From NCBI GenBank assembly GCA_048940925.1, contig JBHLOC010000022.1, positions 1 to 64,000 of the forward strand: a DNA stretch of 64,000 nt, given 5' to 3'. A model generated the notes under the pieces. It saw only the letters and a list, made by a program, of their open reading frames with translations. It was not told the origin of the DNA and did no database searches. Of this stretch, positions 1 to 64,000 are shown piece by piece. Numbering within the stretch: the first letter of the stretch is position 1; the number at the start of each line of letters is the position of its first letter. Source of the stretch: Promethearchaeota archaeon. Lineage in GTDB: Archaea > Asgardarchaeota > Lokiarchaeia > Sigyniarchaeales > SOKP01. The translations under genes and the position numbers were made by a program.

Positions 1-167
1 ATAAAAAAGAAGGGAATTAATCTCATTAAAGAAATTAATAACTTTTTTACCCAAGAAGCTACCAAACATCAGATTCATATATTTCTATTCCTGAACCTTT
101 TGTAGAATTGAGAAGGAATTTAAAAAAATGAAAAAGAAAAAAATTAACAGAAATTTTTTCGGAGTTA

Positions 168-962
168 TTAAATTCCTTTCCAAACTGGTTTTCTTTTTTC
201 AGCAAACGCTTTTGGTCCCTCTCTAAAATCATGAGATTGGAGAAATTTGTTATACAGCGGAAAATTTGCAAAAAGTGCTTCTTTTAACGTCATTTGAAGT
301 CCATCAATAGCCATTTGTTTAATAGTTCTAATAGCAAGAGGTGAACCTTCCATTATGAGGTTTGCTGTTTCCTCAGCTTCATTTAACAGTTGGGCGAATG
401 GGACAACTTTTTTAACAAAACCATATTGTACTCCTTCTTGAGCAGTCATCCGTTTGCGGGTAAGAAGAATATCCATCGCTAAATGATATGGAAGATATCT
501 TACTAACCGATGGATTCCTCCACCTGAAGGAATTCTTCCCACTACGGGTTCAGGTAGGCAAAATGTGGCATGTTCAGCAGCTATCATAAGATCACAGCTT
601 AAAGCAAGCTCAAAACCTCCTCCATATGCAAGACCGTTTATTGCAGCGATTATTGGTTTGGTAATCCTGAAATTTCTTATTAAAGACGCTCCTTGGCTTC
701 TAACTTTTTCATAAGCCTCTCTTCTTTCTTTATCGCTAGTTGTCGCGGCCCATTTTAAGTCAGCACCCGCTGAGAAAGCTCTTTCCCCAGTGCCTGTTAT
801 AATTGCGACCCAAGCATTAGGTTCATCTTCAAATTCATTTAATGCATGACCCAATTCTAATTGAATATATGGATGAAGTGCATTCAGAACTTCTGGTCGA
901 TTTAGGGTTACAATTGTAATATGTCCTTTCTTCTCTACAATTATATGTTTATATTCCATCAT
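168..962 (-). CDS. Enoyl-CoA hydratase/isomerase (crotonase superfamily, CaiD-like)
   Basis: LNRPEVLNAL, AFSAGADL oxyanion loop, GGGFE and LPE catalytic glutamates, EGPKAFAEKRKPVWKG C-terminus. Confidence 0.93.
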   Translation of the reverse strand: MMEYKHIIVEKKGHITIVTLNRPEVLNALHPYIQLELGHALNEFEDEPNAWVAIITGTGERAFSAGADLKWAATTSDKERREAYEKVRSQGASLIRNFRITKPIIAAINGLAYGGGFELALSCDLMIAAEHATFCLPEPVVGRIPSGGGIHRLVRYLPYHLAMDILLTRKRMTAQEGVQYGFVKKVVPFAQLLNEAEETANLIMEGSPLAIRTIKQMAIDGLQMTLKEALFANFPLYNKFLQSHDFREGPKAFAEKRKPVWKGI

Positions 963-995
963 ATTTCAAATCTTTATTATGTATTTTTATATAAT

Positions 996-1265
996 CTATA
1001 TTCCTTTCCAAATTGGTTTTCTATTTTCAGAGAACGCTCTTGGACCTTCAAGAAAATCATGAGATTGAATAAATGTTCGATAGAGGTGAAATAATGTCAT
1101 TACAGATATAAGATTCTTGCCTAAAAGTCCAATGTGAACTAGTTCTCCTAATCCACCTACTTCTGACCCACCAGTTGCAATCTGTTCTGTATGAAACGAT
1201 CCTATTGGCTCAGAAGATAGAGGATATTTTATCCCGAACATTTCTGTAATATTTATTTTTATTAT
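996..1265 (-). pseudogene. Chimeric remnant: decayed nitronate monooxygenase/FabK-like N-terminus fused to the C-terminal ~30 codons of a crotonase paralog
   Basis: Reads IKINITEMFGIKYP...GGSEVGGLG (NMO/FabK-type N-terminus), then LYRTFIQSHDFLEGPRAFSENRKPIWKGI, a near copy of the C-terminus of 168..962. Confidence 0.75.
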
Positions 1266-1460
1266 GAATAATCAACTTTTTAAGTTACACTTTAAAATAT
1301 CTTTTTATAATAAAAATGATATGTTAAATTTTCTGATAAATCTTTTTTAATAGCAAATTGGGAGATTTTTAAGCCATGAATATTATGAAATATAGCACCT
1401 ATAGTAATATGGCTTTAAGATTTATGAATTTTGAAATAATAAGCTACTATTGACAAGATT

Positions 1461-2123
1461 ATGACAAACCCACACAAGAATTTTGAGGAATTTTTGAAAC
1501 AAACCTTTTTTATGGATTATGAACATCCCTCCATTCAGGAAAAGGCAAAAGAATTAACCGAGGGTATTCCAGAAGAGGATGATATTAGCAAGGCAATACA
1601 ACTTTTTTATTTTGTGAGAGATCAGATTAAATATTCAGTTAAAAATGCTCGTGAATCTTACAATAAAGAAAATTGGAAATCAAGTATAACTCTTAAAAGG
1701 GGCTTTGGATTCTGCATTCCAAAAGCAATACTGCTGGCTTCATTAGCTAGAGCTGTTGGAATACCTTCTAGACTTCATTATGTTGATATTGTAAACCACA
1801 TGACTTCAGAAAGACTTAAAAAAGATATGGGATCAAATCTCTTCATCTTCCATGGATTTGTTGAACTATTCTTAAATGGTAAATGGGTAGAAGCTAATTG
1901 CGCTTTTGATAAAGAATTATGCTTGAGAAAAAACTTTCCCTGGGTTGATTTTGATGGAATAAAGGATGGACTTTTTGCGAGCACAAACAAAGACGGAAAA
2001 CCATTTGTAGAATACATTAAGGATCGTGGTGTTTATAATGACGCACCACATCAAAAAATTATGGAAACTTGGGCTATAGAATATCCAAATCGTTATAGTC
2101 CTAATGGAAAACCAATAAAATGA
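1461..2123 (+). CDS. Transglutaminase-like superfamily protein
   Basis: GFCIPKAILLASLARAVGIPSR (catalytic Cys), FHGFVELFLNGKW (His). Confidence 0.9.
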   Translation: MTNPHKNFEEFLKQTFFMDYEHPSIQEKAKELTEGIPEEDDISKAIQLFYFVRDQIKYSVKNARESYNKENWKSSITLKRGFGFCIPKAILLASLARAVGIPSRLHYVDIVNHMTSERLKKDMGSNLFIFHGFVELFLNGKWVEANCAFDKELCLRKNFPWVDFDGIKDGLFASTNKDGKPFVEYIKDRGVYNDAPHQKIMETWAIEYPNRYSPNGKPIK

Positions 2124-2241
2124 TTTTTATACTCTAATACTGAGTCTTTTTTCTCAAAATTCTATGTTTATTTCTATTATTTATTTTCAATAGAAATCTG
2201 AATTATATGATTAAAAGTGAAAAAGAAAAAATAATTTTATT

Positions 2242-3375
2242 TCATGTAGGGGGAGGTGGAGCAAATCTTACAACTCTCTGTTTTTCAACTAATGAGATAG
2301 CATTTTCAGGGCAGAATGCAGCACATATTCCACATCCGATACAAAGATCTTCGTCGGTTTCAGCCTTTCCATCATCGTTTAAACTTTTTGCACCTGAATA
2401 GCATTTTTCTACACATGTCCCACATCCGGCACAGATATCATGATCTACTCGTGCGATATAGTTTGTTAAATTAGCTGTTATTCCTCTTGCTTGACCACAA
2501 CAATCTGAACAACAGTTACATATACTATCCTCTTCTCGCTTAAAATCCATATTGGGATGATAAGCCTTATGAACCAATCCATCTTTTTCAGATTTTTTTA
2601 ATATTTCAAGTGCTTCATCCTTGGAAATCATTCGAGCAAATCCTTGTTCAGTAGTATAGCGAGCAGATTTTCCAAAGGTAAAACAATTTTCTCGCAAATC
2701 AGTCTGCTTACATGATTCTCCTAATAAGTCACGGTAATGGCGGCAATAACAATGTCCAACAGCGATATCATCAAATTTATTAATTATTTCTTCGACTTTT
2801 TGAGTAGATAATATTTTCTCTTTTGGTGCTTCTAATTCTTCATCAATGACAATATTAATTTCTTTCCCAGTTTCAAAATTTTCAGTATAAGGCACTGTCC
2901 TATCAATTGGGCGTATATTTGGAAGAAAGTTTTTCAAAAAATAATCATAATTAGCTAATAATCTCCCTCTAGATTCTTCATTTCGCTTAGCAAATAATCG
3001 AGCTAATTCTAGTTCCCACTCATTATATTGGAGTTTTTTCATAAATGTATATTCAAATACGCCCACATTAACAAATGGCATTAATCGAAACACCATTAAA
3101 CCAGAACTGCTTGGTTGATTCATAATTAAACCCTTTTTAGCTAGAACCTCAACCTTCTTATTAATTTCCTCCTCAGATAACCCACTACTTTCTTTTAATT
3201 GTTCCATGGTCTGAGATCTCCGTTCTTTAAATGCTATTATAAAGTCTAAATATTCTTCTGAAACAATATGTTTCAATATTGCAATTGTAGCGTCACTCAC
3301 GCCAACTGGAGTACCACCGGCTCTATTGATTACCCCAACAGCTTGTTTATATTTCTCATATATAGCTTCTGACAT
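2242..3375 (-). CDS. Multi-Fe-S protein: HTH-like N-terminus, Cys-rich middle domain, C-terminal 2x[4Fe-4S] ferredoxin
   Basis: CYCR..C..C, ICNCCSDCC, CAGCGTCVEKC and CIGCGICAAFCP motifs; paralog of 19508..20644. Confidence 0.85.
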   Translation of the reverse strand: MSEAIYEKYKQAVGVINRAGGTPVGVSDATIAILKHIVSEEYLDFIIAFKERRSQTMEQLKESSGLSEEEINKKVEVLAKKGLIMNQPSSSGLMVFRLMPFVNVGVFEYTFMKKLQYNEWELELARLFAKRNEESRGRLLANYDYFLKNFLPNIRPIDRTVPYTENFETGKEINIVIDEELEAPKEKILSTQKVEEIINKFDDIAVGHCYCRHYRDLLGESCKQTDLRENCFTFGKSARYTTEQGFARMISKDEALEILKKSEKDGLVHKAYHPNMDFKREEDSICNCCSDCCGQARGITANLTNYIARVDHDICAGCGTCVEKCYSGAKSLNDDGKAETDEDLCIGCGICAAFCPENAISLVEKQRVVRFAPPPPT

Positions 3376-3596
3376 TACTCATCAATAATCCTTTAATTTT
3401 CTTTAAAAATTATTGTGTTATAAAATCTATTTCCAATTTTAAAATTTCTTGTTAAACTATTTAATACTTTCTTTAAATCCTGTAATTATCTTAAAATGTA
3501 ATTTAGTATAATGGAAAAGTTTATCATTTTAATTTATTTTAAGAAATACAACTTTATTACAAAATCTTTCGTTTAAATAATTCTTATTATAAGAAA

Positions 3597-4904
3597 ATGT
3601 TAAGAAAGCAACACTTTATAAGTCCTATTATATCGAAACTCGAAAGGGACTTAATTAAGGGAAATATGATGGCACTAGACAAATTTTGGAAGAAAATTGA
3701 ACAAGCTGGAACACCTATAATTGAAACTTTTGAAGATGATGATAATTATAGACTTGTTACCTTTGTTGTACAAGGTACAAATGAAACTAAAAATGTTGTA
3801 ATTATAACTGCATTATCAGATCAAGATGATGTAATTACAAATAATGTTTGTACCCGTATTTTCGACACAAATATTTTCTATAAGACTTTTAAAGTTCTTA
3901 ATGGAACTCGTACAATATATACAATAAGTAAAAATAACGATCTAAGGTATAATAGGTTCTATGATAATATTATCCTTAATTGGCATACCTGTTCCCCCGA
4001 TCCTTTCAACTCAAAAAGATTTCATCAGAGATATCGCAGAGAAGGGCAACGGATTGAAATTGAATATTCTGTTTTAGAAATGCCAGATACAAAACCGCAA
4101 ATATGGACTTTGAAAAATAAAAATATACCTTCAGGAAAAGTACAGGAATTTGTTTTTCATAGTAAATTTTTAAATATGAATCGTAAGATTTGGATATACA
4201 CTCCTCCAAATTTTACCAAAACTGGGAAAAAATATCATTTTTTGGTGATTTTTGATGGAAAGGCTTTTCTTGATTTTACACATCCTCAAATAATATTTAA
4301 TAACTTAATTGCTAAAAATAAGATTCCACCATTAGTAGCTTTTTTTATTCATAATTACAGTGGTTTTCAAAGAGGAAAAGATTTAGATTGCTATCCTCCA
4401 TTTACAGATTTTATAGCTAAAGAACTTGTTGCATGGGCTAAGGAAAAATTTCATATTTCTTCTAATCCTGATGCAGCAGTATTAATGGGAAGTAGTTCAG
4501 GTGCATTAGCAGCTGCGTTTATTGGTTATAGGTATTCAGATGTATTTAGAAAGATTTTATCACAATCAGGATTTTATGGTTGGTTTCCCGGAAATCTATT
4601 TTTCCAGAGGTTGCAGTATTATTATGGAAAAGATTTCGTTCGCTGGTGGACAAAGGAAGACGAACAAGAACCTTATTGGTTAATTAGACAATTTTATAAA
4701 AGTGAAAAATTACCTTTGAAGTTCTATGTAAATGTAGGAAACCTTGAAACTCGAACTAAGCCTTCAGTCTACAGATTTCGTAAGATGCTCAAAGAAAAAA
4801 GATATGAACATTATTATGAAGAATATCCTGGCGGACATGAGTATATTGCTTGGAGAGAACACCTTCCTGAAGGATTAATTTATCTAATAGGTTCTAAATC
4901 TTAA
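3597..4904 (+). CDS. Enterochelin esterase (Fes)-like alpha/beta hydrolase
   Basis: FWKKIEQAGTPIIE N-domain, RKIWIYTPP, FDG, GSSSG nucleophile elbow, SQSG, GGHEYIAW. Confidence 0.85.
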   Translation: MLRKQHFISPIISKLERDLIKGNMMALDKFWKKIEQAGTPIIETFEDDDNYRLVTFVVQGTNETKNVVIITALSDQDDVITNNVCTRIFDTNIFYKTFKVLNGTRTIYTISKNNDLRYNRFYDNIILNWHTCSPDPFNSKRFHQRYRREGQRIEIEYSVLEMPDTKPQIWTLKNKNIPSGKVQEFVFHSKFLNMNRKIWIYTPPNFTKTGKKYHFLVIFDGKAFLDFTHPQIIFNNLIAKNKIPPLVAFFIHNYSGFQRGKDLDCYPPFTDFIAKELVAWAKEKFHISSNPDAAVLMGSSSGALAAAFIGYRYSDVFRKILSQSGFYGWFPGNLFFQRLQYYYGKDFVRWWTKEDEQEPYWLIRQFYKSEKLPLKFYVNVGNLETRTKPSVYRFRKMLKEKRYEHYYEEYPGGHEYIAWREHLPEGLIYLIGSKS

Positions 4905-5018
4905 TATCTTATTTAAAATTTAGAACAGCTACATTCTTTTTATATGAATTCTCAATAAAAATTAAAATTAAACAAAATTTTTAGTGTATTAAAAATTCAA
5001 AAAGAAAAAAATGAGATT

Positions 5019-7316
5019 ATGAGTGAAAATAATAGTGAACTAGCGAAAATTGATATTAAAATAATTAATACTGGCTGCTGTCATGATTGCGGAGGTCGTT
5101 GTACTCTTAAAGCTCATGTTAAAGATGGAAAGATAATACGTTTTGAAACAGATAATGGGGAAGAACCCCAATTACGAGCTTGTTTACGTGGAAGGGCGTA
5201 CAGACAAAAGGTGTATCATCCAGATAGGTTAAAATATCCCATGCGTCGTATTGGAGAACGAGGTGAGGGGAAATTTGAAAGGATATCTTGGGATGAGGCA
5301 TTAGATATTGTAGCAAAAAAATTAAAAGAAATAAAGGAAAAATATGGAAATTCTTCAATATTGTTAGTTCCAGGAGGTGGAAATCAAGGCATGCTCCATG
5401 GGGTAGTACCTGTGGGATTAATGCTTAATCAGTTTGGAGGATTTACTCGTATGTGGGGAATTCCTTCATATGAAGGCGCTCTCTTTGCTTCTATGGCCAC
5501 TTACGGAACCATGATGACTGGAAATGCTCGTGAAGATCTACTTCACTCTAAACTCATCATCATGTGGGGTTGGAATCCAGCTAATACAATATGGGATCCA
5601 AGCACACCATTAATGTTAGCTAAAGCAAGAGAAAAAGGTATCAAGATCATAAATATTGATCCAATTTTTACTGATTCTGCGGCAATTTTAGCGAATCAGT
5701 GGATACCAATTCGACCAGGTACTGATTCTGCTATGTTAATCGCTATGGCATATGTAATCATAAAAGAAAATCTACAAGATCAGAATTTTATTGATAAATA
5801 CACTGTCGGATATGATAGATATAAGGCATATGTAATGGGAAATGAGGATGGAATCCCAAAAACTCCACATTGGGCTGAAAAAATTACAAAAGTCCCAGCA
5901 GAGACAATTATAAGTCTAGCAAAGGAGTATGCTCTTAATAAACCAGCAGCTCTTATAGCAGGATGGGGTCCTGCTCGAACTGCATTGGGAGAACAATATT
6001 CTAGAGCTGCTAATGTTCTTTGCGCTATTACCGGAAATATTGGTATTAAAGGTGGATATGCTTCTGGTTTTATGCGGGCATATTCTAGTAGGGAGACAAT
6101 TACATCAACAAGGAAGAAAAAGACAGGGCCTATTACAGAAGAAGAAAAAAAAGAGATGGAGAAAAAACAGACTCCAAGGGGAAATCCTGTTGATTTTAAA
6201 GCACCTCCTCGTAAAGACGCATTATATAAATTAAGAGGGGGAACTAATCCTGCTAGTACTCGTATTCATTTTAATGAGTATTACGATGCAATATTAAAAG
6301 GTCGAAAGGGTGGTTTTCCCGCAGATTTAAAATTGGCTTATATAGTCGCAGAAAATCGTTTAAATCAATATAGTAATGTCAATAAGGGGATAAAGGCATT
6401 AAAATCTCTTGAATTTATAGTGGTTCATGAACAATTTATGACCCCCACCGCAAAATTTGCTGATATTTTATTGCCAGTAAATACTTTTATGGAACGTAAT
6501 GATATTGCTGTACCTTGGCTGGGATCACCATATTATATTTATTTGAATAAAGCAATTGATTCATTATATGAATCAAAATCAGATCTGGAAATATGTAAAG
6601 AACTTTCAAAAAAATTAGGGTTTGATCCTGGCCTTTTAAATCTTTCAGAAGATCAACTCTTACGAATATTTACATCCCCCCGTAAGGATATAAAGAGTTA
6701 TGTTGAGATGAAAAGAGATGGTTTTTATAAAGTAAAAGTAGAGGAACCTTTTGTTGCATTTAAAGAACAAATAGACGATCCTCAAAATAACCCTTTTCCT
6801 ACATTGTCAGGAAAAATTGAAATCTATTGTGAACATATAGCTGAATTAAACATACCAAACATGCCACCTATTCCAAAATATTTGAGCCATGATGAGCATT
6901 ATGACGCTCCTTTAGCTAAAAAGTATCCTTTACAACTCCTTACTCCACATAATAAGAGGCGAACTCACTCAAGTCTGAGTATGATTCCTTGGCTAGAGGA
7001 AGTGGAACAACATGCAATATGGATTAATCCAATTGATGCAAAAGAGAGAAATATTAAACAGGGTGATTTAGTTGATATTTTTAATGACAGAGGTCGAGTA
7101 AGGATCCCAGCTAATATTACAGAACGAGTTATACCTGGAGTAGTTGTTATTTATCAAGGAGCTTGGTACAGTCCAGATGAAAAAGGTGTTGATATTGGTG
7201 GGTGTGGAAATGTTTTAACAAATGATTCGCATTCTCCTGGTGGCGCTTTTCCTATGAACAGTGCATTAGTTCAAGTAGAAAAATATTCTAAAAACCAACT
7301 GGAGGAAACTTCATGA
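5019..7316 (+). CDS. Molybdopterin oxidoreductase catalytic subunit, DmsA-like, no Tat signal
   Basis: CCHDCGGRC...RACLRG FS0 motif, HPDRLKYPM, WIPIRPGTDSA, TPTAKFADILLP, C-terminal RTHS/INPIDA MGD-binding domain. Confidence 0.92.
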   Translation: MSENNSELAKIDIKIINTGCCHDCGGRCTLKAHVKDGKIIRFETDNGEEPQLRACLRGRAYRQKVYHPDRLKYPMRRIGERGEGKFERISWDEALDIVAKKLKEIKEKYGNSSILLVPGGGNQGMLHGVVPVGLMLNQFGGFTRMWGIPSYEGALFASMATYGTMMTGNAREDLLHSKLIIMWGWNPANTIWDPSTPLMLAKAREKGIKIINIDPIFTDSAAILANQWIPIRPGTDSAMLIAMAYVIIKENLQDQNFIDKYTVGYDRYKAYVMGNEDGIPKTPHWAEKITKVPAETIISLAKEYALNKPAALIAGWGPARTALGEQYSRAANVLCAITGNIGIKGGYASGFMRAYSSRETITSTRKKKTGPITEEEKKEMEKKQTPRGNPVDFKAPPRKDALYKLRGGTNPASTRIHFNEYYDAILKGRKGGFPADLKLAYIVAENRLNQYSNVNKGIKALKSLEFIVVHEQFMTPTAKFADILLPVNTFMERNDIAVPWLGSPYYIYLNKAIDSLYESKSDLEICKELSKKLGFDPGLLNLSEDQLLRIFTSPRKDIKSYVEMKRDGFYKVKVEEPFVAFKEQIDDPQNNPFPTLSGKIEIYCEHIAELNIPNMPPIPKYLSHDEHYDAPLAKKYPLQLLTPHNKRRTHSSLSMIPWLEEVEQHAIWINPIDAKERNIKQGDLVDIFNDRGRVRIPANITERVIPGVVVIYQGAWYSPDEKGVDIGGCGNVLTNDSHSPGGAFPMNSALVQVEKYSKNQLEETS

Positions 7317-7876
7317 ATCAAATGGGATTTTATTTCGATCAAACAAGATGCACTGGCTGCTATACTTGTTCGGTAGCTTGTAAAGATTGGAATAATGTTG
7401 ACGCTGGACCTGAAAATTGGATGCGTATAATAGCAAATGAAAAAGGAAAGTTTCCGAATATATCTCTTTCCTATTTAGCTATAGCTTGTAATCATTGTGC
7501 TAATCCACCATGTGTAAAGGCATGTCCTGTGAAGGCTATTACTAAAAGAGCTAAAGATGGTATAGTAGTAGTAGATCAGGAATTGTGCTTAGGTAAGAGA
7601 ACGTGTGGATCAAAATGTCTGAAAGTCTGCCCTTGGGATGCGCCTCAATTTAATTCAGATGAAAATTCTAAAATGAGGAAATGTAACTTATGTATAGAGA
7701 GATTAGAAGAAGGAAAACAAACGATTTGTGTTGAGGCTTGTCCTATGTACGCTTTAGATGTAGATTCAATTGAAAATTTACAAAAAAAGTATGGGAGTAT
7801 TCACACAGCAGAGGGATTTAAATATCATGAGAAATTTACACCTTCAATAATTTTTAAATCAAAAATAAATGATTAA
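7313..7876 (+). CDS. 4Fe-4S dicluster subunit, DmsB-like
   Basis: QMGFYFDQTRCTGCYTCSVACK, CNHCANPPCVKACP, KCNLC; ATGA overlap with the upstream gene, GGAGG upstream. Confidence 0.92.
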   Translation: MNQMGFYFDQTRCTGCYTCSVACKDWNNVDAGPENWMRIIANEKGKFPNISLSYLAIACNHCANPPCVKACPVKAITKRAKDGIVVVDQELCLGKRTCGSKCLKVCPWDAPQFNSDENSKMRKCNLCIERLEEGKQTICVEACPMYALDVDSIENLQKKYGSIHTAEGFKYHEKFTPSIIFKSKIND

Positions 7877-9377
7877 AATGGAAGAAAAATTTGTTGTCGA
7901 AACCACAAATGGAAAAATTCAAGGGTATTTTAATAGAGGTGTAATAAAATTTAAGGGAATTCCATATGCAGCACCACCAATAGGTAATTTGCGATTCAAA
8001 CCCCCAGTCCCTGTTGAACCTTGGGAAGGAGTACTTGATACTACAAAATATGGACCTGTCGCTCCTCAACCACCATCTGCTCTGGAAAATATGTTTTCAG
8101 ATCCATTACCAAGCAGTGAAGCTGACTGCTTAACTCTTAATATATGGACCCAGGGATTAGATAGTAAAAATAGACCAGTTATGTTTTGGATTCATGGCGG
8201 TGCCTTTATTACTGGAAGTGGTAGAGCGCTAGATGGTTCACGTTTAGTTCTTAGGGGAAATGTGGTCGTTGTGAGTATTAATTATCGTCTTGGGGCTCTT
8301 GGATTCCTATATATGCGTGATTTTCCTGATGTAAGCCCAAATGTGGGATTGCTTGATATGGTAACAGCACTCAAATTTGTAAAAGATAATATTTCCAGGT
8401 TTGGAGGAGACCCGAATAACATTACTATTTTCGGTGAATCAGCAGGGGGATCAGCAGTAGCATGTTTACTTGCTATGCCTTCAGCAAAAGGATTGTTTCA
8501 AAGAGCTATTTTGCAATCTCAAGCTACGAATAAATATAGTCATAATCCTACAAGAGGTACAAGATATTATGAGATCTTAATGGAGAGATTGGGACTTAAA
8601 AAGGGAGATATAGATTCTTTATGTAAAATGCCCTATGAAAAAATAATTGAAGTTCAAGAAAGATTTGAAAGAATTCAATTAGAAATTCCTAGAGCTGGAC
8701 CTGTTATGGATAAAGATACATTACCTACACCTCCCCATGAGGCAGTGATAAATGGTTATACAAAAGACATTGATATATTTATAGGGACAAACTTAGATGA
8801 AACAAAGTTATGGTCAATTTGGGCTCCTGAAGGAGAGGAGATGACGACTGAAGATCTCACAAAAAGTATAGATAATCTTTTGAAATTAACAGGACAGGAT
8901 AAATCTCAATCAAGAGATTTAATTGAAACTTATAAGAAACGTCACAAAAATCCTAGTGATATTAGTGATGCTATTTTTACTGATTTTATGTTTCATATTC
9001 CATCAATTCGTCTAGCAGAAGCACAATCCAAATATCAAAAGAATATTTATATGTATCTTTTCACTTGGCAGAGTTCTTTAGACGGAGGGAAATATGGAGC
9101 AATGCATGCTCTTGAACTTCCTTTTGTTTTTGGTCTTCTTGGAGATAGAGATATTGGAATTTTTCCAGGCAGAACTGAAGAAACTCAGAGATTATCAGAA
9201 CAAATGATGGATACTTGGATTGCATTTGCTCGTTCAGGTAACCCAAATAATAAGAGTATCCCTAAAATACCTCCTTACGATTTAGAGAAAAGAACTACGA
9301 TAATTTTTGACAAGGAGGTTACAATCCAAAATGATCCTTTTAGAAATGAGAGGATTGCTTGGGAAGGTATTTTATAG
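7869..9377 (+). CDS. Type-B carboxylesterase/lipase (pNB esterase-like), copy 1
   Basis: FKGIPYAAPP, HGGAF, GESAG, GTNLDE, HALEL. Confidence 0.93.
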   Translation: MIKMEEKFVVETTNGKIQGYFNRGVIKFKGIPYAAPPIGNLRFKPPVPVEPWEGVLDTTKYGPVAPQPPSALENMFSDPLPSSEADCLTLNIWTQGLDSKNRPVMFWIHGGAFITGSGRALDGSRLVLRGNVVVVSINYRLGALGFLYMRDFPDVSPNVGLLDMVTALKFVKDNISRFGGDPNNITIFGESAGGSAVACLLAMPSAKGLFQRAILQSQATNKYSHNPTRGTRYYEILMERLGLKKGDIDSLCKMPYEKIIEVQERFERIQLEIPRAGPVMDKDTLPTPPHEAVINGYTKDIDIFIGTNLDETKLWSIWAPEGEEMTTEDLTKSIDNLLKLTGQDKSQSRDLIETYKKRHKNPSDISDAIFTDFMFHIPSIRLAEAQSKYQKNIYMYLFTWQSSLDGGKYGAMHALELPFVFGLLGDRDIGIFPGRTEETQRLSEQMMDTWIAFARSGNPNNKSIPKIPPYDLEKRTTIIFDKEVTIQNDPFRNERIAWEGIL

Positions 9378-9433
9378 AATATTTAATTTTGATAATATAA
9401 AAATAATATAAATAGTAAAACAAGTTGTTTTAA

Positions 9434-10927
9434 ATGGAAGAAAATAATATTGTAGAAACAACACATGGTAAAGTAAGGGGATATAGTAGAAGAGGTGTTA
9501 TTAAATTCAAGGGAATTCCATATGCTGCACCTCCTATAGGAAGTCTCCGTTTTAAAGCTCCAGCTCAAGTTGAACCTTGGAGTGGTGTGCTTGATGCTAC
9601 ACAATATAGCCCTATTTCACTTCAGCCACCCGAAAACCTCGAATTCGGAGAACCTCTGCCTCAAAGTGAAGCTGAATGTTTAACTTTAAACATATGGACC
9701 CAAAAATTAGATAATGGTAAAAGACCAGTAATGTTTTGGATCCATGGAGGAGGGTTCCTCACAGGGAGTGCTTTTATTTATGATGGAGCACGGTTAGTTC
9801 TTAGAGGGGACGTGGTTGTAGTTAGTATTAATTATCGTCTTGGATATCTTGGTTTTTTCTATATGCCAGATATGCCTGATACTACTGCAAATGCGGGATT
9901 ACTTGATATGATTGCAGCACTTAAATGGGTAAAAGAGAATATCTCAAAATTTGGAGGAGATCCTAATAACGTCACTATTTTTGGGGAATCTGCTGGCAGC
10001 ATGGCAGTTGCTACCCTACTTGCTATGCCTTCAGCTAAGGGTTTGTTTCATAGAGCTATCCTCCAATCTGGAGCTGCAAATATATTCAGTTTTAATCCGG
10101 GCTCTGCGATTAAAGTATATGAAGAATTAATTCAAAAATTAGGCATTGAAAAAGGAGATATAGACGCATTACGGAAACTTCCTGCTGAAAATTTTATTGT
10201 ACCACAGATGAATCTGACGGGATTCCAAGCAAGAGGATTAAGAGTGGGACCAGTTGTAGATAAAAGCACATTACCAGTTCACCCACTCGAAGCCATATCT
10301 AAGGGATTTGCAAAAGATATCGATATATTCATCGGGTCAAATTTGGATGAAGCCAAATTATTTTTAATGATGAACCCAAAAGCTTTCGAACTTACTGAGG
10401 ATGGATTATATAAGATTGTAAATACATTTATGCGATTTACAAACCAGAAAGAAAGTAAAGCTAAGGAATTAATAGATAAGTATCGAGAATTAAGAAAAAC
10501 CCCAAGAGATATCGCGGATGCAATATCGACAGATTATACTTTTCGGATACCTGCTATTCATCTTGCTGAAGAACAATCCAAATATCAAAAGAACGTTTAT
10601 ATGTATCTTTTCACTTGGCAGAGTCCTTTAGGTGGAGGGAAGTATGGAGCAATGCATGCTCTCGATCTTCCTTTTGTATTCAATATTTTACCCGATAGGG
10701 ATGTATGGATATTCCCGCCTAAAACAGAAGAAACTCAGAAATTATCAGAACAAATGATGGATGCTTGGATTGCATTTGCTCGTTCAGGAAACCCAAATCA
10801 TGAGAATATTCCAGAATTGCCTCCTTATGATTTAGAGAAAAGAGCTACAATAATTTTTGACAAGGAGGTTACAATTCAATATGATCCTTATAGTAATGAA
10901 CGGGAATCTTGGGAAGGTATTTTATAA
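9434..10927 (+). CDS. Type-B carboxylesterase/lipase, copy 2
   Basis: HGGGF, GESAG, GSNLDE, HALDL. Confidence 0.93.
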   Translation: MEENNIVETTHGKVRGYSRRGVIKFKGIPYAAPPIGSLRFKAPAQVEPWSGVLDATQYSPISLQPPENLEFGEPLPQSEAECLTLNIWTQKLDNGKRPVMFWIHGGGFLTGSAFIYDGARLVLRGDVVVVSINYRLGYLGFFYMPDMPDTTANAGLLDMIAALKWVKENISKFGGDPNNVTIFGESAGSMAVATLLAMPSAKGLFHRAILQSGAANIFSFNPGSAIKVYEELIQKLGIEKGDIDALRKLPAENFIVPQMNLTGFQARGLRVGPVVDKSTLPVHPLEAISKGFAKDIDIFIGSNLDEAKLFLMMNPKAFELTEDGLYKIVNTFMRFTNQKESKAKELIDKYRELRKTPRDIADAISTDYTFRIPAIHLAEEQSKYQKNVYMYLFTWQSPLGGGKYGAMHALDLPFVFNILPDRDVWIFPPKTEETQKLSEQMMDAWIAFARSGNPNHENIPELPPYDLEKRATIIFDKEVTIQYDPYSNERESWEGIL

Positions 10928-10952
10928 AAATCAATTATAGGAGATGGTTTAA

Positions 10953-12452
10953 ATGGGAGAAGATATTATTGTAGAAACTACACATGGTAAAGTAAGGGGA
11001 TATAGTAAAAGAGGTGTCATTAAATTTAAGGGGATTCCATATGCTGCACCACCTATAGGAAATCTCCGTTTCAAACCTCCAGCCCCAGTTGAGCCTTGGA
11101 ACGATGTACTTGATGCAACAAATTATAGTCTTATTTCAATCCAGCCACCTTCACGCCTTGAAGCAATGTTCGGGGAACCATTGCCTCAGAGTGAAGCAGA
11201 ATGCTTAACCTTAAATGTATGGACCCAAGGATTAGATAATAAAAAAAGACCTGTTATGTTTTGGATACATGGTGGAGGATTCATTACAGGAACTGGTGCT
11301 ACTTTGGATGGATCACGGTTAGTTGTTAGGGGGAATATAGTCGTAGTTAGTATTAACTATCGTCTTGGATATCTTGGCTTTTTATATATGCCAGATATGC
11401 CTGATACGACTGCTAACGCGGGATTACTTGATATGGTCGCAGCACTTGAATGGGTTAAAGAAAATATCTCTAATTTTGGAGGAGATCCTAATAATGTCAC
11501 TATTTTTGGGGAATCTGCTGGTGGTATGGCGGTTTCCACCCTACTTGCTACGCCTTCAGCTAAGGGATTGTTTCATAGAGCTATCCCACAATCCGGAGCT
11601 GCAAGTAAATTTAGTTTTAATCCTGTCTCTGCGATTCAAGTGTATGAAGATTTAATTCAAAAATTAGGAGTTGAGAAAGGAGATATAGAAGCGTTACGGA
11701 AACTACCAGCTGAAAGTTTTATTGTACCACAGATGGAAACGACGGGATTCCAAGCAAGGGGATTAAGAGTAGGACCGGTTGTAGATAAAAATACTCTACC
11801 AGTTCACCCACAAGAAGCTATATCTAAGGGATTTGCTAAAGATATCGATATATTCATCGGAACAAACTTGGATGAAAACAAATTATTTTTAATATGGAAC
11901 CCGAAGGCTTTCGAGCTTACAGAGGAAGGATTAGATAAATATGTAAATTCACTTATGCGAAATGTAAAACATGAAGAAAGTAAAGGTAAGGAAATAATAG
12001 AGAAATATCGAGAATTAAGAAAAACCCCAAGAGATATTGTGGATGCGATTTCAACAGATTATACATTTCGGATACCTTCTATTCGTCTTGCTGAAGCCCA
12101 ATCTATGTATCAAAAGAACGTTTATATGTATCTTTTCACTTGGCAGAGTTCTTTAGACGGGGGGAAATATGGGGCGATGCATGCTCTTGAACTTGCTTTT
12201 GTTTTTGGTCTTTTTGGAGATAGAGATATCGGAATTTCTCCAGCTAGAACTGAAGAAACTCAGAGATTATCAGAACAAATGATGGACGCCTGGATTGCGT
12301 TTGCTCGTTCGGGTAACCCAAATCATGAAAATATTCCAGAATTGCCTCCTTATGATAAAGAAAAAAGAGCCACAATACTCTTTGATAAGCAGGTCTCAAT
12401 TGAACAAGATCCCTATGGAAATGAAAGAACAGCGTGGGACGGCATTATCTAA
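10953..12452 (+). CDS. Type-B carboxylesterase/lipase, copy 3
   Basis: HGGGF, GESAG, GTNLDE, HALEL; GGAGATGGT SD-like sequence upstream. Confidence 0.93.
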   Translation: MGEDIIVETTHGKVRGYSKRGVIKFKGIPYAAPPIGNLRFKPPAPVEPWNDVLDATNYSLISIQPPSRLEAMFGEPLPQSEAECLTLNVWTQGLDNKKRPVMFWIHGGGFITGTGATLDGSRLVVRGNIVVVSINYRLGYLGFLYMPDMPDTTANAGLLDMVAALEWVKENISNFGGDPNNVTIFGESAGGMAVSTLLATPSAKGLFHRAIPQSGAASKFSFNPVSAIQVYEDLIQKLGVEKGDIEALRKLPAESFIVPQMETTGFQARGLRVGPVVDKNTLPVHPQEAISKGFAKDIDIFIGTNLDENKLFLIWNPKAFELTEEGLDKYVNSLMRNVKHEESKGKEIIEKYRELRKTPRDIVDAISTDYTFRIPSIRLAEAQSMYQKNVYMYLFTWQSSLDGGKYGAMHALELAFVFGLFGDRDIGISPARTEETQRLSEQMMDAWIAFARSGNPNHENIPELPPYDKEKRATILFDKQVSIEQDPYGNERTAWDGII

Positions 12453-12656
12453 TTATCTCTAATATTTAAAATTAAATTCTTCTTTTTTTGTTCATTAATG
12501 AAATTACCAGAAATTAAGGAGATCATATTTTTTCTTTTAAAAATACTATTTATAGAAATTCTTTTTCATAATAGTTCTTTTATTATAACAAAAAACAATT
12601 ATATAGTTAAAAATTCATATTAGACACTGTAAAATATAAGATATAAGGTGTAAAAA

Positions 12657-13484
12657 ATGTCTGAAGAAAAAAAGTTTGAACATGTTAAAATAGAGAAAAA
12701 TGAAGATGGGAATTATGCTGTCATATCAATAATTAGACCCGATAAATTAAACGCTCTGCAAAATCAGACGCTCAGAGAAATTGCTGAAGCTTTAGAAAGT
12801 GTAGAAACTGACGAAAGCGTGCGTTGTGTAGTCTTACGTGGAGTAAAAGAATATACAAAAAAACCTGCTTTTTCTGCTGGTGCGGACCTCTCAGCTCGGA
12901 GCGGATCTAAACTTAATATGGAAAATATAAGGCATCGCAGTCATGCAATGTATTTACGACATAAATATTATGATTTAATTGAAGAATTTCCAAAACCTCT
13001 GATTGCCGCTGTTGATGGCTATGCATTAGGAGGAGGATTAGAATTAGTATTAGTATGTGATTTAGTTATCGCATCGAAAAGATCAGAGTTTGGATTTCCA
13101 GAAATTAAAAGAGGGATCTTTCCTGGTAATGGAGGAACACAACGGATGATTAGAAACTTAGGAAAAATGAGAGTTAATAGGATGATGTACTTCGGAGAAC
13201 ATTTTACTGCAGAACAAATGAACGAATGGGGCTTTATTTCATTCCTCGTTGATGATGATAAATTTGAAGATTTTGTACACGAAAAGGCATCATGGTTAGG
13301 GAATGCAGCAACAAATTCTCTATATGTTATTAAAAAATGTATTCAATATGGGACCCAAGTGCCCCTTAATGTTGGTTTACAGTTCGAACATTGGGCATAT
13401 GCGTTAAATACGACTAGTAAGGATGTTACTGAGGGAGTTTCTGCCTTCTTACAAAAGAGGGAACCAAAATTTCAAGGTAAATAA
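12657..13484 (+). CDS. Enoyl-CoA hydratase (crotonase)
   Basis: AFSAGADL, GYALGGGLE, GFPEIKRGIFPGNGGTQR, AFLQKREPKFQGK. Confidence 0.93.
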   Translation: MSEEKKFEHVKIEKNEDGNYAVISIIRPDKLNALQNQTLREIAEALESVETDESVRCVVLRGVKEYTKKPAFSAGADLSARSGSKLNMENIRHRSHAMYLRHKYYDLIEEFPKPLIAAVDGYALGGGLELVLVCDLVIASKRSEFGFPEIKRGIFPGNGGTQRMIRNLGKMRVNRMMYFGEHFTAEQMNEWGFISFLVDDDKFEDFVHEKASWLGNAATNSLYVIKKCIQYGTQVPLNVGLQFEHWAYALNTTSKDVTEGVSAFLQKREPKFQGK

Positions 13485-13577
13485 TTATTATTACAACTAA
13501 CAATTCTTTTTTTCCTAACTTTACTTAAATGGAATCGTCACATTAAATTTAAATAATTATATTAAGATCATATATTT

Positions 13578-14723
13578 TTATTTAGATTTAAGAAAAGCTC
13601 TTCCAAGATTAGCTGAACGAGCGTCTCCAAGAATAGTATTAGACATTTTATTCATTACAAAGGCATAACTAATTTTTTCATCAAGATCCATAACAAGTGA
13701 AGAACCTCCCCATCCACCCCAACAAAAAGCATGTGGATTACGACCTAGTCGGATCTCTTTACTATTAAGTCCAAATCCTAAACCCCATCGTATTGGGATT
13801 TGTATAACTAAATCCTTGCTATAAGATTGTTCTTCTATAGCCTTCTTAATTGTATTGATCGAAAGCAAGCTTACACCATCAAGTTCTCCACCGCAAGCCA
13901 ATGCTGCTCCTATCTTTGCGGCAGATCTTGCATTTCCATGTCCATTTGCAGCAGGAATTTCAGCACTACGCCATTCTCGACTCAAACATTTATTAGTATC
14001 TATAATAGGACCAAAGAATCCTTTTGCTGCACTTGATTCTGCATCGTTTCTCCTAGTTAAGTTGGATTCAAGTGGAGGAGGTGCAATCAACTCGGCAACT
14101 CGGGAATCATATTCCTCAGGTAATCCAATGTGGAAATCTGCATTAAGTGGAATTGCTACTTCATCCCGAAAGAAAGTACCAATGGTCTTACCTGTAACTC
14201 GTCGAACTAATTCACCTAATAAATACCCTTGGGTTATTCCATGGTACCCACTCCTAGTTCCAGGTTCCCATGACGGTTTTTGGGCAGCTAGCATATTTAC
14301 TATTTGATTCCAGTTGTAAAGTGTCTCCATCTGAATTACTTTATCGAAACCAGGTAATCCTGCAGTATGACTAAGAAGGTAACGAACAGGTAAATTTTCC
14401 TTACCAGCTTGGGCAAATTCAGGCCAATAGTTAGCCACAGGAACATCTAAGTCTATTTGTTCTCTATCTATAAGCATTAATACGCAAATTACAGACATAA
14501 TTTTAGTGGTTGAAAAAACATTAACTATAGTGTCCTTTTCCCATGGGCGAGTTTTAGCAGCATCAGCATAACCACCCCATATATCAATCACAAATTCACC
14601 TTCAATGGTGGCAGCAAACGAAGCACCAATGTCTGTTCCAGATTCAAGACTTTCCTTTAATACTCTTTTAACTGGCTCGAATCGTTCTTCGCAATACCCA
14701 TATATTTCAATTTTATTTGACAT
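13578..14723 (-). CDS. Serine hydrolase, beta-lactamase class C/EstB-like (family VIII esterase); start probably MSNKIE at 14723 rather than 14768
   Basis: FSTTK (SxxK), LLSHTAGL, GYHG, WGGWGGS. Confidence 0.9.
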   Translation of the reverse strand: MSNKIEIYGYCEERFEPVKRVLKESLESGTDIGASFAATIEGEFVIDIWGGYADAAKTRPWEKDTIVNVFSTTKIMSVICVLMLIDREQIDLDVPVANYWPEFAQAGKENLPVRYLLSHTAGLPGFDKVIQMETLYNWNQIVNMLAAQKPSWEPGTRSGYHGITQGYLLGELVRRVTGKTIGTFFRDEVAIPLNADFHIGLPEEYDSRVAELIAPPPLESNLTRRNDAESSAAKGFFGPIIDTNKCLSREWRSAEIPAANGHGNARSAAKIGAALACGGELDGVSLLSINTIKKAIEEQSYSKDLVIQIPIRWGLGFGLNSKEIRLGRNPHAFCWGGWGGSSLVMDLDEKISYAFVMNKMSNTILGDARSANLGRAFLKSK

Positions 14724-14960
14724 CTTTTTCATTCGCAAATATTTGTTAAAATTATACTTTTTTATCAAAATTTTTTATTTAATTCAGATAACATAAAAAT
14801 TCTCTAATAATTTTATTAGAGTCTTTAATATGAATAATTATACACTAATTTTCATAAAGTTGATATATAATTTTAAAATTGTTAAAATAATATTTTTAAT
14901 TTTTAACTTTAACATAAAATTTTATTAAAAATAAAACAATTACAAAAAAGTGAAAAAAAT

Positions 14961-16241
14961 TTGGTTGAATTAAACGAAGTTTGGTTAATTGATTATGCCC
15001 GTACAGCATTTTCTCGATGCAGACCAAGAACGCCAGAAAGGGATGTTTTTGGTGAGGTTAGAGGAGATGAATTGCTAGCTCAGTTATTAATGAAATTCTT
15101 TGATGAAAAATTAGCAGATAAAGGCATAGAAAAAAAAGATATGGAAGAATCTTCTGTTGGAGTCGCAGCAGGCGTAGGGGAAGGTTGGACTTATGGAGGG
15201 AGACTTCCCATCTTTATGGCAGGATTTCCAGCAACAGTACCTGCATTCTTTATAGATAGACAATGTGGCTCAGCAGGTTCTGGCATGCATATGGGAATTA
15301 TGGAAATTATGACGGGTAACGCAAAATGTGTATTAGCTAATGGATTTGAACATATGGGTCGGGGTAGGGGTACTGGAACTAGCCCAAATATGAAGATGAT
15401 GGATAAAAATAGTAAATATTATCGTCCTGATCTTGATCTGCGAACCACTTTTAGTATGATTCAGACAGCTCAAAAGTTATATGAAGAAGAAGTGCCTACA
15501 TTTACTAAAGAAGATTTAGATAAGTTTGGAGTAAGAAGCCATAATCTAACTGTCAAAAGTCATGAGGACGGTTGGTTTAAAGGTGAAATAATACCTATCG
15601 AAGGTCACGTAGAAGGTGATGTTAACACACCTCTGATGGTCGATAGAGATATGAATGCAAGATCGTCAAGTATGGAGGCACACGCAAAATTACCAAGATT
15701 ATCACAACCATTTTATTTAGAGAAGAATGGTGGGAAAGAAGGTTATGTTAAGAGAGAAGGCACAGAACAAGGAGTTATAACTGTTGGAAATTCCTCCCCT
15801 CTAAACGCAGGTGCCACAACTGCAGTTTGTATGGATGCTAAGGAGGCTAAAGAAAGGGGTATTGAACCAATGGCTAGAATTATATCAATTGGTTGGGCGG
15901 CAGTAGATCCATCTGTTATGGGACGAGGACCAGTACCTGCTACAAAACGGGCTTTAAAAGTTGCTGGATTAACAGTTGAAGATATTGATTATTGGGAAAT
16001 AAATGAAGCATTTTGCATTGTAACTTTGAATTGTATGGATAAATTTAATTTACCTTGGGAAAAAGTTAATGTTATGGGTGGATCAACAGCAATTGGACAT
16101 CCATTAGGAGCCACTATGGTTCGACTTACTGGAACTTTAGCAAGGATCTTAAAAGATAAGAAAGCAAAGTATGGCGTTGCGAATGCCTGTGTTGGCGGTG
16201 GACAGGGCGTAGCAACTATAATAGAAAATCTCGATGCATAA
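14961..16241 (+). CDS. Acetyl-CoA C-acyltransferase (thiolase), catalytic residues intact
   Basis: DRQCGS, NEAF, GHP, CVGGGQG; TTG start. Confidence 0.93.
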   Translation: MVELNEVWLIDYARTAFSRCRPRTPERDVFGEVRGDELLAQLLMKFFDEKLADKGIEKKDMEESSVGVAAGVGEGWTYGGRLPIFMAGFPATVPAFFIDRQCGSAGSGMHMGIMEIMTGNAKCVLANGFEHMGRGRGTGTSPNMKMMDKNSKYYRPDLDLRTTFSMIQTAQKLYEEEVPTFTKEDLDKFGVRSHNLTVKSHEDGWFKGEIIPIEGHVEGDVNTPLMVDRDMNARSSSMEAHAKLPRLSQPFYLEKNGGKEGYVKREGTEQGVITVGNSSPLNAGATTAVCMDAKEAKERGIEPMARIISIGWAAVDPSVMGRGPVPATKRALKVAGLTVEDIDYWEINEAFCIVTLNCMDKFNLPWEKVNVMGGSTAIGHPLGATMVRLTGTLARILKDKKAKYGVANACVGGGQGVATIIENLDA

Positions 16242-16265
16242 TTTTTTCATAATTCACTTATAAGC

Positions 16266-16276
16266 TTTTTTTTTTT
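16266..16276 (+). terminator. Oligo-T archaeal terminator candidate
   Basis: T11 tract about 25 nt after the thiolase stop. Confidence 0.5.
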
Positions 16277-16460
16277 AATTAATTTTAAAATCTTTAATTC
16301 AATATGGGGATTTAGTTGCAATATTAGGATAAACATCAATCCTCTAGGAAATAAAGAAAAGGGGATGAAAGATTTTGTTCTTCATAATATGAAATATTTA
16401 AAGTTAAAGTTTAATTTCATACAGTAAAAAATTTTTTTAAAAACTATAAGTGATATAAAT

Positions 16461-17402
16461 ATGGGAATGTTAGATGGAAAAGTTGCCATAATAACTGGCG
16501 CTGGTCGTGGTGTTGGTCGCGAAGAAGCATTAATTATGGCAAAAGAAGGATGCAATTTAGTAATTAATGATATTGGTGGGGGAGCTAGTCATCTTGATAA
16601 AGATGCTAAGATTGCAGATTCTGTTGTAGAAGAGGTCAAAGCTCTTGGAGTTAAAGCAATAGCAAATTACGACTCTGTAGCTGATTATAATAAGATGAAA
16701 GCTATGATAGATAACACTATTTCTGAATTTGGTAAATTAGATATCGTTGTAAACAATGCCGGAATTCTACGTGATAGGATGATATTTAATATGGCTGAAG
16801 AAGAATTTGATCTTGTTATTGCTGTTCATTTAAAGGGAACATTTAATTTATCTAGACATGCTGGAGCATATTTTAGAGAGAAAGGTAAAGCAGACGAATC
16901 TTTAGGAAATTTTGGCAGAATTATTAATACAGCTTCAGACTCTGGTTTATATGGAAATGTAGGTCAATCAAATTATGGAGCTGCTAAATCTGGAATAGCT
17001 ACTTTTACGGTAATTGTATCTAGAGAACTTGCTAAATACGCAACCGTTAATTGTGTTGTACCAAATGCCAGAACCCGTATGACTACTGATTTGACACCAA
17101 GAATAGCGGGATTTATGGAAAGAAAAACGAAAGATGGTTTTGATGTTTTTCATCCGATGCATTTTGCACCTTTAGTTGCTTATTTAGCTTCAGATGCTGC
17201 TAAAGATATTAATGGGGAAGTGTTTAGAGCTATTGGAGATAAAGTCTGGGTGTATCGTGGGTGGCGTGCTGTAAAGAAAATATCAAACAATTGGCAAACA
17301 TTTACCCCACAACAACTAGCTGAGAAATTTCCTGAACTAATGAAGGATTTGCCTGATAAAAGGGAAGGGGCAGCAAGTCCTCAGGAATTAGGAATGATGT
17401 AA
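16461..17402 (+). CDS. SDR dehydrogenase, MFE-2/HSD17B4-type 3-hydroxyacyl-CoA dehydrogenase-like
   Basis: TGAGRGVG, VINDIGG, ANYDSV, NNAGILRD, GLYGNVGQSNYGAAK. Confidence 0.88.
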   Translation: MGMLDGKVAIITGAGRGVGREEALIMAKEGCNLVINDIGGGASHLDKDAKIADSVVEEVKALGVKAIANYDSVADYNKMKAMIDNTISEFGKLDIVVNNAGILRDRMIFNMAEEEFDLVIAVHLKGTFNLSRHAGAYFREKGKADESLGNFGRIINTASDSGLYGNVGQSNYGAAKSGIATFTVIVSRELAKYATVNCVVPNARTRMTTDLTPRIAGFMERKTKDGFDVFHPMHFAPLVAYLASDAAKDINGEVFRAIGDKVWVYRGWRAVKKISNNWQTFTPQQLAEKFPELMKDLPDKREGAASPQELGMM

Positions 17403-17422
17403 TTTAATTAAAATATTTTCTA

Positions 17423-17432
17423 TTTTTTTTTT
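17423..17432 (+). terminator. Oligo-T terminator candidate
   Basis: T10 tract about 20 nt after the SDR stop. Confidence 0.45.
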
Positions 17433-17478
17433 ATTTTTATTGACGCTTTAATTAATTAGCATATTTAAGTATAAAATA

Positions 17479-18372
17479 GTGATTAAATTGGTTTTTATTC
17501 ATAAGGAAGGAAAATTTAATGAGAATAGTTATTTAATTGATGGATATTTATTTGGAGCACCTAGAAGTCTTGCTCTTTATGTTATTGAAAATAATGGAAC
17601 TCGGATGCTCATAGATACGTCTACTTCAGAAAGCGCAGAAAAAATCATAGAAAAGTTAAAAGAATTTAAGATTTACCCAGTTCATAAGATTTTACTAACT
17701 CATTCACACGGGGATCATACTGCTGGAGTTAACAAATTAACCGAATTAATGAAAGACATCGATATTGAAGTTTTAGCCTCAGAGAATGCAGTTGAGAACT
17801 TAAAAAAGCCTGCAGTCATGAATGATGTATTTGATTTTACAGTAGAACCAATAAATGAAGTTATACCATTAAAAGAAGGTGATTTTATTGATTTAAATGG
17901 TCTAAAGTTAGAAATTTTTAATTTTTTTGGTCATACCATGGATTCGATAGCATTATTAGACGAGAAAAACAGAAATATATTTACTGGTGATGCAATTATT
18001 GATAGAGCAGGATATAATTATGTACAACCTACTTTTATGCCCCCAAATTTCAATGAATCTGAATTAATGAAGACATTTCAAAAACTTAAGAATTTGAAAA
18101 ATAAGCTAAATTCTATTGCATTAGCTCATTTTGGGGTATGGGTTGATGAGGATTTTGAAAAAATTCTTAATGAGATGGAAACTCTTCACTTTGAAACCAA
18201 AAATTCACTAATTCACTGGTATAAAGAAAATTTATCAATTAAAGAGATAGCAAGGAAATACATTGAAAGATTCATGCCAAAGTCTAAAATTATCGAATAC
18301 GGATTACTAGATAATTTTAAAATGAATATAAACTGGTTATTAGAAGGTTTGAAAAGAAGTGGATTCATTTAA
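17479..18372 (+). CDS. Metallo-beta-lactamase-fold hydrolase
   Basis: THSHGDH, GHT, FTGDA, AHFG. Confidence 0.9.
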   Translation: MIKLVFIHKEGKFNENSYLIDGYLFGAPRSLALYVIENNGTRMLIDTSTSESAEKIIEKLKEFKIYPVHKILLTHSHGDHTAGVNKLTELMKDIDIEVLASENAVENLKKPAVMNDVFDFTVEPINEVIPLKEGDFIDLNGLKLEIFNFFGHTMDSIALLDEKNRNIFTGDAIIDRAGYNYVQPTFMPPNFNESELMKTFQKLKNLKNKLNSIALAHFGVWVDEDFEKILNEMETLHFETKNSLIHWYKENLSIKEIARKYIERFMPKSKIIEYGLLDNFKMNINWLLEGLKRSGFI

Positions 18373-18485
18373 AAATATGACATGAAAAGTATTGATGAAA
18401 AAAATAAATCATAGTCGAAATAATTAATATATTGTTAGATACAAAAATTAATTAATTAAATATTAAAAATTAGAAAGGGTTAAAA

Positions 18486-19328
18486 ATGACTAGTTTAGAT
18501 TTAGACATTATAGGTAAAGAAACAGAAGAGAGAATTCGTAAATATACTTGGAAAGATGTAATTCTATATAATTTAGGAATTGGGGCTCAGCCCGATGAGT
18601 TACCCTTTGTTTATGAAAGATATCCTGGAGGAGTTCAAGTTTTTCCTAGCTATGCTTGCATCATTGGAGGAGCTGGATTTCCTAAATTTAGTAAAAAGGG
18701 AATCGATGGTGCTCGTTTTATTCATGGAGAACAAATGATCAAGCTTTATAAACCTTTTCCCTCAGAAGGAGAGATTAAGGTTAAAGGAGTATGTGAAAAC
18801 ATGTTTGACAAGGGAAAAGCCGCAGTTATTCATACAAGAATTTCTGGAAGAACTATGGAAGGTGAACAAATTTTTGATACTAAGTATGTTCATTTCTATA
18901 TTGGAGAAGGTGGATGGGGAGGAGATCGTGGTCCAAAAGCTGAACCACTAGACCCTCCTGAAGGAAAAGATCCTGATTTTAGTATAACTTATAAAACTAA
19001 TATAAATCAAGCAGCAATATATAGACTAAGCGGTGATTTAAACCCTCTACATATAGATCCTACCTTTGCAAAAAGAAGTGGGAGATTTGACAGACCAATT
19101 CTTCATGGATTGTGTACTTATGGTCATGCAACTCGTGCTATAGTATATGGTCTTTGTGACGGTGATGTAGCTCGATTCAAGGAATTCAAAGCACGATTTA
19201 CAAGTGAAGTATACCCTGGAGAAGCCCTTACTACTGAGGGTTGGAAAGAAAACGGACGCTACTTAATTCAAGTGCGATCTGAGCGGGATACAGTAGTTCT
19301 GGGAAATGCTTATGCTATTGTAGAATAA
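18486..19328 (+). CDS. Double hot-dog (R)-specific enoyl-CoA hydratase 2 (MaoC/MFE-2 hydratase-like)
   Basis: HGEQ, YRLSGDLNPLHIDP hydratase-2 motif, PILHGLCTYG. Confidence 0.92.
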   Translation: MTSLDLDIIGKETEERIRKYTWKDVILYNLGIGAQPDELPFVYERYPGGVQVFPSYACIIGGAGFPKFSKKGIDGARFIHGEQMIKLYKPFPSEGEIKVKGVCENMFDKGKAAVIHTRISGRTMEGEQIFDTKYVHFYIGEGGWGGDRGPKAEPLDPPEGKDPDFSITYKTNINQAAIYRLSGDLNPLHIDPTFAKRSGRFDRPILHGLCTYGHATRAIVYGLCDGDVARFKEFKARFTSEVYPGEALTTEGWKENGRYLIQVRSERDTVVLGNAYAIVE

Positions 19329-19507
19329 TTTTAAAAATTGTTCCATTTTTTCTTTTTTATCATTGATATATTCAATCGAGTTGAGATAAAGAGACACTCT
19401 CGCAAATTCTTTTGTGGAAGAAAGACTTCTTATTTTTCCTTAGAATTTTGAAATCGATAAAAGGATCAATTTCATTTCATAAAAAAAGAGAAAAAAACTT
19501 AATATTT

Positions 19508-20644
19508 TTAATTGTTTCTTGGGGGCAGCATTCTTACCATTCTCGGACCCTCAATAAGAGAAATAGCATTTTCAGGGCAATGATAAGCACACACTCCACA
19601 TCCCACACAGATATCTTCATTTCTTACTGCTATATTGTCATCATTTAATTCGATGGCTTTATTGTAGCACAAATCTACACAGATGCCACACCCAACACAC
19701 AAATCTTCATCAATACTAGATAAATAATTAGTAGCATTAACAACGGGGAAAATGAGACAGTCTTTAGCAGTTAAGCAACAACAACTACAACAATTACAAA
19801 TCGCTACTTCTTCTTTGTTAGTATCACCATGTAGGTGGTATGCTTTATGAACCAATCCCGCATCTTCACATTTTTTTAGAACTTCAAGCGCTTCTTCTTT
19901 AGATACCAAGTTAGAAAACCCATGATTAGAAGTATGTCTTGCAGATTTACCTAATGTCATACATGTTGGTATAAGTTCAATTTGTTTACATGGTTCTCCT
20001 AAAAATTCCTGGTGTTGTCGACAATAACAATGTCCTATAGCAATATCATCATATTTTTCAATGAGTTCTCGTATCCGTTGAGTTGGTAAAATCTGTTCTG
20101 TTGGAACTTGGAGTTCTTTATTAACAATTACATTAATTTCTTCACCGGTTACAAGATTTTCTAATATAGGGACTGTTCGATCTACTGGTCCCATCCTACT
20201 TAATGCTGCTCTCATTCCATCATAGTTAGATTGTACGTATTCACTCGATTCTTCATTAAGTTTATAGAATAATTTAGCTAATTTGTAATTCTCCTCTGTT
20301 TTATCAAGTTTTTGCATGAAAATATATTCAAATTGTCGTCCCATCATTAATAAACGATATACCATTACCCCATATCGGTTGGGCTGATTGAAAATAACCC
20401 CAGTTTTTGCTAGAGCATCTGTTTTTCTCAAGATTTCATCTTCAGATAAACCACTACTTTCTTTTAATTGTTCCATTGTTTGGGAGATATTTTTCTCAAA
20501 AGCCATCACAAGATCGAGATTTTCATCCTTAATGGTATACTTTAATATTTCATGCAGTGTTTCCGACCAACCATGATGAAAACCCCCCGCTTTAGCTAAA
20601 ATATTAGCCGCTTTTCTATAATCTGCTTCACTCATTTTTAACAT
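19508..20644 (-). CDS. Multi-Fe-S protein (HTH-like, Cys-rich, 2x[4Fe-4S]), paralog of 2242..3375
   Basis: QTMEQLKESSGLSE identical to the paralog, CYCR, ICNCCSCCC, two CxxCxxCxxxC motifs. Confidence 0.85.
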   Translation of the reverse strand: MLKMSEADYRKAANILAKAGGFHHGWSETLHEILKYTIKDENLDLVMAFEKNISQTMEQLKESSGLSEDEILRKTDALAKTGVIFNQPNRYGVMVYRLLMMGRQFEYIFMQKLDKTEENYKLAKLFYKLNEESSEYVQSNYDGMRAALSRMGPVDRTVPILENLVTGEEINVIVNKELQVPTEQILPTQRIRELIEKYDDIAIGHCYCRQHQEFLGEPCKQIELIPTCMTLGKSARHTSNHGFSNLVSKEEALEVLKKCEDAGLVHKAYHLHGDTNKEEVAICNCCSCCCLTAKDCLIFPVVNATNYLSSIDEDLCVGCGICVDLCYNKAIELNDDNIAVRNEDICVGCGVCAYHCPENAISLIEGPRMVRMLPPRNN

Positions 20645-20862
20645 CTAAATTGATTAATTTATATCAGATAATTATTTTAGTATTTTATTGAAACACGAAA
20701 TGTAAATAAAGTTTTATTATTTATCTTAATAGCTTTATTGCTTTTTCTTTTAATTCTAGGTAAAATGTATGGAGTTTTTTTGATCATCTTAAAATATTTA
20801 TTCAATCTATATATTTCAACATTATATTATTTTGATTTTACACAAAAAAGAGAATATGAAAT

Positions 20863-22194
20863 ATGAAAGAAACAAAAGAAGTATATTTAGTAGACCATGT
20901 AAGGACACCATTTTCTCAAGCAAATCCTCTAGATCCCGACGATGACGTTTTTAGTAAAAAGTGGGGTACCGAACTTGCAGCTCATGTTTTGAGGGATATG
21001 TTTGACACCCGAATACCAAGCAAAGGCAGTACACTCAAACGTGAGAACGTTAGTGAGGTTCTGGTTGGCGGTACTTTATTACAACATGAACATGGAACAT
21101 TTGGGGGAAGAATGCCCGGATTTATGACAAAATTTCCCTTCCATGTACCTGCAACGGTATTCGATAAACAAGACTGTTCTGGTATGACAACTTTACATGT
21201 TGGATTTGGAAATATTGCATTGGGTTATTCTAATGTAGTAGTAACTATAGGTTTTGATCAATTTACTCGAGTGCCATTACACAATTATGATGGAAAAGTA
21301 AAAGTATTTGGAATTCCCCCAGATAAACTGATGCTTGATCCAGAGAATAAATGGTATAATGATGATTTATATGATTGGAAAACTAGTCGTCTATTATTTC
21401 AGGCAGCACAAAAACTTGCGGAGGAAGAAGCAGATCTATTTACTAAAGATGAATTGGATAAATTTAGTGTACGAAGTCACAATCTAGCAGAAAAAGCTCA
21501 GGAAAATGGATATTTCAAAGAAGAAATTATGGGTATTAAAGGACATAAAGTAGGAGATCCTGATAATGAAATTGAGATCGAAAAAGATCAATCTATTAAA
21601 AAAGCAGCTACACTAGAAAATATTACTAATGCACCCTCTATAAGCATTCCTGGATGGGCAGGTGGCTATAAAAATCCTATACTCACAAAAGATGAATATG
21701 TCGCGAAATTTGGGACAGATAAGGGTATTATAACAACGGGAAATAGCTCTCCTTTGTGTGATGGAGCGTCACTTTGTTTGCTAACATCTAAAGAAGCTCT
21801 TAAAGAATACAACCTAAAACCCATGTCTAAAGTAGTCTCGATTGGTTTTGCAGGAGTAGATCCAACTGTACGTGGACGAGGGATAGTACCAGCAGCTCAA
21901 ATGGCTTTAAAGCATGCAAATTTAAAAGCGGATGAAATAGATTATTGGGAAATTAATGAATCCTTTAGTGTTGTTGCACTATATGCTGCTAATAAATTAG
22001 GAATTGATTGGGAAAATAAGATGAATATTCATGGGGGTGCAATATCAATTGGTAATCCAGCATCTGCTACCAGCTTGAGGATTACGACAACATTAGCCAG
22101 AATACTAAAAGAGAAAAAGGCAAAATATGGACTTGCAGCTATGTCGTGTGGTGGTGGTCAGGGAACAGCTGTGATAATTGAAAATTTAGATTAA
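20863..22194 (+). CDS. Thiolase-fold protein with substituted catalytic residues (probable pseudo-thiolase)
   Basis: Full-length thiolase alignment, but DKQDCSG, NESF, GNP, MSCGGGQG at the catalytic motifs. Confidence 0.85.
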   Translation: MKETKEVYLVDHVRTPFSQANPLDPDDDVFSKKWGTELAAHVLRDMFDTRIPSKGSTLKRENVSEVLVGGTLLQHEHGTFGGRMPGFMTKFPFHVPATVFDKQDCSGMTTLHVGFGNIALGYSNVVVTIGFDQFTRVPLHNYDGKVKVFGIPPDKLMLDPENKWYNDDLYDWKTSRLLFQAAQKLAEEEADLFTKDELDKFSVRSHNLAEKAQENGYFKEEIMGIKGHKVGDPDNEIEIEKDQSIKKAATLENITNAPSISIPGWAGGYKNPILTKDEYVAKFGTDKGIITTGNSSPLCDGASLCLLTSKEALKEYNLKPMSKVVSIGFAGVDPTVRGRGIVPAAQMALKHANLKADEIDYWEINESFSVVALYAANKLGIDWENKMNIHGGAISIGNPASATSLRITTTLARILKEKKAKYGLAAMSCGGGQGTAVIIENLD

Positions 22195-22240
22195 TAAAAT
22201 AAAATATGAGGTTAAAATAATAAAAAGAGGTATAAAAATT

Positions 22241-23545
22241 ATGAAAATAAGAGAAGTATACATTACAGATTATATTAGAACACCATTTTCAAGATCTCGA
22301 CCAAGAGAACCACCAAGAGATGTTCTTGGAAATTTACGTCCCGATGTAATGACTGCTTTAACATTAACGGAAATGTTTGATAATCGATTAAAAGATAAAG
22401 TTAAACCCGAAGATGTAGATGAGTTTTATATTGGGGCTACTCATTTTAATAATGAGTATGTAACTTTTGGAGGAAGATATCCCATATTTTTAGCGAAATT
22501 TCCAGCAAAAGTATCATCTGTTGCATTAGATAGAGCTTGTGGCTCAGGAATGACAGCTGCTTCAGTAGGATATGATAATATTGCTTTGGGATATTCTGAT
22601 GTTGTAATAGCTTCGGGGAAGAATAATGCTACTATGTCACGATCAAGACCTCCGACGGTAAGAGAACCAAACCCTGCTATGTTGAAAGGACATGAATTTT
22701 TTGTTGATGATGTTGTTGACTTCCGTTGCGCATATTCAATGTTACAAACCGCACAAAAACTCCATGAAGTGAATGCAAACATATTTTCAAAAGAAGATAA
22801 TGATAGATTTGCAGTTCGCAGTCATCAATTAGCCGCGAAAGCTCAAGAAGAAGGATTTTTCAAGGGGGAAATTGTCCCTATTATGGGACACATAGAAGGA
22901 GATGAGGATACTCCATTATTAATTGAACATGATACATCAGTAAGAAAAAATGCTACATATGAGGGCACAAAAGATTTAAGGGGATTAACCACCCCTGGAT
23001 GGGCTGGTGGATACTATAATCCACTTTTAACTAAAGAAGAATACATTGAAATATTTGGAACAGACCAAGGCTTAGTAACTGCGGGAAATTCATGTCCAAC
23101 AAATGCAGGAGCAGCAACCTTATTGTTGATGTCAGAAGAAGCCATGAAGAAACATGATCTAGATCCATTAGTACGCATTGTTTCTATTGGATTTGGAGCG
23201 GTTGATCCTACTGTTATGGGAAGAGGTCCAGTTCCAGCATCCTGGATGGCATTAAAGCATGCAGGATTAACAACTGATGATATTGACCTTTTTGAAATCA
23301 ATGAGGCATTTGCTATTGTAGCTCTAAACTGGATCCATGAGATGGGATTAGATAGTCGAATTGATGATATAAACATTAAAGGTGGTGGCATTTCCATAGG
23401 TCATCCGATCGCAGCAACAGGTCCCAGAATAGTTGGTACATTAGCAAGAATCTTAAAAGAGAAGAATGCTCAACTTGGCCTTGCTACGATGTGCTGTGGT
23501 GGAGGTCAAGGAACTGCTATGATACTTGAGAATACAGATGTTTAA
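22241..23545 (+). CDS. Acetyl-CoA C-acyltransferase (thiolase), catalytic residues intact
   Basis: DRACGSG, NEAF, GHP, CCGGGQG. Confidence 0.93.
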   Translation: MKIREVYITDYIRTPFSRSRPREPPRDVLGNLRPDVMTALTLTEMFDNRLKDKVKPEDVDEFYIGATHFNNEYVTFGGRYPIFLAKFPAKVSSVALDRACGSGMTAASVGYDNIALGYSDVVIASGKNNATMSRSRPPTVREPNPAMLKGHEFFVDDVVDFRCAYSMLQTAQKLHEVNANIFSKEDNDRFAVRSHQLAAKAQEEGFFKGEIVPIMGHIEGDEDTPLLIEHDTSVRKNATYEGTKDLRGLTTPGWAGGYYNPLLTKEEYIEIFGTDQGLVTAGNSCPTNAGAATLLLMSEEAMKKHDLDPLVRIVSIGFGAVDPTVMGRGPVPASWMALKHAGLTTDDIDLFEINEAFAIVALNWIHEMGLDSRIDDINIKGGGISIGHPIAATGPRIVGTLARILKEKNAQLGLATMCCGGGQGTAMILENTDV

Positions 23546-23554
23546 AAATCATCA

Positions 23555-23564
23555 TTTTTTTTTT
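23555..23564 (+). terminator. Oligo-T terminator candidate between convergent genes
   Basis: T10 tract 10 nt after the thiolase stop. Confidence 0.5.
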
Positions 23565-23600
23565 ATAGAAGAAGTATTGAAATGTAAGGAAAAAAAAGGT

Positions 23601-24185
23601 TTATAATCTATTTTTTGGTCTTGAGGGTATATAATAGACTAATGGATTAGTACCTACTTCTGGTTTAAGTTGAAATAACCCATTTTTAGTTAATTTTTTT
23701 GATACAATACTATCAGGGTTATTTAAGTCTCCAAAAAATAACGCCTGACCTTCACAACAAATTACACAGAAAGGTTCAAGTCCTTGATCAATCCTATGAG
23801 CACAAAAATTGCACTTTCGCGCAAGGTTACTCTCATCTTCAAATACAATGATATTATATGGACATGCTGCTAAACATAATTGACACCCAGTACATAGTTC
23901 TTGGTCTAATATAACAATCCCATCATTTCTTTTTTGCAGAGCTTCCTCAGGACAAGATTCAACGCAAGGTGGGTTCTCACAATGATTGCATAATTTAGGA
24001 AGGAAATCCAATGTCAAATTTGGAAAGCTTCCCCCGGGAGTATCCTTCACATCACTACCTTGTGTTTCAACCTTTATCCAATAATCAGTTGTATTATTTT
24101 CAATTTTACATGCTATACTACATGCTTCACATCCGATACATCTTTCTTGGTCAATAACCATTCCTAATTGTTTTACTTTACTCAT
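23601..24185 (-). CDS. 4Fe-4S dicluster subunit (DmsB/NrfC/PsrB-like)
   Basis: CIGCEACSIACK, CNHCENPPCVESCP, CTGCQLCLAACP, KCNFC, GTNPLVYY. Confidence 0.92.
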   Translation of the reverse strand: MSKVKQLGMVIDQERCIGCEACSIACKIENNTTDYWIKVETQGSDVKDTPGGSFPNLTLDFLPKLCNHCENPPCVESCPEEALQKRNDGIVILDQELCTGCQLCLAACPYNIIVFEDESNLARKCNFCAHRIDQGLEPFCVICCEGQALFFGDLNNPDSIVSKKLTKNGLFQLKPEVGTNPLVYYIPSRPKNRL

Positions 24186-26446
24186 TTAATTTCACCCTCA
24201 CTTTTTATTATTTCAACAGCAACATCATTCATATGCATATTTGGTTCATAGACTTTATCCTGTACAGGATTAATAATGTCATGTGTTAAATGATTCAGAC
24301 TTCCCTCTCTAAATTGCTCTATCCACCAACCTTCCGTAATATCAACCACTCCAGGTTTAACACCTTCAGTTACTCTAGCTTTCAGTGTTGTTCGAGCTCT
24401 ATCATTATAGACGGTAACCAAATCACCAGTTATTATATTTCGCTCAGTAGCATTAATTGGATGAATATCCACTATTGGCTCAGGATTTAAATCTAATAAA
24501 GATTGCACATTAGCAAACATAGAATGTGTACGAAAACGACTATGACCATTAATAAGTGTCAAGGGGTATTTCCTTATACCTGGAGTTATCGGAGCTTCAA
24601 TTGGAGGAAGATAAACGGGAAGAGCTTCTCCATCATCATATAGCTGTTCTGTGTATAGTTCGATTTTTCTTGAAGGTGTATTAAAACTTAGAGGAAACTT
24701 TGCCCCTTCTGGAAGCTTCGGTAACCTCATAGCTTGGGTCTTCAGCGTGTCTCGAGTGATCCCTTCAAAGGTGCGTGTTGCCATAATAAGATCTATTAGT
24801 CCTTCTTCTCCACCTTTGAAATATTCTCCAAATCCAAGTCGTTCAGCAAGTTCAGCTACAATATTAACATCAGATTTAGATTCATATAAAGGTTCAATTA
24901 TTTTTTGTTGGAATTGTACATAAGGATATGGTTGAGCTAGAAAATCTGAAAATTCTAAAAAACTACAAACAGGAAGAATTAAATCGGCATATCGAGCAGA
25001 AGGAGTCATGAATAATTCAGTTTGTACAATAAATTCTAATTTAGGATAGAATTCATTAATTATTTTATTAGAATTAGCACACTGATTTAAGAAGTTAATG
25101 AAAGCAAACCAGAGAGCCTTTATTGGGTAAGGCTTCCCAGAGATCACAGCATCATATAGGTTTAGGATTCCAAGTCTATGGAAGCTAGGTTTATCAGGGA
25201 TGGCCTTAAGAAAAGGGTTCCAATTTAAAATTGCTGGTATATATCCTGAACTTACTGATGTAGTTATATTACCAGTAATAGCAGCTACAGAAATCACTCC
25301 TCTTAAAGAGATATCTCCATGATATGTCCTTGTAAAACCCATATGAGTTAAAAACACGACTTTTTTGGAGTTGCCAATTCTTTTAGCTAATTTAATTATA
25401 AGATTTTTATCAACTCCTGTAATTTCGGCAGTTCTTTCGGGAGTGTATTCAGATGTTAATTCAATCAATAATTGAAGTACTGGTTTACATTCAATTCTAT
25501 TTATAGTGTAAGTTCCAGTAAGATTTGCATCTTTTACATTTGAACGAGTTAGTGTTTTATAAGAATTAGAAGGTTCATGCCATATAATATAAGCATCTGA
25601 TTTTTTAGCATCAACGTCTTTTCCTCGTAACATTTTTCCATTATCAGTTCTTACCAAATAAGGTCCATTTGTGTGTTCTAAAATGAATTTTTTATCATGT
25701 AATTCATTTTGAAATATAAAATTCATAACACCTAGCGCTAAAGCACTATCTGTTCCAGGATTTAGACCAATATAATCATCAGCTTTTGATGCTGTAACTG
25801 TGAAACGAGGATCTACTACAATAACTTGAGTTCCTTGTTCTTTAGCATCCATTATTTTTCTCATATTTTGTAAAGGCATGGATTCAGCGGGGTTTGTAGC
25901 CCATATCATTAACAATTCAGGGTATTTCCTCTGCCAAAATTCCCCATGCAAATGCATATAAGGAAATTGGTGTCCTAAAATTATTCTACTTCCACAGGGT
26001 AAGCCTGCATCTCCATACCCCCATGCGCTCACGCGTGTACTCTGAGTTAGACTAGCTAATCTCAAGTATGCTCCAAATTTGGTGGTACCAGCACCAGGCC
26101 CCCCTAATACCCATCCAATCGATTTCCATCCATATTTCTCAGATAGTTCTTTAAATTTAGAGACAATAATCTCATAAGCTTCATCCCATGATATTCGCTT
26201 AAATTTTCCCTCTCCACGTTCACCAACCCGTATCATAGGATATTTAATCCGATCTGGGTGATAAGTAATATCTAAACTAAGGAGACCACGTAAGCAAATT
26301 CTTTTTTCCTTTTCATCAGGGAACTCTGCAGGTTCTAACTTAACAATGCGATCTCCCTTTACATGAGCTAATATTCCACAGCAATCTATTCCACAATGAG
26401 CAGGACAAGCTGTCCTTATAATTTTAATATTTTCATTTTTTACCAT
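24182..26446 (-). CDS. Molybdopterin oxidoreductase catalytic subunit (DMSO reductase superfamily), no Tat signal
   Basis: CPAHCGIDCC...ICLRG, HPDRIKYPM, NPAES, PGTDSALA, RFRTHS. Confidence 0.9.
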   Translation of the reverse strand: MVKNENIKIIRTACPAHCGIDCCGILAHVKGDRIVKLEPAEFPDEKEKRICLRGLLSLDITYHPDRIKYPMIRVGERGEGKFKRISWDEAYEIIVSKFKELSEKYGWKSIGWVLGGPGAGTTKFGAYLRLASLTQSTRVSAWGYGDAGLPCGSRIILGHQFPYMHLHGEFWQRKYPELLMIWATNPAESMPLQNMRKIMDAKEQGTQVIVVDPRFTVTASKADDYIGLNPGTDSALALGVMNFIFQNELHDKKFILEHTNGPYLVRTDNGKMLRGKDVDAKKSDAYIIWHEPSNSYKTLTRSNVKDANLTGTYTINRIECKPVLQLLIELTSEYTPERTAEITGVDKNLIIKLAKRIGNSKKVVFLTHMGFTRTYHGDISLRGVISVAAITGNITTSVSSGYIPAILNWNPFLKAIPDKPSFHRLGILNLYDAVISGKPYPIKALWFAFINFLNQCANSNKIINEFYPKLEFIVQTELFMTPSARYADLILPVCSFLEFSDFLAQPYPYVQFQQKIIEPLYESKSDVNIVAELAERLGFGEYFKGGEEGLIDLIMATRTFEGITRDTLKTQAMRLPKLPEGAKFPLSFNTPSRKIELYTEQLYDDGEALPVYLPPIEAPITPGIRKYPLTLINGHSRFRTHSMFANVQSLLDLNPEPIVDIHPINATERNIITGDLVTVYNDRARTTLKARVTEGVKPGVVDITEGWWIEQFREGSLNHLTHDIINPVQDKVYEPNMHMNDVAVEIIKSEGEIK

Positions 26447-26921
26447 CTTAAATCTCTAAAACCTAAGTTTTTCAATAAATACTTAAAAATATTAGTAAAG
26501 ATAATGAAAAGATTATTATAATTATTATTAGAAAGATTAAAGAAAAGTAAAACTATACTCTTAGAACTTAGCTAAAAGAAAGGTTAAAATAATTTTGACT
26601 TCAGAGGAAATGAAATCTTTATTCCAAACGATTAAGATCAGAAATGGTTTACAAACTAAAAGAAAAATAGAAGTCATTCATAAAGGTTATTTTCTAGATT
26701 ATACTCTCTAAATAAATACAGGACAAGTCAAATCATGAATTCATTTTTGGATTTCTAATTTTGATATTTAATATTTTACTCCAATTTATCTTTAAATATT
26801 CAGCTACTTATCACTTTTTATAGATTTTGATGATGAAAAATATTATAAATAAAAGAAAATTACAAAATCAAATTACGGTAGTAGGGATTAAAAAGTTTAT
26901 AAAATTCAATGTGAGGAGAAC

Positions 26922-27143
26922 ATGACAATAGCTAAAGGTAAAATAACTAGTAAAAAGTCTGGTAATGGGGGGTATAAGAGTCTATGGATCTATATTCCAA
27001 GTAAAATTAGTAAAGATATTTCTTTTCCCTTTGAGGATAATGAAGAAGTACTAGTAGAAATAGAAGATAGATCTTTAGTTATCAGTAAAAATGATGAAAT
27101 TTCCAAAATTGTTAAAGATCAAGAGTCAAAGAGTAATACTTAG
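26922..27143 (+). CDS. Small AbrB/SpoVT-like (swapped-hairpin) protein, or the N-terminal remnant of a longer gene
   Basis: SLWIYIPSKIS...FPFEDNEEVLVEIEDRSLVI pattern; GAGGAG SD upstream. Confidence 0.6.
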   Translation: MTIAKGKITSKKSGNGGYKSLWIYIPSKISKDISFPFEDNEEVLVEIEDRSLVISKNDEISKIVKDQESKSNT

Positions 27144-27284
27144 GATACTCAAAAACGAGATTTTGTGAAATGAAGTTATTATAACTTTTCGAATGTAAAT
27201 AACCTTTTATTAATTCATTAAAATGAAAAGAATTTAAATTTATAAAATACTTTTAAAAACTAACTTTAAAATTACACCTAAAAT

Positions 27285-27815
27285 GTGAGTTTTCGAAATA
27301 TGGTTAGCGAACATACAACTGACCAAGAATATACTAAAGAAAAAGGGCATATCAAAATAGACTGGGGAAGACAAGGAGGAGTTATTGCAGCTTATATAGT
27401 TCTTCTCTTAGGTTATTATGGAATAATTGCAAATACAATGATGTTTGATGAATATGGTCACTGGATACCTTTCACTGAAATGGATAGGACCATCCTCTTT
27501 TGGACATATACTACTTATTTACATAATTTCTTTTTACCTGCACTTTTATTGTTTTTTGTATGTTTTATATTAACATATAAAGAAGATATTCCCCACTATG
27601 GAATTAAAGCTTCATTATGGGTAGTACCACTCATCATCGCTGAAGGATTCATCTTCTATACTGTGATGTTTGGCTTCACATCTGAACCTACATATCTCAA
27701 ATTTGGTCGCATTGAAGGGTACCTTGATATCATTATTTTATTCGGATTGGCGCTTTCTGGGGCAATAAGTGGTATGAAACTAAAACAGTATATTGAACAA
27801 AGAAGAGAAGTCTAA
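27285..27815 (+). CDS. Uncharacterised membrane protein, about 4 TM segments
   Basis: Four hydrophobic stretches; adjacent to the ABC locus. Confidence 0.75.
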   Translation: MSFRNMVSEHTTDQEYTKEKGHIKIDWGRQGGVIAAYIVLLLGYYGIIANTMMFDEYGHWIPFTEMDRTILFWTYTTYLHNFFLPALLLFFVCFILTYKEDIPHYGIKASLWVVPLIIAEGFIFYTVMFGFTSEPTYLKFGRIEGYLDIIILFGLALSGAISGMKLKQYIEQRREV

Positions 27816-28033
27816 TTACATCTAGATCTTATATAAATTTTTGGTCATTCAGTTAATTTCAATAAAGAACTTTCATCTAATAATCAATTAGATACGATTT
27901 CATATATTTCTCTAAATTTCTGTTGACCACAATTGAAATATATATATTTAATGGAAATTCCATATTATTAATTAAAAAGGTAATAAAAATTAAAAAAAAA
28001 TAATTTATTTAGAATTTTACTTAATGCCAAGTT

Positions 28034-30466
28034 TTAACTGAGCTTTTTCTTTCTCATCATTGCATAAATAATACCAATCATCGATACCGCTGAGATTGTC
28101 AATGTAATAATCAATGGAGATGCTGGAATTAGAGGTGGTTTTTCTGGAAGTCCAACATATTTTATTAACTGAAAAGTTGGTAATTCAACTTCATAATAGA
28201 AGGCAGGCTGTCCGTCTCTATTATTCATTAAGAATGTCTCCCAATCTTTCCATAAAACTGCTCCACCTTTTAGTTGATAGGCGTAGATATATGGATACAA
28301 TTCATTACATAATTTATTAGCCATTTTACTTACCATTTCGTATTTATGGAATGATGTTGACACAAACATTTCCAATATCCAGCGAGTAATATTTTCATCA
28401 AAACAGAATACACGATTATAAGCAGGATAAATCGGATCCCTTGGTGTCATATAATAAGCTTGAATCCAACCCTCTGGAATCGTCCTAGGTATGTATAGAT
28501 ACGAAATATACGCATGAGCTGAAAAAATCGAATGTGTACCATCAAAAGTGTCACTCCAATAGTAACGGAGTGTATCATAAACAAGTCCTGTCACTTTATT
28601 TTTCCCAGTTTCAACTCCTTCGCTAAAACCCACTCCAATATTCTTACAAGCCTCCTCAAAAACATTCTTTATATCTTCCACACTATCATCCCAGTACAAA
28701 TTAAGAACAAAAATGGGATCAGTCTCAGCAACCTGTTGCCAATCAGCATCCGTGCTAGCGGAAGTTAAACCTCTCTCAGCGCATCGTTGACTAAAATTAT
28801 AATTGAATGCCCCTGGTGTTTTTGTATAATTATCCTCTTCGGTTGTAAGTAAAAGCTCTCGTGCATAGTTAAGATTAAAATCAGCCATTGGCACACTCGC
28901 ATTATAAAAAATGTTTCCGCGGTATACTATGTTTCCAGGTCGAACAGCGCGACCATCTAACACAGTATTAATCATTTTATCATAATCAAATGCATAATTC
29001 AGTGCTTTACGCAGTGCTCGAGGAACCCCTGCACAAGGTTCTTTATCAGAATAGAAGCTGTATGAAGCGCGTCTATACGAATCATAGCCTAACATGGGAT
29101 CAGCCCAATATGATTCATTGATGCAATTCAATGCAATAAGAATAGCATAATTTGTAGGATAACCTTCTATATACTCTATATTCTTATTCGCCATAACTGC
29201 ATCATAATCTATTGGTGTATTAAAAGTATCAAAAGCACAATCTACTGCATGAGTCAAAACTCCAGTATTCAATGCATCTAAACCTACTGAACCTATAGGA
29301 AATCTGATAATCTCGAGTCTATCAATATCAAACCAACCGTCTTCTTCAAGAGCAGTTTTATTCCAATAATCTTCAAACTTTACCATATAACCCCCCATAG
29401 CAGTAGCTGATTCAGAATACGATACATACTTGTAGGGACCTGTACCAATACAATGATCAACGATTGTAGGATTCTTTGGATGTCGAATATACGAGGGACC
29501 TACACCGTATTCATCGTTTTTGTAACCATAAATTCCTCTCCCCGTATAATTTTTATAATAAGCGGCATATGAAATTTTTTGTGGTGTCCAAAGACCACCT
29601 ACTCCTCCATAGGTATTCCAACGATTAAAAATAACATCAATCTTTCCTCCTGATTTCTTATTTTCAGTTATTTTTACTTCTTTGATAATTGGATACCTGT
29701 CATACATTGCATAATGGATTGCACTACCGCCTTTCCATCCACCCCAAGGGTCAGGATTTCTAACAACTCCATTTTCATCAGCAGTGACTCCGGGGTATTT
29801 TGTATCTTTCCCAATTATGTAGCCCGCATACCATGAAGGATCTGGTGTAGAGGGGCCATCTACTCCATCTTCATCGAGAGTTGGTGCAGCATATTCGGAT
29901 ATATTATAATCTTTACTTTGTGACATCCACCAATCATCAACCGAATCCCAAAGTGAGGTATACCCTGACATAGAATAGCCTGTACCTTCACCGGTTAAAT
30001 TACCTGTGATCAGATATAATCGATCGATGTTCCACTTAAATACAGTAGCATTCCAATCAGAGCCATCATGGAATTTCACCCCTTCTCTAAGCGTAAAACT
30101 TATTACTCTTCTTCCACCGGAATTATTAAATCCATAAAGATTTTCTTCCACCGGTCGCCACGTTGTCTCCCAATCAGTAACAAGGATACCTTTCCACTCC
30201 TCCTCTCTTGTTTTATTTCCAATACCTCCGTCGTATGCTGCGTTTAATCCATAAGGATACTCACAAGCTATTGGAAAGAAATGAGTGAATATGACGCCTC
30301 CTACGGATATTGCAGGGTCCCAATTATCTGGACCTGCGGCGGATACGCCATATCTAAAAATTTTTATTTCCTCTTCTTTTTGAGCTTTAGCTATAGTAGG
30401 AAGAAAAGGTAATATCATAGAACTCAATAATAGAACAGACACTAAAATCTTTGAAAATTTTTTCAT
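28034..30466 (-). CDS. ABC transporter substrate-binding protein, family 5 (OppA/DppA-like), enlarged, with signal peptide and C-terminal membrane anchor
   Basis: FTLREGVKFHDGSDWNA, IGTGPYK, LRKALNYAFD; N-terminal signal peptide; C-terminal TM followed by RKKK. Confidence 0.88.
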   Translation of the reverse strand: MKKFSKILVSVLLLSSMILPFLPTIAKAQKEEEIKIFRYGVSAAGPDNWDPAISVGGVIFTHFFPIACEYPYGLNAAYDGGIGNKTREEEWKGILVTDWETTWRPVEENLYGFNNSGGRRVISFTLREGVKFHDGSDWNATVFKWNIDRLYLITGNLTGEGTGYSMSGYTSLWDSVDDWWMSQSKDYNISEYAAPTLDEDGVDGPSTPDPSWYAGYIIGKDTKYPGVTADENGVVRNPDPWGGWKGGSAIHYAMYDRYPIIKEVKITENKKSGGKIDVIFNRWNTYGGVGGLWTPQKISYAAYYKNYTGRGIYGYKNDEYGVGPSYIRHPKNPTIVDHCIGTGPYKYVSYSESATAMGGYMVKFEDYWNKTALEEDGWFDIDRLEIIRFPIGSVGLDALNTGVLTHAVDCAFDTFNTPIDYDAVMANKNIEYIEGYPTNYAILIALNCINESYWADPMLGYDSYRRASYSFYSDKEPCAGVPRALRKALNYAFDYDKMINTVLDGRAVRPGNIVYRGNIFYNASVPMADFNLNYARELLLTTEEDNYTKTPGAFNYNFSQRCAERGLTSASTDADWQQVAETDPIFVLNLYWDDSVEDIKNVFEEACKNIGVGFSEGVETGKNKVTGLVYDTLRYYWSDTFDGTHSIFSAHAYISYLYIPRTIPEGWIQAYYMTPRDPIYPAYNRVFCFDENITRWILEMFVSTSFHKYEMVSKMANKLCNELYPYIYAYQLKGGAVLWKDWETFLMNNRDGQPAFYYEVELPTFQLIKYVGLPEKPPLIPASPLIITLTISAVSMIGIIYAMMRKKKLS

Positions 30467-30934
30467 ATTTTTCTTCTCGTTAGTTCTAATTTAAAATTAT
30501 AATTTTTTTTTTTGATCATTCTACCTTAGCAAAAAAATTCTTGGTAGAATATAATATAAAATTACATCAACAACATATTTAAATATTATAACAATTTCGA
30601 CAGAAAAAATGTGATTTCTGAAAAAAATGTTAATAATAAAGAGAAAAAGACAAATTTTAATAATTTCTTAACTTAACTTGATTTTTTTTCTCTTCATATG
30701 GTGAATACAGGGAATAATAAATCCGGAGGAAACATTTGGGAAAATATCTAAACAAGATTCCAGGATAAGAAAGAATTCTTCAAGAAATCCAATATATTAC
30801 ATGAAATGAACTGAAATACACCCATAAGATCTCGTTGTTTCCTTAAATATTCAGATATTTAGAAATTATTCTTATTTCTAAATGAGAGATTAAATAAAGA
30901 AAAAAAAATTTGGATTTTATGAATTCAAAATAAA

Positions 30935-31180
30935 TTACCCAAGTTTATTCTTTCTTATCATTGCGTAAATTATGTCAATTATCGATACCGCCGAGACTGT
31001 TAATGTAATAATTAGTGGTGATCTTGGAATTAGAGGTTCTCCTTTTGAGAGTCCTACATATCTTAGGAAATACGGAGATATAAGACCCCAGTAGCCAACT
31101 GACCTATTTGCTCTATCTTTTACCCAAAATGTTTCCCATTCTTTCCATAGGCATTCCCCACCTTTTGCTTGATAAATAAA
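30935..31180 (-). pseudogene. 3' fragment (81 aa plus stop) of a second substrate-binding protein gene
   Basis: Translates FIYQAKGGECLWKEWETFWVKDRANRSVGYWGLISPYFLRYVGLSKGEPLIPRSPLIITLTVSAVSIIDIIYAMIRKNKLG*, collinear with the C-terminus of 28034..30466; no start, in-frame stop just upstream. Confidence 0.9.
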
Positions 31181-31355
31181 TCGTAATTATTAAATAAGGT
31201 TAAGTTTTTTTTATAACCATACTTAGCAATTATAAAATAATAAATAATCAGAAAATATAAACAAGAAATAGAGATACCAATAAAATTACAAAATCTCTTG
31301 ATTTTTATGTAAATTATATTATATATTTAAAAATCCTATTATATATGAAAGTGGT

Positions 31356-32426
31356 GTGGAAATGGCTCGTCAAGCTCGTAACATGATAAAGTACATTATT
31401 AAACGGATATTAATCATGTTTCCCGTTTTAATAGCAGTATTAACATTTACATGGCTTTTATCTCATATGATGGCAGTCAATCCTTATCTAAACAAAATAG
31501 GAGGTAGTTTGGAACCGGATTTATATGAACGAGTATTACGAGAAAGTGGGTGGTATGATCCTTGGTATGTAAAACTTGGTATTTACCTTAGAGATTTTTT
31601 CACTGGAAACTGGGGTGAAAGTTATGTCGTGCTCCCAGGAGAAAAAATAATAAATATAATTGCTCAAATCTTTCCTAAAACAATTGAATTAATGATATTT
31701 TCAATCATTATCGTTCCTATTATTGCTATAAAACTAGGTGTTACTTCTGCAAGACATAAGGATAAACCAAAAGATACTTTAATTCGAGGTGCTGCAATTC
31801 TAGGAGCAGGTTTCCCAGTATTTTATATTGCTGTCTTATTACAATTGTTTATTAGGCTCTCATTAAGAGATTTTACTGGAGGGGGTATTAGTATTGAGGT
31901 GTTATACTCAAATAACCCCTCATTAACACCACCAGTTCCTTCAGGGGGTGTTGGTACAGGATTTAGAACTATTGATAGTGTCTTATATAATCACCAAGTA
32001 TACTTGTGGGATACACTTATTCATTTGATCGTTCCTGTAATGTGTATGATTTTCGTATCTTTATCTAATGTAACCAGGCAGACACGATCAAGCATGTTAG
32101 ATGTTTTAGATCAAGATTATGTCAGAACAGCACGAGCAAAGGGAGTTGCAGAATCAGATGTTATCAATAAACATGCTCTTCGGAATGCTATTCTCCCTAC
32201 AAGCCATTTAGTTATTCAAGGAACTGCTCTATCACTTTTAGGATCTCTCTTCGTAGAAGTCACATTCAATTATACTGGTTTTGGATATTACATGATAATG
32301 TCGATTTATGGTGGTGATTATTTAGTAATAAACGGACTTCTTGTTTTTTCATGCATAATTATAATTTCAGGTACACTTATAGCTGATGTTGCGTATACGA
32401 TTATCGACCCTAGAATTATGTATTAA
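31356..32426 (+). CDS. ABC transporter permease, DppB/OppB-like
   Basis: KYIIKRIL, TRSSMLDVLDQDYVRTARAKG, KHALRNA, IDPRI. Confidence 0.93.
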   Translation: MEMARQARNMIKYIIKRILIMFPVLIAVLTFTWLLSHMMAVNPYLNKIGGSLEPDLYERVLRESGWYDPWYVKLGIYLRDFFTGNWGESYVVLPGEKIINIIAQIFPKTIELMIFSIIIVPIIAIKLGVTSARHKDKPKDTLIRGAAILGAGFPVFYIAVLLQLFIRLSLRDFTGGGISIEVLYSNNPSLTPPVPSGGVGTGFRTIDSVLYNHQVYLWDTLIHLIVPVMCMIFVSLSNVTRQTRSSMLDVLDQDYVRTARAKGVAESDVINKHALRNAILPTSHLVIQGTALSLLGSLFVEVTFNYTGFGYYMIMSIYGGDYLVINGLLVFSCIIIISGTLIADVAYTIIDPRIMY

Positions 32427-32449
32427 AAAAAAATAGAAAGGTAATTAAA

Positions 32450-33442
32450 ATGGAACAAATTTATATTGAAGAATTAAAAGAAGAAAAAATTCTTTCAGAA
32501 TATAAAAAAAATAAATTTATTAGATATCTAAAATTCTATTTAATTCCTGGTTGGCGTGATCCAGAATTTAGTGCTGAAGAGTATGAAATTGGAAAAATTA
32601 AGTCAAAAAGGAGATTATTTAGACGCCTTATCACGCCTTTAACAATTGTGGGAATGATTATGATTATGTTTATCGCTATTTTAGGCGTTTATGCTCCTTG
32701 GTTAACACAATTTACGATAGAGAATGTTTCTAAGCCTTTTTTTCCTAATGAGGCACCATATTCTCCACCATCAGCAGCACATCCATTAGGTACTACAAAA
32801 TATGGGTATGACGTTCTTGCAAGGGTGATCTGGGGGGCAAGAACTGCACTTACTGCAGCAGCTCTTCCTGTCTTAATTTCTGTAGCAGGAGGTTTAGCAT
32901 TAGGTACAATTTCCGCCTATTTTGGTGGAAAAGTAGATTATCTTATTATGCGTTTTTGTGATTTTTGGTTTTCATTTCCATGGTTGATTCTTGTCATAAT
33001 AATTTCACCTATGATAGGACAAGATTTATATAATCTTCTACTCCTCTATGGTCTTCTTTATATACCATCTAGCACTAGGTGGGTGAGAGCTTTAGTTTTG
33101 CAGGTAAAACAGAACTTGTATGTTCAAGCAGCAATTACTGGTGGTGCAAATAAATTTAAAGTTATGTTTAAGCATGTTTTGCCTAACGCGATATCACCCC
33201 TTATAATTGGCTTTTTTGGATCGATGGCTATCGTAGTTTTAGGTTTTTCAAGTATTGCGTTTTTAGGACTGGGAGATGAAAGCTTTGCAGATTGGGGTAC
33301 TGATATTAATTATGCAAGAGGACAGCAGTTTGCTTATTGGGCAGTACTTTGGCCTGGACTTTTTATAGCAATTACAGCAGTTGGATTTATGCTCATAGGG
33401 GATGGATTAAGGGATGCGTTAGATCCTAGGCTGCATATATAA
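32450..33442 (+). CDS. ABC transporter permease, DppC/OppC-like
   Basis: HPLGTTKYGYDVLARVIWGAR, KHVLPN, GDGLRDALDPR. Confidence 0.93.
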   Translation: MEQIYIEELKEEKILSEYKKNKFIRYLKFYLIPGWRDPEFSAEEYEIGKIKSKRRLFRRLITPLTIVGMIMIMFIAILGVYAPWLTQFTIENVSKPFFPNEAPYSPPSAAHPLGTTKYGYDVLARVIWGARTALTAAALPVLISVAGGLALGTISAYFGGKVDYLIMRFCDFWFSFPWLILVIIISPMIGQDLYNLLLLYGLLYIPSSTRWVRALVLQVKQNLYVQAAITGGANKFKVMFKHVLPNAISPLIIGFFGSMAIVVLGFSSIAFLGLGDESFADWGTDINYARGQQFAYWAVLWPGLFIAITAVGFMLIGDGLRDALDPRLHI

Positions 33443-33460
33443 ATCGGAGAGGTTTTTAAA

Positions 33461-36400
33461 ATTTTAGGGATAATATTTCAAACAAGAAATCTGCCAAATT
33501 ATGGATTTGCTGTAATTGAATCTTTAGCTGCCTTTATCTTCTTGTATTTGATTTTGTTTTTTATAATTAATTTTACCTTTAAAGAAGATAAAAAAGTATT
33601 AAACGCTTATAGACGAAGTACATTAGAGACTTGTTTAATTATTTTGGGTATAATTATTGGTATTCGATTTATATTTGAAATTTTTCAATATTGGAGTTTA
33701 ATTATTCAATGGCTTAATATGGATCAATTATATTTTGCTATAATGGTAACACTTTATTTTTTTCTTTATAAAAAGTTATTAAAGAGATTTGGAATTTCAA
33801 GTTTTTCAAATGAGTCTAGTCTCAAATACCATAATTTTAATAAGGTTATTATTATTTTCATGGGGATTTCATGGATATTTGCCGCAATATTTTTTTCCAT
33901 AATGATTCTTAATATTCCAGTTCAGGGTATTGGAGTATTTGAACTCTATAAGATATTTTGGAATACTGATGAACCTCCTAATATTTTTAACTTAAGTCTA
34001 TTCTGGACTGCAGTGGTACTTTTCATTGACCTACTTTTAACTAATTTAATTAATAGAGCTTTATCAAATGAGAAACGTATTGCGAAAAAAGTCCTTAGAA
34101 ACTCGATGCTTATGAGTGCATTGATTACATATGGAATTTGGATTATCCAACTATTAGTATTTGAAGTGTATTTGAATAAATGGCTTGGTTTTGAGTTGCT
34201 TATTCAAGATATTCGTGTATTAATTATAGTTGTTTCAGGATTATATATCATATTCTTTTTTAGTTCTCTCAAAACTAAATTTTTACCAGAATTAAGCGAA
34301 ATGAGTTCAAAGAAAGTCCAAAAGCTATTAGAATTAGAAGTAGAAACGAAACATGCTAACGTAATTACAACAGAATTAACATTAGAAAACCAAGATTCGA
34401 CTCTCGATTCTGAAGTTACCGAATTTCGACCACCAGAAGCAATTTCTTTTAAAAATTATACATATCTTTTAAGAAAATTCGCCAAAATTCGTTATTTAGA
34501 TGAAGAAACTTCAACGAATAATATATTTAATAGAAAGAAAAAAGTCGCAATAATCTTGTGGAGTGTTACATTAGGTATTCTAGCGGTTATTATTTCTTTA
34601 ATATTATTTTTTTCTGATCTTATTTTTCAAGTATTATTTCTAAGTTATCTATGCGCTTTATTTTTAGTAGGAGGAGATATTAGCCTTATTTTTATTTTTA
34701 ATAGAATGAATCCTATTAATAAACGGGCTCCCAAAAAATTAATTCAAAACACAATTCTTTATGGGGGATTATTTACATTTTGGACATGGATTATACCATT
34801 TTTTATCATTTATATGTATCTTTTTATATGGATCAATGAAGCTATTATCTTAAACATTACATATATTACTCTTCTTTCGATTTTGATATTTTATTTGGGA
34901 ATTAGAATTTTAAGATGGTATGGAGTAGCTGTGAAAGTATGGGGCACACCAATAAGAAGAGCGGTTAATATTAATTTGGTTTGGCTTATCGTAAATTTAC
35001 CGTTGAGAATTTATTATTTATTTTATTACGGTGGAGTATTCACCATAGGTGAAAATCTGCCTTTTAGAATCGTTTATTTTTTTTACATTGGGGAACTTAT
35101 CATAACAGCAATTAACATTTTTATTGGTACGATTTTAATAGCGAGATCTTATAAAAGAAAATTAATAGATTCATTAAAGTTTGCTATTCCGGTTCAGATT
35201 ATATTATTTGTATTGATATTAGTCTTAACTCACATATTAGGTTTCCTTCAATCTCTTATTATATCATACCATTTCAATCTTCAAGATGCTCGTATTCCCT
35301 TACTTGTTGCAACAGGAATATATATAATATCAGTTTTCACTTCTCTAAGGATAAAAACTTTACCACAATCATCTGAAAAAATTAAGGAAAAATTCAGAAC
35401 AATCCTCCAAACTACTGAAGAAGATCAAGTCCAAGTTATGGGTATTGGGAACAATGTAATTTTAGATGTTAAAGATCTTACAACTTATTTTTATACAGAA
35501 GAGGGAATTGTTAAAGCAGTAGAAGGCGTCTCATTCAAAATATATCAAGGCGAAACTCTTGGCCTTGTAGGTGAGACAGGATGTGGAAAATCTGTAACCG
35601 CCTTATCTATCCTCCGATTAGTAAGACCTCCAGGTGAAATTAAAAGTGGGAAAGTTATATTTGATGGGGAGGAATTACATACAAAAACAGAGCAAGAATT
35701 TTTAAAATATCGAGGAAACAAAATTACAATGATTTTTCAAGATCCGCTAAATTCGTTAAATCCTGTATTTAAAATAGGTGATCAAATTTCAGAAGTATAT
35801 CGGCTCCATATGGAAGATGAATTACTAATAGAAGCAGCCAAAAAGAATACAAGTATTTATGATATTGCCCGAAAATGGAGCCAAAGAATGCTAAAAGATT
35901 TGAATATACCTACACCGAGAGTAATCTTTGACAGATACCCTCATGAACTAAGCGGAGGAATGCGTCAAAGAGTCCAAATTGCAATGGCTCTTGCCTGTAG
36001 CCCTAAATTATTAATTGCAGATGAACCAACTACTGCACTAGATGTAACAGTTCAAAATCAGATTTTAAAATTAATGAAAGAGTTAAGAAAAAAGTATAAC
36101 ACTTCAATCCTATTTATTACCCATGATTTAGGAATTATTTCAAAAATGTGTGATCGAGTTGCTGTAATGTATAGTGGGGTTATAGTTGAATATGGTGATA
36201 TAATGAAATTGTTTAAAACACCATATCATCCTTATACAAAGGGACTTATAGCATCTGTGCCAGTTGTGGGAAAAAAAAGAGAACGACTTGAGATAATACC
36301 AGGAATGGTTCCTAATTTAATATATCCGCCCTCAGGGTGTAGATTTCATCCACGTTGTCAATATTGTTTTGAACCATGTGATTCAAAGATACCGAAGAAA

Positions 36401-36508
36401 ATAGAAATAGAACCAAATTATTTTGTCGCATGTCATTTGTACGATCCTGAATATAAAGAATTAGCACAGAATTCTATAGTAAAAGTAGAAGAATTGCTAA
36501 TAGAATAA
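33461..36508 (+). CDS. ABC ATPase (DppD/OppD-like) fused to a ~640-aa multi-pass membrane domain; start uncertain (33461 ATT or 33542 TTG)
   Basis: GETGCGKS, LSGGMRQR, LLIADEPT, ITHD, HPYT, GCRFHPRC in the C-terminal ~350 aa; many TM helices N-terminally in a single open frame. Confidence 0.88.
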   Translation: MLGIIFQTRNLPNYGFAVIESLAAFIFLYLILFFIINFTFKEDKKVLNAYRRSTLETCLIILGIIIGIRFIFEIFQYWSLIIQWLNMDQLYFAIMVTLYFFLYKKLLKRFGISSFSNESSLKYHNFNKVIIIFMGISWIFAAIFFSIMILNIPVQGIGVFELYKIFWNTDEPPNIFNLSLFWTAVVLFIDLLLTNLINRALSNEKRIAKKVLRNSMLMSALITYGIWIIQLLVFEVYLNKWLGFELLIQDIRVLIIVVSGLYIIFFFSSLKTKFLPELSEMSSKKVQKLLELEVETKHANVITTELTLENQDSTLDSEVTEFRPPEAISFKNYTYLLRKFAKIRYLDEETSTNNIFNRKKKVAIILWSVTLGILAVIISLILFFSDLIFQVLFLSYLCALFLVGGDISLIFIFNRMNPINKRAPKKLIQNTILYGGLFTFWTWIIPFFIIYMYLFIWINEAIILNITYITLLSILIFYLGIRILRWYGVAVKVWGTPIRRAVNINLVWLIVNLPLRIYYLFYYGGVFTIGENLPFRIVYFFYIGELIITAINIFIGTILIARSYKRKLIDSLKFAIPVQIILFVLILVLTHILGFLQSLIISYHFNLQDARIPLLVATGIYIISVFTSLRIKTLPQSSEKIKEKFRTILQTTEEDQVQVMGIGNNVILDVKDLTTYFYTEEGIVKAVEGVSFKIYQGETLGLVGETGCGKSVTALSILRLVRPPGEIKSGKVIFDGEELHTKTEQEFLKYRGNKITMIFQDPLNSLNPVFKIGDQISEVYRLHMEDELLIEAAKKNTSIYDIARKWSQRMLKDLNIPTPRVIFDRYPHELSGGMRQRVQIAMALACSPKLLIADEPTTALDVTVQNQILKLMKELRKKYNTSILFITHDLGIISKMCDRVAVMYSGVIVEYGDIMKLFKTPYHPYTKGLIASVPVVGKKRERLEIIPGMVPNLIYPPSGCRFHPRCQYCFEPCDSKIPKKIEIEPNYFVACHLYDPEYKELAQNSIVKVEELLIE

Positions 36509-36567
36509 AGATGAATATTTGAAAACCAAATTAAAAAGATTTTAAAAATCATAAAAAAGCGATAAAA

Positions 36568-38331
36568 ATGATTTTTCCCGGATTTACAATCACAAGTTTT
36601 GTATTAGAAGGGGTGCTCTTAGTATTAATCTCAATTATTGGATTTTTCTTTTTTAGGTGGTATTCAAGAGAGAAAGGATGGGAGTATTCTTTTATGAATG
36701 CTTTTTTTATAATTGGAATATGGTTTGTTATTGAATTCTGTTTAGGGGTATTAGTTCCATATTTATTCAACGTATCTTTCTTAACGGAATCTCTGATTTC
36801 AAATATAAGCATTATCAACATCATGATAATAGGAGTAAACATCTTTATTGGACTCATTATTTTTGTAAAGTTCATTAAAAAACCACTAAAAGATTCAATA
36901 ATTTTCACTGTTGTTGTCCAAGGGTTAATATTTGGAATAGCAACTATTATCAGAATCTTATTGGGGGTGTTTATAACTATGATTACTACTGATAATGAGG
37001 ATATTTCTGCGTCGGGATCCTTATTCTTCATGATTATAATGATATTGTTTGGCATAACTGTTTTTTATGTGAATTGGGGGGATAAAATACAGTTTGTAAA
37101 ATATAGGAATATCATTATACTTATTTCTTTTATACCAGAACTAATTTATTTACAAAATCAATTTGACGTACAGGGTGACGCATTCATACGTCAATTTAGC
37201 ATAAACATAATGTGGACTATTTTAGTTTTGATAATTTCTACAACCATAGTTAAACAAGTTTCATATAGAACAATTTCTCTTAAGGAATTCAAAATTTTAC
37301 CGGTTCTTGAAAAAGGTATAGAATTACTTAAAGTAAAAGATTTAAAAGTCTATTATCCGCTTTATGGAGGAATACTTAAAAGACAGTTTGGATCTGTTAA
37401 AGCTGTTGATGGGATCTCTTTTACTATAAGAACGGGAGAGACTGTAGGATTAGTAGGGGAAAGCGGTTGTGGAAAAACTACAGTTGCATTATCAATTTTA
37501 GGATTGGTGCCAAAAGAATCAGGTGAAGTTGAATTTCATAATAATACCCTCCTTGGTGAACTAACAAGAGAAATGAGGAGAAAAATACAATTTGTATTTC
37601 AAGATCCTGATGCATCCTTGAATCCGCGAATGAAAATTGTTGATATAATCGCAGAACCCCTCAAAAATTTGTTGGGCGTTTCTGATAAAACTGAAATCAG
37701 GAAACGAGTTTTAAAATTATTAGATGAAGTGTCTTTAAAACGTGAGCATATGGATCGTTATCCTCATGAATTTTCAGGGGGTCAAAAACAAAGAATTGTT
37801 ATAGCACGAGCACTTGCTAGTAATCCCGAGTTAATTATATTAGATGAGCCTACTTCCGCTTTAGATGTATCAGTTCAAGCTCAAATTCTAAACTTACTAA
37901 AAGATTTGCAAGCTACTTATGGATATGGTTTTATGTTTATAACTCACAATTTAGCTGTCGTTAATCATATTGCTGATAGGATCGCAGTCATGTATCTTGG
38001 AAAATTTGTTGAAGTTGGCAATACAGATCAAATATTTTCAAATCCTTCACATCCCTATACTCAAGCACTTTTAGAGTCAAGAACAGAACTTGATCCTACT
38101 AATAAAGAAATTAGGTTCGTTATTAAAGGAGAAGTTCCAAGTCCAATAGCACCTCCTCCAGGATGTTCATTTAATCCTCGTTGTATTTCAGAGGCCAGAA
38201 CAAGTGATTGTATGCGAAAGGCACCTCATAAAATGGAAATTGAAGAGGGACATTATATCTGGTGCGTTAATCCTCCCATACCTATGCAGTCTAAGGTTAC
38301 AGAATCTAAAGAGAGACTATCTCTCGAATAA
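36568..38331 (+). CDS. ABC ATPase (DppF/OppF-like) fused to a ~250-aa multi-pass membrane domain
   Basis: GESGCGKT, FSGGQKQR, ILDEPTSALDVSVQAQ, HPYT, GCSFNPRC; hydrophobic N-terminus. Confidence 0.9.
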   Translation: MIFPGFTITSFVLEGVLLVLISIIGFFFFRWYSREKGWEYSFMNAFFIIGIWFVIEFCLGVLVPYLFNVSFLTESLISNISIINIMIIGVNIFIGLIIFVKFIKKPLKDSIIFTVVVQGLIFGIATIIRILLGVFITMITTDNEDISASGSLFFMIIMILFGITVFYVNWGDKIQFVKYRNIIILISFIPELIYLQNQFDVQGDAFIRQFSINIMWTILVLIISTTIVKQVSYRTISLKEFKILPVLEKGIELLKVKDLKVYYPLYGGILKRQFGSVKAVDGISFTIRTGETVGLVGESGCGKTTVALSILGLVPKESGEVEFHNNTLLGELTREMRRKIQFVFQDPDASLNPRMKIVDIIAEPLKNLLGVSDKTEIRKRVLKLLDEVSLKREHMDRYPHEFSGGQKQRIVIARALASNPELIILDEPTSALDVSVQAQILNLLKDLQATYGYGFMFITHNLAVVNHIADRIAVMYLGKFVEVGNTDQIFSNPSHPYTQALLESRTELDPTNKEIRFVIKGEVPSPIAPPPGCSFNPRCISEARTSDCMRKAPHKMEIEEGHYIWCVNPPIPMQSKVTESKERLSLE

Positions 38332-38540
38332 ATACTATATTTCTGTCCAATAATATTTTTTTTTCTATTTATTTTAGATTTAATACTCCTAATTAAATTT
38401 GGAAATTCCTCATTTTTCATTCTTTCTCAATAGAAGAAGAGAAAAAGGCGAGAAACATAAATTTATATTTATCATCTAGGTTATTTAATTAACTGATTAA
38501 AAATTGAAACTAAATCTCTCAAATAAACTGTGGTTAAATT

Positions 38541-41393
38541 ATGGAAGTATTCTTAAAACGGGCAGAAAGACCTTTTAAAGAAAGAATTGGTGAGGAAAAG
38601 ACATTGTCCCTTTTCGAAAATATAAAAAAAGCAACAAATGAAATTCCTACTAAATTTAGAAGAGTAATTGGCTCAGATATACCGAAATATCTTTTTAATT
38701 TTTCTCGAGAGGTTGAAGAACTATCACCAGAAAATATAGAAGGAGTTCTAGCCCATGTTTTGATATTTGCGAAATCTCTTAAAGATCTTATTAATAAAGA
38801 TAGAACCCAAATAACCCAAATTTTAATTAATAGAAGTGGTAACAATATGCGTAACCTTCTAGATTTATTAGACAAATTCGCGGAAAAAGCAAAGCAAGGA
38901 GATATCATTAATGACGAACTCAATTTTGAAGATATTTTAACATTTGTTGTAGGAGATAAGACAATAATTACAGATCTTAATGAAATAGAATTATTTCTTA
39001 AACGTGCTGAAGGAAATTTTTCAGATAAAATTGGTAAGGAAGAATCTCATCATTATATAGAAAAAATTGCAGAAAAATTGAAAAAAATAGATAATAGTCA
39101 CAAAGATTACCTCAGCTCAGATATCTCAAAAATTTTATTCACTTTTTCACAGAGTATTGATAAAATTTCTACAGATAATTTAAAGAAAATCCTCCATCAG
39201 GTAGTATGTTTTACCAACTCGCTTTCTGATTTAGGAAATAAAACCAAAGATCAAATTGACCAAGAGATAAGGAAAAGGAGTAAAAATCAAGTTCATTCTA
39301 TAATAGATCTTTGTAAAGCATTAATAGACGCTGCAAACGAAAATAGAATAATTAAATTATGTGAAACTCTTGATGAAATCCTTATACAGCTATATGGGGA
39401 AGAACAAAAACGAATACAATTTACTGACGTTGAAGCTTTTCTAAAACGAGCTGAAAAGAAGTATGCTATGATATTAGGAGAAGATATGATTCACTTGTTA
39501 ATGGATGAATTATTGGAGGCTATAAATCAAATCCCAGAACAACATAGGGAATATCTTGGTTCTGATCTTGCAAAGTTCCTATTTAAATTCTCAGAAACCG
39601 CATCTTTTCACGAACCAGAAAGGATTGAATTAGTATTTAATGGAGCTATTATGTTTGCTAAATCTCTAGAAGAGCTAAGCGATCTAAATAATGCGGAAAT
39701 AAATCAATTTATAATTAATAGATCAAATCATCAAGTTCGGAGTCTTTTTGAGTTATATAAAGCCTTCTTAGAAAAGATTAAGATTCGTATGCCATTATCT
39801 ATAGAACCAACATTTGATGAAATTCTCAACCATACTTTAGGTAGATATAGTGGTCCAAAAGTAATAGAAAAAGGAGGCTTAATCCATGATTTAATGGCAG
39901 ATTATCATGAAGAAATTCCAATTTCAAAAGAACATGCAAACTGGGCTAAAGCGTTATCTGAGATAATCCCAAGATTTCTTGAGATCCTCTCCAATGCGGA
40001 AGGTGACCGAATTTTAGATCTTCTTTGGGAGAATAAGTTTCCAGAGAATCAAGTTATTGATCAATATCAAGAAAAGATTGCGGAGATTCCAAGAGAAAAA
40101 GAGAAATTATTTATGTTTAGACTAATGAATATGTTAACTAACCAAATTTTAATTGATGATGAAAAAGATAAAGCATTAACTGGAGCATTAGCTTTTAGGA
40201 TCCTTGGTACCGTTTTTGTTGAGATATATGGTGGACGAAATACTCAAATTAGAGCAATTAGGCTTAGTAGTCTATTAAAAGACAGAAAGGTTTCAAATTA
40301 TGAAAAAAAGCAGGGTATCGATGACCATATAAACAGGATACTTGAAGAGGATCTTAAAGCCATCCAACAAAAAACAATGACAATTAATACAATAATTCCA
40401 ATTATAACAAAAAAAGGATATTTTATAAAAACATATGATATTGTTACAAAAGATTTTCCAGAACTAATACTTAAATTAATCACTTATCGTGAAGAAGAAC
40501 GTTTAAAAGATATTGGTGCTGACTATAAAAAATCAAGTTTTGCAGGAGAATTAATACCGCTTGTAAACGAATTTCTGCAAAAACTGGATTTAGCTAATAG
40601 ATTTTATAAAAAGTATTTTGAAGAACTTAATAAGATTGCATTTGATGCACAACAGAATATGCTAATAATCAGAAAATTTTTTAAATTATTAGTTGAGTTA
40701 AGGGAAAACTTAGATACCATTGAATTCTATGATTATAAAATTGCTAATACAGAACATTCATTATATATCTTGTTACTGAAATATTTATACACTCCTTTAT
40801 CAGAAGTTTTTGAAACTACAAGAATTATTCTTGATGAACAGGAGTACCAAAAAAAAATTATGAAACTCGATAAATATCTTAGTAAACAAAAACTGGAGCA
40901 ACTTCAACTTGATATTAAATTCACAGAACAAAAAATTAGAGAGTATGAAAATTTTAAGGATTTTGATGCATATCAAAAAATTATGAATTTAACAAAATTT
41001 CTTAATAGAGACAAGAATGAAATTAAGTTTTTCGAAATTTTGTTTAAGCTACTAGATAAATCAGAAAAAATACATGTAATTTTAAAATCAAGATTTGAAT
41101 TTTCAAAAACACTTTTAAAGTATTCAAATTCTTTGAAAAAAGTGCATTCAAGCCTTCCAGCAGCATTATCTGAAAATTTGGCTAATTTAAATGAATTTGA
41201 TCAAGAAATTGATAAAATTATTAGCCAATTAAAGGAAAAAAGTCTTTCTGGTATACTCTCACCTTTTGAATTTAGAGAAAAAAATGAATCTGCTGAAATG
41301 TCGAAGAAAGAATTACTAAATCTATATTCGAATGAGGACTTCACCCTTCATATTAAGGCTATAGGAGAAATATCAGAAGTTACCCATTTTTAA
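38541..41393 (+). CDS. Uncharacterised 950-aa helical protein with three tandem ~148-aa N-terminal repeats
   Basis: ExFLKRAE / SDxxKxLFxFS / FxxSL motifs recur three times; long intact ORF. Confidence 0.85.
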   Translation: MEVFLKRAERPFKERIGEEKTLSLFENIKKATNEIPTKFRRVIGSDIPKYLFNFSREVEELSPENIEGVLAHVLIFAKSLKDLINKDRTQITQILINRSGNNMRNLLDLLDKFAEKAKQGDIINDELNFEDILTFVVGDKTIITDLNEIELFLKRAEGNFSDKIGKEESHHYIEKIAEKLKKIDNSHKDYLSSDISKILFTFSQSIDKISTDNLKKILHQVVCFTNSLSDLGNKTKDQIDQEIRKRSKNQVHSIIDLCKALIDAANENRIIKLCETLDEILIQLYGEEQKRIQFTDVEAFLKRAEKKYAMILGEDMIHLLMDELLEAINQIPEQHREYLGSDLAKFLFKFSETASFHEPERIELVFNGAIMFAKSLEELSDLNNAEINQFIINRSNHQVRSLFELYKAFLEKIKIRMPLSIEPTFDEILNHTLGRYSGPKVIEKGGLIHDLMADYHEEIPISKEHANWAKALSEIIPRFLEILSNAEGDRILDLLWENKFPENQVIDQYQEKIAEIPREKEKLFMFRLMNMLTNQILIDDEKDKALTGALAFRILGTVFVEIYGGRNTQIRAIRLSSLLKDRKVSNYEKKQGIDDHINRILEEDLKAIQQKTMTINTIIPIITKKGYFIKTYDIVTKDFPELILKLITYREEERLKDIGADYKKSSFAGELIPLVNEFLQKLDLANRFYKKYFEELNKIAFDAQQNMLIIRKFFKLLVELRENLDTIEFYDYKIANTEHSLYILLLKYLYTPLSEVFETTRIILDEQEYQKKIMKLDKYLSKQKLEQLQLDIKFTEQKIREYENFKDFDAYQKIMNLTKFLNRDKNEIKFFEILFKLLDKSEKIHVILKSRFEFSKTLLKYSNSLKKVHSSLPAALSENLANLNEFDQEIDKIISQLKEKSLSGILSPFEFREKNESAEMSKKELLNLYSNEDFTLHIKAIGEISEVTHF

Positions 41394-41407
41394 CAATCTA
41401 TATTAGT

Positions 41408-43090
41408 TCATTTTTTCGATTTCTTATACTTTATACATTCTTTTATGAAATCGAAATACAATGGAGATGGTTTATATGGTCTTGATTTGAATTCAGGATG
41501 AAATTGTACTCCAACCATCCAATGATCTTTTCTATTCAGTTCAATACTGTTTATTATTTTACCAGTTTCATCTCGACTAGAAACAACCATACCTTTATTT
41601 TTAGCTTCATCGGTAATAAAACGCTCTTGAATATGAAATCTGTGTCTAAATCTTTCTAAAATTAATTTCTTTTTATATGCTTCAAATAATTTTGTACCCT
41701 CTTCCACTATTATTTTTTGTGCTCCTAATCTCATAGTGCCTCCTTTTTCTGTAACACTCTTCTGACTTTCTAAAAGATCTATTACAGGATAAGGAGTCTC
41801 AGGGACGATTTCTGTAGAATGGGCCTTATTCAGTCCCAAATATTTCCTGCAAAAAGCTACAAAAAATAGTTGGGCTCCAAAACAAATACCGAGAAATGGG
41901 ATTTTCTTTTCCATGGCATATTCCGCAGATTCAATCATTCCTTCTACAGCTCGTTCGCCAAATCCAGGTGTTAATAGTATTCCATCACAATCACTTAGTT
42001 CCTCCTGAATCTTAGTATTTTTTTCTATGTTTATCATCTTCAATTCTGTTTTATACCCATGATGAGCGGCAGCATCCTCTAAAGCAACATTAATAGAAAT
42101 ATAGGAATCAGATATATTGAAATATTTGCCTGGCATTGCTATTTTTACAGAATCCTTGGTTTTTTTGAATAATTCAACCATTTTTACCCATTCTGAATAA
42201 TTAGTAACTTCGCTATAAGATACCAATTTTGCTTTAAGATCTATTAGCTCACAAATTAAATCTCCTAATCCTTGTTCTTCAAATAGTAAAGGCAATTCAT
42301 ATACTATGTCCAAATCTGGATTTGAAATTACTGCATTTTCAGGTACATTTGAATATAAAGATATTTTGCGCTTTATGTCCTTATCCAAAGGTTTTTCACT
42401 TCTCCCAATTATTATATCAGGTTGCAATCCAATACTTTGAAGCATCTTTACAGAATGTTGAGTTGGTTTAGACTTTTGTTGGCCTACCGCTCTAGAATAA
42501 GGAACAAGTGTGACATGTACAAAAGCTGTTTGTTTAGGTAATTCTAATTTTATTTGTCGAAAAGCCTCTAAGAAGATACTTGATTCTAAATCCCCTACAG
42601 TTCCACCGCATTCAATTAATAATACATCTAAGTCTTCTTGTTCTGCAATTTCCATTAATCTTTCTTTAATTATGTCAGTAACATGGGGAATAATCTGAAC
42701 AGTTTTTCCTAAAAATTTGCCTTTCCTTTCACTAAGGATTGTAGAAAGATAAATTTGCCCTGAAGTTATATTTTGAGAAGGGTGCATCTCTATACCAAGG
42801 ATTCGAGAATAAGTGCCGAAATCTTGGTCAATTTCTGATATTCGGTAAGATCTTTCATCAGATTCAAACACAGGTTTGAATTCCCATATATTTTCAGTTA
42901 TGAAACATTCTCCATGCTCAATTGGGTTTAGGGTACCTGGATCTATATTTAAGTAGGGATCTATTTTAACTACAGATACTTTAAAGCCACGAAATTGAAG
43001 TACCTTACCGATACTTGCTGTTGCAACTCCTTTTCCTATTCCTGACATTACTCCTCCTGTCACAAATACGAATTTACTACTTGCATTCAT
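41408..43090 (-). CDS. pyrG: CTP synthase (start probably MNASSK at 43090)
   Basis: FVTGGVMSGIGKG, KIDPYLNIDPG, GGTVGDLE, KSKPTQHSV, GICFG, FHPEF. Confidence 0.97.
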   Translation of the reverse strand: MNASSKFVFVTGGVMSGIGKGVATASIGKVLQFRGFKVSVVKIDPYLNIDPGTLNPIEHGECFITENIWEFKPVFESDERSYRISEIDQDFGTYSRILGIEMHPSQNITSGQIYLSTILSERKGKFLGKTVQIIPHVTDIIKERLMEIAEQEDLDVLLIECGGTVGDLESSIFLEAFRQIKLELPKQTAFVHVTLVPYSRAVGQQKSKPTQHSVKMLQSIGLQPDIIIGRSEKPLDKDIKRKISLYSNVPENAVISNPDLDIVYELPLLFEEQGLGDLICELIDLKAKLVSYSEVTNYSEWVKMVELFKKTKDSVKIAMPGKYFNISDSYISINVALEDAAAHHGYKTELKMINIEKNTKIQEELSDCDGILLTPGFGERAVEGMIESAEYAMEKKIPFLGICFGAQLFFVAFCRKYLGLNKAHSTEIVPETPYPVIDLLESQKSVTEKGGTMRLGAQKIIVEEGTKLFEAYKKKLILERFRHRFHIQERFITDEAKNKGMVVSSRDETGKIINSIELNRKDHWMVGVQFHPEFKSRPYKPSPLYFDFIKECIKYKKSKK

Positions 43091-43536
43091 AATTTCTACT
43101 TTCTTAGCAACATTTTTATCATTTTTCAAAATAAAATTATAAAAATAAACCAATTATTAAAAGAATTACTAATTCACTACAATATTATAAGTTATTTCCA
43201 TATAAAACTTAAGTCTCTAAAACTAATTAATGATTTGAATACAGTTTGAAAATTAGAGTGTTTAAAAAATTCGGATTCACCTTCTTTTTTTATGGTATTA
43301 AAGGAGAATGATAGTTTCCAGATGCATAATCATGTTACAAATAATCTTTTTGATGAAAAATTAGGATCTGATTTAATATTAAGCCCTATTCTTCTTAAAC
43401 CAGCTATTTCTGAAATACTCTTAGATTGCTCTTTTAGTTATTTTTTATTGTCAAAATGGAATTTTTTAAAGGTCATTTTAATATAATTAAGACATATTTA
43501 GGAGAAATCTTGGGGATTGAGTAATAATTATTCGAA

Positions 43537-44358
43537 TCATTTACCCTTAAAGCGCGGTTCTTCCTTAGTGACTAATGATTTTGTAGCTGCTCTAAAATCA
43601 CTCGTCTTCATTAAATCCCTAAGTCCTTCATTTTCTAAATCTAATGTATTTGAAATAATATTTTTAAAATAATCATGCATTACTTTCTTCATTCTTCCGA
43701 TCGCTACACTCGGACCTTTAGGAGGTATCAAACGCAGAGCTTGATTTCTTGCGTAGGGCATGAGCTTATCCTGAGCTAACACTTTATTTACTAAACCAAG
43801 TTTTTCTGCGTCTTTTGCAGTAATTTTATCCCCAAAATAGATTATTTCCTTCGCCTTTTGGAATCCTACTAAATATGGTAATACAAAAGATGAACTAAAT
43901 TCTGGAATAACAGCGCGTTTTACAAAATAGAAACCTAACCACGCATCTTCTGACATGTAAATTAAATCAGCACCGACTAAGGGCATTGTAATGCCAATCC
44001 CCACCGCCAAACCATTAATGACAGCAATCACAGGCTTATTAAAATTCCACATCTTCACACATAATTTTTTCTGAGCGATATCCATTAAATCTACTTCCTT
44101 CATTATTTCTTCTGGTATAGATGTTATATACTTCATATTAAAGTAGCCCCCGGATGAAAATGCATTAGCCTCTTTACACCCTGTCATTATAAGAACTCTA
44201 GCATTCTTATCTTTTTCCATATCATCAATCACAGTGTATATTTCTAAGAATGTGACAAAAGACAACGCATTTCTTCTTTTTGGAATGTTAAAAGTGAGTG
44301 TGCAAATTCCATTATCTTCTTTTTCATAAATAACTTCACTTAAATCTTCTATATTCAT
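43537..44358 (-). CDS. Crotonase-family protein, delta3,delta2-enoyl-CoA isomerase (ECI2/PaaG)-like
   Basis: NGLAVGIGITM lacks the hydratase Glu; IPEFSSS carries the isomerase-type Glu. Confidence 0.8.
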   Translation of the reverse strand: MNIEDLSEVIYEKEDNGICTLTFNIPKRRNALSFVTFLEIYTVIDDMEKDKNARVLIMTGCKEANAFSSGGYFNMKYITSIPEEIMKEVDLMDIAQKKLCVKMWNFNKPVIAVINGLAVGIGITMPLVGADLIYMSEDAWLGFYFVKRAVIPEFSSSFVLPYLVGFQKAKEIIYFGDKITAKDAEKLGLVNKVLAQDKLMPYARNQALRLIPPKGPSVAIGRMKKVMHDYFKNIISNTLDLENEGLRDLMKTSDFRAATKSLVTKEEPRFKGK

Positions 44359-44417
44359 TATACACCAGCTTTACTTAATAATTTTTAAATCCATAATTAA
44401 ATAAGAAGATAAAATAG

Positions 44418-45698
44418 TTATAACATCTTAAATAGTTGTCTTAGCGCTAAACTCATGATATAATCTTGAATTTGGGAAGTACCACCACCAACTCGGTGAA
44501 TTCTGGAAATACCTAACAAATCCTGCATTAAAGTATTATCACACAACCCTGCACCCCCCATTAAATCTGCACATCCATAACAAACTCTTTCTGTTAATTT
44601 TGCACTCTGAGACTTCAACTGTGACGCTGTCGCCATAAGTGCTAAATTAAAATTCTTAGGTAATGTACCAAACTGCTCATATTTTTCATCGATTAATTGG
44701 CATATGTGCAAAGCTGCTAAAGTCAGATTCATCGTTTTTGCCCACATCTCTGCTAATGGAAATCCAACTCCTTGATATTTTAAAATTTCTTGATCGAATT
44801 GTTTTCTCATATTTGCATATATAGTTGCATGAGAGATTGCATTCCACGCTTCTGCAATATTAAGCAAAACTATACCTAACCTTTCTATATTTAATCCTTC
44901 AAAAAGATGCTCTCTACCTAATCCTGGTGCGCCTAAAACATATTCTGAAGGAATTCTTAAATTTGTAAAAACTTCTTTTCCTATAAATAATCTGGGTGTC
45001 CAAGGAATATTTATCCTTTCAACATTCCATCCTTCCCAAGAAGTATCCACTAATAATTGAGTCATAGTATTTCCATTGTTCTTTTCAGTAACAGCATAAA
45101 CTATTGCCCAATCTGCTTTGACACCATTAGTTTGATATATTTTTTCTCCATTCAAAGTAAAGCTACCATCTTCATTTTCTTCACAGGTTGTTAACATATG
45201 AACCGCATCAGAACCTCTTTCTGGTTCTGTAATACAAATACAACCAATTTTTTTTCCAGTTACTAATTCTTTAAGTGCTTTCAAGCGTATCTCGATATCC
45301 TCATTATGCAATATTAAAGGATTTATTACTAATATATTAGCGCCCATTCCCATAGTTAATTGGGGGTCGAAAAAATCAGTAGCAAGAATTCTCATACATT
45401 CTACAGTCATTCCATACGGCTCATAATTTAGATCTAATTCGCTAAAATTACTCATTCGTGTAACTAACCCTTCCTTACCAATCTCTGGGATCCAATCATA
45501 GAAATCTTCATTGTGAGTAATATTATGTTCTTTTTCAAATCTAAGGAAAAACTTTTGAGCTTTTTTCAAAAAATTAAAGTGTTTGGGTTTTAAAATACTC
45601 ATCAAATTGTTGTTAAGAAAATTGTAGCGATTTTTTAAGCTCATCTTTTCAAGTATTTCATCATTTATACACTGAACTTGTCCTTTCTTATTTACCAT
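44418..45698 (-). CDS. Acyl-CoA dehydrogenase
   Basis: CITEPERGSD, LNGEKIYQTNG, RKQFDQEI, GGGTSQIQ; Glu in LNIERL (IVD/LCAD position). Confidence 0.92.
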   Translation of the reverse strand: MVNKKGQVQCINDEILEKMSLKNRYNFLNNNLMSILKPKHFNFLKKAQKFFLRFEKEHNITHNEDFYDWIPEIGKEGLVTRMSNFSELDLNYEPYGMTVECMRILATDFFDPQLTMGMGANILVINPLILHNEDIEIRLKALKELVTGKKIGCICITEPERGSDAVHMLTTCEENEDGSFTLNGEKIYQTNGVKADWAIVYAVTEKNNGNTMTQLLVDTSWEGWNVERINIPWTPRLFIGKEVFTNLRIPSEYVLGAPGLGREHLFEGLNIERLGIVLLNIAEAWNAISHATIYANMRKQFDQEILKYQGVGFPLAEMWAKTMNLTLAALHICQLIDEKYEQFGTLPKNFNLALMATASQLKSQSAKLTERVCYGCADLMGGAGLCDNTLMQDLLGISRIHRVGGGTSQIQDYIMSLALRQLFKML

Positions 45699-45806
45699 AA
45701 ATATAACTCTCTATTTTATTATTTAAAATTTAATTATGATTAGTATTAGTTTAAACTCCTAAAATATTTTTATCATAAGGAATCCAAAAAACTAAAAAGA
45801 TTTGAA

Positions 45807-47018
45807 TTAGTCAAACTCGAATGCAACTTTAATTGAATTATACTTACTTTTATTTGAAGCAACTTCCAATGCTTCTTGATAATTATCTAAGGAAAATTTA
45901 TGAGTAAGGAAATCACTAACATCAACATGACCTGAAGATATTAATTCGAGTGCAATTTGCATGGTTCTCTGCTTCTCCCCATTGATAATTTCAGTTCCAA
46001 AAGTGTTTGATGCAGTAATAGTGATTTCCTTAGCCATGATAGGTGTCCAATCAACTTCAATGTTAGCAGGATAACCTATAAGAATTACAGTTCCCTTAGG
46101 TTTTACTAATCGCAGACTAGTAGTTAAAGATGATGGATTACCAACACAGTCAAAAACAATATCTGCTCCACCACCTACTAGTAGAGGATCTTGTAGTGGA
46201 GGAGAGACAGTTCTTGCTCCTAACTTTTTTGCGATTCTCCTAATAATAACGCTTCCTTTTACCAATAATACTTCATCTGCGCCAAATTTTGCAGCAAGAT
46301 CAATTTGAGATTGTCTTATATCAATGGCAATAATTTTGCATTTAGAAAATCTTTTCAATGCTATAATTGAGGCTAATCCCATAACTCCACATCCAACAAC
46401 AACTACTTTTTCATAATCTTTGGGAAGTTTTTTAAAAACACCATGTATTGAACCAGCTAAAGGTTCAGATATTAATGCATTTTCGAAAGAGACAGAATCA
46501 GGTATCTTTAAAATTTGACTTTTATGTGCAACAATAAATTCTCCCCACCCTCCCCCAGTATCTCTACATAATCCAATAAACAATGCTGGTGCAATATCAC
46601 CTTTATCGAAGTTATAACAAAGACTAAAATCTCCATTTTTACAAGCATTACATAATTCAAGTCCCCTTGGCTCACAACTGAGAACCTCATCAACTAGCAC
46701 TCTATCTCCGATTGTTAGATTTTTTATATTATCCCCGACTTCTACTATTGTACCTACGATTTCATGTCCAAGAACTCCAGGACTTGATACAAAATTGAGC
46801 TGATAACTAGATTGTTTAATCTTTAAAATATGAATATCTGTACCACAAATCCCTCCTAATTTTACCTTAATTTTGACCCAATCTTCATTAATTAATTCTG
46901 GTGCAGGAATATCTTCAAATGAAACTAATTCATAAATTTTTGGTTCGAAATTAGGATCTTTTATTTTCTTACTGAGTAGTTCTAAAAATTTTTCAGCATG
47001 AGTAATTAACGCTTTCAT
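45807..47018 (-). CDS. Zinc-dependent MDR alcohol dehydrogenase
   Basis: GICGTD, GHE, C..CNAC..C zinc motif, GCGVMG. Confidence 0.92.
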   Translation of the reverse strand: MKALITHAEKFLELLSKKIKDPNFEPKIYELVSFEDIPAPELINEDWVKIKVKLGGICGTDIHILKIKQSSYQLNFVSSPGVLGHEIVGTIVEVGDNIKNLTIGDRVLVDEVLSCEPRGLELCNACKNGDFSLCYNFDKGDIAPALFIGLCRDTGGGWGEFIVAHKSQILKIPDSVSFENALISEPLAGSIHGVFKKLPKDYEKVVVVGCGVMGLASIIALKRFSKCKIIAIDIRQSQIDLAAKFGADEVLLVKGSVIIRRIAKKLGARTVSPPLQDPLLVGGGADIVFDCVGNPSSLTTSLRLVKPKGTVILIGYPANIEVDWTPIMAKEITITASNTFGTEIINGEKQRTMQIALELISSGHVDVSDFLTHKFSLDNYQEALEVASNKSKYNSIKVAFEFD

Positions 47019-47101
47019 AATGCAAGATTTAATCTAATTATAGTTAAATTTTTTCAATTTTATAATTTAAACTCCTATTTGTGGGAAAAAATAAAAAAAA
47101 A

Positions 47102-48823
47102 TTATAAAACTCCCATTGTAAGTAGTAATTTTGTACCATCTGGAGTGTCAAATTTTATTTTTACATCTAAAACTGCTGGTTTGCCTGAGTTTTTAGCTCG
47201 TTCAAGTGCAGGTGTAATTTCTTTAGGATCTGTAATAACTTCCCCATAACATCCAAAAGCTTCAGCAACTTTGGCATAATTGAATTCTGGTAACTCCGTA
47301 TCTATATATCGTTTACCACATGCCAGTTTTTGACCTGATTTAATCATCCCCCAGGCACTATTATTAGCAATCACGTAAATTAGATTTTTTAGTTTTAACC
47401 TCACAGCTGTCTCAAGATCTTGGATATTAATCATGAAACTTCCATCACCAGATAATGAAATCACTTGTTTATTAGGTTTTGCTAATTTAGCACCAATACC
47501 ATAAGGAACAGATGTTCCTAAGTGTCCCATTCCTACAGAATTTAAAATTGAAAGCGGACCTAGAGATTTATAAAAATCTATTTGTTCCATTGTATAGCAT
47601 GTAAGATCTCCTGCATCAATTATTAATATTCCATCTTCCTCTATATATTCAAGGACGTCTTTTATTAACCTTTGCGGTAAGATGGGTACTTTATCTCTTG
47701 AAATCTTTTTAATATTAGCATTAATTTGATTTTGTCTTATGGTTACTAATTTTTCCAACCACTCTCTCTTCTCAACTTTTTCGATTTTCTTTACTTCTTC
47801 AAGAATCTGATTCAAAAACATTTTGCAATCTCCAATTATTCCCAGAGTAAGTGGTTTATTTCGCCCTATGATAGTTGGATCAATATCTACTTGGATCATC
47901 TTTTGTGAGTCTTTCCAAAAAGGTTCTTGACCATGTCCTAACACATGTGAGAATCTGACTCCAAGTGCTAAAATTACATCCGCGTCTGCTGTTGCTGTCA
48001 TTGCAGGACCAGCTAATGTTGCTCCAATTAAGCATTTCGACCTATTTGTTATTGTACCTATACCCATTATTGAAGTGATGACAGGGATTTGTAAATATTC
48101 TGCAAATTCAGTTAATTCATCCCAACCCTTTGCTCTTGAAACACCCCCACCGGATATTATCAAGGGTTTTTCAGCCTTTAATAGAATATCTAATGATTTT
48201 TTTATTAGTTCACTATCAATAGCGGGATTATCAATAGCCCTATATCTTTCCGCAGGTAAAATGATAATTTTATCTTCTTCAATTTCTTCGATAAATGCAT
48301 CTTCAAAAATCTCTAGTAAGACGGGTCTTGGGTGACCGCTGTTCGCTTCTCTGAATACTTTATGAACAGCATCAGGGATCTCTTCAAGTTTTCTAATGCT
48401 TTTTTGATATTTTGTAATTGGTGTAAACAAGGTTATTTGGTCAAGATTTCCCTGTAGTGTGTGTGTATCTTCATATTTACTATTTACCTGAGGTACAAGT
48501 GCAATTACAGGTATACTGTCACTCCAGGCTGCACCGACACCAGGGACGAGATGTGTTGCTCCAGGACCTACTGTTCCAAAACAAATTCCAGGAGTATTTG
48601 TTACTCGAGCCCATGCATCAGCTGCATGTGCAGCTGCTTGTTCATGCCTAAATAGTATAGTATTGATTCCCTTTTCTTTTCCCCATCTGTATATAGCATC
48701 ATACATAGCTAATAATTGACCACCAGGAATCCCAAACAAATATTTAACGTTTTCTTGGAGAAGACATTTTATTAAAACGTCTCCACCATTGATCTTCTTC
48801 TTTTCTTCTGTCAAAATTGTCAC
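47102..48823 (-). CDS. Thiamine diphosphate-binding enzyme (acetolactate synthase-like / 2-hydroxyacyl-CoA lyase-like)
   Basis: FGIPGG, RHEQAAAHAA, GDGSF...NNSAWG ThDP motif. Confidence 0.9.
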   Translation of the reverse strand: MTILTEEKKKINGGDVLIKCLLQENVKYLFGIPGGQLLAMYDAIYRWGKEKGINTILFRHEQAAAHAADAWARVTNTPGICFGTVGPGATHLVPGVGAAWSDSIPVIALVPQVNSKYEDTHTLQGNLDQITLFTPITKYQKSIRKLEEIPDAVHKVFREANSGHPRPVLLEIFEDAFIEEIEEDKIIILPAERYRAIDNPAIDSELIKKSLDILLKAEKPLIISGGGVSRAKGWDELTEFAEYLQIPVITSIMGIGTITNRSKCLIGATLAGPAMTATADADVILALGVRFSHVLGHGQEPFWKDSQKMIQVDIDPTIIGRNKPLTLGIIGDCKMFLNQILEEVKKIEKVEKREWLEKLVTIRQNQINANIKKISRDKVPILPQRLIKDVLEYIEEDGILIIDAGDLTCYTMEQIDFYKSLGPLSILNSVGMGHLGTSVPYGIGAKLAKPNKQVISLSGDGSFMINIQDLETAVRLKLKNLIYVIANNSAWGMIKSGQKLACGKRYIDTELPEFNYAKVAEAFGCYGEVITDPKEITPALERAKNSGKPAVLDVKIKFDTPDGTKLLLTMGVL

Positions 48824-49041
48824 TTTATATTATGTTTTTCTTAATAATTGATATTAATCTTGTTTTTTTAATAATTTATTCATAAAACTCCCATCGAAGA
48901 TGCTAATTTCATAAATTCAGGAGTTACAAACTTTATCTTTACATCCAATAAATTTGATAATCAATTATATAAACACAGTAAAATAATGAGGATAAATAAT
49001 TCATCAGTAAAATCTCATTGGAATTTTTTGTATAAGATGAA

Positions 49042-50031
49042 TTATAATCTAAAATTAACCAGACAACTAACAAAATTATTCATTGATTTCGAAATTTCAT
49101 GGATATTATTATGTTTCAAATTAAGTATTCTAAGTGATTTGAGAGATTTTAATATTTGAGGTATGTCCTGAAAATTATTATGACTTAAATCTAATTCTGT
49201 AAGATTAGATAATTCTTTTATTGAATCAGGAAGCTTCTGAAGATTATTTCCTTTCAATATTAACTTTTTGAGACGTTTAAGTTCACCAATTGAGGGAGGG
49301 ATCTCAGTCAAATCAAAATTGCTGTAATAATATTTTCGAAGTGAACTTAAATATAAATCTAAAGAGTTTAACTGTGAAAGTGAGTTAATAATATCTTGGT
49401 TTTGCTTAATATATTGCCAATTGAAATAATTTAAATTTAAAGCTTTAATATGCTTTTTCTCAATAACTAACCATGGTTCACTATTTTTTGTATCTTTTAA
49501 GTTTTTAAATAAAGTATAGCAAAAAAGATCAATTTCATAATTGCTTTTTCCTCTAGCAAATAAAGCTTCTAAGTCTAAAAGGAAAAGCGATTCGTCAGGA
49601 ACAACTCCAATATTAAAAGCAAATTTTTGTTTCCATTTAAATAAATCATCTAAAATCAATTTAAAAATTGAATGAGTAGTCAATTTATTTGAATGATCGA
49701 AAAAAACCTTCAAAACAATAGGAGAATTATCGTGTTGAATAATCCATCTTAATGGTGTAATACTCTTTTCAGAAAGATTAAAGAGTATATATCTCACTAT
49801 AGATGCTCTTACAATAGCATTTACATCGGATACTAAATAATTTTCGAGAGTTTTGAAAATTGTCTTATTATATAACTTTAATTCTTGAAGCATTCTTATG
49901 CTTTGAACTCGTATTTCTATATCATCAATTTGCTCTATTAAGGAAATTAATAATTCAGCTGTTTTTTCTTCGCTTATTTTTCTGTCTAAAAAACAATTCT
50001 TGATTTTTTCTGGAGTTATTGGTTCTTTCAT
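49042..50031 (-). CDS. HEAT-like repeat plus leucine-rich repeat protein
   Basis: N-terminal IRVQSIRML/VRASIV helical repeats; C-terminal LKRLKKLILKGNNLQKLP, LTELDLSHNNF LRRs. Confidence 0.85.
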   Translation of the reverse strand: MKEPITPEKIKNCFLDRKISEEKTAELLISLIEQIDDIEIRVQSIRMLQELKLYNKTIFKTLENYLVSDVNAIVRASIVRYILFNLSEKSITPLRWIIQHDNSPIVLKVFFDHSNKLTTHSIFKLILDDLFKWKQKFAFNIGVVPDESLFLLDLEALFARGKSNYEIDLFCYTLFKNLKDTKNSEPWLVIEKKHIKALNLNYFNWQYIKQNQDIINSLSQLNSLDLYLSSLRKYYYSNFDLTEIPPSIGELKRLKKLILKGNNLQKLPDSIKELSNLTELDLSHNNFQDIPQILKSLKSLRILNLKHNNIHEISKSMNNFVSCLVNFRL

Positions 50032-50400
50032 ATTTTTATTTTTTGGTATAAAAAAAGAGCTACTTTAAAAAACAATAATGATATGATTTTTGTAATTTCC
50101 AATATCTTAAAAATTGTATTTATAAATGAAATCAAGCAAATATAGTTAATTTTTGAAATTAAAACTTTATCTAATTCTTTTTAAAATTGATTATTCAACG
50201 ATATAAAACTACTCTGATTTATTCAATTTTATTTTCATAAAAAACAAAAGAATTTACTTATATAATTCATCAAGGGATTCCAAATTATATTTCAGAGTTT
50301 TGAGAGAAACGTTTTTCTTATAATTGAATTTAATTTTATGGTCGTCTTATTTATAAGGTGAAAATAATTACAATATTTAAATAAGATTAAGGTAAGAAAA

Positions 50401-51930
50401 ATGCGCACTTATGAACAATATGTTGAAGATTTAAAGAAAATGAAACCAAATGTTTGGATTGGTGAAGAAAGAGTAGGTCGAGAAGACCCTCGATTGTTAG
50501 GAGGAATGCATATTATTAAGGAAACTTTTGATTGTGCGTTTGATCCCGAATATGAAGATTTATGCTCTACAACCTCACATTTGACTGGTAAAAAGATAAA
50601 TCGGTTTTGTCATATCCACCAAAGTAAAGAAGATCTTTTAAATAAGCAAAAAATGACTAGACTTCTCTGTCATCGGGTTGGAGGCTGTATTCAACGTTGT
50701 ATGGGTATTGATGCTTTAAATGCGCTTTCTATAATTACCTATGAAATGGATCAGGCTCTTGGTACAGACTATTATAAAAAATTCATGAAATACATGGAGT
50801 ATTTTCAAGAACGCGATTTAGTAGCTAGCTGCGCTCAAACGGATGCTAAGGGAGATCGCTTAAAGAGACCACATCAACAAGAAGATCCTGACCAGTACTT
50901 AAGAGTTATTGAAACGAGAGACGATGGTATCATTGTAAGAGGATGTAAAATCAACATTACAAATACTCCCTATGCAGACGAATTAATTGCCGTACCTTGT
51001 AGATATATGGGTCCAGAAGATAAGGATTATGCCGTTGCATTTGCTTTGCCAGCAGATTGGGAAGGTGTTAAACTCCTTACTAGACCTGCTTATCATCGAA
51101 AAAGTAAATTCAATACCCCACAAGTTCAAATTGGCGATGCCGAAACATTTATCATCTTTGATGATGTTTTTGTCCCTAATGAAAGAGTGTTCTTGAATGG
51201 TCATGGTGATCCGCGTCAGATACAATATGCCGGTTTTTTAGCTCTTATGTTTGCCCATTATCACCGTCATAGCTATACAGGGTGTAAACCAGCAATGTCA
51301 GAAGTATTGGGAAGCGCAGCAGCATTGGTTGCGGAATATAATGGTATTGAGAGTACCTCTCATGTCCGCGATAAACTTTCTCATATTATAGGGACTGCAG
51401 AATTGGTTTTTGCTGCGGGTGAATCGAGTGCTTATCACTCTGAAAAATCACCATCAGGCACCCAAATTCCAGATGAAGTTCTTACGAATGCAGGTAGACG
51501 CCTTGCTGGCGAAATGATTTACGAAGAGTATCAAATTGTGGCAGATCTGGCAGGAGGACTTGTAGCAACATTGCCATATGAAGAATCATTTTATAGTGAA
51601 GAAGTTGGCGATTTGGCTATGAAGTATTTAAAAAGAAATCCACGGGTAAAACCAGAAAATGTATATAAATGTTTTAAAGGTCTAGAAAATCTTATAGTCT
51701 CGGATTTAGCGGGATTAATGCAGGTTGCTGGACTCCATGGAGGTGGATCTCCGCAGATGGAAACAATAACTATGATGATGAGGTATGATACGGAAAAACT
51801 CAAAGATATCGCGAAATATCTTTTTGGAATCAAGTCAAAGCTAAAGAGATATGAAAGACCAACGGTTACTCCTCGTGAACAGCTTGAAAAATTTCGAAAA
51901 GCAATACAAAGAAAAAAAGAACAAGAATAA
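50401..51930 (+). CDS. abfD: 4-hydroxybutyryl-CoA dehydratase/vinylacetyl-CoA isomerase (HpaB/AbfD family)
   Basis: CIQRC and HRHSYTGCK [4Fe-4S] ligands (Cys3His), QTDAKGDR, HGGGSPQ. Confidence 0.85.
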   Translation: MRTYEQYVEDLKKMKPNVWIGEERVGREDPRLLGGMHIIKETFDCAFDPEYEDLCSTTSHLTGKKINRFCHIHQSKEDLLNKQKMTRLLCHRVGGCIQRCMGIDALNALSIITYEMDQALGTDYYKKFMKYMEYFQERDLVASCAQTDAKGDRLKRPHQQEDPDQYLRVIETRDDGIIVRGCKINITNTPYADELIAVPCRYMGPEDKDYAVAFALPADWEGVKLLTRPAYHRKSKFNTPQVQIGDAETFIIFDDVFVPNERVFLNGHGDPRQIQYAGFLALMFAHYHRHSYTGCKPAMSEVLGSAAALVAEYNGIESTSHVRDKLSHIIGTAELVFAAGESSAYHSEKSPSGTQIPDEVLTNAGRRLAGEMIYEEYQIVADLAGGLVATLPYEESFYSEEVGDLAMKYLKRNPRVKPENVYKCFKGLENLIVSDLAGLMQVAGLHGGGSPQMETITMMMRYDTEKLKDIAKYLFGIKSKLKRYERPTVTPREQLEKFRKAIQRKKEQE

Positions 51931-51967
51931 ATTTAGTTTTTTATTTTTTCAATTTCTTAATCGAGAA

Positions 51968-52945
51968 TTACATAACACATAAGACAAACAATTCAGTTTC
52001 AGAAAGAGATTCTAGTTTTAAATCTTCTTGATTTTTTATATATTGATCTATCGAGATGCCTTTATCAAAAATTTCATTGAATTTATCATTGAAAATCTGA
52101 TAAATATTTTTATTCCGAGAGATATAAGCTCCTATTAGAATATTGGTAGGATCAAAACTAGGTTGAATTAATTCATTGTCAGTCAAACTAAAATTGCTGA
52201 AATTTTCATCAGTAACATGAATAACGATACTTTTGAATTCAATGTCATAAGGAGCTATATGTTTTGACAGAAGATTAAACTCTCTACTTAACAATAATTC
52301 TTTAATAACTTCAGAATGAAAAATAACTTGGACACTAATATTTTTAAGGTTGTCTTTAATCCGATTCATTCCAGCACTCATGGATTCTTTAGTATTTTGG
52401 GGGAGTTCTTCAAACCGATTTTCATGTATCAGATCAACTAATGGGTTATTATATCGAATCCCTATTGCTATTTTACATAAATTTTGAGCTAAAAATGAAT
52501 GATAAGATTCGTCAAAATTACTTAAATCATAATTAATAAATTCAACTGGTTCTTGAGATACCTGTTCTTCAAAATTATATTTTTTAATAAAAGCCTTAAG
52601 AGAGCTTTCACAATTTTCTCTTTTTTCTTGAAATTGATTTTGGAGTTCCTCTATTCTTTCATGAATAATATTTTGCCATAGATCCAATTCAGGAGTGGCT
52701 ATATGAATTTTCATAGGTCTATCATATATTTGAACAAGTCCTAAATCACTTAAAACTGAACATATCTTATACCCTCTTTTTAAAGAAAGGTTAAATTGAT
52801 TACATACATCTTTCAAATTGTCAATTCTTCTATTTTTTAAGAGATAATGATATATCCTTTCGATACCTTTTTCTATGATACCAATAGAATCAAACAATTG
52901 ACTGAGTGCTAAAAACTCGGTATCTTCCATTAAATCACCTATCAT
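51968..52945 (-). CDS. TrmB-like transcriptional regulator
   Basis: N-terminal winged HTH (IYHYLL...RGYKICSVLSDLGLVQ..RP..ATP), coiled coil, TrmB-type C-domain ending FNEIFDKG. Confidence 0.7.
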   Translation of the reverse strand: MIGDLMEDTEFLALSQLFDSIGIIEKGIERIYHYLLKNRRIDNLKDVCNQFNLSLKRGYKICSVLSDLGLVQIYDRPMKIHIATPELDLWQNIIHERIEELQNQFQEKRENCESSLKAFIKKYNFEEQVSQEPVEFINYDLSNFDESYHSFLAQNLCKIAIGIRYNNPLVDLIHENRFEELPQNTKESMSAGMNRIKDNLKNISVQVIFHSEVIKELLLSREFNLLSKHIAPYDIEFKSIVIHVTDENFSNFSLTDNELIQPSFDPTNILIGAYISRNKNIYQIFNDKFNEIFDKGISIDQYIKNQEDLKLESLSETELFVLCVM

Positions 52946-53465
52946 TCATACGTTCTAATGTTAATTCAGCTAATACTTTAAAAGCTTCATCAACGTTTAC
53001 GTTTTCTTTAGCGGATATTTCTACAAAACTCGCCATATTGTTTTTTTCAGCAATTTGTATTCCATATTCCCTATCAACTTTACGTTGAGTCTTTTCAAGA
53101 TCAATCTTTGCTCCAACAAGCATAATCGGAATTGGCCCCCCTTTTTGCTTTACAATAGTAATCCATTCTGAAATATTATCTAGTGTAGAGGGACGTGTAA
53201 TATCATATAATAAGAATGCTGCATTAGCACCTAAACAATAAGTTGGCAAGAGGAACCTAAAACGTTCTTCGCCACCTACATCCCAAATTTGTAATTTAAT
53301 ACGTTGGTCATTTAATTCAATGGTTTTGACATGAAAATCAACTCCAATTGTTAATCTTTCACTTGGGTTGAAAATGTTATAACAATACCGTTTTGTGAAT
53401 GAGGTTTTCCCTACTGAAGCGTCTCCTAACAAAAGTAACTTAAAAGTAAAGTCGTATGTTGTCAT
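52935..53465 (-). CDS. Rab-like small GTPase (Ras superfamily)
   Basis: FKLLLLGDASVGKT, TIGVDF, KLQIWDVGGEERF, YDIT, EISAK. Confidence 0.95.
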   Translation of the reverse strand: MTTYDFTFKLLLLGDASVGKTSFTKRYCYNIFNPSERLTIGVDFHVKTIELNDQRIKLQIWDVGGEERFRFLLPTYCLGANAAFLLYDITRPSTLDNISEWITIVKQKGGPIPIMLVGAKIDLEKTQRKVDREYGIQIAEKNNMASFVEISAKENVNVDEAFKVLAELTLERMNDR

Positions 53466-53821
53466 ATTTGTGAAACCTTTTTGCTAGTAAGGTATATATA
53501 TCTATATTTAGTTTAATAAATTTTTATATTATTATACCACTCTTTTATTATATTTTTAATAGAAAAATGATTTTATAAATATAGTTTTTAAAATCTTTTG
53601 TATAGGTTCTCAACACATACATTCTCAAATATTGTAATTAAAAGAATTTAACAAAGATTTAATGAATAATTTTTTTATAATATAATTTGAATTGAATTAT
53701 ATTTTTGCGAAAAATTCAAATGAAGACACCAATCTTAAAAACTTTTATTACTGAATTTATCGACCATCTATTAAACTAAGAAAGAAAAAGAATAAGTTTA
53801 AGTAATAATACAAGGGGTGTA

Positions 53822-54391
53822 TCAAGCTTTTTTAAAAATTTGTTTCATTTTTTCTTTAATTACAGGATTTGATTCTTTTTCAATATGAGTTTTCAATTCA
53901 TTATAGATTAATGGATTTTTTATCATATTGTGAATACAAAAAAACTTTACAGCCGCCCAGCGTACAGAGTCATCAGGATCATTTAATAGAGGGAGTATAT
54001 ATTTAAAATATTTTACATCTCCAGTTTGTTCTAATTTAAATATTGTTTTAGCTCTTACTATAAAATCAGGATTATACAATTGGGGTACTAAGTGATCTTT
54101 AATTGTTTTATTTTTAATGAAATCCAGTATAAAATTGAAAATATCGACTTTAAAACTATGTATCTCATCATTTTCTCTAATATACGATTCTAATATGCGT
54201 TCTGCTTTTTTACCAATCTTCAATAAAGATTCAAAAGCTATAAAAAAATTATATGATAAATCAGCTGAATTTAACTTAAGTGAATAAATGAGGTATTCAA
54301 TAATTTCGTCGTCAACTTTTGATATTTCTATAAGATCCCAATTTAAATCATCTTCATCTTCCCAGATTTTATTATCCCTTAAATAACTCAC
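53822..54391 (-). CDS. HEAT repeat protein
   Basis: LYNPDFIVRAKT, PLLNDPDDSVRWAAV, ESNPVIK. Confidence 0.8.
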   Translation of the reverse strand: MSYLRDNKIWEDEDDLNWDLIEISKVDDEIIEYLIYSLKLNSADLSYNFFIAFESLLKIGKKAERILESYIRENDEIHSFKVDIFNFILDFIKNKTIKDHLVPQLYNPDFIVRAKTIFKLEQTGDVKYFKYILPLLNDPDDSVRWAAVKFFCIHNMIKNPLIYNELKTHIEKESNPVIKEKMKQIFKKA

Positions 54392-54843
54392 TAAATCATC
54401 ATTTGAATTTTATTCTTAATAATTAAAATAAAATAGGATTTCACTTTTAATTGATTTATTATTAAAATGAAAATAAAACAAAAAAGATATATTATTTATC
54501 TCTTGATTTAATAATAAGTTGAAAAAAAATTAATTTTGTAAATGAACAATATATTCCAATAAAATTTGTCTTATTTGTAAATAATTGGGTCACTAAGGTT
54601 TTTTTATTAGACGTTTAATACCCTATTTACATTATTATATGAAATATCTTAATTTTTTCCACTGAGGTTCCAAGTAATATTAAAATCTTAACAATTTCAA
54701 TTGGTAAGATTTAAGCTGATGGTAAATCAGAACTAAACAATATTCTTTCATTTCCTACTGTCCTAAAATCTTAAAAGAATTTTTATTTACGAAAAAATTA
54801 TTCATGTTATGTTTTATTCCATATATAAAGAGGTTAGATTTAA

Positions 54844-56292
54844 TTGAATGATTTATTCTCGGAAATTGATGATATCTTCCATTCAAGGTCTCTGGCAATT
54901 TATGGTGTGAGCAGAAAAGGTGGTTTGGGAAATGTTTTATTACAAGGATTTATTGATCAAGAATTTCCTAAAATATTTATCGTTAATCCGAAAATAACTG
55001 AAGCTAATGTTAAAATAATGGGAATCCCTGTTTTTTCAGATCTGAAATCCATTGGAGAGCCTATAGATCTGGTCATATGTTCCACTCATCCTAAATTCGT
55101 TCAAGATATCATCATTGAATGTGGTGAAAATGGAGTAAAAGCAATAATAATTTTTACAGCGGGATTTGGCGAAAAAAATGAAGAAGGAAAAAAAGCTGAA
55201 AAAAAATTATTAAAAATTGCTCGAAAATATCAGATGAGATTAATTGGACCAAATTGCATGGGATTATATTGTCCCAGTTCTAAGTTATCGTTCTTTCCAG
55301 CCTTACCTACAGAATCAGGATCATTAGGCTTAATTAGCCAAAGTGGTTCAATCGCTAATCTTATGGCTTTTATTTCAATGTTGAAAGGAATTTATTTTTC
55401 AAAAGCCATAAGTTATGGCAATGGCATTGATCTAGGTTTCAATGATTTTTTAGAATATTTAGGAGATGACCCTAATACTAATATAATAGCATGTTACATG
55501 GAAGGTGTTAATGATGGAAGAAGATTCATTGAATTAATAAAAAAAATAAATAAACCTATAATTATTTGGAAGGCGGGAGTCACGCCTGCGGGATCAAAAG
55601 CAGCTCAGTCACACACAGGCTCCATATGTGGAAATAATAAGCTATGGGATAATGTATTTGACCAATATGGGATAATCAGGGTTTATAATTTGGAGGAAAT
55701 GATTAGTATGATCCAAGCATTTATCAATCCTATTCCAGTAAGAGATTGTAGAGTTGCTATTCTATCAGGACCTGGAGGACCTGCCGTATCTTCAGCCGAT
55801 GCATGCGAGATGAATAGTCTAAAGTTGGCAGAATTGACCGATGAGACAAAACTGAAACTCCATGAACTACTCCCTGAATTCGGGTCAAGTATTTCAAACC
55901 CTATAGATTTAAGTCTTCAAGTACAATTTGATCCAATCATGGAAAAAAACACATATGAAGTAGTTGGAATGGATACTAATGTCGATATGATGCTTATTTG
56001 GTTATCGATGCTAAATCCTCGATATAAGGATTTAATAAAGCTACAAGATAAAATTTCTAAACCAATTGCTATCGTATCTGCCATAGATGTGAATGTTTCA
56101 CCAGATTATTTCAGTAGTACTATTAAACGATCCTTCATAAGTATAACAACAAAAAAAGTTCCTATAATAATTAAAAATTTGAATCAGAAAGGGATTTCAA
56201 TACATCCAAACGAAAATCTAGCCGCTAAAGCATTATATAATATTTATCAGTTTTATAACAAATCTAAGAAATTGATTGTTTTAAAACAATAG
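54844..56292 (+). CDS. ADP-forming acyl-CoA synthetase alpha subunit (AcdA-like)
   Basis: CoA-binding N-domain, IGPNCMG, SQSG, AAQSHTGS phospho-His, GPGG, NPIDL. Confidence 0.9.
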   Translation: MNDLFSEIDDIFHSRSLAIYGVSRKGGLGNVLLQGFIDQEFPKIFIVNPKITEANVKIMGIPVFSDLKSIGEPIDLVICSTHPKFVQDIIIECGENGVKAIIIFTAGFGEKNEEGKKAEKKLLKIARKYQMRLIGPNCMGLYCPSSKLSFFPALPTESGSLGLISQSGSIANLMAFISMLKGIYFSKAISYGNGIDLGFNDFLEYLGDDPNTNIIACYMEGVNDGRRFIELIKKINKPIIIWKAGVTPAGSKAAQSHTGSICGNNKLWDNVFDQYGIIRVYNLEEMISMIQAFINPIPVRDCRVAILSGPGGPAVSSADACEMNSLKLAELTDETKLKLHELLPEFGSSISNPIDLSLQVQFDPIMEKNTYEVVGMDTNVDMMLIWLSMLNPRYKDLIKLQDKISKPIAIVSAIDVNVSPDYFSSTIKRSFISITTKKVPIIIKNLNQKGISIHPNENLAAKALYNIYQFYNKSKKLIVLKQ

Positions 56293-56364
56293 AAAAGACT
56301 TTAGTATTGTATAAATTCTGTAATGATAGCTTTCTCTTATAATCATTATCCACCCTTTAAATTC

Positions 56365-58797
56365 TTATATCTGGATTTTTATATTCTTTTTACCAGAAAT
56401 ATCAAATTTAACTCCAAATTTTATTAGTTTTTGTAATTTGGTATATTTCCATGAATTTATAAGATTATTATTAATCTTAATTGAAGTGGGTTTATTTTCT
56501 GCGTAGACTAATATAGTAATTTCAGCATCTTTAATATTTTCTATTGAAAAACTCAAAGAGTCAGTAGTAGCATTTACTTCTTGAAATAATTTTTTTGCAC
56601 AGGTTACAAATTTATCAGGACATCCAATTAAAGCCATTCCACTTATTGTTATTGGGCATAGAATATAATATTTATAACTATATTTTTTTAAATATCCTAC
56701 CTTAATTTTGTCATCTTTTTGAATTCTAATTAATTCTCCAGAAATATAGTCATAAAATAAGCATTCTCTATAATCATAACCAAGTTCTTTTAAGGTAAAA
56801 AACCTCTCTTTTACTCTCTTAGGCCATATGTTGCAGACCAGAATATATCTCCAAGTTAATTTATTAATTTTAGAATATGTATCGCAAATATAATATTTTC
56901 TATGCTTTTTGAACATTAAATCATTAGTAGTTAAGCATTTATCTGGTTTTAACAATAAACCATCATCTCTACATGTCTTATGTAGTAATGGCCAATTTAT
57001 ATTTTCCTTTTTGTCACCGGGAGCAACTACACCTGCATTGAGGATTTGATATAAACACTTAAAATATGGAAACTTTTCACCAAACGGTCTGAATTTCACA
57101 CCTTTCATTGTTTTGGAGCGAAATACATCAGGATTCGAATTAATGCTTACTGCATGAAAAAGAATATTCGTTTGAGTTGAATGTATAAATCTATAGGATA
57201 ATGGCCATCTCCGATTATAATCACCTGAACATCGGGAAATATTAACATTAGAATGTTTTATACTATATAGTAAGATTCCAGGAGTTTGCATACAATAAAA
57301 AATGTCAACATCATTTTCTTTGGCAGCATTAGCCATATTATTTAACCATTGTTCTTTAGCGTTATAATTATTTCTCAATATTGGCATACTATTTATTTGG
57401 TTTTTCATCCAATCTTGCTCATAGACATTGATTCCACTTTCTTTAGCTTGATTCATTAACCAGTCCCAAAATTCTTTTTTTAGTGGAACTGCATGATTTT
57501 TATAGGTTTCAAATTCAAATTCTATCACATAAGGAGATCTAGCGTCCCAACGACGATTATGAGCAGTGATTGGTTTTTTAAATCGCTCCTGAATATAAGT
57601 TTTCAAATCTGTGCTAAAATTTTCAGGATCCGCTTCCCACCGTAATGTGTTTCCATACAAACCACCCCCTATTAAGCGAACAAAGGGTCTAAATAACGTT
57701 GTAAAGACTTTATTAGTATGCTTTAAATACCACCAACTATCAAAATTATAATAGCCTATAGGAATCTTGTGGTCATCGAAATAATTTTTAATTGCTAACA
57801 TTGTATTTTCATAACTCAAACCCTTTTCTTTTTTATAATAGTAATAAGCACCATTATTTGTCCAGAAACCTAAATATGATGTTACTACATTAGCATAAAG
57901 ACTTTTCTGCTTTGACTCATGATATTTTAATAAAATATTCCCTAATTTTTCCATTGATTCGTTAATTCCCTTTCCGAATAGTAGAATAAATTTCTGTGAG
58001 AATCCCTTAGGTAGTCCTTTAATCAATCCATGAATTCCGCAAGATATTCTTTTACCTTTACTTTTAGAAATTACAGTATTCAAAAAGCCATCCAACGGTG
58101 AAATTATATAGCAATTCAATTCATCATCATAAAAAAGAACAGGAGCAGAGGTGACTCCAATCTTCCTTGATGGGGGGCAAAAAATAGCATTTCTGAAGGT
58201 GAATATGTTAGTATTAAGACTTTCATTTAAAAATGAAGGAAAAAAAGTAATAAGTTCTGAATAATTCCCTTTATCTGTGATTTCTAAACCCTCTGGTATA
58301 AATAATTCAAAAACTATAAAATTTCCATCAAAATATTGTTTAATAGATATATCTACAAATTTCTCTTCATTTTCAAATCTAAAGTGCATGTCTGTTGATT
58401 GAAACGTTCCTAATTTATCAATATCATTGGTTTCGTTAATATTCAATAGTTCTAGAGTCCTCTCACTTCGAGCGGGTTCAGTGTTTACATATATTTTATT
58501 TTTATGTTTGATTTTTACAATACCTTTTATTAGTTCTCTTTTATTTCCAAAAGAAATTGTGTAAATTCCTTTGTTTTTATCGATATCAACTTGAGGTATG
58601 TTATTTTGTTTAGGACATTCGATTAATTTACTCTTTTGGATAAAATCTTTTGAGTTATATACATAACTAGCGTTAAACCTAGGAGATATAAAATATTTGA
58701 ATATCCAAGGAATTAATAAATAAGCTATAATAAAGAAAATTCCGATATATAGAATTATACGTAAAATCAGAAATATTATACCTAGAAGTAAATCCAT
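56365..58797 (-). CDS. Membrane-anchored putative glycoside hydrolase, clan GH-D (GH27/31/36)-like
   Basis: N-terminal TM; YLGFWTNNGAYYYY, FDSWWY, YEQDW (nucleophile-like Asp), RCSGDY (acid/base-like Asp), DGLLLKPD. Confidence 0.65.
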   Translation of the reverse strand: MDLLLGIIFLILRIILYIGIFFIIAYLLIPWIFKYFISPRFNASYVYNSKDFIQKSKLIECPKQNNIPQVDIDKNKGIYTISFGNKRELIKGIVKIKHKNKIYVNTEPARSERTLELLNINETNDIDKLGTFQSTDMHFRFENEEKFVDISIKQYFDGNFIVFELFIPEGLEITDKGNYSELITFFPSFLNESLNTNIFTFRNAIFCPPSRKIGVTSAPVLFYDDELNCYIISPLDGFLNTVISKSKGKRISCGIHGLIKGLPKGFSQKFILLFGKGINESMEKLGNILLKYHESKQKSLYANVVTSYLGFWTNNGAYYYYKKEKGLSYENTMLAIKNYFDDHKIPIGYYNFDSWWYLKHTNKVFTTLFRPFVRLIGGGLYGNTLRWEADPENFSTDLKTYIQERFKKPITAHNRRWDARSPYVIEFEFETYKNHAVPLKKEFWDWLMNQAKESGINVYEQDWMKNQINSMPILRNNYNAKEQWLNNMANAAKENDVDIFYCMQTPGILLYSIKHSNVNISRCSGDYNRRWPLSYRFIHSTQTNILFHAVSINSNPDVFRSKTMKGVKFRPFGEKFPYFKCLYQILNAGVVAPGDKKENINWPLLHKTCRDDGLLLKPDKCLTTNDLMFKKHRKYYICDTYSKINKLTWRYILVCNIWPKRVKERFFTLKELGYDYRECLFYDYISGELIRIQKDDKIKVGYLKKYSYKYYILCPITISGMALIGCPDKFVTCAKKLFQEVNATTDSLSFSIENIKDAEITILVYAENKPTSIKINNNLINSWKYTKLQKLIKFGVKFDISGKKNIKIQI

Positions 58798-58927
58798 AGA
58801 TAGTATCTACTTAAAAAAACTTAATTATTTTTAGAAATTCTTTTTAAAAAAAATAATTTACTTCCAGAAATCCGATTAAAAGAAAATTTCTATTTAATTT
58901 TATCAAATTAATTAATTAGGATTGGAT

Positions 58928-59050
58928 TCATAGTTGATCAATTTTCTTGAGAATTACTTCTCTATTCTTTTCCCAATAATTATCGACGGCTTTTTTTACT
59001 GCTTTTTTTGTTATTTTTTTCACAATTGTTCTTTTTATAATTGCTTCCAT
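58928..59050 (-). CDS. 40-aa basic small protein (below the ORF-track cutoff)
   Basis: ATG 2 nt after the pirin stop; MEAIIKRTIVKKITKKAVKKAVDNYWEKNREVILKKIDQL*. Confidence 0.55.
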   Translation of the reverse strand: MEAIIKRTIVKKITKKAVKKAVDNYWEKNREVILKKIDQL

Positions 59051-59052
59051 TA

Positions 59053-59916
59053 CTATTTATTATGTTTAATGAAAGTACCGTTTTGATATTCTCTAAAAGC
59101 AAGGCTTAACTCTTCTTCCGTATTCATTACTATCGGTCCTCGCCAAGCAACTGGTTCTCTAATTGGTCTTCCTGAAATTAATAGGAATCGAACAGATTTA
59201 TCATTTGTGCTAATAAGAACTTCATCGCCATCATCAAAGATAACAAGATTCTCTTTACTAATTAATTTTGCATAACTTTGATCAAAAAATCCTTCTCCTT
59301 CTATAACATAAGCGAAAACATTATGTCCTCTTCTGATTTTATGTCGAAATTCTGATTGAGGAGCAATCTCAATATCCAAATATTCAGGATCAGTTATTAT
59401 ATCTTGAACAGGTCCTTTTATACTATTAATTTCACCACTAATGATTTTAACTTTAACGGTATTATTATTCAATTTTACTTCGGGAATTTGCTCTTTTTTT
59501 ATATCACGATATCGAGGATTCATCATTTTATGGGATGAAGGTAAATTTGCCCATAATTGAAAGCCCCATAGAAGTGTGTCTTGTTTATCACTTTTCGGCA
59601 TTTCTTGATGGATAATACCACTACCAGCAGTCATCCATTGAATATCACCTTGTTGAATAACACCACCATTTCCCAAACTATCACCATGTTCAACTTTACC
59701 ATGTAAAATATAAGTAATAGTTTCTATTCCCCGATGAGGGTGCCATGGAAACCCTGCTATATAGTCATTGGGATTATCTGAATGAAAATCATCAAGAAGT
59801 AAAAAGGGATCAAGAGATTCATCAGCATAACCAAATGCGCGCTTTAACCGAACACCAGCACCTTCAAAGGTGGGTCTACTTTTTAAGTGTAGCTTTATCT
59901 TTCGAACTTCATTCAT
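59053..59916 (-). CDS. Pirin family protein
   Basis: DPFLLLD, GFPWHPHRGIETITY, WMTAGSGIIHQE, FQLWANLP, GPIVMNT. Confidence 0.95.
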   Translation of the reverse strand: MNEVRKIKLHLKSRPTFEGAGVRLKRAFGYADESLDPFLLLDDFHSDNPNDYIAGFPWHPHRGIETITYILHGKVEHGDSLGNGGVIQQGDIQWMTAGSGIIHQEMPKSDKQDTLLWGFQLWANLPSSHKMMNPRYRDIKKEQIPEVKLNNNTVKVKIISGEINSIKGPVQDIITDPEYLDIEIAPQSEFRHKIRRGHNVFAYVIEGEGFFDQSYAKLISKENLVIFDDGDEVLISTNDKSVRFLLISGRPIREPVAWRGPIVMNTEEELSLAFREYQNGTFIKHNK

Positions 59917-60205
59917 TTAAATCACATAGAATTTTCAAAAGAAAGTTTTTAATTTATATAAATTCAATCTTAAAATATCAAGAACTTTAAAAATTGAAAG
60001 GAAACTTAAGTTTATTCTTTATGATAAATAAATTTTTTATATTTCTGCTTATTAAAATGAAGAGTAAAACTTGGATTATAACTGTTTAATAATTCGACTT
60101 ATTTTATTATCAAAATTATAATATGTTATGATAAATATAAATTGATTATTCTAACCTCAATAACCTAAAATATTTGTTAAAGCAACAGTAAAATTTTTGA
60201 ATTAG

Positions 60206-60385
60206 TATACAAAAGATAAGATATTATATTGTGCGCTTTCTAGATGTATTGATAGTGCTACTACATATCTCTTGCTTAAAGAAGAGAGAGTAAAGACTTT
60301 CCCTGTTTTTATTGATCTTGATCTCATGAGAATTAAACTAAATATATTTATTATGATATTACTCCCAAACTCTCTGTCACTATAG
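60206..60385 (+). pseudogene. Possible decayed N-terminus of a PP-loop ATP pyrophosphatase (QueC/ThiI/MnmA-like)
   Basis: KILYCALSRCIDSATTYLLLKEERVKTFPVFID; SRCIDS is two single-base changes from SGGIDS; no start codon. Confidence 0.5.
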
Positions 60386-60438
60386 AATATGTATAAGACC
60401 TCTTTTAAAAATATTTGATCCACTATTTTAATTTTATT

Positions 60439-62076
60439 TTATATTTTCTTTCTATGTACTGCCTTTATATTAGATACGATGAGTTTTTCTTTCCAAAATG
60501 AGAAAAGATGAGAGAATTTTTTGAAAAGCTTGGGTTGAGCCACATTATTTTTAGCATATTTGATATTCTTTATATCTAATCGCTGAAGAATGTATTTTAA
60601 TCTCTGCTGAAAGGAAGTAAAATTTTTTTTACTTTTTGGAGACCATCCTGTTTCGGCAAATGCTATAAGACGTGGAAAAGTTTGAAATTCTAAGATTTTT
60701 GTATTTGGAACTAATTCTCCCCACATACATGCTTCCAATCCTAATACCTGAGATTGATATTCTTCTTTCAATTTTTTTACCATCGGTTCATAATTATAAG
60801 CTTTTTTCAAGGATGTGAAAATATAAGGACGATCCAGATACACATACTCGTAATTAGACATAACTACTTTCCTACTTTGAATTTTTTCAATATGAATTTT
60901 CATAGAACTAGGGAACCAAAATTGGCAGATTATATTTTTATCTAAGCCGTCTTCAATGATATCATTCCAGACGATTACTTTACGTTTATTAGATGCTAAA
61001 AATGAGGTGACTCTATTTGTAAAATATATTTGTAATTCTTTCTCATCTTTAAGTACTTCAGATTCAATCCTTAATTGGCACTCTGGACAATTTTCCCATC
61101 GTGTTTTAAGAACTTCATCTCCTCCAATATGTATTATCTTTGAAGGAAATAAATCCATTATTTCATTTAAAACATCTTGAGCAAATTCGAAGACTTCCTC
61201 TTTTCCTATACAAAAAACATCTTTATGAATACCCCAATGTGGAGATACTTTAAAATCATATCCTTTACAACTTAGATTTGGATATGATGCTAAAGCAGCT
61301 CTCGTATGGCCAGGCATATCTATTTCAGGCATTATCGTTATGAATCGTTCCTTTGCATAAATAATAATCTCCTGAATATCTTCTTTTGAATAATATCCTA
61401 GATGAGGAATTCCATCTTTTTTTTTGCTAAAATAACCTCCAATCTGAGATTCTTCTCGTTTTGATCCAATTTCAGTGAGTTTAGGATACTTTTTTATCTC
61501 AATTCTCCAACCTTGATCATCTGTCAAATGCCAGTGAAATGTATTCATTTTAAAGAGAGCCATTAAATCTAATAGTTGTTTAACTTCATCTTTTCCATAA
61601 AAATATCTTGCTTCATCTAGCATATACCCCCGCCAAGAAAATCTAGGAAAATCTTCAACATCTAAGCAGGGAATTTTCCATTCTACATTTTCGATAATAT
61701 TATCACTTTCAATTTCAGGAGGAAATAGTTGGCGAATAGTCTGAATACCATAAAATATACCATTAGGAGTTGTTGCTGAGATATTTATATTCTTAGGAGT
61801 AATTGATAGGAAATATTTTTCAAAATTGTGTTTGTTTTTGTCTTCTAATAACTGAAGATTTATTGATTTTTCATTAAAAGCAGTTATCTCATTAAGCTCC
61901 TTAAATTTTAAATTAAATCCTGTAGATGGTAATATTAGATTTTTTAAATACTCACCAATATTCAATAAATTTTTCCTTGTAAGAATTATTGTATTGTCAG
62001 TTAGGACAAATTTACCATTAGATATTTTTGTCTTTACTGGTTTTGGTATGATGTTAATATTTTGAATAAATATCAC
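60439..62076 (-). CDS. Beta-N-acetylhexosaminidase, GH20
   Basis: DFPRFSWRGYMLD, HWHLTDDQGWR, PEIDMPGH, HIGGDE, WGE, FPR. Confidence 0.95.
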   Translation of the reverse strand: MIFIQNINIIPKPVKTKISNGKFVLTDNTIILTRKNLLNIGEYLKNLILPSTGFNLKFKELNEITAFNEKSINLQLLEDKNKHNFEKYFLSITPKNINISATTPNGIFYGIQTIRQLFPPEIESDNIIENVEWKIPCLDVEDFPRFSWRGYMLDEARYFYGKDEVKQLLDLMALFKMNTFHWHLTDDQGWRIEIKKYPKLTEIGSKREESQIGGYFSKKKDGIPHLGYYSKEDIQEIIIYAKERFITIMPEIDMPGHTRAALASYPNLSCKGYDFKVSPHWGIHKDVFCIGKEEVFEFAQDVLNEIMDLFPSKIIHIGGDEVLKTRWENCPECQLRIESEVLKDEKELQIYFTNRVTSFLASNKRKVIVWNDIIEDGLDKNIICQFWFPSSMKIHIEKIQSRKVVMSNYEYVYLDRPYIFTSLKKAYNYEPMVKKLKEEYQSQVLGLEACMWGELVPNTKILEFQTFPRLIAFAETGWSPKSKKNFTSFQQRLKYILQRLDIKNIKYAKNNVAQPKLFKKFSHLFSFWKEKLIVSNIKAVHRKKI

Positions 62077-62179
62077 TATATTTCCTTTAATTAAACCTTT
62101 TAAAATATAAATTAAATATAATATTAAAATTAATTAGAATAGGAACGTCAAACAAATATATGACCATTTTGTGAATAAA

Positions 62180-64000
62180 ATGAAATTGCACATTAAAAAT
62201 GAATGGTTCATTGATGAAGAAGGACGTAGGTTATTGCTGCGAGGAGTAAATCTAGGAGGAAGCTCGAAAGTCCCCTTTAAACCCAATGGAGCAACCCATA
62301 TTAAAACAGATTTTACTGATCATAGAGATATTTCTTTTGTTGGTCGTCCATTTCCTTTAAAAGAAGCAAGTGACCATTTTAACCGACTAAAGCATTGGGG
62401 TTTTAATTGTTTAAGATTTTTAGTTACTTGGGAGGCTATTGAACATAAAGGTCCAAAAATATATGATAAAGAATATTTAGATTATCTGGAAGAGTTATTA
62501 AAAATTGTTGAAAGTTATAAATTTTATACTTTTATTAATCCCCATCAAGATGTTTGGAGCAGGATGTCTGGAGGGGATGGTGCTCCTGGTTGGACGTTTG
62601 AAAAAGTTGGTTTAGACTTTAGTAAGTTCGATGAGGCTGAAGCAGCTTTTGTAATGCAATATAGATATAAACCTGAAGATGTTAATTCATATCCTCATCT
62701 TCATTGGATTTCTAATTCTCTTAGATTTGCTAATGGAACAATGTGGACTTTATTTTTTGGAGGGAATGATTTTGCACCTATTTGTAAAGTTAATGGAATC
62801 AATGCACGAGACTATCTTCAGAATCATTATTTCAATGCTATAAAGCAAGTAGCTATAAGGGTGAAAGATAATCCTTTTATTATTGGATTTGATACTTTAA
62901 ATGAACCATATCAAGGGTGGATTGAATATTTAGTTGATGGAAGTGACATTGAAGGTTTTTCAGAAGCTTTAGGTTATGCCTTTAAACCAATAGATGCAAT
63001 GTTGACTGGAGCAGGCTATACAAGAATAGTTCCATATAGGGAAATCAAACGATTTGGGATTAAAATAACAAGAGAAGATAAAATGAATGAAAAGGGAATT
63101 TCATGTTGGTTGGATGGTTACGAGGATATCTGGAAAAAAGTGGGAGTATGGGGCATAAATGATAATAATGAACCAGTCATTCTGAAAAATGATTATTTTA
63201 AAAAAAAAGATGGTAAAAAAGTTGACTTTTTCAAAGACTATCTAACACCATTTATTAAAGATTATTCAAATATCATAAGGGATATAATACCTGAAGCTAT
63301 TATCTTTTTTGAAGGTCCAGCGGAGAAATTAATGAAGTCAGAAGAATTAGTTTTTGATGTTCCAAAAAATGTAGTACATGCAGGGCATTGGTATGATGAG
63401 GCTACAATGGGTACAAAAAGACCAATGATAAAAGCAAATTTTGATACTTATACGAATAAACCAGTTATTGGGAAGAAAAATGTTAGAAAGATGTTTATAA
63501 GACAGTTAGGGATTATTAAAAATATCTCAAACAAGATTCAAGGGAAGATTCCTACGTTAATTGGTGAATTTGGATTACCTTTTAATCTTAATAATAAGGA
63601 GGGATATCATAAGTTCAAAACAAACCCTGAAATAGCTTGGGAAAATCATATTCAGTTGCTTACCATGTATTATGACGCTCTAGATGCTAATTTGTTACAT
63701 TCTACTCAATGGAATTATACTGCTGACAATAACAATGATTGGGGGGATCAATGGAATCTAGAAGATTTATCAATTTTTAGTAAAGATCAACAACTTGATC
63801 AAAATGATATTAATAGTGGTGGGAGAGCAATTAAAGGATTTTGTCGCCCTCATTATATATGTTGTTCTGGAACTCCCTTAAAAATGCAGTTTAATTATAA
63901 AGAAGACGAATTCTATTTTGAATTCGATGCAGATCTCAAGTTAGATGTTCCCACGATTATTTATATTCCTAAGATCCAATTTCCTAAAGGTTATAAAATT
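62180..64000 (+). CDS. GH5 glycosidase, endoglycoceramidase-related/steryl-beta-glucosidase (EGCrP)-like; runs off the window end, absent from the ORF track
   Basis: MKLHIKNEWFIDEEGRRLLLRGVNLGGSSKVP..., SFVGRPFPL, TWEAIEHKGP, HQDVWSRMSGGDGAP, NEP, HWYD, IGEFG, WNYTADN, GDQWNLEDLSIFS. Confidence 0.9.
   Translation, partial: MKLHIKNEWFIDEEGRRLLLRGVNLGGSSKVPFKPNGATHIKTDFTDHRDISFVGRPFPLKEASDHFNRLKHWGFNCLRFLVTWEAIEHKGPKIYDKEYLDYLEELLKIVESYKFYTFINPHQDVWSRMSGGDGAPGWTFEKVGLDFSKFDEAEAAFVMQYRYKPEDVNSYPHLHWISNSLRFANGTMWTLFFGGNDFAPICKVNGINARDYLQNHYFNAIKQVAIRVKDNPFIIGFDTLNEPYQGWIEYLVDGSDIEGFSEALGYAFKPIDAMLTGAGYTRIVPYREIKRFGIKITREDKMNEKGISCWLDGYEDIWKKVGVWGINDNNEPVILKNDYFKKKDGKKVDFFKDYLTPFIKDYSNIIRDIIPEAIIFFEGPAEKLMKSEELVFDVPKNVVHAGHWYDEATMGTKRPMIKANFDTYTNKPVIGKKNVRKMFIRQLGIIKNISNKIQGKIPTLIGEFGLPFNLNNKEGYHKFKTNPEIAWENHIQLLTMYYDALDANLLHSTQWNYTADNNNDWGDQWNLEDLSIFSKDQQLDQNDINSGGRAIKGFCRPHYICCSGTPLKMQFNYKEDEFYFEFDADLKLDVPTIIYIPKIQFPKGYKI

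Follow-up and report, generated by a model that had tools for sequence, protein, structure and literature searches.

We report a two-gene unit in an Asgard archaeon in which a full-length thiolase-fold paralog that has lost its catalytic Cys/His/Cys residues, called psi below, is encoded just upstream of an active thiolase, its partner. The unit lies within the window, the whole 64,000-nt stretch of DNA analyzed here (Promethearchaeota archaeon, Lokiarchaeia; contig JBHLOC010000022.1). We consider it probable, at roughly 0.6, that psi and the enzyme encoded downstream together form a heterodimeric thiolase, in which psi is the non-catalytic subunit. A sequence-only reading of this DNA had likewise favored a retained non-catalytic subunit beside an active paralog, and the loss of the triad, the dN/dS values and the conservation of the pair described here support it; the heteromer itself is what we infer.

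The psi gene is an open reading frame at 20863-22194 on the + strand, encoding a protein of 443 aa (P0001) that matches both Thiolase_N (PF00108, 90.8 bits) and Thiolase_C (PF02803, 114.4 bits) and passes the acetyl-CoA C-acyltransferase model TIGR01930 (266.2 versus a cut-off of 240.55). Its AF2 model has an intact fold (pLDDT 93.2), to which FadA-type thiolases (1wdk_C and 3goa) are closest, with a TM score of 0.92 on target. Ketoacyl-synthase profiles PF00109 and PF02801 gave no match to psi, and the partner scored 18.7 bits against PF00109, under the 20.8 cut-off. Alignment to the solved Clostridium acetobutylicum thiolases 4n44 and 4n45 assigns the catalytic positions of psi, all on the + strand: Asp104 (GAC, 21172-21174) stands at the nucleophilic Cys of the CxS motif, Asn398 (AAT, 22054-22056) at the GHP His and Ser428 (TCG, 22144-22146) at the acid/base Cys of the CxG motif, followed by a Cys429 that is common to the partner clade, which reads CC. 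The NEAF motif has become NESF (21955-21966, + strand), with Asn365 kept and the Ala replaced by Ser367 (TCC at 21961). Both the change of all three catalytic positions in a full-length copy and the NEAF-to-NESF change had been read from the sequence alone, and the codons bear them out. Chance is an unlikely explanation: the full C/N/H/C set is present in 100 of 113 other thiolase cluster representatives, just one of which lacks all of Cys/His/Cys. Judged by the residues it carries, psi is incapable of the Cys-acyl/His/Cys thiolase mechanism.

The partner gene (22241-23545, + strand; P0002, 434 aa) encodes a thiolase with an intact catalytic set, Cys100, Asn354, His388 and Cys418 all being present. 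It also carries Thiolase_N and Thiolase_C, passes TIGR01930 and shares 48% identity with psi (E 2e-143). The two genes are separated by a 46-nt spacer (22195-22240, + strand) with a GAGG about 10 nt before the partner ATG; the gap is 13-60 nt at all other loci. A scan for promoters and terminators, which is uninformative for an archaeon, returned no terminator-like site between them. Both proteins contain an insertion of about 21 residues starting PGWAGGY, which the earlier reading had called distinctive and shared by the two neighbors; the sharing holds, but the insertion is not private to the pair, as it also occurs in sister thiolase clades and, in a shorter form, in other Asgard thiolases, and is missing from general thiolases, so that it characterizes a broader clade of Asgard thiolases. 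Automatic annotation labels both psi and its partner 'acetyl-CoA C-acyltransferase', which overstates the thiolase complement of genomes with psi.

In a maximum-likelihood tree, psi and partner form clades with support of 100/99 and 100/100, respectively, and their union is supported at 100/99; the internal topologies of the two clades mirror each other. On this phylogeny, psi and partner are sister clades derived from one tandem duplication. The two are strictly paired. Of 135 family genomes, the same 15 carry both psi and a partner-clade gene, with 16 copies of each; all 16 pairs are adjacent, on the same strand and with psi first, and neither gene was found alone in these 135 genomes. Strict pairing was also seen in 301 genomes sampled across the phylum, searches begun from the partner gave the same outcome, and metagenome loci down to 55% identity keep the pair intact although their other neighbors differ. 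Conservation of the pair, a check that the earlier reading had called for, thus met no exception in any locus or genome examined. A weak search among proteins of 777-2215 aa revealed no fused psi-partner protein.

Such pairing bears on an alternative in which psi acts on its own, as a homodimer that binds acyl-CoA or another ligand, senses or serves as a scaffold, and shares no more than co-expression with the thiolase; it might, for instance, sequester an intermediate or dock other enzymes of the pathway. The partner clade is never seen without psi, a dependence not expected if psi were just an accessory binder, and the pair stays constant while other neighbors vary between loci. Both observations argue for the heterodimeric reading, and we regard the stand-alone binder as unlikely, although further evidence discussed below falls on either side of it.

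The absence of the catalytic triad extends across the clade. Some 35 psi orthologs (55-89% identical) all lack it: the nucleophile position is occupied by Asp in 29, Trp in 3, Ser in 2 and Ala in 1, the GHP-His position by Asn in 32, Leu in 2 and Glu in 1, and the acid/base-Cys position by Ser in 30, Pro in 2, Ala in 2 and Thr in 1. Asp104 and Asn398 are invariant and Ser428 nearly invariant in the crown group, while deep branches carry W/N/S, A/E/T or S/L/S at the three positions; Asn365 of the NEAF motif is kept in most psi proteins and is Asp in deep branches. Conservation of the D/N/S replacements had been proposed as a test of the earlier reading: no ortholog retains C/H/C, and since the replacements differ between deep branches, what is conserved is the absence of the triad rather than a new set of residues.

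These patterns speak to a second alternative, that psi catalyzes a new kind of reaction on the thiolase fold (a hydrolase, lyase/aldolase or decarboxylase-like activity) using Asp104 and Asn398, possibly with Ser428, and acting before or after the partner. The invariance of Asp104 and Asn398 in the crown group, the near-invariance of Ser428 and the retention of the oxyanion-hole Asn365 would all suit such an enzyme, and the Ltp2 and Sal aldolases, which share the thiolase fold with psi, offer a precedent in repurposing its active-site residues (PMC12329534). The residue sets of the deep branches, however, leave no clade-wide catalytic set, the neighborhood of the site evolves at the average rate of psi, and conserved basic residues and Met178 are lost. 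Ltp2 and Sal moreover belong to a distant clade of homodimers flanked by DUF35 and using Tyr/Tyr or Tyr/Cys (PMC12329534), whereas psi falls within TIGR01930-type sequences as the sister of a true thiolase, outside the Ltp2/Sal clade, and no DUF35 gene (PF01796, PF12172) was recorded beside any pair examined. We therefore hold new chemistry to be quite improbable; it and the acyl-CoA binder, both raised by the earlier reading, are less likely than a non-catalytic subunit.

Could psi instead be a decaying duplicate, or an ordinary thiolase with a displaced nucleophile? The loss of catalytic residues might suggest the former, and in this genome the codon after Asp104 encodes a Cys (Cys105; TGT, 21175-21177, + strand), from which the sequence-only reading had entertained a shifted active site. 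Cys105 is however not conserved in orthologs: of about 36 psi proteins covering the site, just 3 have it (P0001, P0003 and P0026), the others having Gly or Ser, and the His and second Cys are missing too, which rules out a shifted nucleophile. Decay is ruled out by selection and by the intact, full-length open reading frames of every psi ortholog. Nei-Gojobori dN/dS, a check also proposed earlier, measured at dS 0.2-0.6, is 0.135-0.16 for psi and 0.09-0.12 for its partner; the psi values of 0.14-0.16 are far from the value near 1 expected of simple decay. When the same two genomes are compared, divergence of psi is about 1.2-1.7 times that of its partner, and an alignment of 13 psi orthologs has 126 invariant columns out of 429. 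Psi has been maintained by purifying selection since one tandem duplication, and we give decay or a displaced nucleophile next to no credence.

The selection that maintains psi no longer centers on the former active site. Over 13 matched pairs, alignment entropy in the partner is 0.30 in the active-site and CoA-motif neighborhood versus 0.58 elsewhere (p 1.5e-5), while the same neighborhood of psi has an entropy of 0.75 versus 0.74 elsewhere (p 1.0); the difference between psi and partner is significant (p 0.009). The extra constraint on the active site and CoA motifs is gone in psi and kept in the partner. Residues conserved in active relatives have been lost as well, among them Arg21, Arg27, Arg34, Asp36, Met178 and Arg246. 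For a stand-alone binder, the loss of four to five conserved arginines together with Met178 and Arg246, the full relaxation of the former active site and a Trp at the nucleophile position in one psi subclade argue against a CoA-ester pocket. On the other side, purifying selection with lost catalysis would suit a non-catalytic role of any kind, the fold is preserved, and psi retains Ser296 of the pantetheine-loop motif, which by alignment we take to be the pantetheine-contacting Ser247 of Zoogloea ramigera numbering, so some CoA binding may persist. A thiolase-like protein of M. smegmatis, TLP1, which like psi is missing the catalytic cysteines, is described as monomeric (PMC3406046), and counts in favor of a stand-alone psi.

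Prediction of the partner-psi complex, with an alignment for each chain, gave an ipSAE of 0.97 versus 0.00 for the best control, a mark that 58 of 80 solved complexes attained but just 2 of 110 mismatched pairs, although solved thiolase homodimers exist and the score may therefore stem from likeness to them. Runs agree in at least 95% of contacts, with a partner pLDDT of at least 93. In the predicted complex the chains meet through their N-beta3 strands, as in the canonical tight dimer of thiolases, and the corresponding strand of psi (residues 93-103) is present and aligned with active thiolases. This modeled geometry is compatible with a heterodimer, but since the prediction cannot separate hetero- from homodimer we do not count it in favor of one. 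Psi further differs from its partner in a longer conserved loop at residues ~138-176 (21274-21390, + strand; core KWYNDD.YDW), delimited in the alignment of 13 matched pairs. Entropy over residues 147-164 is 0.79 in psi versus 1.08 in the partner, and loop residues 149-153, 156-157, 164, 166, 169-170 and 176 fall in the predicted dimer interface, which we count in favor of a subunit role for psi.

Set against the heterodimeric reading, as is the lack of a fused protein in the weak search above, the predicted interface of psi is not significantly more conserved than the rest of the protein (p 0.31). Differences between psi and partner are not enriched at the predicted interface (odds ratio 1.6, p 0.13), nor are sites where both differ from other thiolases (p 0.85). 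Neither interface conservation nor psi-partner divergence thus tells a heterodimer from a homodimer. An interface with no special conservation or co-adaptation signal fits a stand-alone binder as well. Individual asymmetric positions (34/36, 73-78, 98-100, 166 and 330/331) are only anecdotal, since the enrichment is not significant.

We propose that psi and its partner would pair through the tight-dimer interface canonical for thiolases, so that each dimer would have a single active site. Productive CoA-ester binding would be lost in psi, which no longer has Met178, Arg246 or a group of conserved arginines close to its N-terminus, and psi may stabilize the partner and/or shape its substrate pocket through the conserved elongated loop. 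Its action could be likened to that of the chain-length factor for a ketosynthase, or of the inactive subunit in the alpha2beta2 steroid acyl-CoA dehydrogenases.

KS-CLF heterodimers such as ApeO-ApeC provide a precedent within the thiolase superfamily (PMC8358021). They resemble the psi pair in having adjacent, co-oriented genes of duplication origin, one for an active enzyme and one for a retained paralog without the nucleophilic Cys. In KS-CLF the dead copy sits in a pseudo-twofold heterodimer and shapes the substrate cavity, features that we predict for psi. Differences also exist: KS-CLF belongs to PF00109/PF02801, acts on ACP substrates and is biosynthetic, whereas the psi pair has Thiolase_N/Thiolase_C domains, CoA substrates and a catabolic setting, and psi has lost all three catalytic residues. 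Another parallel is found in steroid side-chain degradation, where ChsE4-ChsE5 and ChsE1-ChsE2 are alpha2beta2 acyl-CoA dehydrogenases with the catalytic residue in one subunit type (PMC11153573). As proposed for psi and its partner, a normally homo-oligomeric beta-oxidation enzyme is replaced by a heteromer of adjacent paralogs, with the substrate site likewise confined to one of them, an arrangement that in ChsE goes with bulky substrates. The ChsE proteins differ in fold, reaction and actinobacterial origin, and their assembly was shown experimentally, whereas that of the Asgard heteromer is proposed. The FadA-type thiolases (TIGR01930; 1wdk_C, 3goa) share with psi the fold, domain order, motif framework and predicted tight-dimer interface; psi differs in lacking the Cys nucleophile, the His, the acid/base Cys, Met178 and Arg246, and known FadA-type members are built from active subunits, as homodimers or homotetramers.

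The genes around the pair provide context rather than core components. Upstream on the + strand, Pfam families (PF00106, PF00753, PF22622 and PF01575) identify an SDR (16461-17402), an MBL-fold protein (17479-18372) and an MFE-2-type double hot-dog hydratase (18486-19328), a block (16461-19328) that is syntenic in three other loci (L037, L040 and L043). Downstream and convergent with the pair, on the - strand, Pfam matches identify a 4Fe-4S subunit (23601-24185) and a type II DMSO-reductase-like Mo/W subunit (24182-26446), whose PDB and NCBIfam matches were all under cut-off. This Mo/W arrangement recurs at loci L037, L039 and L041-L045, and a distant Mo enzyme lies upstream of the pair at locus L002. 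Recurrent neighbors of the pair thus include an (R)-specific MFE-2-type hydratase, an SDR, enoyl-CoA hydratases and a cytoplasmic Mo/W enzyme, which suggests that an unusual acyl-CoA, perhaps a branched or bulky one, is processed in a manner resembling beta-oxidation. More speculatively, and with only a small chance of being right in full, the pair could form a single-site heterodimeric thiolase in which the loop and de-charged surface of psi open or remodel the acyl pocket to fit a bulky or branched substrate and which, together with the Mo/W enzyme, the MFE-2-type hydratase and a dehydrogenase, would make up a so far undescribed pathway by which archaea degrade side chains of isoprenoid or sterol type anaerobically.

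The literature open to search describes true thiolases as assemblies of identical active subunits, either homodimers or homotetramers, and the full-text literature searched, which lies largely outside subscription journals, contained no description of this pair, of heteromeric true thiolases or of pseudo-thiolases. If it is a true heteromer, the conserved pair of an active and a dead copy would add thiolases to the enzymes with pseudoenzyme subunits, and would be a CoA-dependent catabolic counterpart of KS-CLF. Together with the (R)-specific beta-oxidation enzymes and the Mo/W enzyme, it constitutes a putative accessory catabolic module in Asgard archaea, whose lipid and hydrocarbon metabolism matters for carbon cycling in sediments and for ideas on the origin of eukaryotes.

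We report that the catalytically dead thiolase-fold protein psi (P0001, 443 aa, 20863–22194) is encoded in tandem with an active paralog, its partner (P0002, 434 aa, 22241–23545), both on the plus strand. Along their whole length the two share 48% identity (E = 2e-143); they carry Thiolase_N and Thiolase_C domains and score above the cut-off of the acetyl-CoA C-acyltransferase model TIGR01930; NF005033 is the best equivalog model of each, and both score under its cut-off. Aligned to the solved thiolases 4n44 and 4n45, psi has Asp104 (GAC, 21172) at the nucleophilic Cys position, Asn398 (AAT, 22054) at that of the GHP His and Ser428 (TCG, 22144) at that of the acid/base Cys, exactly where the sequence-only reading had placed these substitutions. 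NESF also replaces NEAF (TCC, 21961), and the partner retains Cys100, Asn354, His388 and Cys418. An insertion starting PGWAGGY had been considered distinctive of the pair: it is common to both proteins but also present in sister thiolase clades, making it a lineage trait rather than a hallmark of the pair; other Asgard thiolases have a shorter form and general thiolases none. A 46-nt spacer separates the genes, with GAGG ~10 nt 5′ of the partner ATG and no terminator-like site.

Searching 5.8 billion proteins for psi orthologs yielded ~37 clusters with 55–89% identity to psi, sharply set apart from the rest: the next matches are active thiolases at 51% identity or less. They are labelled at source as coming from MAGs of Promethearchaeota, Lokiarchaeota or Thorarchaeota, or from sediment metagenomes. 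The catalytic triad is absent in every member. The nucleophile position is occupied by D (29), W (3), S (2) or A (1), the His position by N (32), L (2) or E (1), and the second Cys position by S (30), P (2), A (2) or T (1). What is conserved of the D/N/S substitutions is thus the absence of the triad and not the exact residues, which vary among deep branches; the shared property of the clade is the missing catalytic residues, not a new conserved set. Psi could have gained new chemistry through Asp104 and Asn398 in the crown group, where both are invariant, but given the other residues found at these sites in deep branches we hold this to be decidedly unlikely.

Among 113 other thiolase cluster representatives, drawn from 1.84 billion proteins, C/N/H/C are present in 100, and Cys, His and Cys are all missing in a single one, P0201. 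This 378-aa protein from a bacterial contig (L036 6001–7137, GCA_947085265.1) is an independent case with Gly, Asp and Asn in their place; it is located in a phenylacetate (paaABCD-like) cluster with no close paralog adjoining; two genes downstream are an SCP-x-type thiolase and a gene with a DUF35 fusion, at a remove from P0201 itself. A few otherwise intact representatives (P0125, P0069) have G-C and not C-x at the acid/base Cys motif, which could be read from the alignment as a Cys moved by one position or as a local alignment slip. A Cys one residue past the acid/base position is conserved in psi and the partner clade too.

Psi immediately precedes a partner-clade gene, in the same orientation and with a gap of 13–60 nt, in every locus fetched from the psi side: L001 (with a 57% ortholog), L002/L003, L004 (55%), L005, L007–L009 and L037. 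In the loci fetched from partner-clade proteins (L041–L045), each partner has an upstream psi gene bearing D/N/S motifs. The pair singled out by the sequence-only reading is indeed conserved: among 135 species genomes representing the window's family, 15 have psi (16 copies), and the partner clade is present in these 15 and no others (16 copies), adjacent in 16/16 copies, a count from related, non-independent genomes to which we attach no statistic. All belong to the window's genus (15/54), and neither gene was found in 81 genomes from 12 other genera of the family. The outcome was alike in 301 genomes sampled across the phylum, which added a single partial psi in another family, and no exception to pairing was seen in either direction among the family genomes, phylum sample and loci. 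The partial psi (L010, G295:C408 1611–2576), 90% identical to that of the window, is located at one end of a contig of 2.6 kb in a genome with ~9% contamination; faulty binning or recent transfer may explain it. One genome (G276, GCA_964435435.1) encodes two pairs from different subclades (C120 5496–8171 and C17 27578–30240; L038, L039), one of Asp type and one of Trp type at the nucleophile position; their coexistence hints that the pairs may differ in specificity.

In a careful maximum-likelihood tree (42 rows, LG+C20+F+G4), psi proteins (100/99) and partner proteins (100/100) each form a clade; the two join (100/99) and are together nested among ordinary Asgard thiolases. The psi stem measures 0.20 and the partner stem 0.38, the topologies inside the two clades mirror each other, and a quick 71-row tree agrees. 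This phylogeny points to one tandem duplication, after which the upstream copy would have lost catalysis, with co-inheritance since.

Selection on the two genes was gauged from their nucleotide sequences in the window and in seven further loci: Nei-Gojobori dN/dS is 0.135–0.16 for psi (unsaturated comparisons, dS 0.2–0.46) and 0.09–0.12 for the partner. Identities to the window proteins drop in step across the seven loci (psi: 86, 86, 77, 67, 63, 57 and 55%; partner: 89, 88, 82, 76, 78, 64 and 63%). Loss of catalytic residues could also arise by decay, for which the sequence-only reading expected orthologs keeping C/H/C and a dN/dS near 1, or could mask a nucleophile shifted to the following residue, Cys105 (TGT, 21175). 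Both are contradicted and have almost no chance of being right: the triad is missing in all orthologs, psi is constrained, and Cys105, kept only in P0001, P0003 and P0026, is Gly or Ser in the remaining psi proteins.

Over 13 matched pairs, catalytic and CoA-contact motif stretches, whose rough ranges were set from motif positions ahead of seeing the result, have an entropy of 0.30 vs 0.58 elsewhere in the partner (p = 1.5e-5) and of 0.75 vs 0.74 in psi (p = 1.0; difference between the two, p = 0.009). Residues (near-)invariant in active relatives are gone in psi, including Arg21, Arg27, Arg34, Asp36, Met178, Arg246 and Ala367; from the 4n44/4n45 alignment and Z. ramigera numbering, we take Met178 and Arg246 to match Met157 and Arg220, in the active site and CoA site. 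In crown-group psi, the N-terminal arginines of the partner (SRSRPR..R..R) give way to uncharged or acidic residues, and CoA-binding features have probably been lost. A loop at residues ~138–176 (core KWYNDD.YDW) is longer in psi and particular to it; it is conserved to the deepest branches and more so than the equivalent partner loop. Psi, constrained despite its lost catalytic features, is thus under selection for a role other than thiolysis.

The AF2 model of psi is confident (pLDDT 93.2, pTM 0.92), with best fold matches to the dimeric FadA-type thiolases 1wdk_C and 3goa (TM 0.92 on target), a type that forms part of fatty-acid oxidation complexes. A predicted heterodimer carries no weight here and served only to define residue sets by its interface list; these showed neither excess conservation at psi interface residues (p = 0.31) nor enrichment of psi-vs-partner differences (p = 0.13).

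Beside the pair, plus-strand genes for an SDR, an MBL-fold protein and an MFE-2-type hydratase 2 (PF22622 + PF01575; 16461–19328) make up the (R)-specific multifunctional enzyme 2 arrangement in split form. Relatives (L037, L040) have one or two copies of this double hot-dog hydratase. It recurs next to the pair together with the SDR and the MBL-fold protein, and enoyl-CoA hydratases and a 378-aa poly-Fe-S protein are recurrent neighbours too. The last, conserved and divergently transcribed relative to the pair (19508–20644, minus strand), has a C-terminal 2×[4Fe-4S] domain as its sole Pfam match, its N-terminal two thirds being without assignment, and is 69–82% identical in relatives (L037 7763–8890, L039 9316–10452, L040 8107–9246, L043 1270–2397). 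Downstream and convergent with the pair lies a cytoplasmic two-subunit type II DMSO-reductase-like Mo/W enzyme (23601–26446, minus strand; catalytic subunit of 754 aa, 4Fe-4S subunit of 194 aa). It is convergent in at least eight loci, including L037 (12770–15615), L039 (2542–5387) and L041–L045; its best matches are perchlorate reductase PcrA (4ydd), thiosulfate reductase and ethylbenzene dehydrogenase alpha, and it scores far under every NCBIfam cut-off. In L002 the Trp-type pair has a distant relative (34% identical) upstream. As a cluster, these genes suggest a route resembling beta-oxidation. The deepest loci (L001, L004) lack these neighbours and retain the pair alone, making the pair the conserved unit.

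Thiolases are obligate dimers, the partner clade has never turned up without psi, and the two have been inherited as a unit since duplication; psi meanwhile lost catalytic and probably CoA-binding features, kept fold-wide constraint and gained its own conserved loop. We therefore favor, with a probability of roughly 0.6, a thiolase heterodimer that joins an active to a dead subunit. Psi acting alone as a binder or scaffold would also account for a constrained protein without catalysis, but in light of the strict pairing it seems unlikely. Within a heterodimer, by analogy with ketosynthase/chain-length-factor pairs (PMC8358021) and alpha2beta2 acyl-CoA dehydrogenases (PMC11153573), psi may lend the partner stability, help to form its pocket or serve as a docking site for other enzymes.

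Thiolase folds without thiolase residues include TLP1 (PMC3406046) as well as the Ltp2/Sal aldolases, which have DUF35 partners (PMC12329534). Within the incomplete coverage of our literature search, we found no account of true thiolases with a conserved pair of active and dead paralogs and, in papers on Asgard metabolism, no mention of the psi-partner pair. While dead thiolase folds and active/dead heterodimers among ketosynthases were already known, a conserved active/dead paralog pair in true thiolases appears to be new.

What the first reader, a model, noticed from the sequence alone, without database searches (positions are those of the whole stretch)
33461..38331. Opp/Dpp-type importer whose two ATPases are each fused to homologous multi-pass membrane domains
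Seen: both ATPases have normal DppD/DppF domains (starting at about 35459 and 37324) preceded in frame by about 640 and 250 hydrophobic residues. The extensions are modular. The DppD extension has an internal duplication: NEKRIAKKVLRNSML...QDIRVLIIVVSGLYIIFFFSSLKTKFLPELSE (~34065-34300) versus NKRAPKKLIQNTIL...QDARIPLLVATGIYIISVFTSLRIKTLPQSSE (~34715-35380). Nested in the second copy is a module (ILRWYG...W...IITAINIFIGTILIARSYKRKLIDSLKFAIPVQ) that is also the N-terminus of DppF (FFRWYS...W...MIIGVNIFIGLIIFVKFIKKPLKDSIIFTVVVQ). Known: in type I Opp/Dpp importers the ATPases are soluble, and both permeases (B and C) are already encoded here. Inference: this is a transporter with extra, ATPase-tethered membrane domains, possibly for gating, scaffolding or handling lipidic cargo. 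It is the strongest candidate for an undescribed system in the window.
Basis: partly seen in the sequence, partly recalled or inferred. Interest (0 to 1): 0.85.

Follow-up and report, generated by a model that had tools for sequence, protein, structure and literature searches.

The report
Peptide importer ATPases with built-in membrane domains
In one family of Asgard archaea, both normally soluble ATPase subunits of a peptide-type ABC importer are permanently fused to large membrane domains of no known family, built from shuffled helix modules; the fusion is real and conserved, I found it in no paper, and its role is unknown.

Summary
The window holds a complete Opp/Dpp operon: a divergent family-5 binding protein, then DppB, DppC, DppD and DppF. 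DppD carries about 667 extra N-terminal residues (15 predicted membrane helices) and DppF about 255 (7 helices).

Profile comparisons confirm the modular design. Module A occurs twice in DppD. Module B, a four-helix unit, is nested in the second A and also opens DppF.

The fusions are not artefacts:
- Contigs from separate studies bridge both junctions without indels.
- About 60 of 400 Asgard genomes sampled, nearly all in one family, match the DppD-extension profile. Wherever the DppD modules match, the reading frame is long enough to include the ATPase.

A shorter 7-helix DppD form is more common. By the ATPase tree, the 15-helix form derives from it. Module B also occurs alone and fused to amino-acid importer permeases.

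No Pfam, NCBIfam, PDB-sequence or convincing fold match exists, and no paper was found.

Best reading: an ordinary binding-protein-dependent importer with new ATPase-tethered accessory membrane domains, probably peripheral anchors or scaffolds. Their function is untested.

This scan noted related membrane inserts in DppF ATPases of other Asgard genomes.

The parts
28034..30466 (-). Family-5 solute-binding protein (810 aa), transcribed divergently. It has a signal peptide and a C-terminal 'IPASP + TM + RKKK' anchor.
   Evidence: Pfam SBP_bac_5, E 1e-22. A divergent 700-850-aa binding protein is conserved in 9 of the 10 related operons mapped; the other two (L045, L048) have a binding-protein gene beyond the ATPase genes instead.
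31356..32426 (+). DppB permease
   Evidence: BPD_transp_1, E 1e-32. It is 55-76% identical in related operons.
32450..33442 (+). DppC permease
   Evidence: BPD_transp_1, E 2e-27. It is 58-74% identical in related operons.
33461..36508 (+). Fused DppD, about 1012-1015 aa. The probable start is non-canonical: ATT at 33461 or ATA at 33470. The first canonical start (TTG 33542) would cut helix 1.
   Evidence: The frame is open from 33443. Homologs begin M-[IL]-F-Q, aligned to the window's I-I-F-Q. 38 fused homologs were found.
33488..33814 (+). N-terminal three helices of the DppD extension (residues 10-118), weakly similar to module A
   Evidence: Sub-profile hit E 2e-45; cross-hits to module A at E 1e-3 to 1e-8; AF2 helices H14-39, H44-75 and H88-109.
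33815..34351 (+). Module A, first copy (residues 119-297, 4 helices). It holds the conserved INR..EKRI.KK, Q230/E235 and QDIRVL motifs.
   Evidence: hhalign against the second copy: probability 98.6%, E 1e-15. Invariant residues are listed.
34352..34516 (+). Charged cytoplasmic linker with the conserved P-E-G-I-S-x-K motif
   Evidence: AF2 pLDDT is under 50 for residues 296-320. The linker sub-profile is conserved, E 7e-25. It has 10 K/R and 15 D/E.
34517..34840 (+). Module A, second copy, first three helices (residues 353-460)
   Evidence: hhalign; sub-profile E 2e-41.
34841..35260 (+). Module B (4 helices, residues 461-600), nested inside the second module A
   Evidence: hhalign against the DppF N-terminus: probability 99.2%, E 7e-20. 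The DppF-derived B profile hits here at E 3e-18 and 2e-15.
35261..35440 (+). Module A, second copy, last helix plus a cytoplasmic helix (residues 601-660)
   Evidence: hhalign; sub-profile E 2e-33.
35462..36508 (+). DppD ATPase domain plus the oligo_HPY tail with four Cys
   Evidence: ABC_tran E 4e-28 and oligo_HPY E 4e-20. Closest solved chain: M. tuberculosis Rv1281c (OppD), 8J5Q, E 2e-110. Walker A, signature, Walker B and H-loop motifs are all readable.
36568..38331 (+). Fused DppF (587 aa)
   Evidence: 10 fused homologs at 29-72% identity over the extension; Pfam.
36568..36993 (+). Module B at the DppF N-terminus (residues 1-142, 4 helices)
   Evidence: hhalign. It aligns with stand-alone and permease-fused B modules.
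36994..37302 (+). DppF 'tail' module (residues 143-245, 3 helices) with an invariant cytoplasmic W-G-D-K-I-Q loop
   Evidence: Invariant columns W170-Q175. The sub-profile is detected, sometimes weakly, in the DppF of 8 of the 10 related operons mapped; none was detected in L045 or L048.
37330..38331 (+). DppF ATPase domain plus the oligo_HPY tail
   Evidence: ABC_tran E 2e-34 and oligo_HPY E 3e-17.
38541..41393 (+). 950-aa repeat protein with no Pfam family. It is a conserved downstream neighbour only in the closest long-form operons, so membership in the system is uncertain.
   Evidence: No Pfam hit. It is 69-71% identical and syntenic in L044, L046 and L047, and absent from the short-form operons and from the long-form operons of the second genus.

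Best explanation
This is a complete, apparently functional binding-protein-dependent type I ABC importer of the Opp/Dpp (PepT) class. Transport itself should run as usual: the binding protein delivers substrate, DppB and DppC form the pore, and DppD and DppF hydrolyse ATP.

The unusual part is that both ATPases have gained lineage-specific N-terminal polytopic membrane domains.
- DppD carries 15 helices: three A-like helices, module A, a cytoplasmic linker, then a second module A with module B nested inside it.
- DppF carries 7 helices: module B plus a 3-helix tail.

These modules arose by duplication and cassette insertion. The 7-helix DppD form came first, and the 15-helix form derives from it.

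I infer that the extensions are built-in accessory membrane subunits, not a second translocation pathway. They would hold each ATPase permanently in the membrane beside the DppBC core. They may also provide a surface for lateral contacts, either with the core or with other membrane proteins.

Module B is a portable four-helix cassette with an even number of helices. It can therefore be added without changing topology. It recurs on other transport proteins in the same lineage.

Shown: the architecture, its conservation, the modularity, the topology and the absence of known relatives. Inferred: the peripheral anchor or scaffold role.
For: **Canonical core.**
- All five importer components are present with intact domains and ATPase motifs.

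**The fusions are real.**
- 38 DppD-type and 10 DppF-type fused homologs exist.
- Every genomic match to the DppD-specific modules, apart from those cut by contig ends, lies in a frame of 445 aa or more, most of 630 aa or more, long enough to include the ATPase. The same profile's module B part also matches small stand-alone and permease-fused frames.
- Contigs from separate studies bridge both junctions with no indels.

**Purifying selection on the extensions.**
- The DppD extension is 34-81% identical over about 650 residues, with 18 invariant positions.
- Among the invariant and nearly invariant positions are several polar ones, some inside predicted helices.

**Topology.**
- Charge counts are 25 in / 2 out and 11 in / 1 out.
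- The even helix count of B is compatible with all three fusion contexts.

**Modularity and variable dosage.**
- Related operons carry roughly zero to three B copies, as far as the profiles detect them.
- B also occurs stand-alone and fused to a polar-amino-acid permease inside a binding protein-permease-ATPase operon.
- Variable dosage fits an add-on accessory unit better than an obligatory pore element.

**Evolution.** The long form is nested within the short forms in the ATPase tree (support 98/96).

**No resemblance to ABC membrane domains.**
- No Pfam or NCBIfam model matched either extension.
- No PDB sequence matched at E up to 1.
- Foldseek found nothing at E 0.001 or better.
- The best fold match for B is an N-terminal four-helix bundle of WbaP: Z 11.2, rmsd 3.0 over 125 residues.

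**A recurrent theme.** Other Dpp ATPases of Asgard archaea also carry membrane segments. One paralogue in this genome has a hydrophobic hairpin inside its ATPase domain, and earlier scan notes report similar cases.
Against: - Fifteen plus seven helices is far more than anchoring needs.
- Conserved polar and acidic positions inside predicted helices (Q230, E235, D406, N552) and an invariant cytoplasmic WGDKIQ loop hint at a more specific activity, such as ion or ligand binding or a defined protein contact.
- Other Opp/Dpp ATPases in the same genome lack N-terminal membrane domains, so tethering of this kind is not a general need of this cell.
- Stand-alone B genes lie next to unrelated polytopic proteins rather than ABC importers, so B is not specific to importers.
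- The models are only moderately confident (pLDDT 66-71; pTM 0.42 for the DppD extension).
- I have no evidence about where the extensions sit relative to DppB and DppC.
- No expression data were available.
Confidence: 0.5

Rival explanations
1. The extensions are sensor or regulatory membrane domains. They would read a membrane or extracellular cue, such as a peptide, an ion or the lipid state. They would pass it through the short linker to the ATPase, controlling dimer closure and therefore uptake.
For: - The nearest shapes to the Atlas model of the DppF extension are membrane sensor domains of histidine kinases, at TM 0.46-0.49.
- Polar and acidic positions inside predicted helices, and cytoplasmic loops, are conserved.
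- Only one of several Opp/Dpp systems in the genome carries the N-terminal domains, as expected for a specially regulated system.
Against: - TM below 0.5 usually means a different fold, and this was only a shape search between predicted models.
- The number of B modules varies from about zero to three among orthologous operons, which is odd for a tuned sensor.
- No ligand-binding extracellular domain exists, because all outside loops are short.
Confidence: 0.17
2. The extensions organise the transporter laterally. They would dock the membrane-anchored binding protein, or link transporters to one another or to other membrane proteins through B-B or B-partner contacts, as tetraspan organisers do.
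For: - B is a mobile four-helix unit found alone, on DppD, on DppF and on amino-acid permeases.
- Stand-alone B genes have a conserved polytopic neighbour.
- All 11 binding proteins compared (this window's and ten related operons') carry a conserved C-terminal membrane anchor.
- In cultured P. syntrophicum, a family-5 binding protein is the most abundant protein detected (PMC11284389).
Against: - The anchor looks like a PGF-CTERM-type sorting signal. If so, its conservation needs no docking partner and the helix may be removed (a lead only).
- Some operons have no detectable B at all.
- There is no direct evidence for any contact.
Confidence: 0.15
3. The extensions form a second, independent translocation or channel pathway driven by the same ATPase dimer, making the complex bifunctional (for example import plus export, flipping or ion movement).
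For: - Module A is repeated in parallel orientation, a layout common in transporters.
- Conserved acidic and polar positions lie inside predicted helices.
- The N-terminal-membrane-domain-then-ATPase order is that of ABC exporters.
Against: - There is no sequence or convincing fold similarity to any ABC membrane-domain class. Exporter chains top the Foldseek list for the DppF extension only at E above 1 and TM 0.25-0.31.
- The ATPase grooves are presumably occupied by the DppB and DppC coupling helices, and both permeases are intact.
- The helix count differs greatly between the two ATPases and among orthologues.
Confidence: 0.08
4. The fusions are artefacts of assembly or gene calling, or decaying pseudogenes.
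For: - The window's own gene call for DppD is shorter, at 882 aa.
- No canonical start codon precedes the conserved N-terminus.
Against: - The frames are intact in dozens of genomes from many samples.
- The amino-acid sequence is conserved across the junctions.
- Contigs from separate studies bridge both junctions without indels.
Confidence: 0.02

Closest known systems
Opp/Dpp (PepT family, TC 3.A.1.5) type I ABC importers with solved structures: M. tuberculosis OppABCD (8J5Q), M. tuberculosis DppABCD (8WD9), E. coli DppBCDF (8Z1V) and OppBCDF (8Z21)
   Same: - The same five components and the same domain families: SBP_bac_5, two BPD_transp_1 permeases, and two ABC_tran plus oligo_HPY ATPases.
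- Intact ATPase motifs and a Cys-rich C-terminal tail.
- The DppD ATPase domain matches 8J5Q chain D at E 2e-110.
   Different: - In the matched chains, alignment to this ATPase domain begins within the first 4-29 residues, so they have no N-terminal membrane domain.
- Here the ATPases carry 15 and 7 extra N-terminal membrane helices, 22 in all. That exceeds the 12 helices that DppB plus DppC usually contribute (my own knowledge of the family).
Half-transporter ABC exporters (type IV: Sav1866, MsbA, TmrAB, PCAT1, ABCB6)
   Same: - The domain order: a polytopic membrane domain N-terminal to the ATPase in one polypeptide.
- Two different chains that would pair through their ATPase domains.
   Different: - No Pfam membrane-domain family matched either extension at E up to 1.
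- Fold matches are at noise level: E above 1 and TM 0.25-0.31.
- The helix numbers are 15 and 7, not 6 and 6.
- The ATPases are importer-class with oligo_HPY tails.
- Separate importer permeases are encoded in the operon.
Membrane modules spliced into DppF ATPase domains of other Asgard archaea
   Same: - Asgard peptide-importer ATPases that have gained a four-helix membrane module.
- That module also occurs free-standing and on other ABC importers, and was read as a built-in accessory subunit.
- A paralogous DppF in this genome has a hydrophobic hairpin inside its ATPase domain.
   Different: - Those modules sit inside the ATPase domain and were described as claudin-like.
- Here the domains are N-terminal and much larger.
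- Module B has only short outside loops.
- A short-word look-up of the scan's notes with the DppF copy of module B found only this stretch. That look-up detects only close relatives, so homology between the two kinds of module was not properly tested.
N-terminal four-helix bundle of the large phosphoglycosyl transferase WbaP (S. enterica, 8T53)
   Same: - It is the best structural match to module B: Z 11.2, rmsd 3.0 over 125 residues.
- It too lies at the N-terminus of the chain (residues 7-143).
   Different: - Sequence identity is 10%.
- Z is below the level (about 13) at which helical bundles match by common arrangement alone.
- The protein context is unrelated.

Membership tests
Opp/Dpp (PepT, TC 3.A.1.5) type I ABC importer | A family-5 extracellular solute-binding protein encoded with the transporter | tested here: met
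   SBP_bac_5, E 1e-22, at 28034-30466 on the minus strand. A family-5 binding-protein gene lies within the mapped region of all ten related operons.
Opp/Dpp (PepT, TC 3.A.1.5) type I ABC importer | Two BPD_transp_1 permeases (DppB/OppB and DppC/OppC) | tested here: met
   BPD_transp_1 at E 1e-32 and 2e-27, with weak BPD_transp_1_N and OppC_N hits.
Opp/Dpp (PepT, TC 3.A.1.5) type I ABC importer | Two ATPases with ABC_tran plus the class-specific oligo_HPY C-terminal domain and intact Walker A, signature, Walker B and H-loop motifs | tested here: met
   Pfam. NCBIfam OppD, DppD and DppF models match at E 1e-103 to 1e-107, below their full-length cut-offs. The motifs can be read.
Opp/Dpp (PepT, TC 3.A.1.5) type I ABC importer | ATPase subunits are soluble peripheral proteins without membrane helices (the usual state, not a formal criterion) | tested here: not met
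   There are 15 and 7 predicted N-terminal helices. This is the point of departure from the family.
ABC exporter-type fused membrane domain plus ATPase (type IV/V) | An N-terminal membrane domain recognisable as ABC_membrane or ABC2_membrane by sequence | tested here: not met
   hmmscan of 33 DppD-type and 10 DppF-type extensions at E up to 1 lists neither family. No PDB sequence matched at E up to 1.
ABC exporter-type fused membrane domain plus ATPase (type IV/V) | The exporter membrane-domain fold | tested here: inconclusive
   Exporter chains (ABCB6, PCAT1, TmrAB) head the Foldseek list for the DppF extension, but only at E above 1 and TM 0.25-0.31. None appears in the VIA-align lists. The models have pLDDT 66-71.
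Type VII (MacB/FtsX) ABC systems | An FtsX-type permease domain | tested here: not met
   FtsX is not among the Pfam families listed at E up to 1. Domain order also differs: in MacB the ATPase is N-terminal (my own knowledge).
Pfam DUF7672 | Score above the gathering cut-off (27 bits) | tested here: not met
   One stand-alone B protein (P0092) scores 22.4 bits, E 1e-4. The other nine proteins in that scan show no hit, and neither the DppD nor the DppF extensions match.
Claudin-like four-helix modules in Asgard ABC ATPases (earlier scan notes) | Sequence or fold relationship of module B to those modules | not tested
   Only a short-word look-up with the DppF copy of module B was run. It found no other window and is insensitive below about 60% identity.

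The most novel reading that the evidence does not exclude
Modules A and B are not passive anchors. They would form a new class of ATPase-coupled membrane machinery. One possibility is a second substrate or ion path, or a sensor that gates the importer. The other is that module B is a general archaeal tetraspan-like organiser that plugs transporters into larger membrane assemblies. In either case the ABC ATPase dimer would drive or read two membrane modules at once.
Probability: 0.2. Interest if true: 0.88.

Novelty: new variant of a known kind. Interest (0 to 1): 0.66.

Why it matters
**For transporter biology.** In the textbook picture of type I ABC importers, the ATPases are soluble and only the two permeases span the membrane. 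Here a conserved natural variant puts 22 additional helices on the ATPases. They are built from modules with no relatives in Pfam, NCBIfam or the PDB. This gives structural biologists a defined target: what can be bolted onto an ABC motor, and to what end?

**For the evolution of membrane proteins.** The family shows evolution by cassette shuffling in action:
- duplication of module A;
- insertion of an even-numbered four-helix unit, which preserves topology;
- spread of that unit to other transporters.

**For Asgard biology.**
- The system lies in Asgard archaea, the closest known prokaryotic relatives of eukaryotes.
- The cultured P. syntrophicum degrades amino acids and peptides, and a family-5 binding protein is its most abundant detected protein (PMC7997004, PMC11284389).
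- Together with other notes from this scan, the finding suggests that membrane-tethering of importer ATPases recurs in this phylum.

Tried and rejected
**Attempts that gave no answer**
- Complex prediction of DppB + DppC + the DppF extension gave no verdict (score 0.00; the controls were not run). It says nothing either way.
- No RNA holder was listed for the stretch, so there is no information on expression.
- Fold searches found no convincing relative:
  - Foldseek against the PDB, both extensions: nothing at E 0.001 or better.
  - VIA-align wide: generic helical bundles only. The best was Z 9.5 for the DppF extension and Z 11.2 (WbaP) for module B in DppD.
  - ESM Atlas by shape and by features: TM 0.49 or less, score 0.82 or less.
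  - The 667-residue model was searched whole.
- Pfam and NCBIfam scans, and PDB sequence searches, of the extensions found nothing.
- Four literature searches found no description of these fusions. A transporter census of Asgard genomes (PMC7997004) does not mention them in the passages I searched.

**Ideas rejected**
- A split DppD: P0052, which looked like the second half alone, is a fragment at a contig end.
- A DppC feature specific to fused operons: the conserved cytoplasmic N-terminus of DppC is shared with paralogues whose ATPases lack N-terminal membrane domains.
- Stop-codon read-through joining DppC to DppD: the two frames coincide in this window only and differ in relatives.
- Kinship of the polytopic neighbours of stand-alone B with module A or the DppF tail: no significant profile hits.
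- The binding-protein anchor as a recognised PGF-CTERM: no NCBIfam hit. The genome has only a sub-threshold archaeosortase-like match.

Full report
**What is in the window**

Between 28034 and 38331 lies a complete Opp/Dpp-class ABC importer locus.
- An 810-aa family-5 binding protein lies on the minus strand.
- On the plus strand follow DppB (31356-32426), DppC (32450-33442), a very long DppD frame (open from 33443 to 36508) and a long DppF (36568-38331).
- Pfam places ABC_tran plus oligo_HPY at residues 661-946 of the 988-aa DppD reading and at 281-539 of DppF. Nothing matches the N-terminal parts.
- NCBIfam models likewise cover only the C-terminal ATPase parts.
- Both ATPase domains keep the Walker A, signature, Walker B and H-loop motifs.
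- The closest solved chain is M. tuberculosis OppD, 8J5Q, at E 2e-110.

**The extensions are polytopic membrane domains**

- Hydropathy and AlphaFold2 models built on family alignments agree. The DppD model has pLDDT 71 and the DppF model 66.
- DppD has 15 helices: seven, then a charged and partly disordered linker (about residues 276-354), then eight. DppF has seven.
- With the ATPase inside the cell, both N-termini lie outside.
- Loop charges fit this strongly: K+R is 25 inside versus 2 outside for DppD, and 11 versus 1 for DppF.

**The modular design is confirmed**

I built alignments of 33 DppD-type and 10 DppF-type extensions and compared sub-profiles.
- DppD residues 123-290 match residues 353-650 (hhalign probability 98.6%, E 1e-15). 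The second copy has an insert of about 130 residues.
- That insert matches DppF residues 8-135 (probability 99.2%, E 7e-20).
- HMM cross-searches agree. They also show that the first three DppD helices weakly resemble module A.

The resulting layout is as follows.
- DppD = A-like (3 helices) + A (4) + linker + A (3 + 1) with B (4) nested inside.
- DppF = B (4) + a distinct 3-helix tail with an invariant W-G-D-K-I-Q cytoplasmic loop.
- B has an even number of helices and both its ends lie outside, so it can be inserted or prefixed without changing topology.

**The fusions are not artefacts**

- The extension of DppD alone finds 38 proteins at 34-81% identity. Most are about 975-1040 residues, a few are shorter forms or fragments, and nearly all also carry ABC_tran and oligo_HPY.
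- The DppF extension finds 10 proteins at 29-72% identity, nine of 564-587 residues and one partial.
- Every source name that places them gives an Asgard label: Promethearchaeota, Lokiarchaeota, Thorarchaeota and similar. The rest are generic metagenome labels.
- Contigs from separate studies cover 33300-36151 and 33300-36096, across the DppD junction. The second differs at 16 positions, so it is another strain.
- Other contigs cover 36329-37776, 36111-38400 and 37015-37773, across the DppF junction. No indels were reported.
- One of these runs may be the sample that the window was assembled from.

**Distribution**

- An exhaustive profile search of 1.84 billion representative proteins found only 85 matches.
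- Among 400 genomes of the phylum, 60 match. Of these, 56 belong to one family (56 of 134 genomes, besides this one), concentrated in two genera.
- Every match to the DppD-specific modules, apart from those cut by contig ends, lies in a frame of 445 aa or more, most of 630 aa or more, long enough to include the ATPase. I saw no true split form.
- The one candidate for a split gene was a fragment at a contig end.

**Variants**

- A short DppD (three A-like helices + A + ATPase, about 640 aa) is more common than the long form. It occurs in up to three copies per genome.
- The long form was found in about 16 genomes.
- In a tree of DppD ATPase domains rooted on DppF, most long forms make a clade (support 98/96) nested among short forms. 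The long form is therefore derived.
- The relation to the ATPase paralogues that lack the N-terminal domains is unresolved.

Operon maps of ten relatives show the same order. In eight the binding protein is divergent and upstream; in the two long-form operons of the second genus it lies beyond the ATPase genes. The content of DppF varies:
- usually B plus the tail;
- the tail only, in one case;
- no detectable module, in two cases;
- about three B copies, in one case.

**Module B elsewhere**

- B occurs as a stand-alone protein of about 105-180 aa.
- This genome has one such gene, at C82:47168-47512.
- B is also fused to the N-terminus of a BPD_transp_1 permease, in an operon of binding protein (SBP_bac_3), permease, ATPase and permease.
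- Frames of about 365-378 aa, the size of that permease fusion, hold a B match in at least 11 genomes.
- One stand-alone B overlaps the start of a permease gene.
- Other stand-alone B genes follow polytopic proteins of about 480-500 aa with no family. This neighbourhood is conserved. Those proteins are unrelated to module A or the DppF tail.
- Many family members begin M-[IL]-[FL]-Q.

**What it is not**

- No Pfam family matched the extensions. One stand-alone B gave a sub-threshold DUF7672 hit.
- No PDB sequence matched at E up to 1.
- Foldseek found nothing at E 0.001 or better. ABC exporters top the list for the DppF extension only at E above 1 and TM 0.25-0.31.
- VIA-align gave generic bundles. 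The best match is module B against the N-terminal four-helix bundle of WbaP (Z 11.2, rmsd 3.0, 125 residues). That is under the level at which helical bundles match by arrangement alone.
- The Atlas searches gave leads only.
- I found no paper describing these fusions.

**How it probably works**

- The importer core is intact, so transport should follow the standard type I cycle. That mechanism is established knowledge of the family. The substrate is unknown.
- Archaeal members of this class are known to take up oligosaccharides as well as peptides (my own knowledge).
- For the extensions I favour a built-in accessory role: they tether each ATPase in the membrane next to DppB and DppC and offer lateral contact surfaces.

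Reasons for this reading:
- the variable dosage of B;
- its portability to other transport proteins;
- the absence of any ABC membrane-domain signature;
- the intact permeases;
- a wider pattern of membrane segments in Asgard Dpp ATPases.

That wider pattern rests on a paralogous DppF in this genome with a hydrophobic two-helix hairpin inside its ATPase domain. Earlier scan notes also report four-helix inserts in other Asgard genomes.

Against a purely passive anchor:
- the sheer size of the extensions;
- conserved polar and acidic positions inside predicted helices (Q230, E235, D406, N552);
- conserved cytoplasmic loops;
- other Opp/Dpp ATPases of the same genome lack N-terminal membrane domains.

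Sensor, organiser and second-pathway readings therefore stay open. A complex prediction gave no verdict.

**Verdict**

- This is a new variant of a known kind of system, restricted to one Asgard family and undescribed as far as I could search.
- Its function still has to be found by experiment.

Noticed in passing
window 33443-33545; also L010, L011/L049, L014/L051, L018/L054, L020: The conserved N-terminus of the fused DppD has no ATG, GTG or TTG in this window or in five other long-form loci. All six share 'AA(A/G) ATT' 7-9 nt after an SD-like GAGG. The codon aligned with the ATG of other homologs is ATA here (33470). This suggests a non-canonical start codon that gene callers miss: the window's own gene call is only 882 aa.
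   Followed up: partly
G000:C89:15657-17063 (own genome, another contig): A paralogous DppF, otherwise without an N-terminal extension, has an insert of about 60 residues with two hydrophobic helices inside its ATPase domain, between Walker A and the Q-loop. It recalls the four-helix inserts noted in other Asgard genomes by this scan.
   Followed up: partly
window 28034-28130 (C-terminus of the binding protein) and the binding proteins of L039-L048: All 11 binding proteins end in '(I/L)PG(Y/F/A)(S/P)' or 'IPASP', then a membrane helix, then RKK(K). This resembles a PGF-CTERM sorting signal. No NCBIfam PGF-CTERM hit was found. The genome has only a sub-threshold archaeosortase-like frame (C48:24424-24777, 33.6 bits against a cut-off of 75).
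   Followed up: partly
window 30938-31186 (-): An 83-codon frame is 56% identical to the last 82 residues of the binding protein. It is a remnant of a second binding-protein gene, as another first-reader note says.
   Followed up: partly
window 38541-41393 (+): A 950-aa repeat protein with no Pfam family is conserved (69-71% identity) directly downstream of DppF in the three closest long-form operons. It is absent from the short-form operons and from the long-form operons of the second genus.
   Followed up: partly
L078 3158-4588 and 4617-6122 (G000:C82), with L079-L082: Two paralogous polytopic proteins of about 480-500 aa (38% identical, no Pfam family, internal repeats such as NW..FKL) precede the stand-alone module B gene. 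In this genome a 153-aa gene and an approximately 290-aa gene lie upstream on the opposite strand. The same neighbourhood recurs in three other Asgard assemblies, sometimes with only one polytopic gene or a WD40 protein.
   Followed up: partly
family-wide:: DppD extensions, DppF extensions, stand-alone B proteins and B-permease fusions very often start M-[IL]-[FL]-Q, followed after about 8-12 residues by helix 1. This may be a shared N-terminal signature of these N-out membrane proteins. Its meaning is unknown.
   Followed up: no
L043 3846-5906 (-) (G130, another family of the order): The DppF of this operon carries about three copies of module B in tandem before the tail. Its ATPase domain appears split over two frames, which may be a frameshift or a sequencing error.
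   Followed up: no
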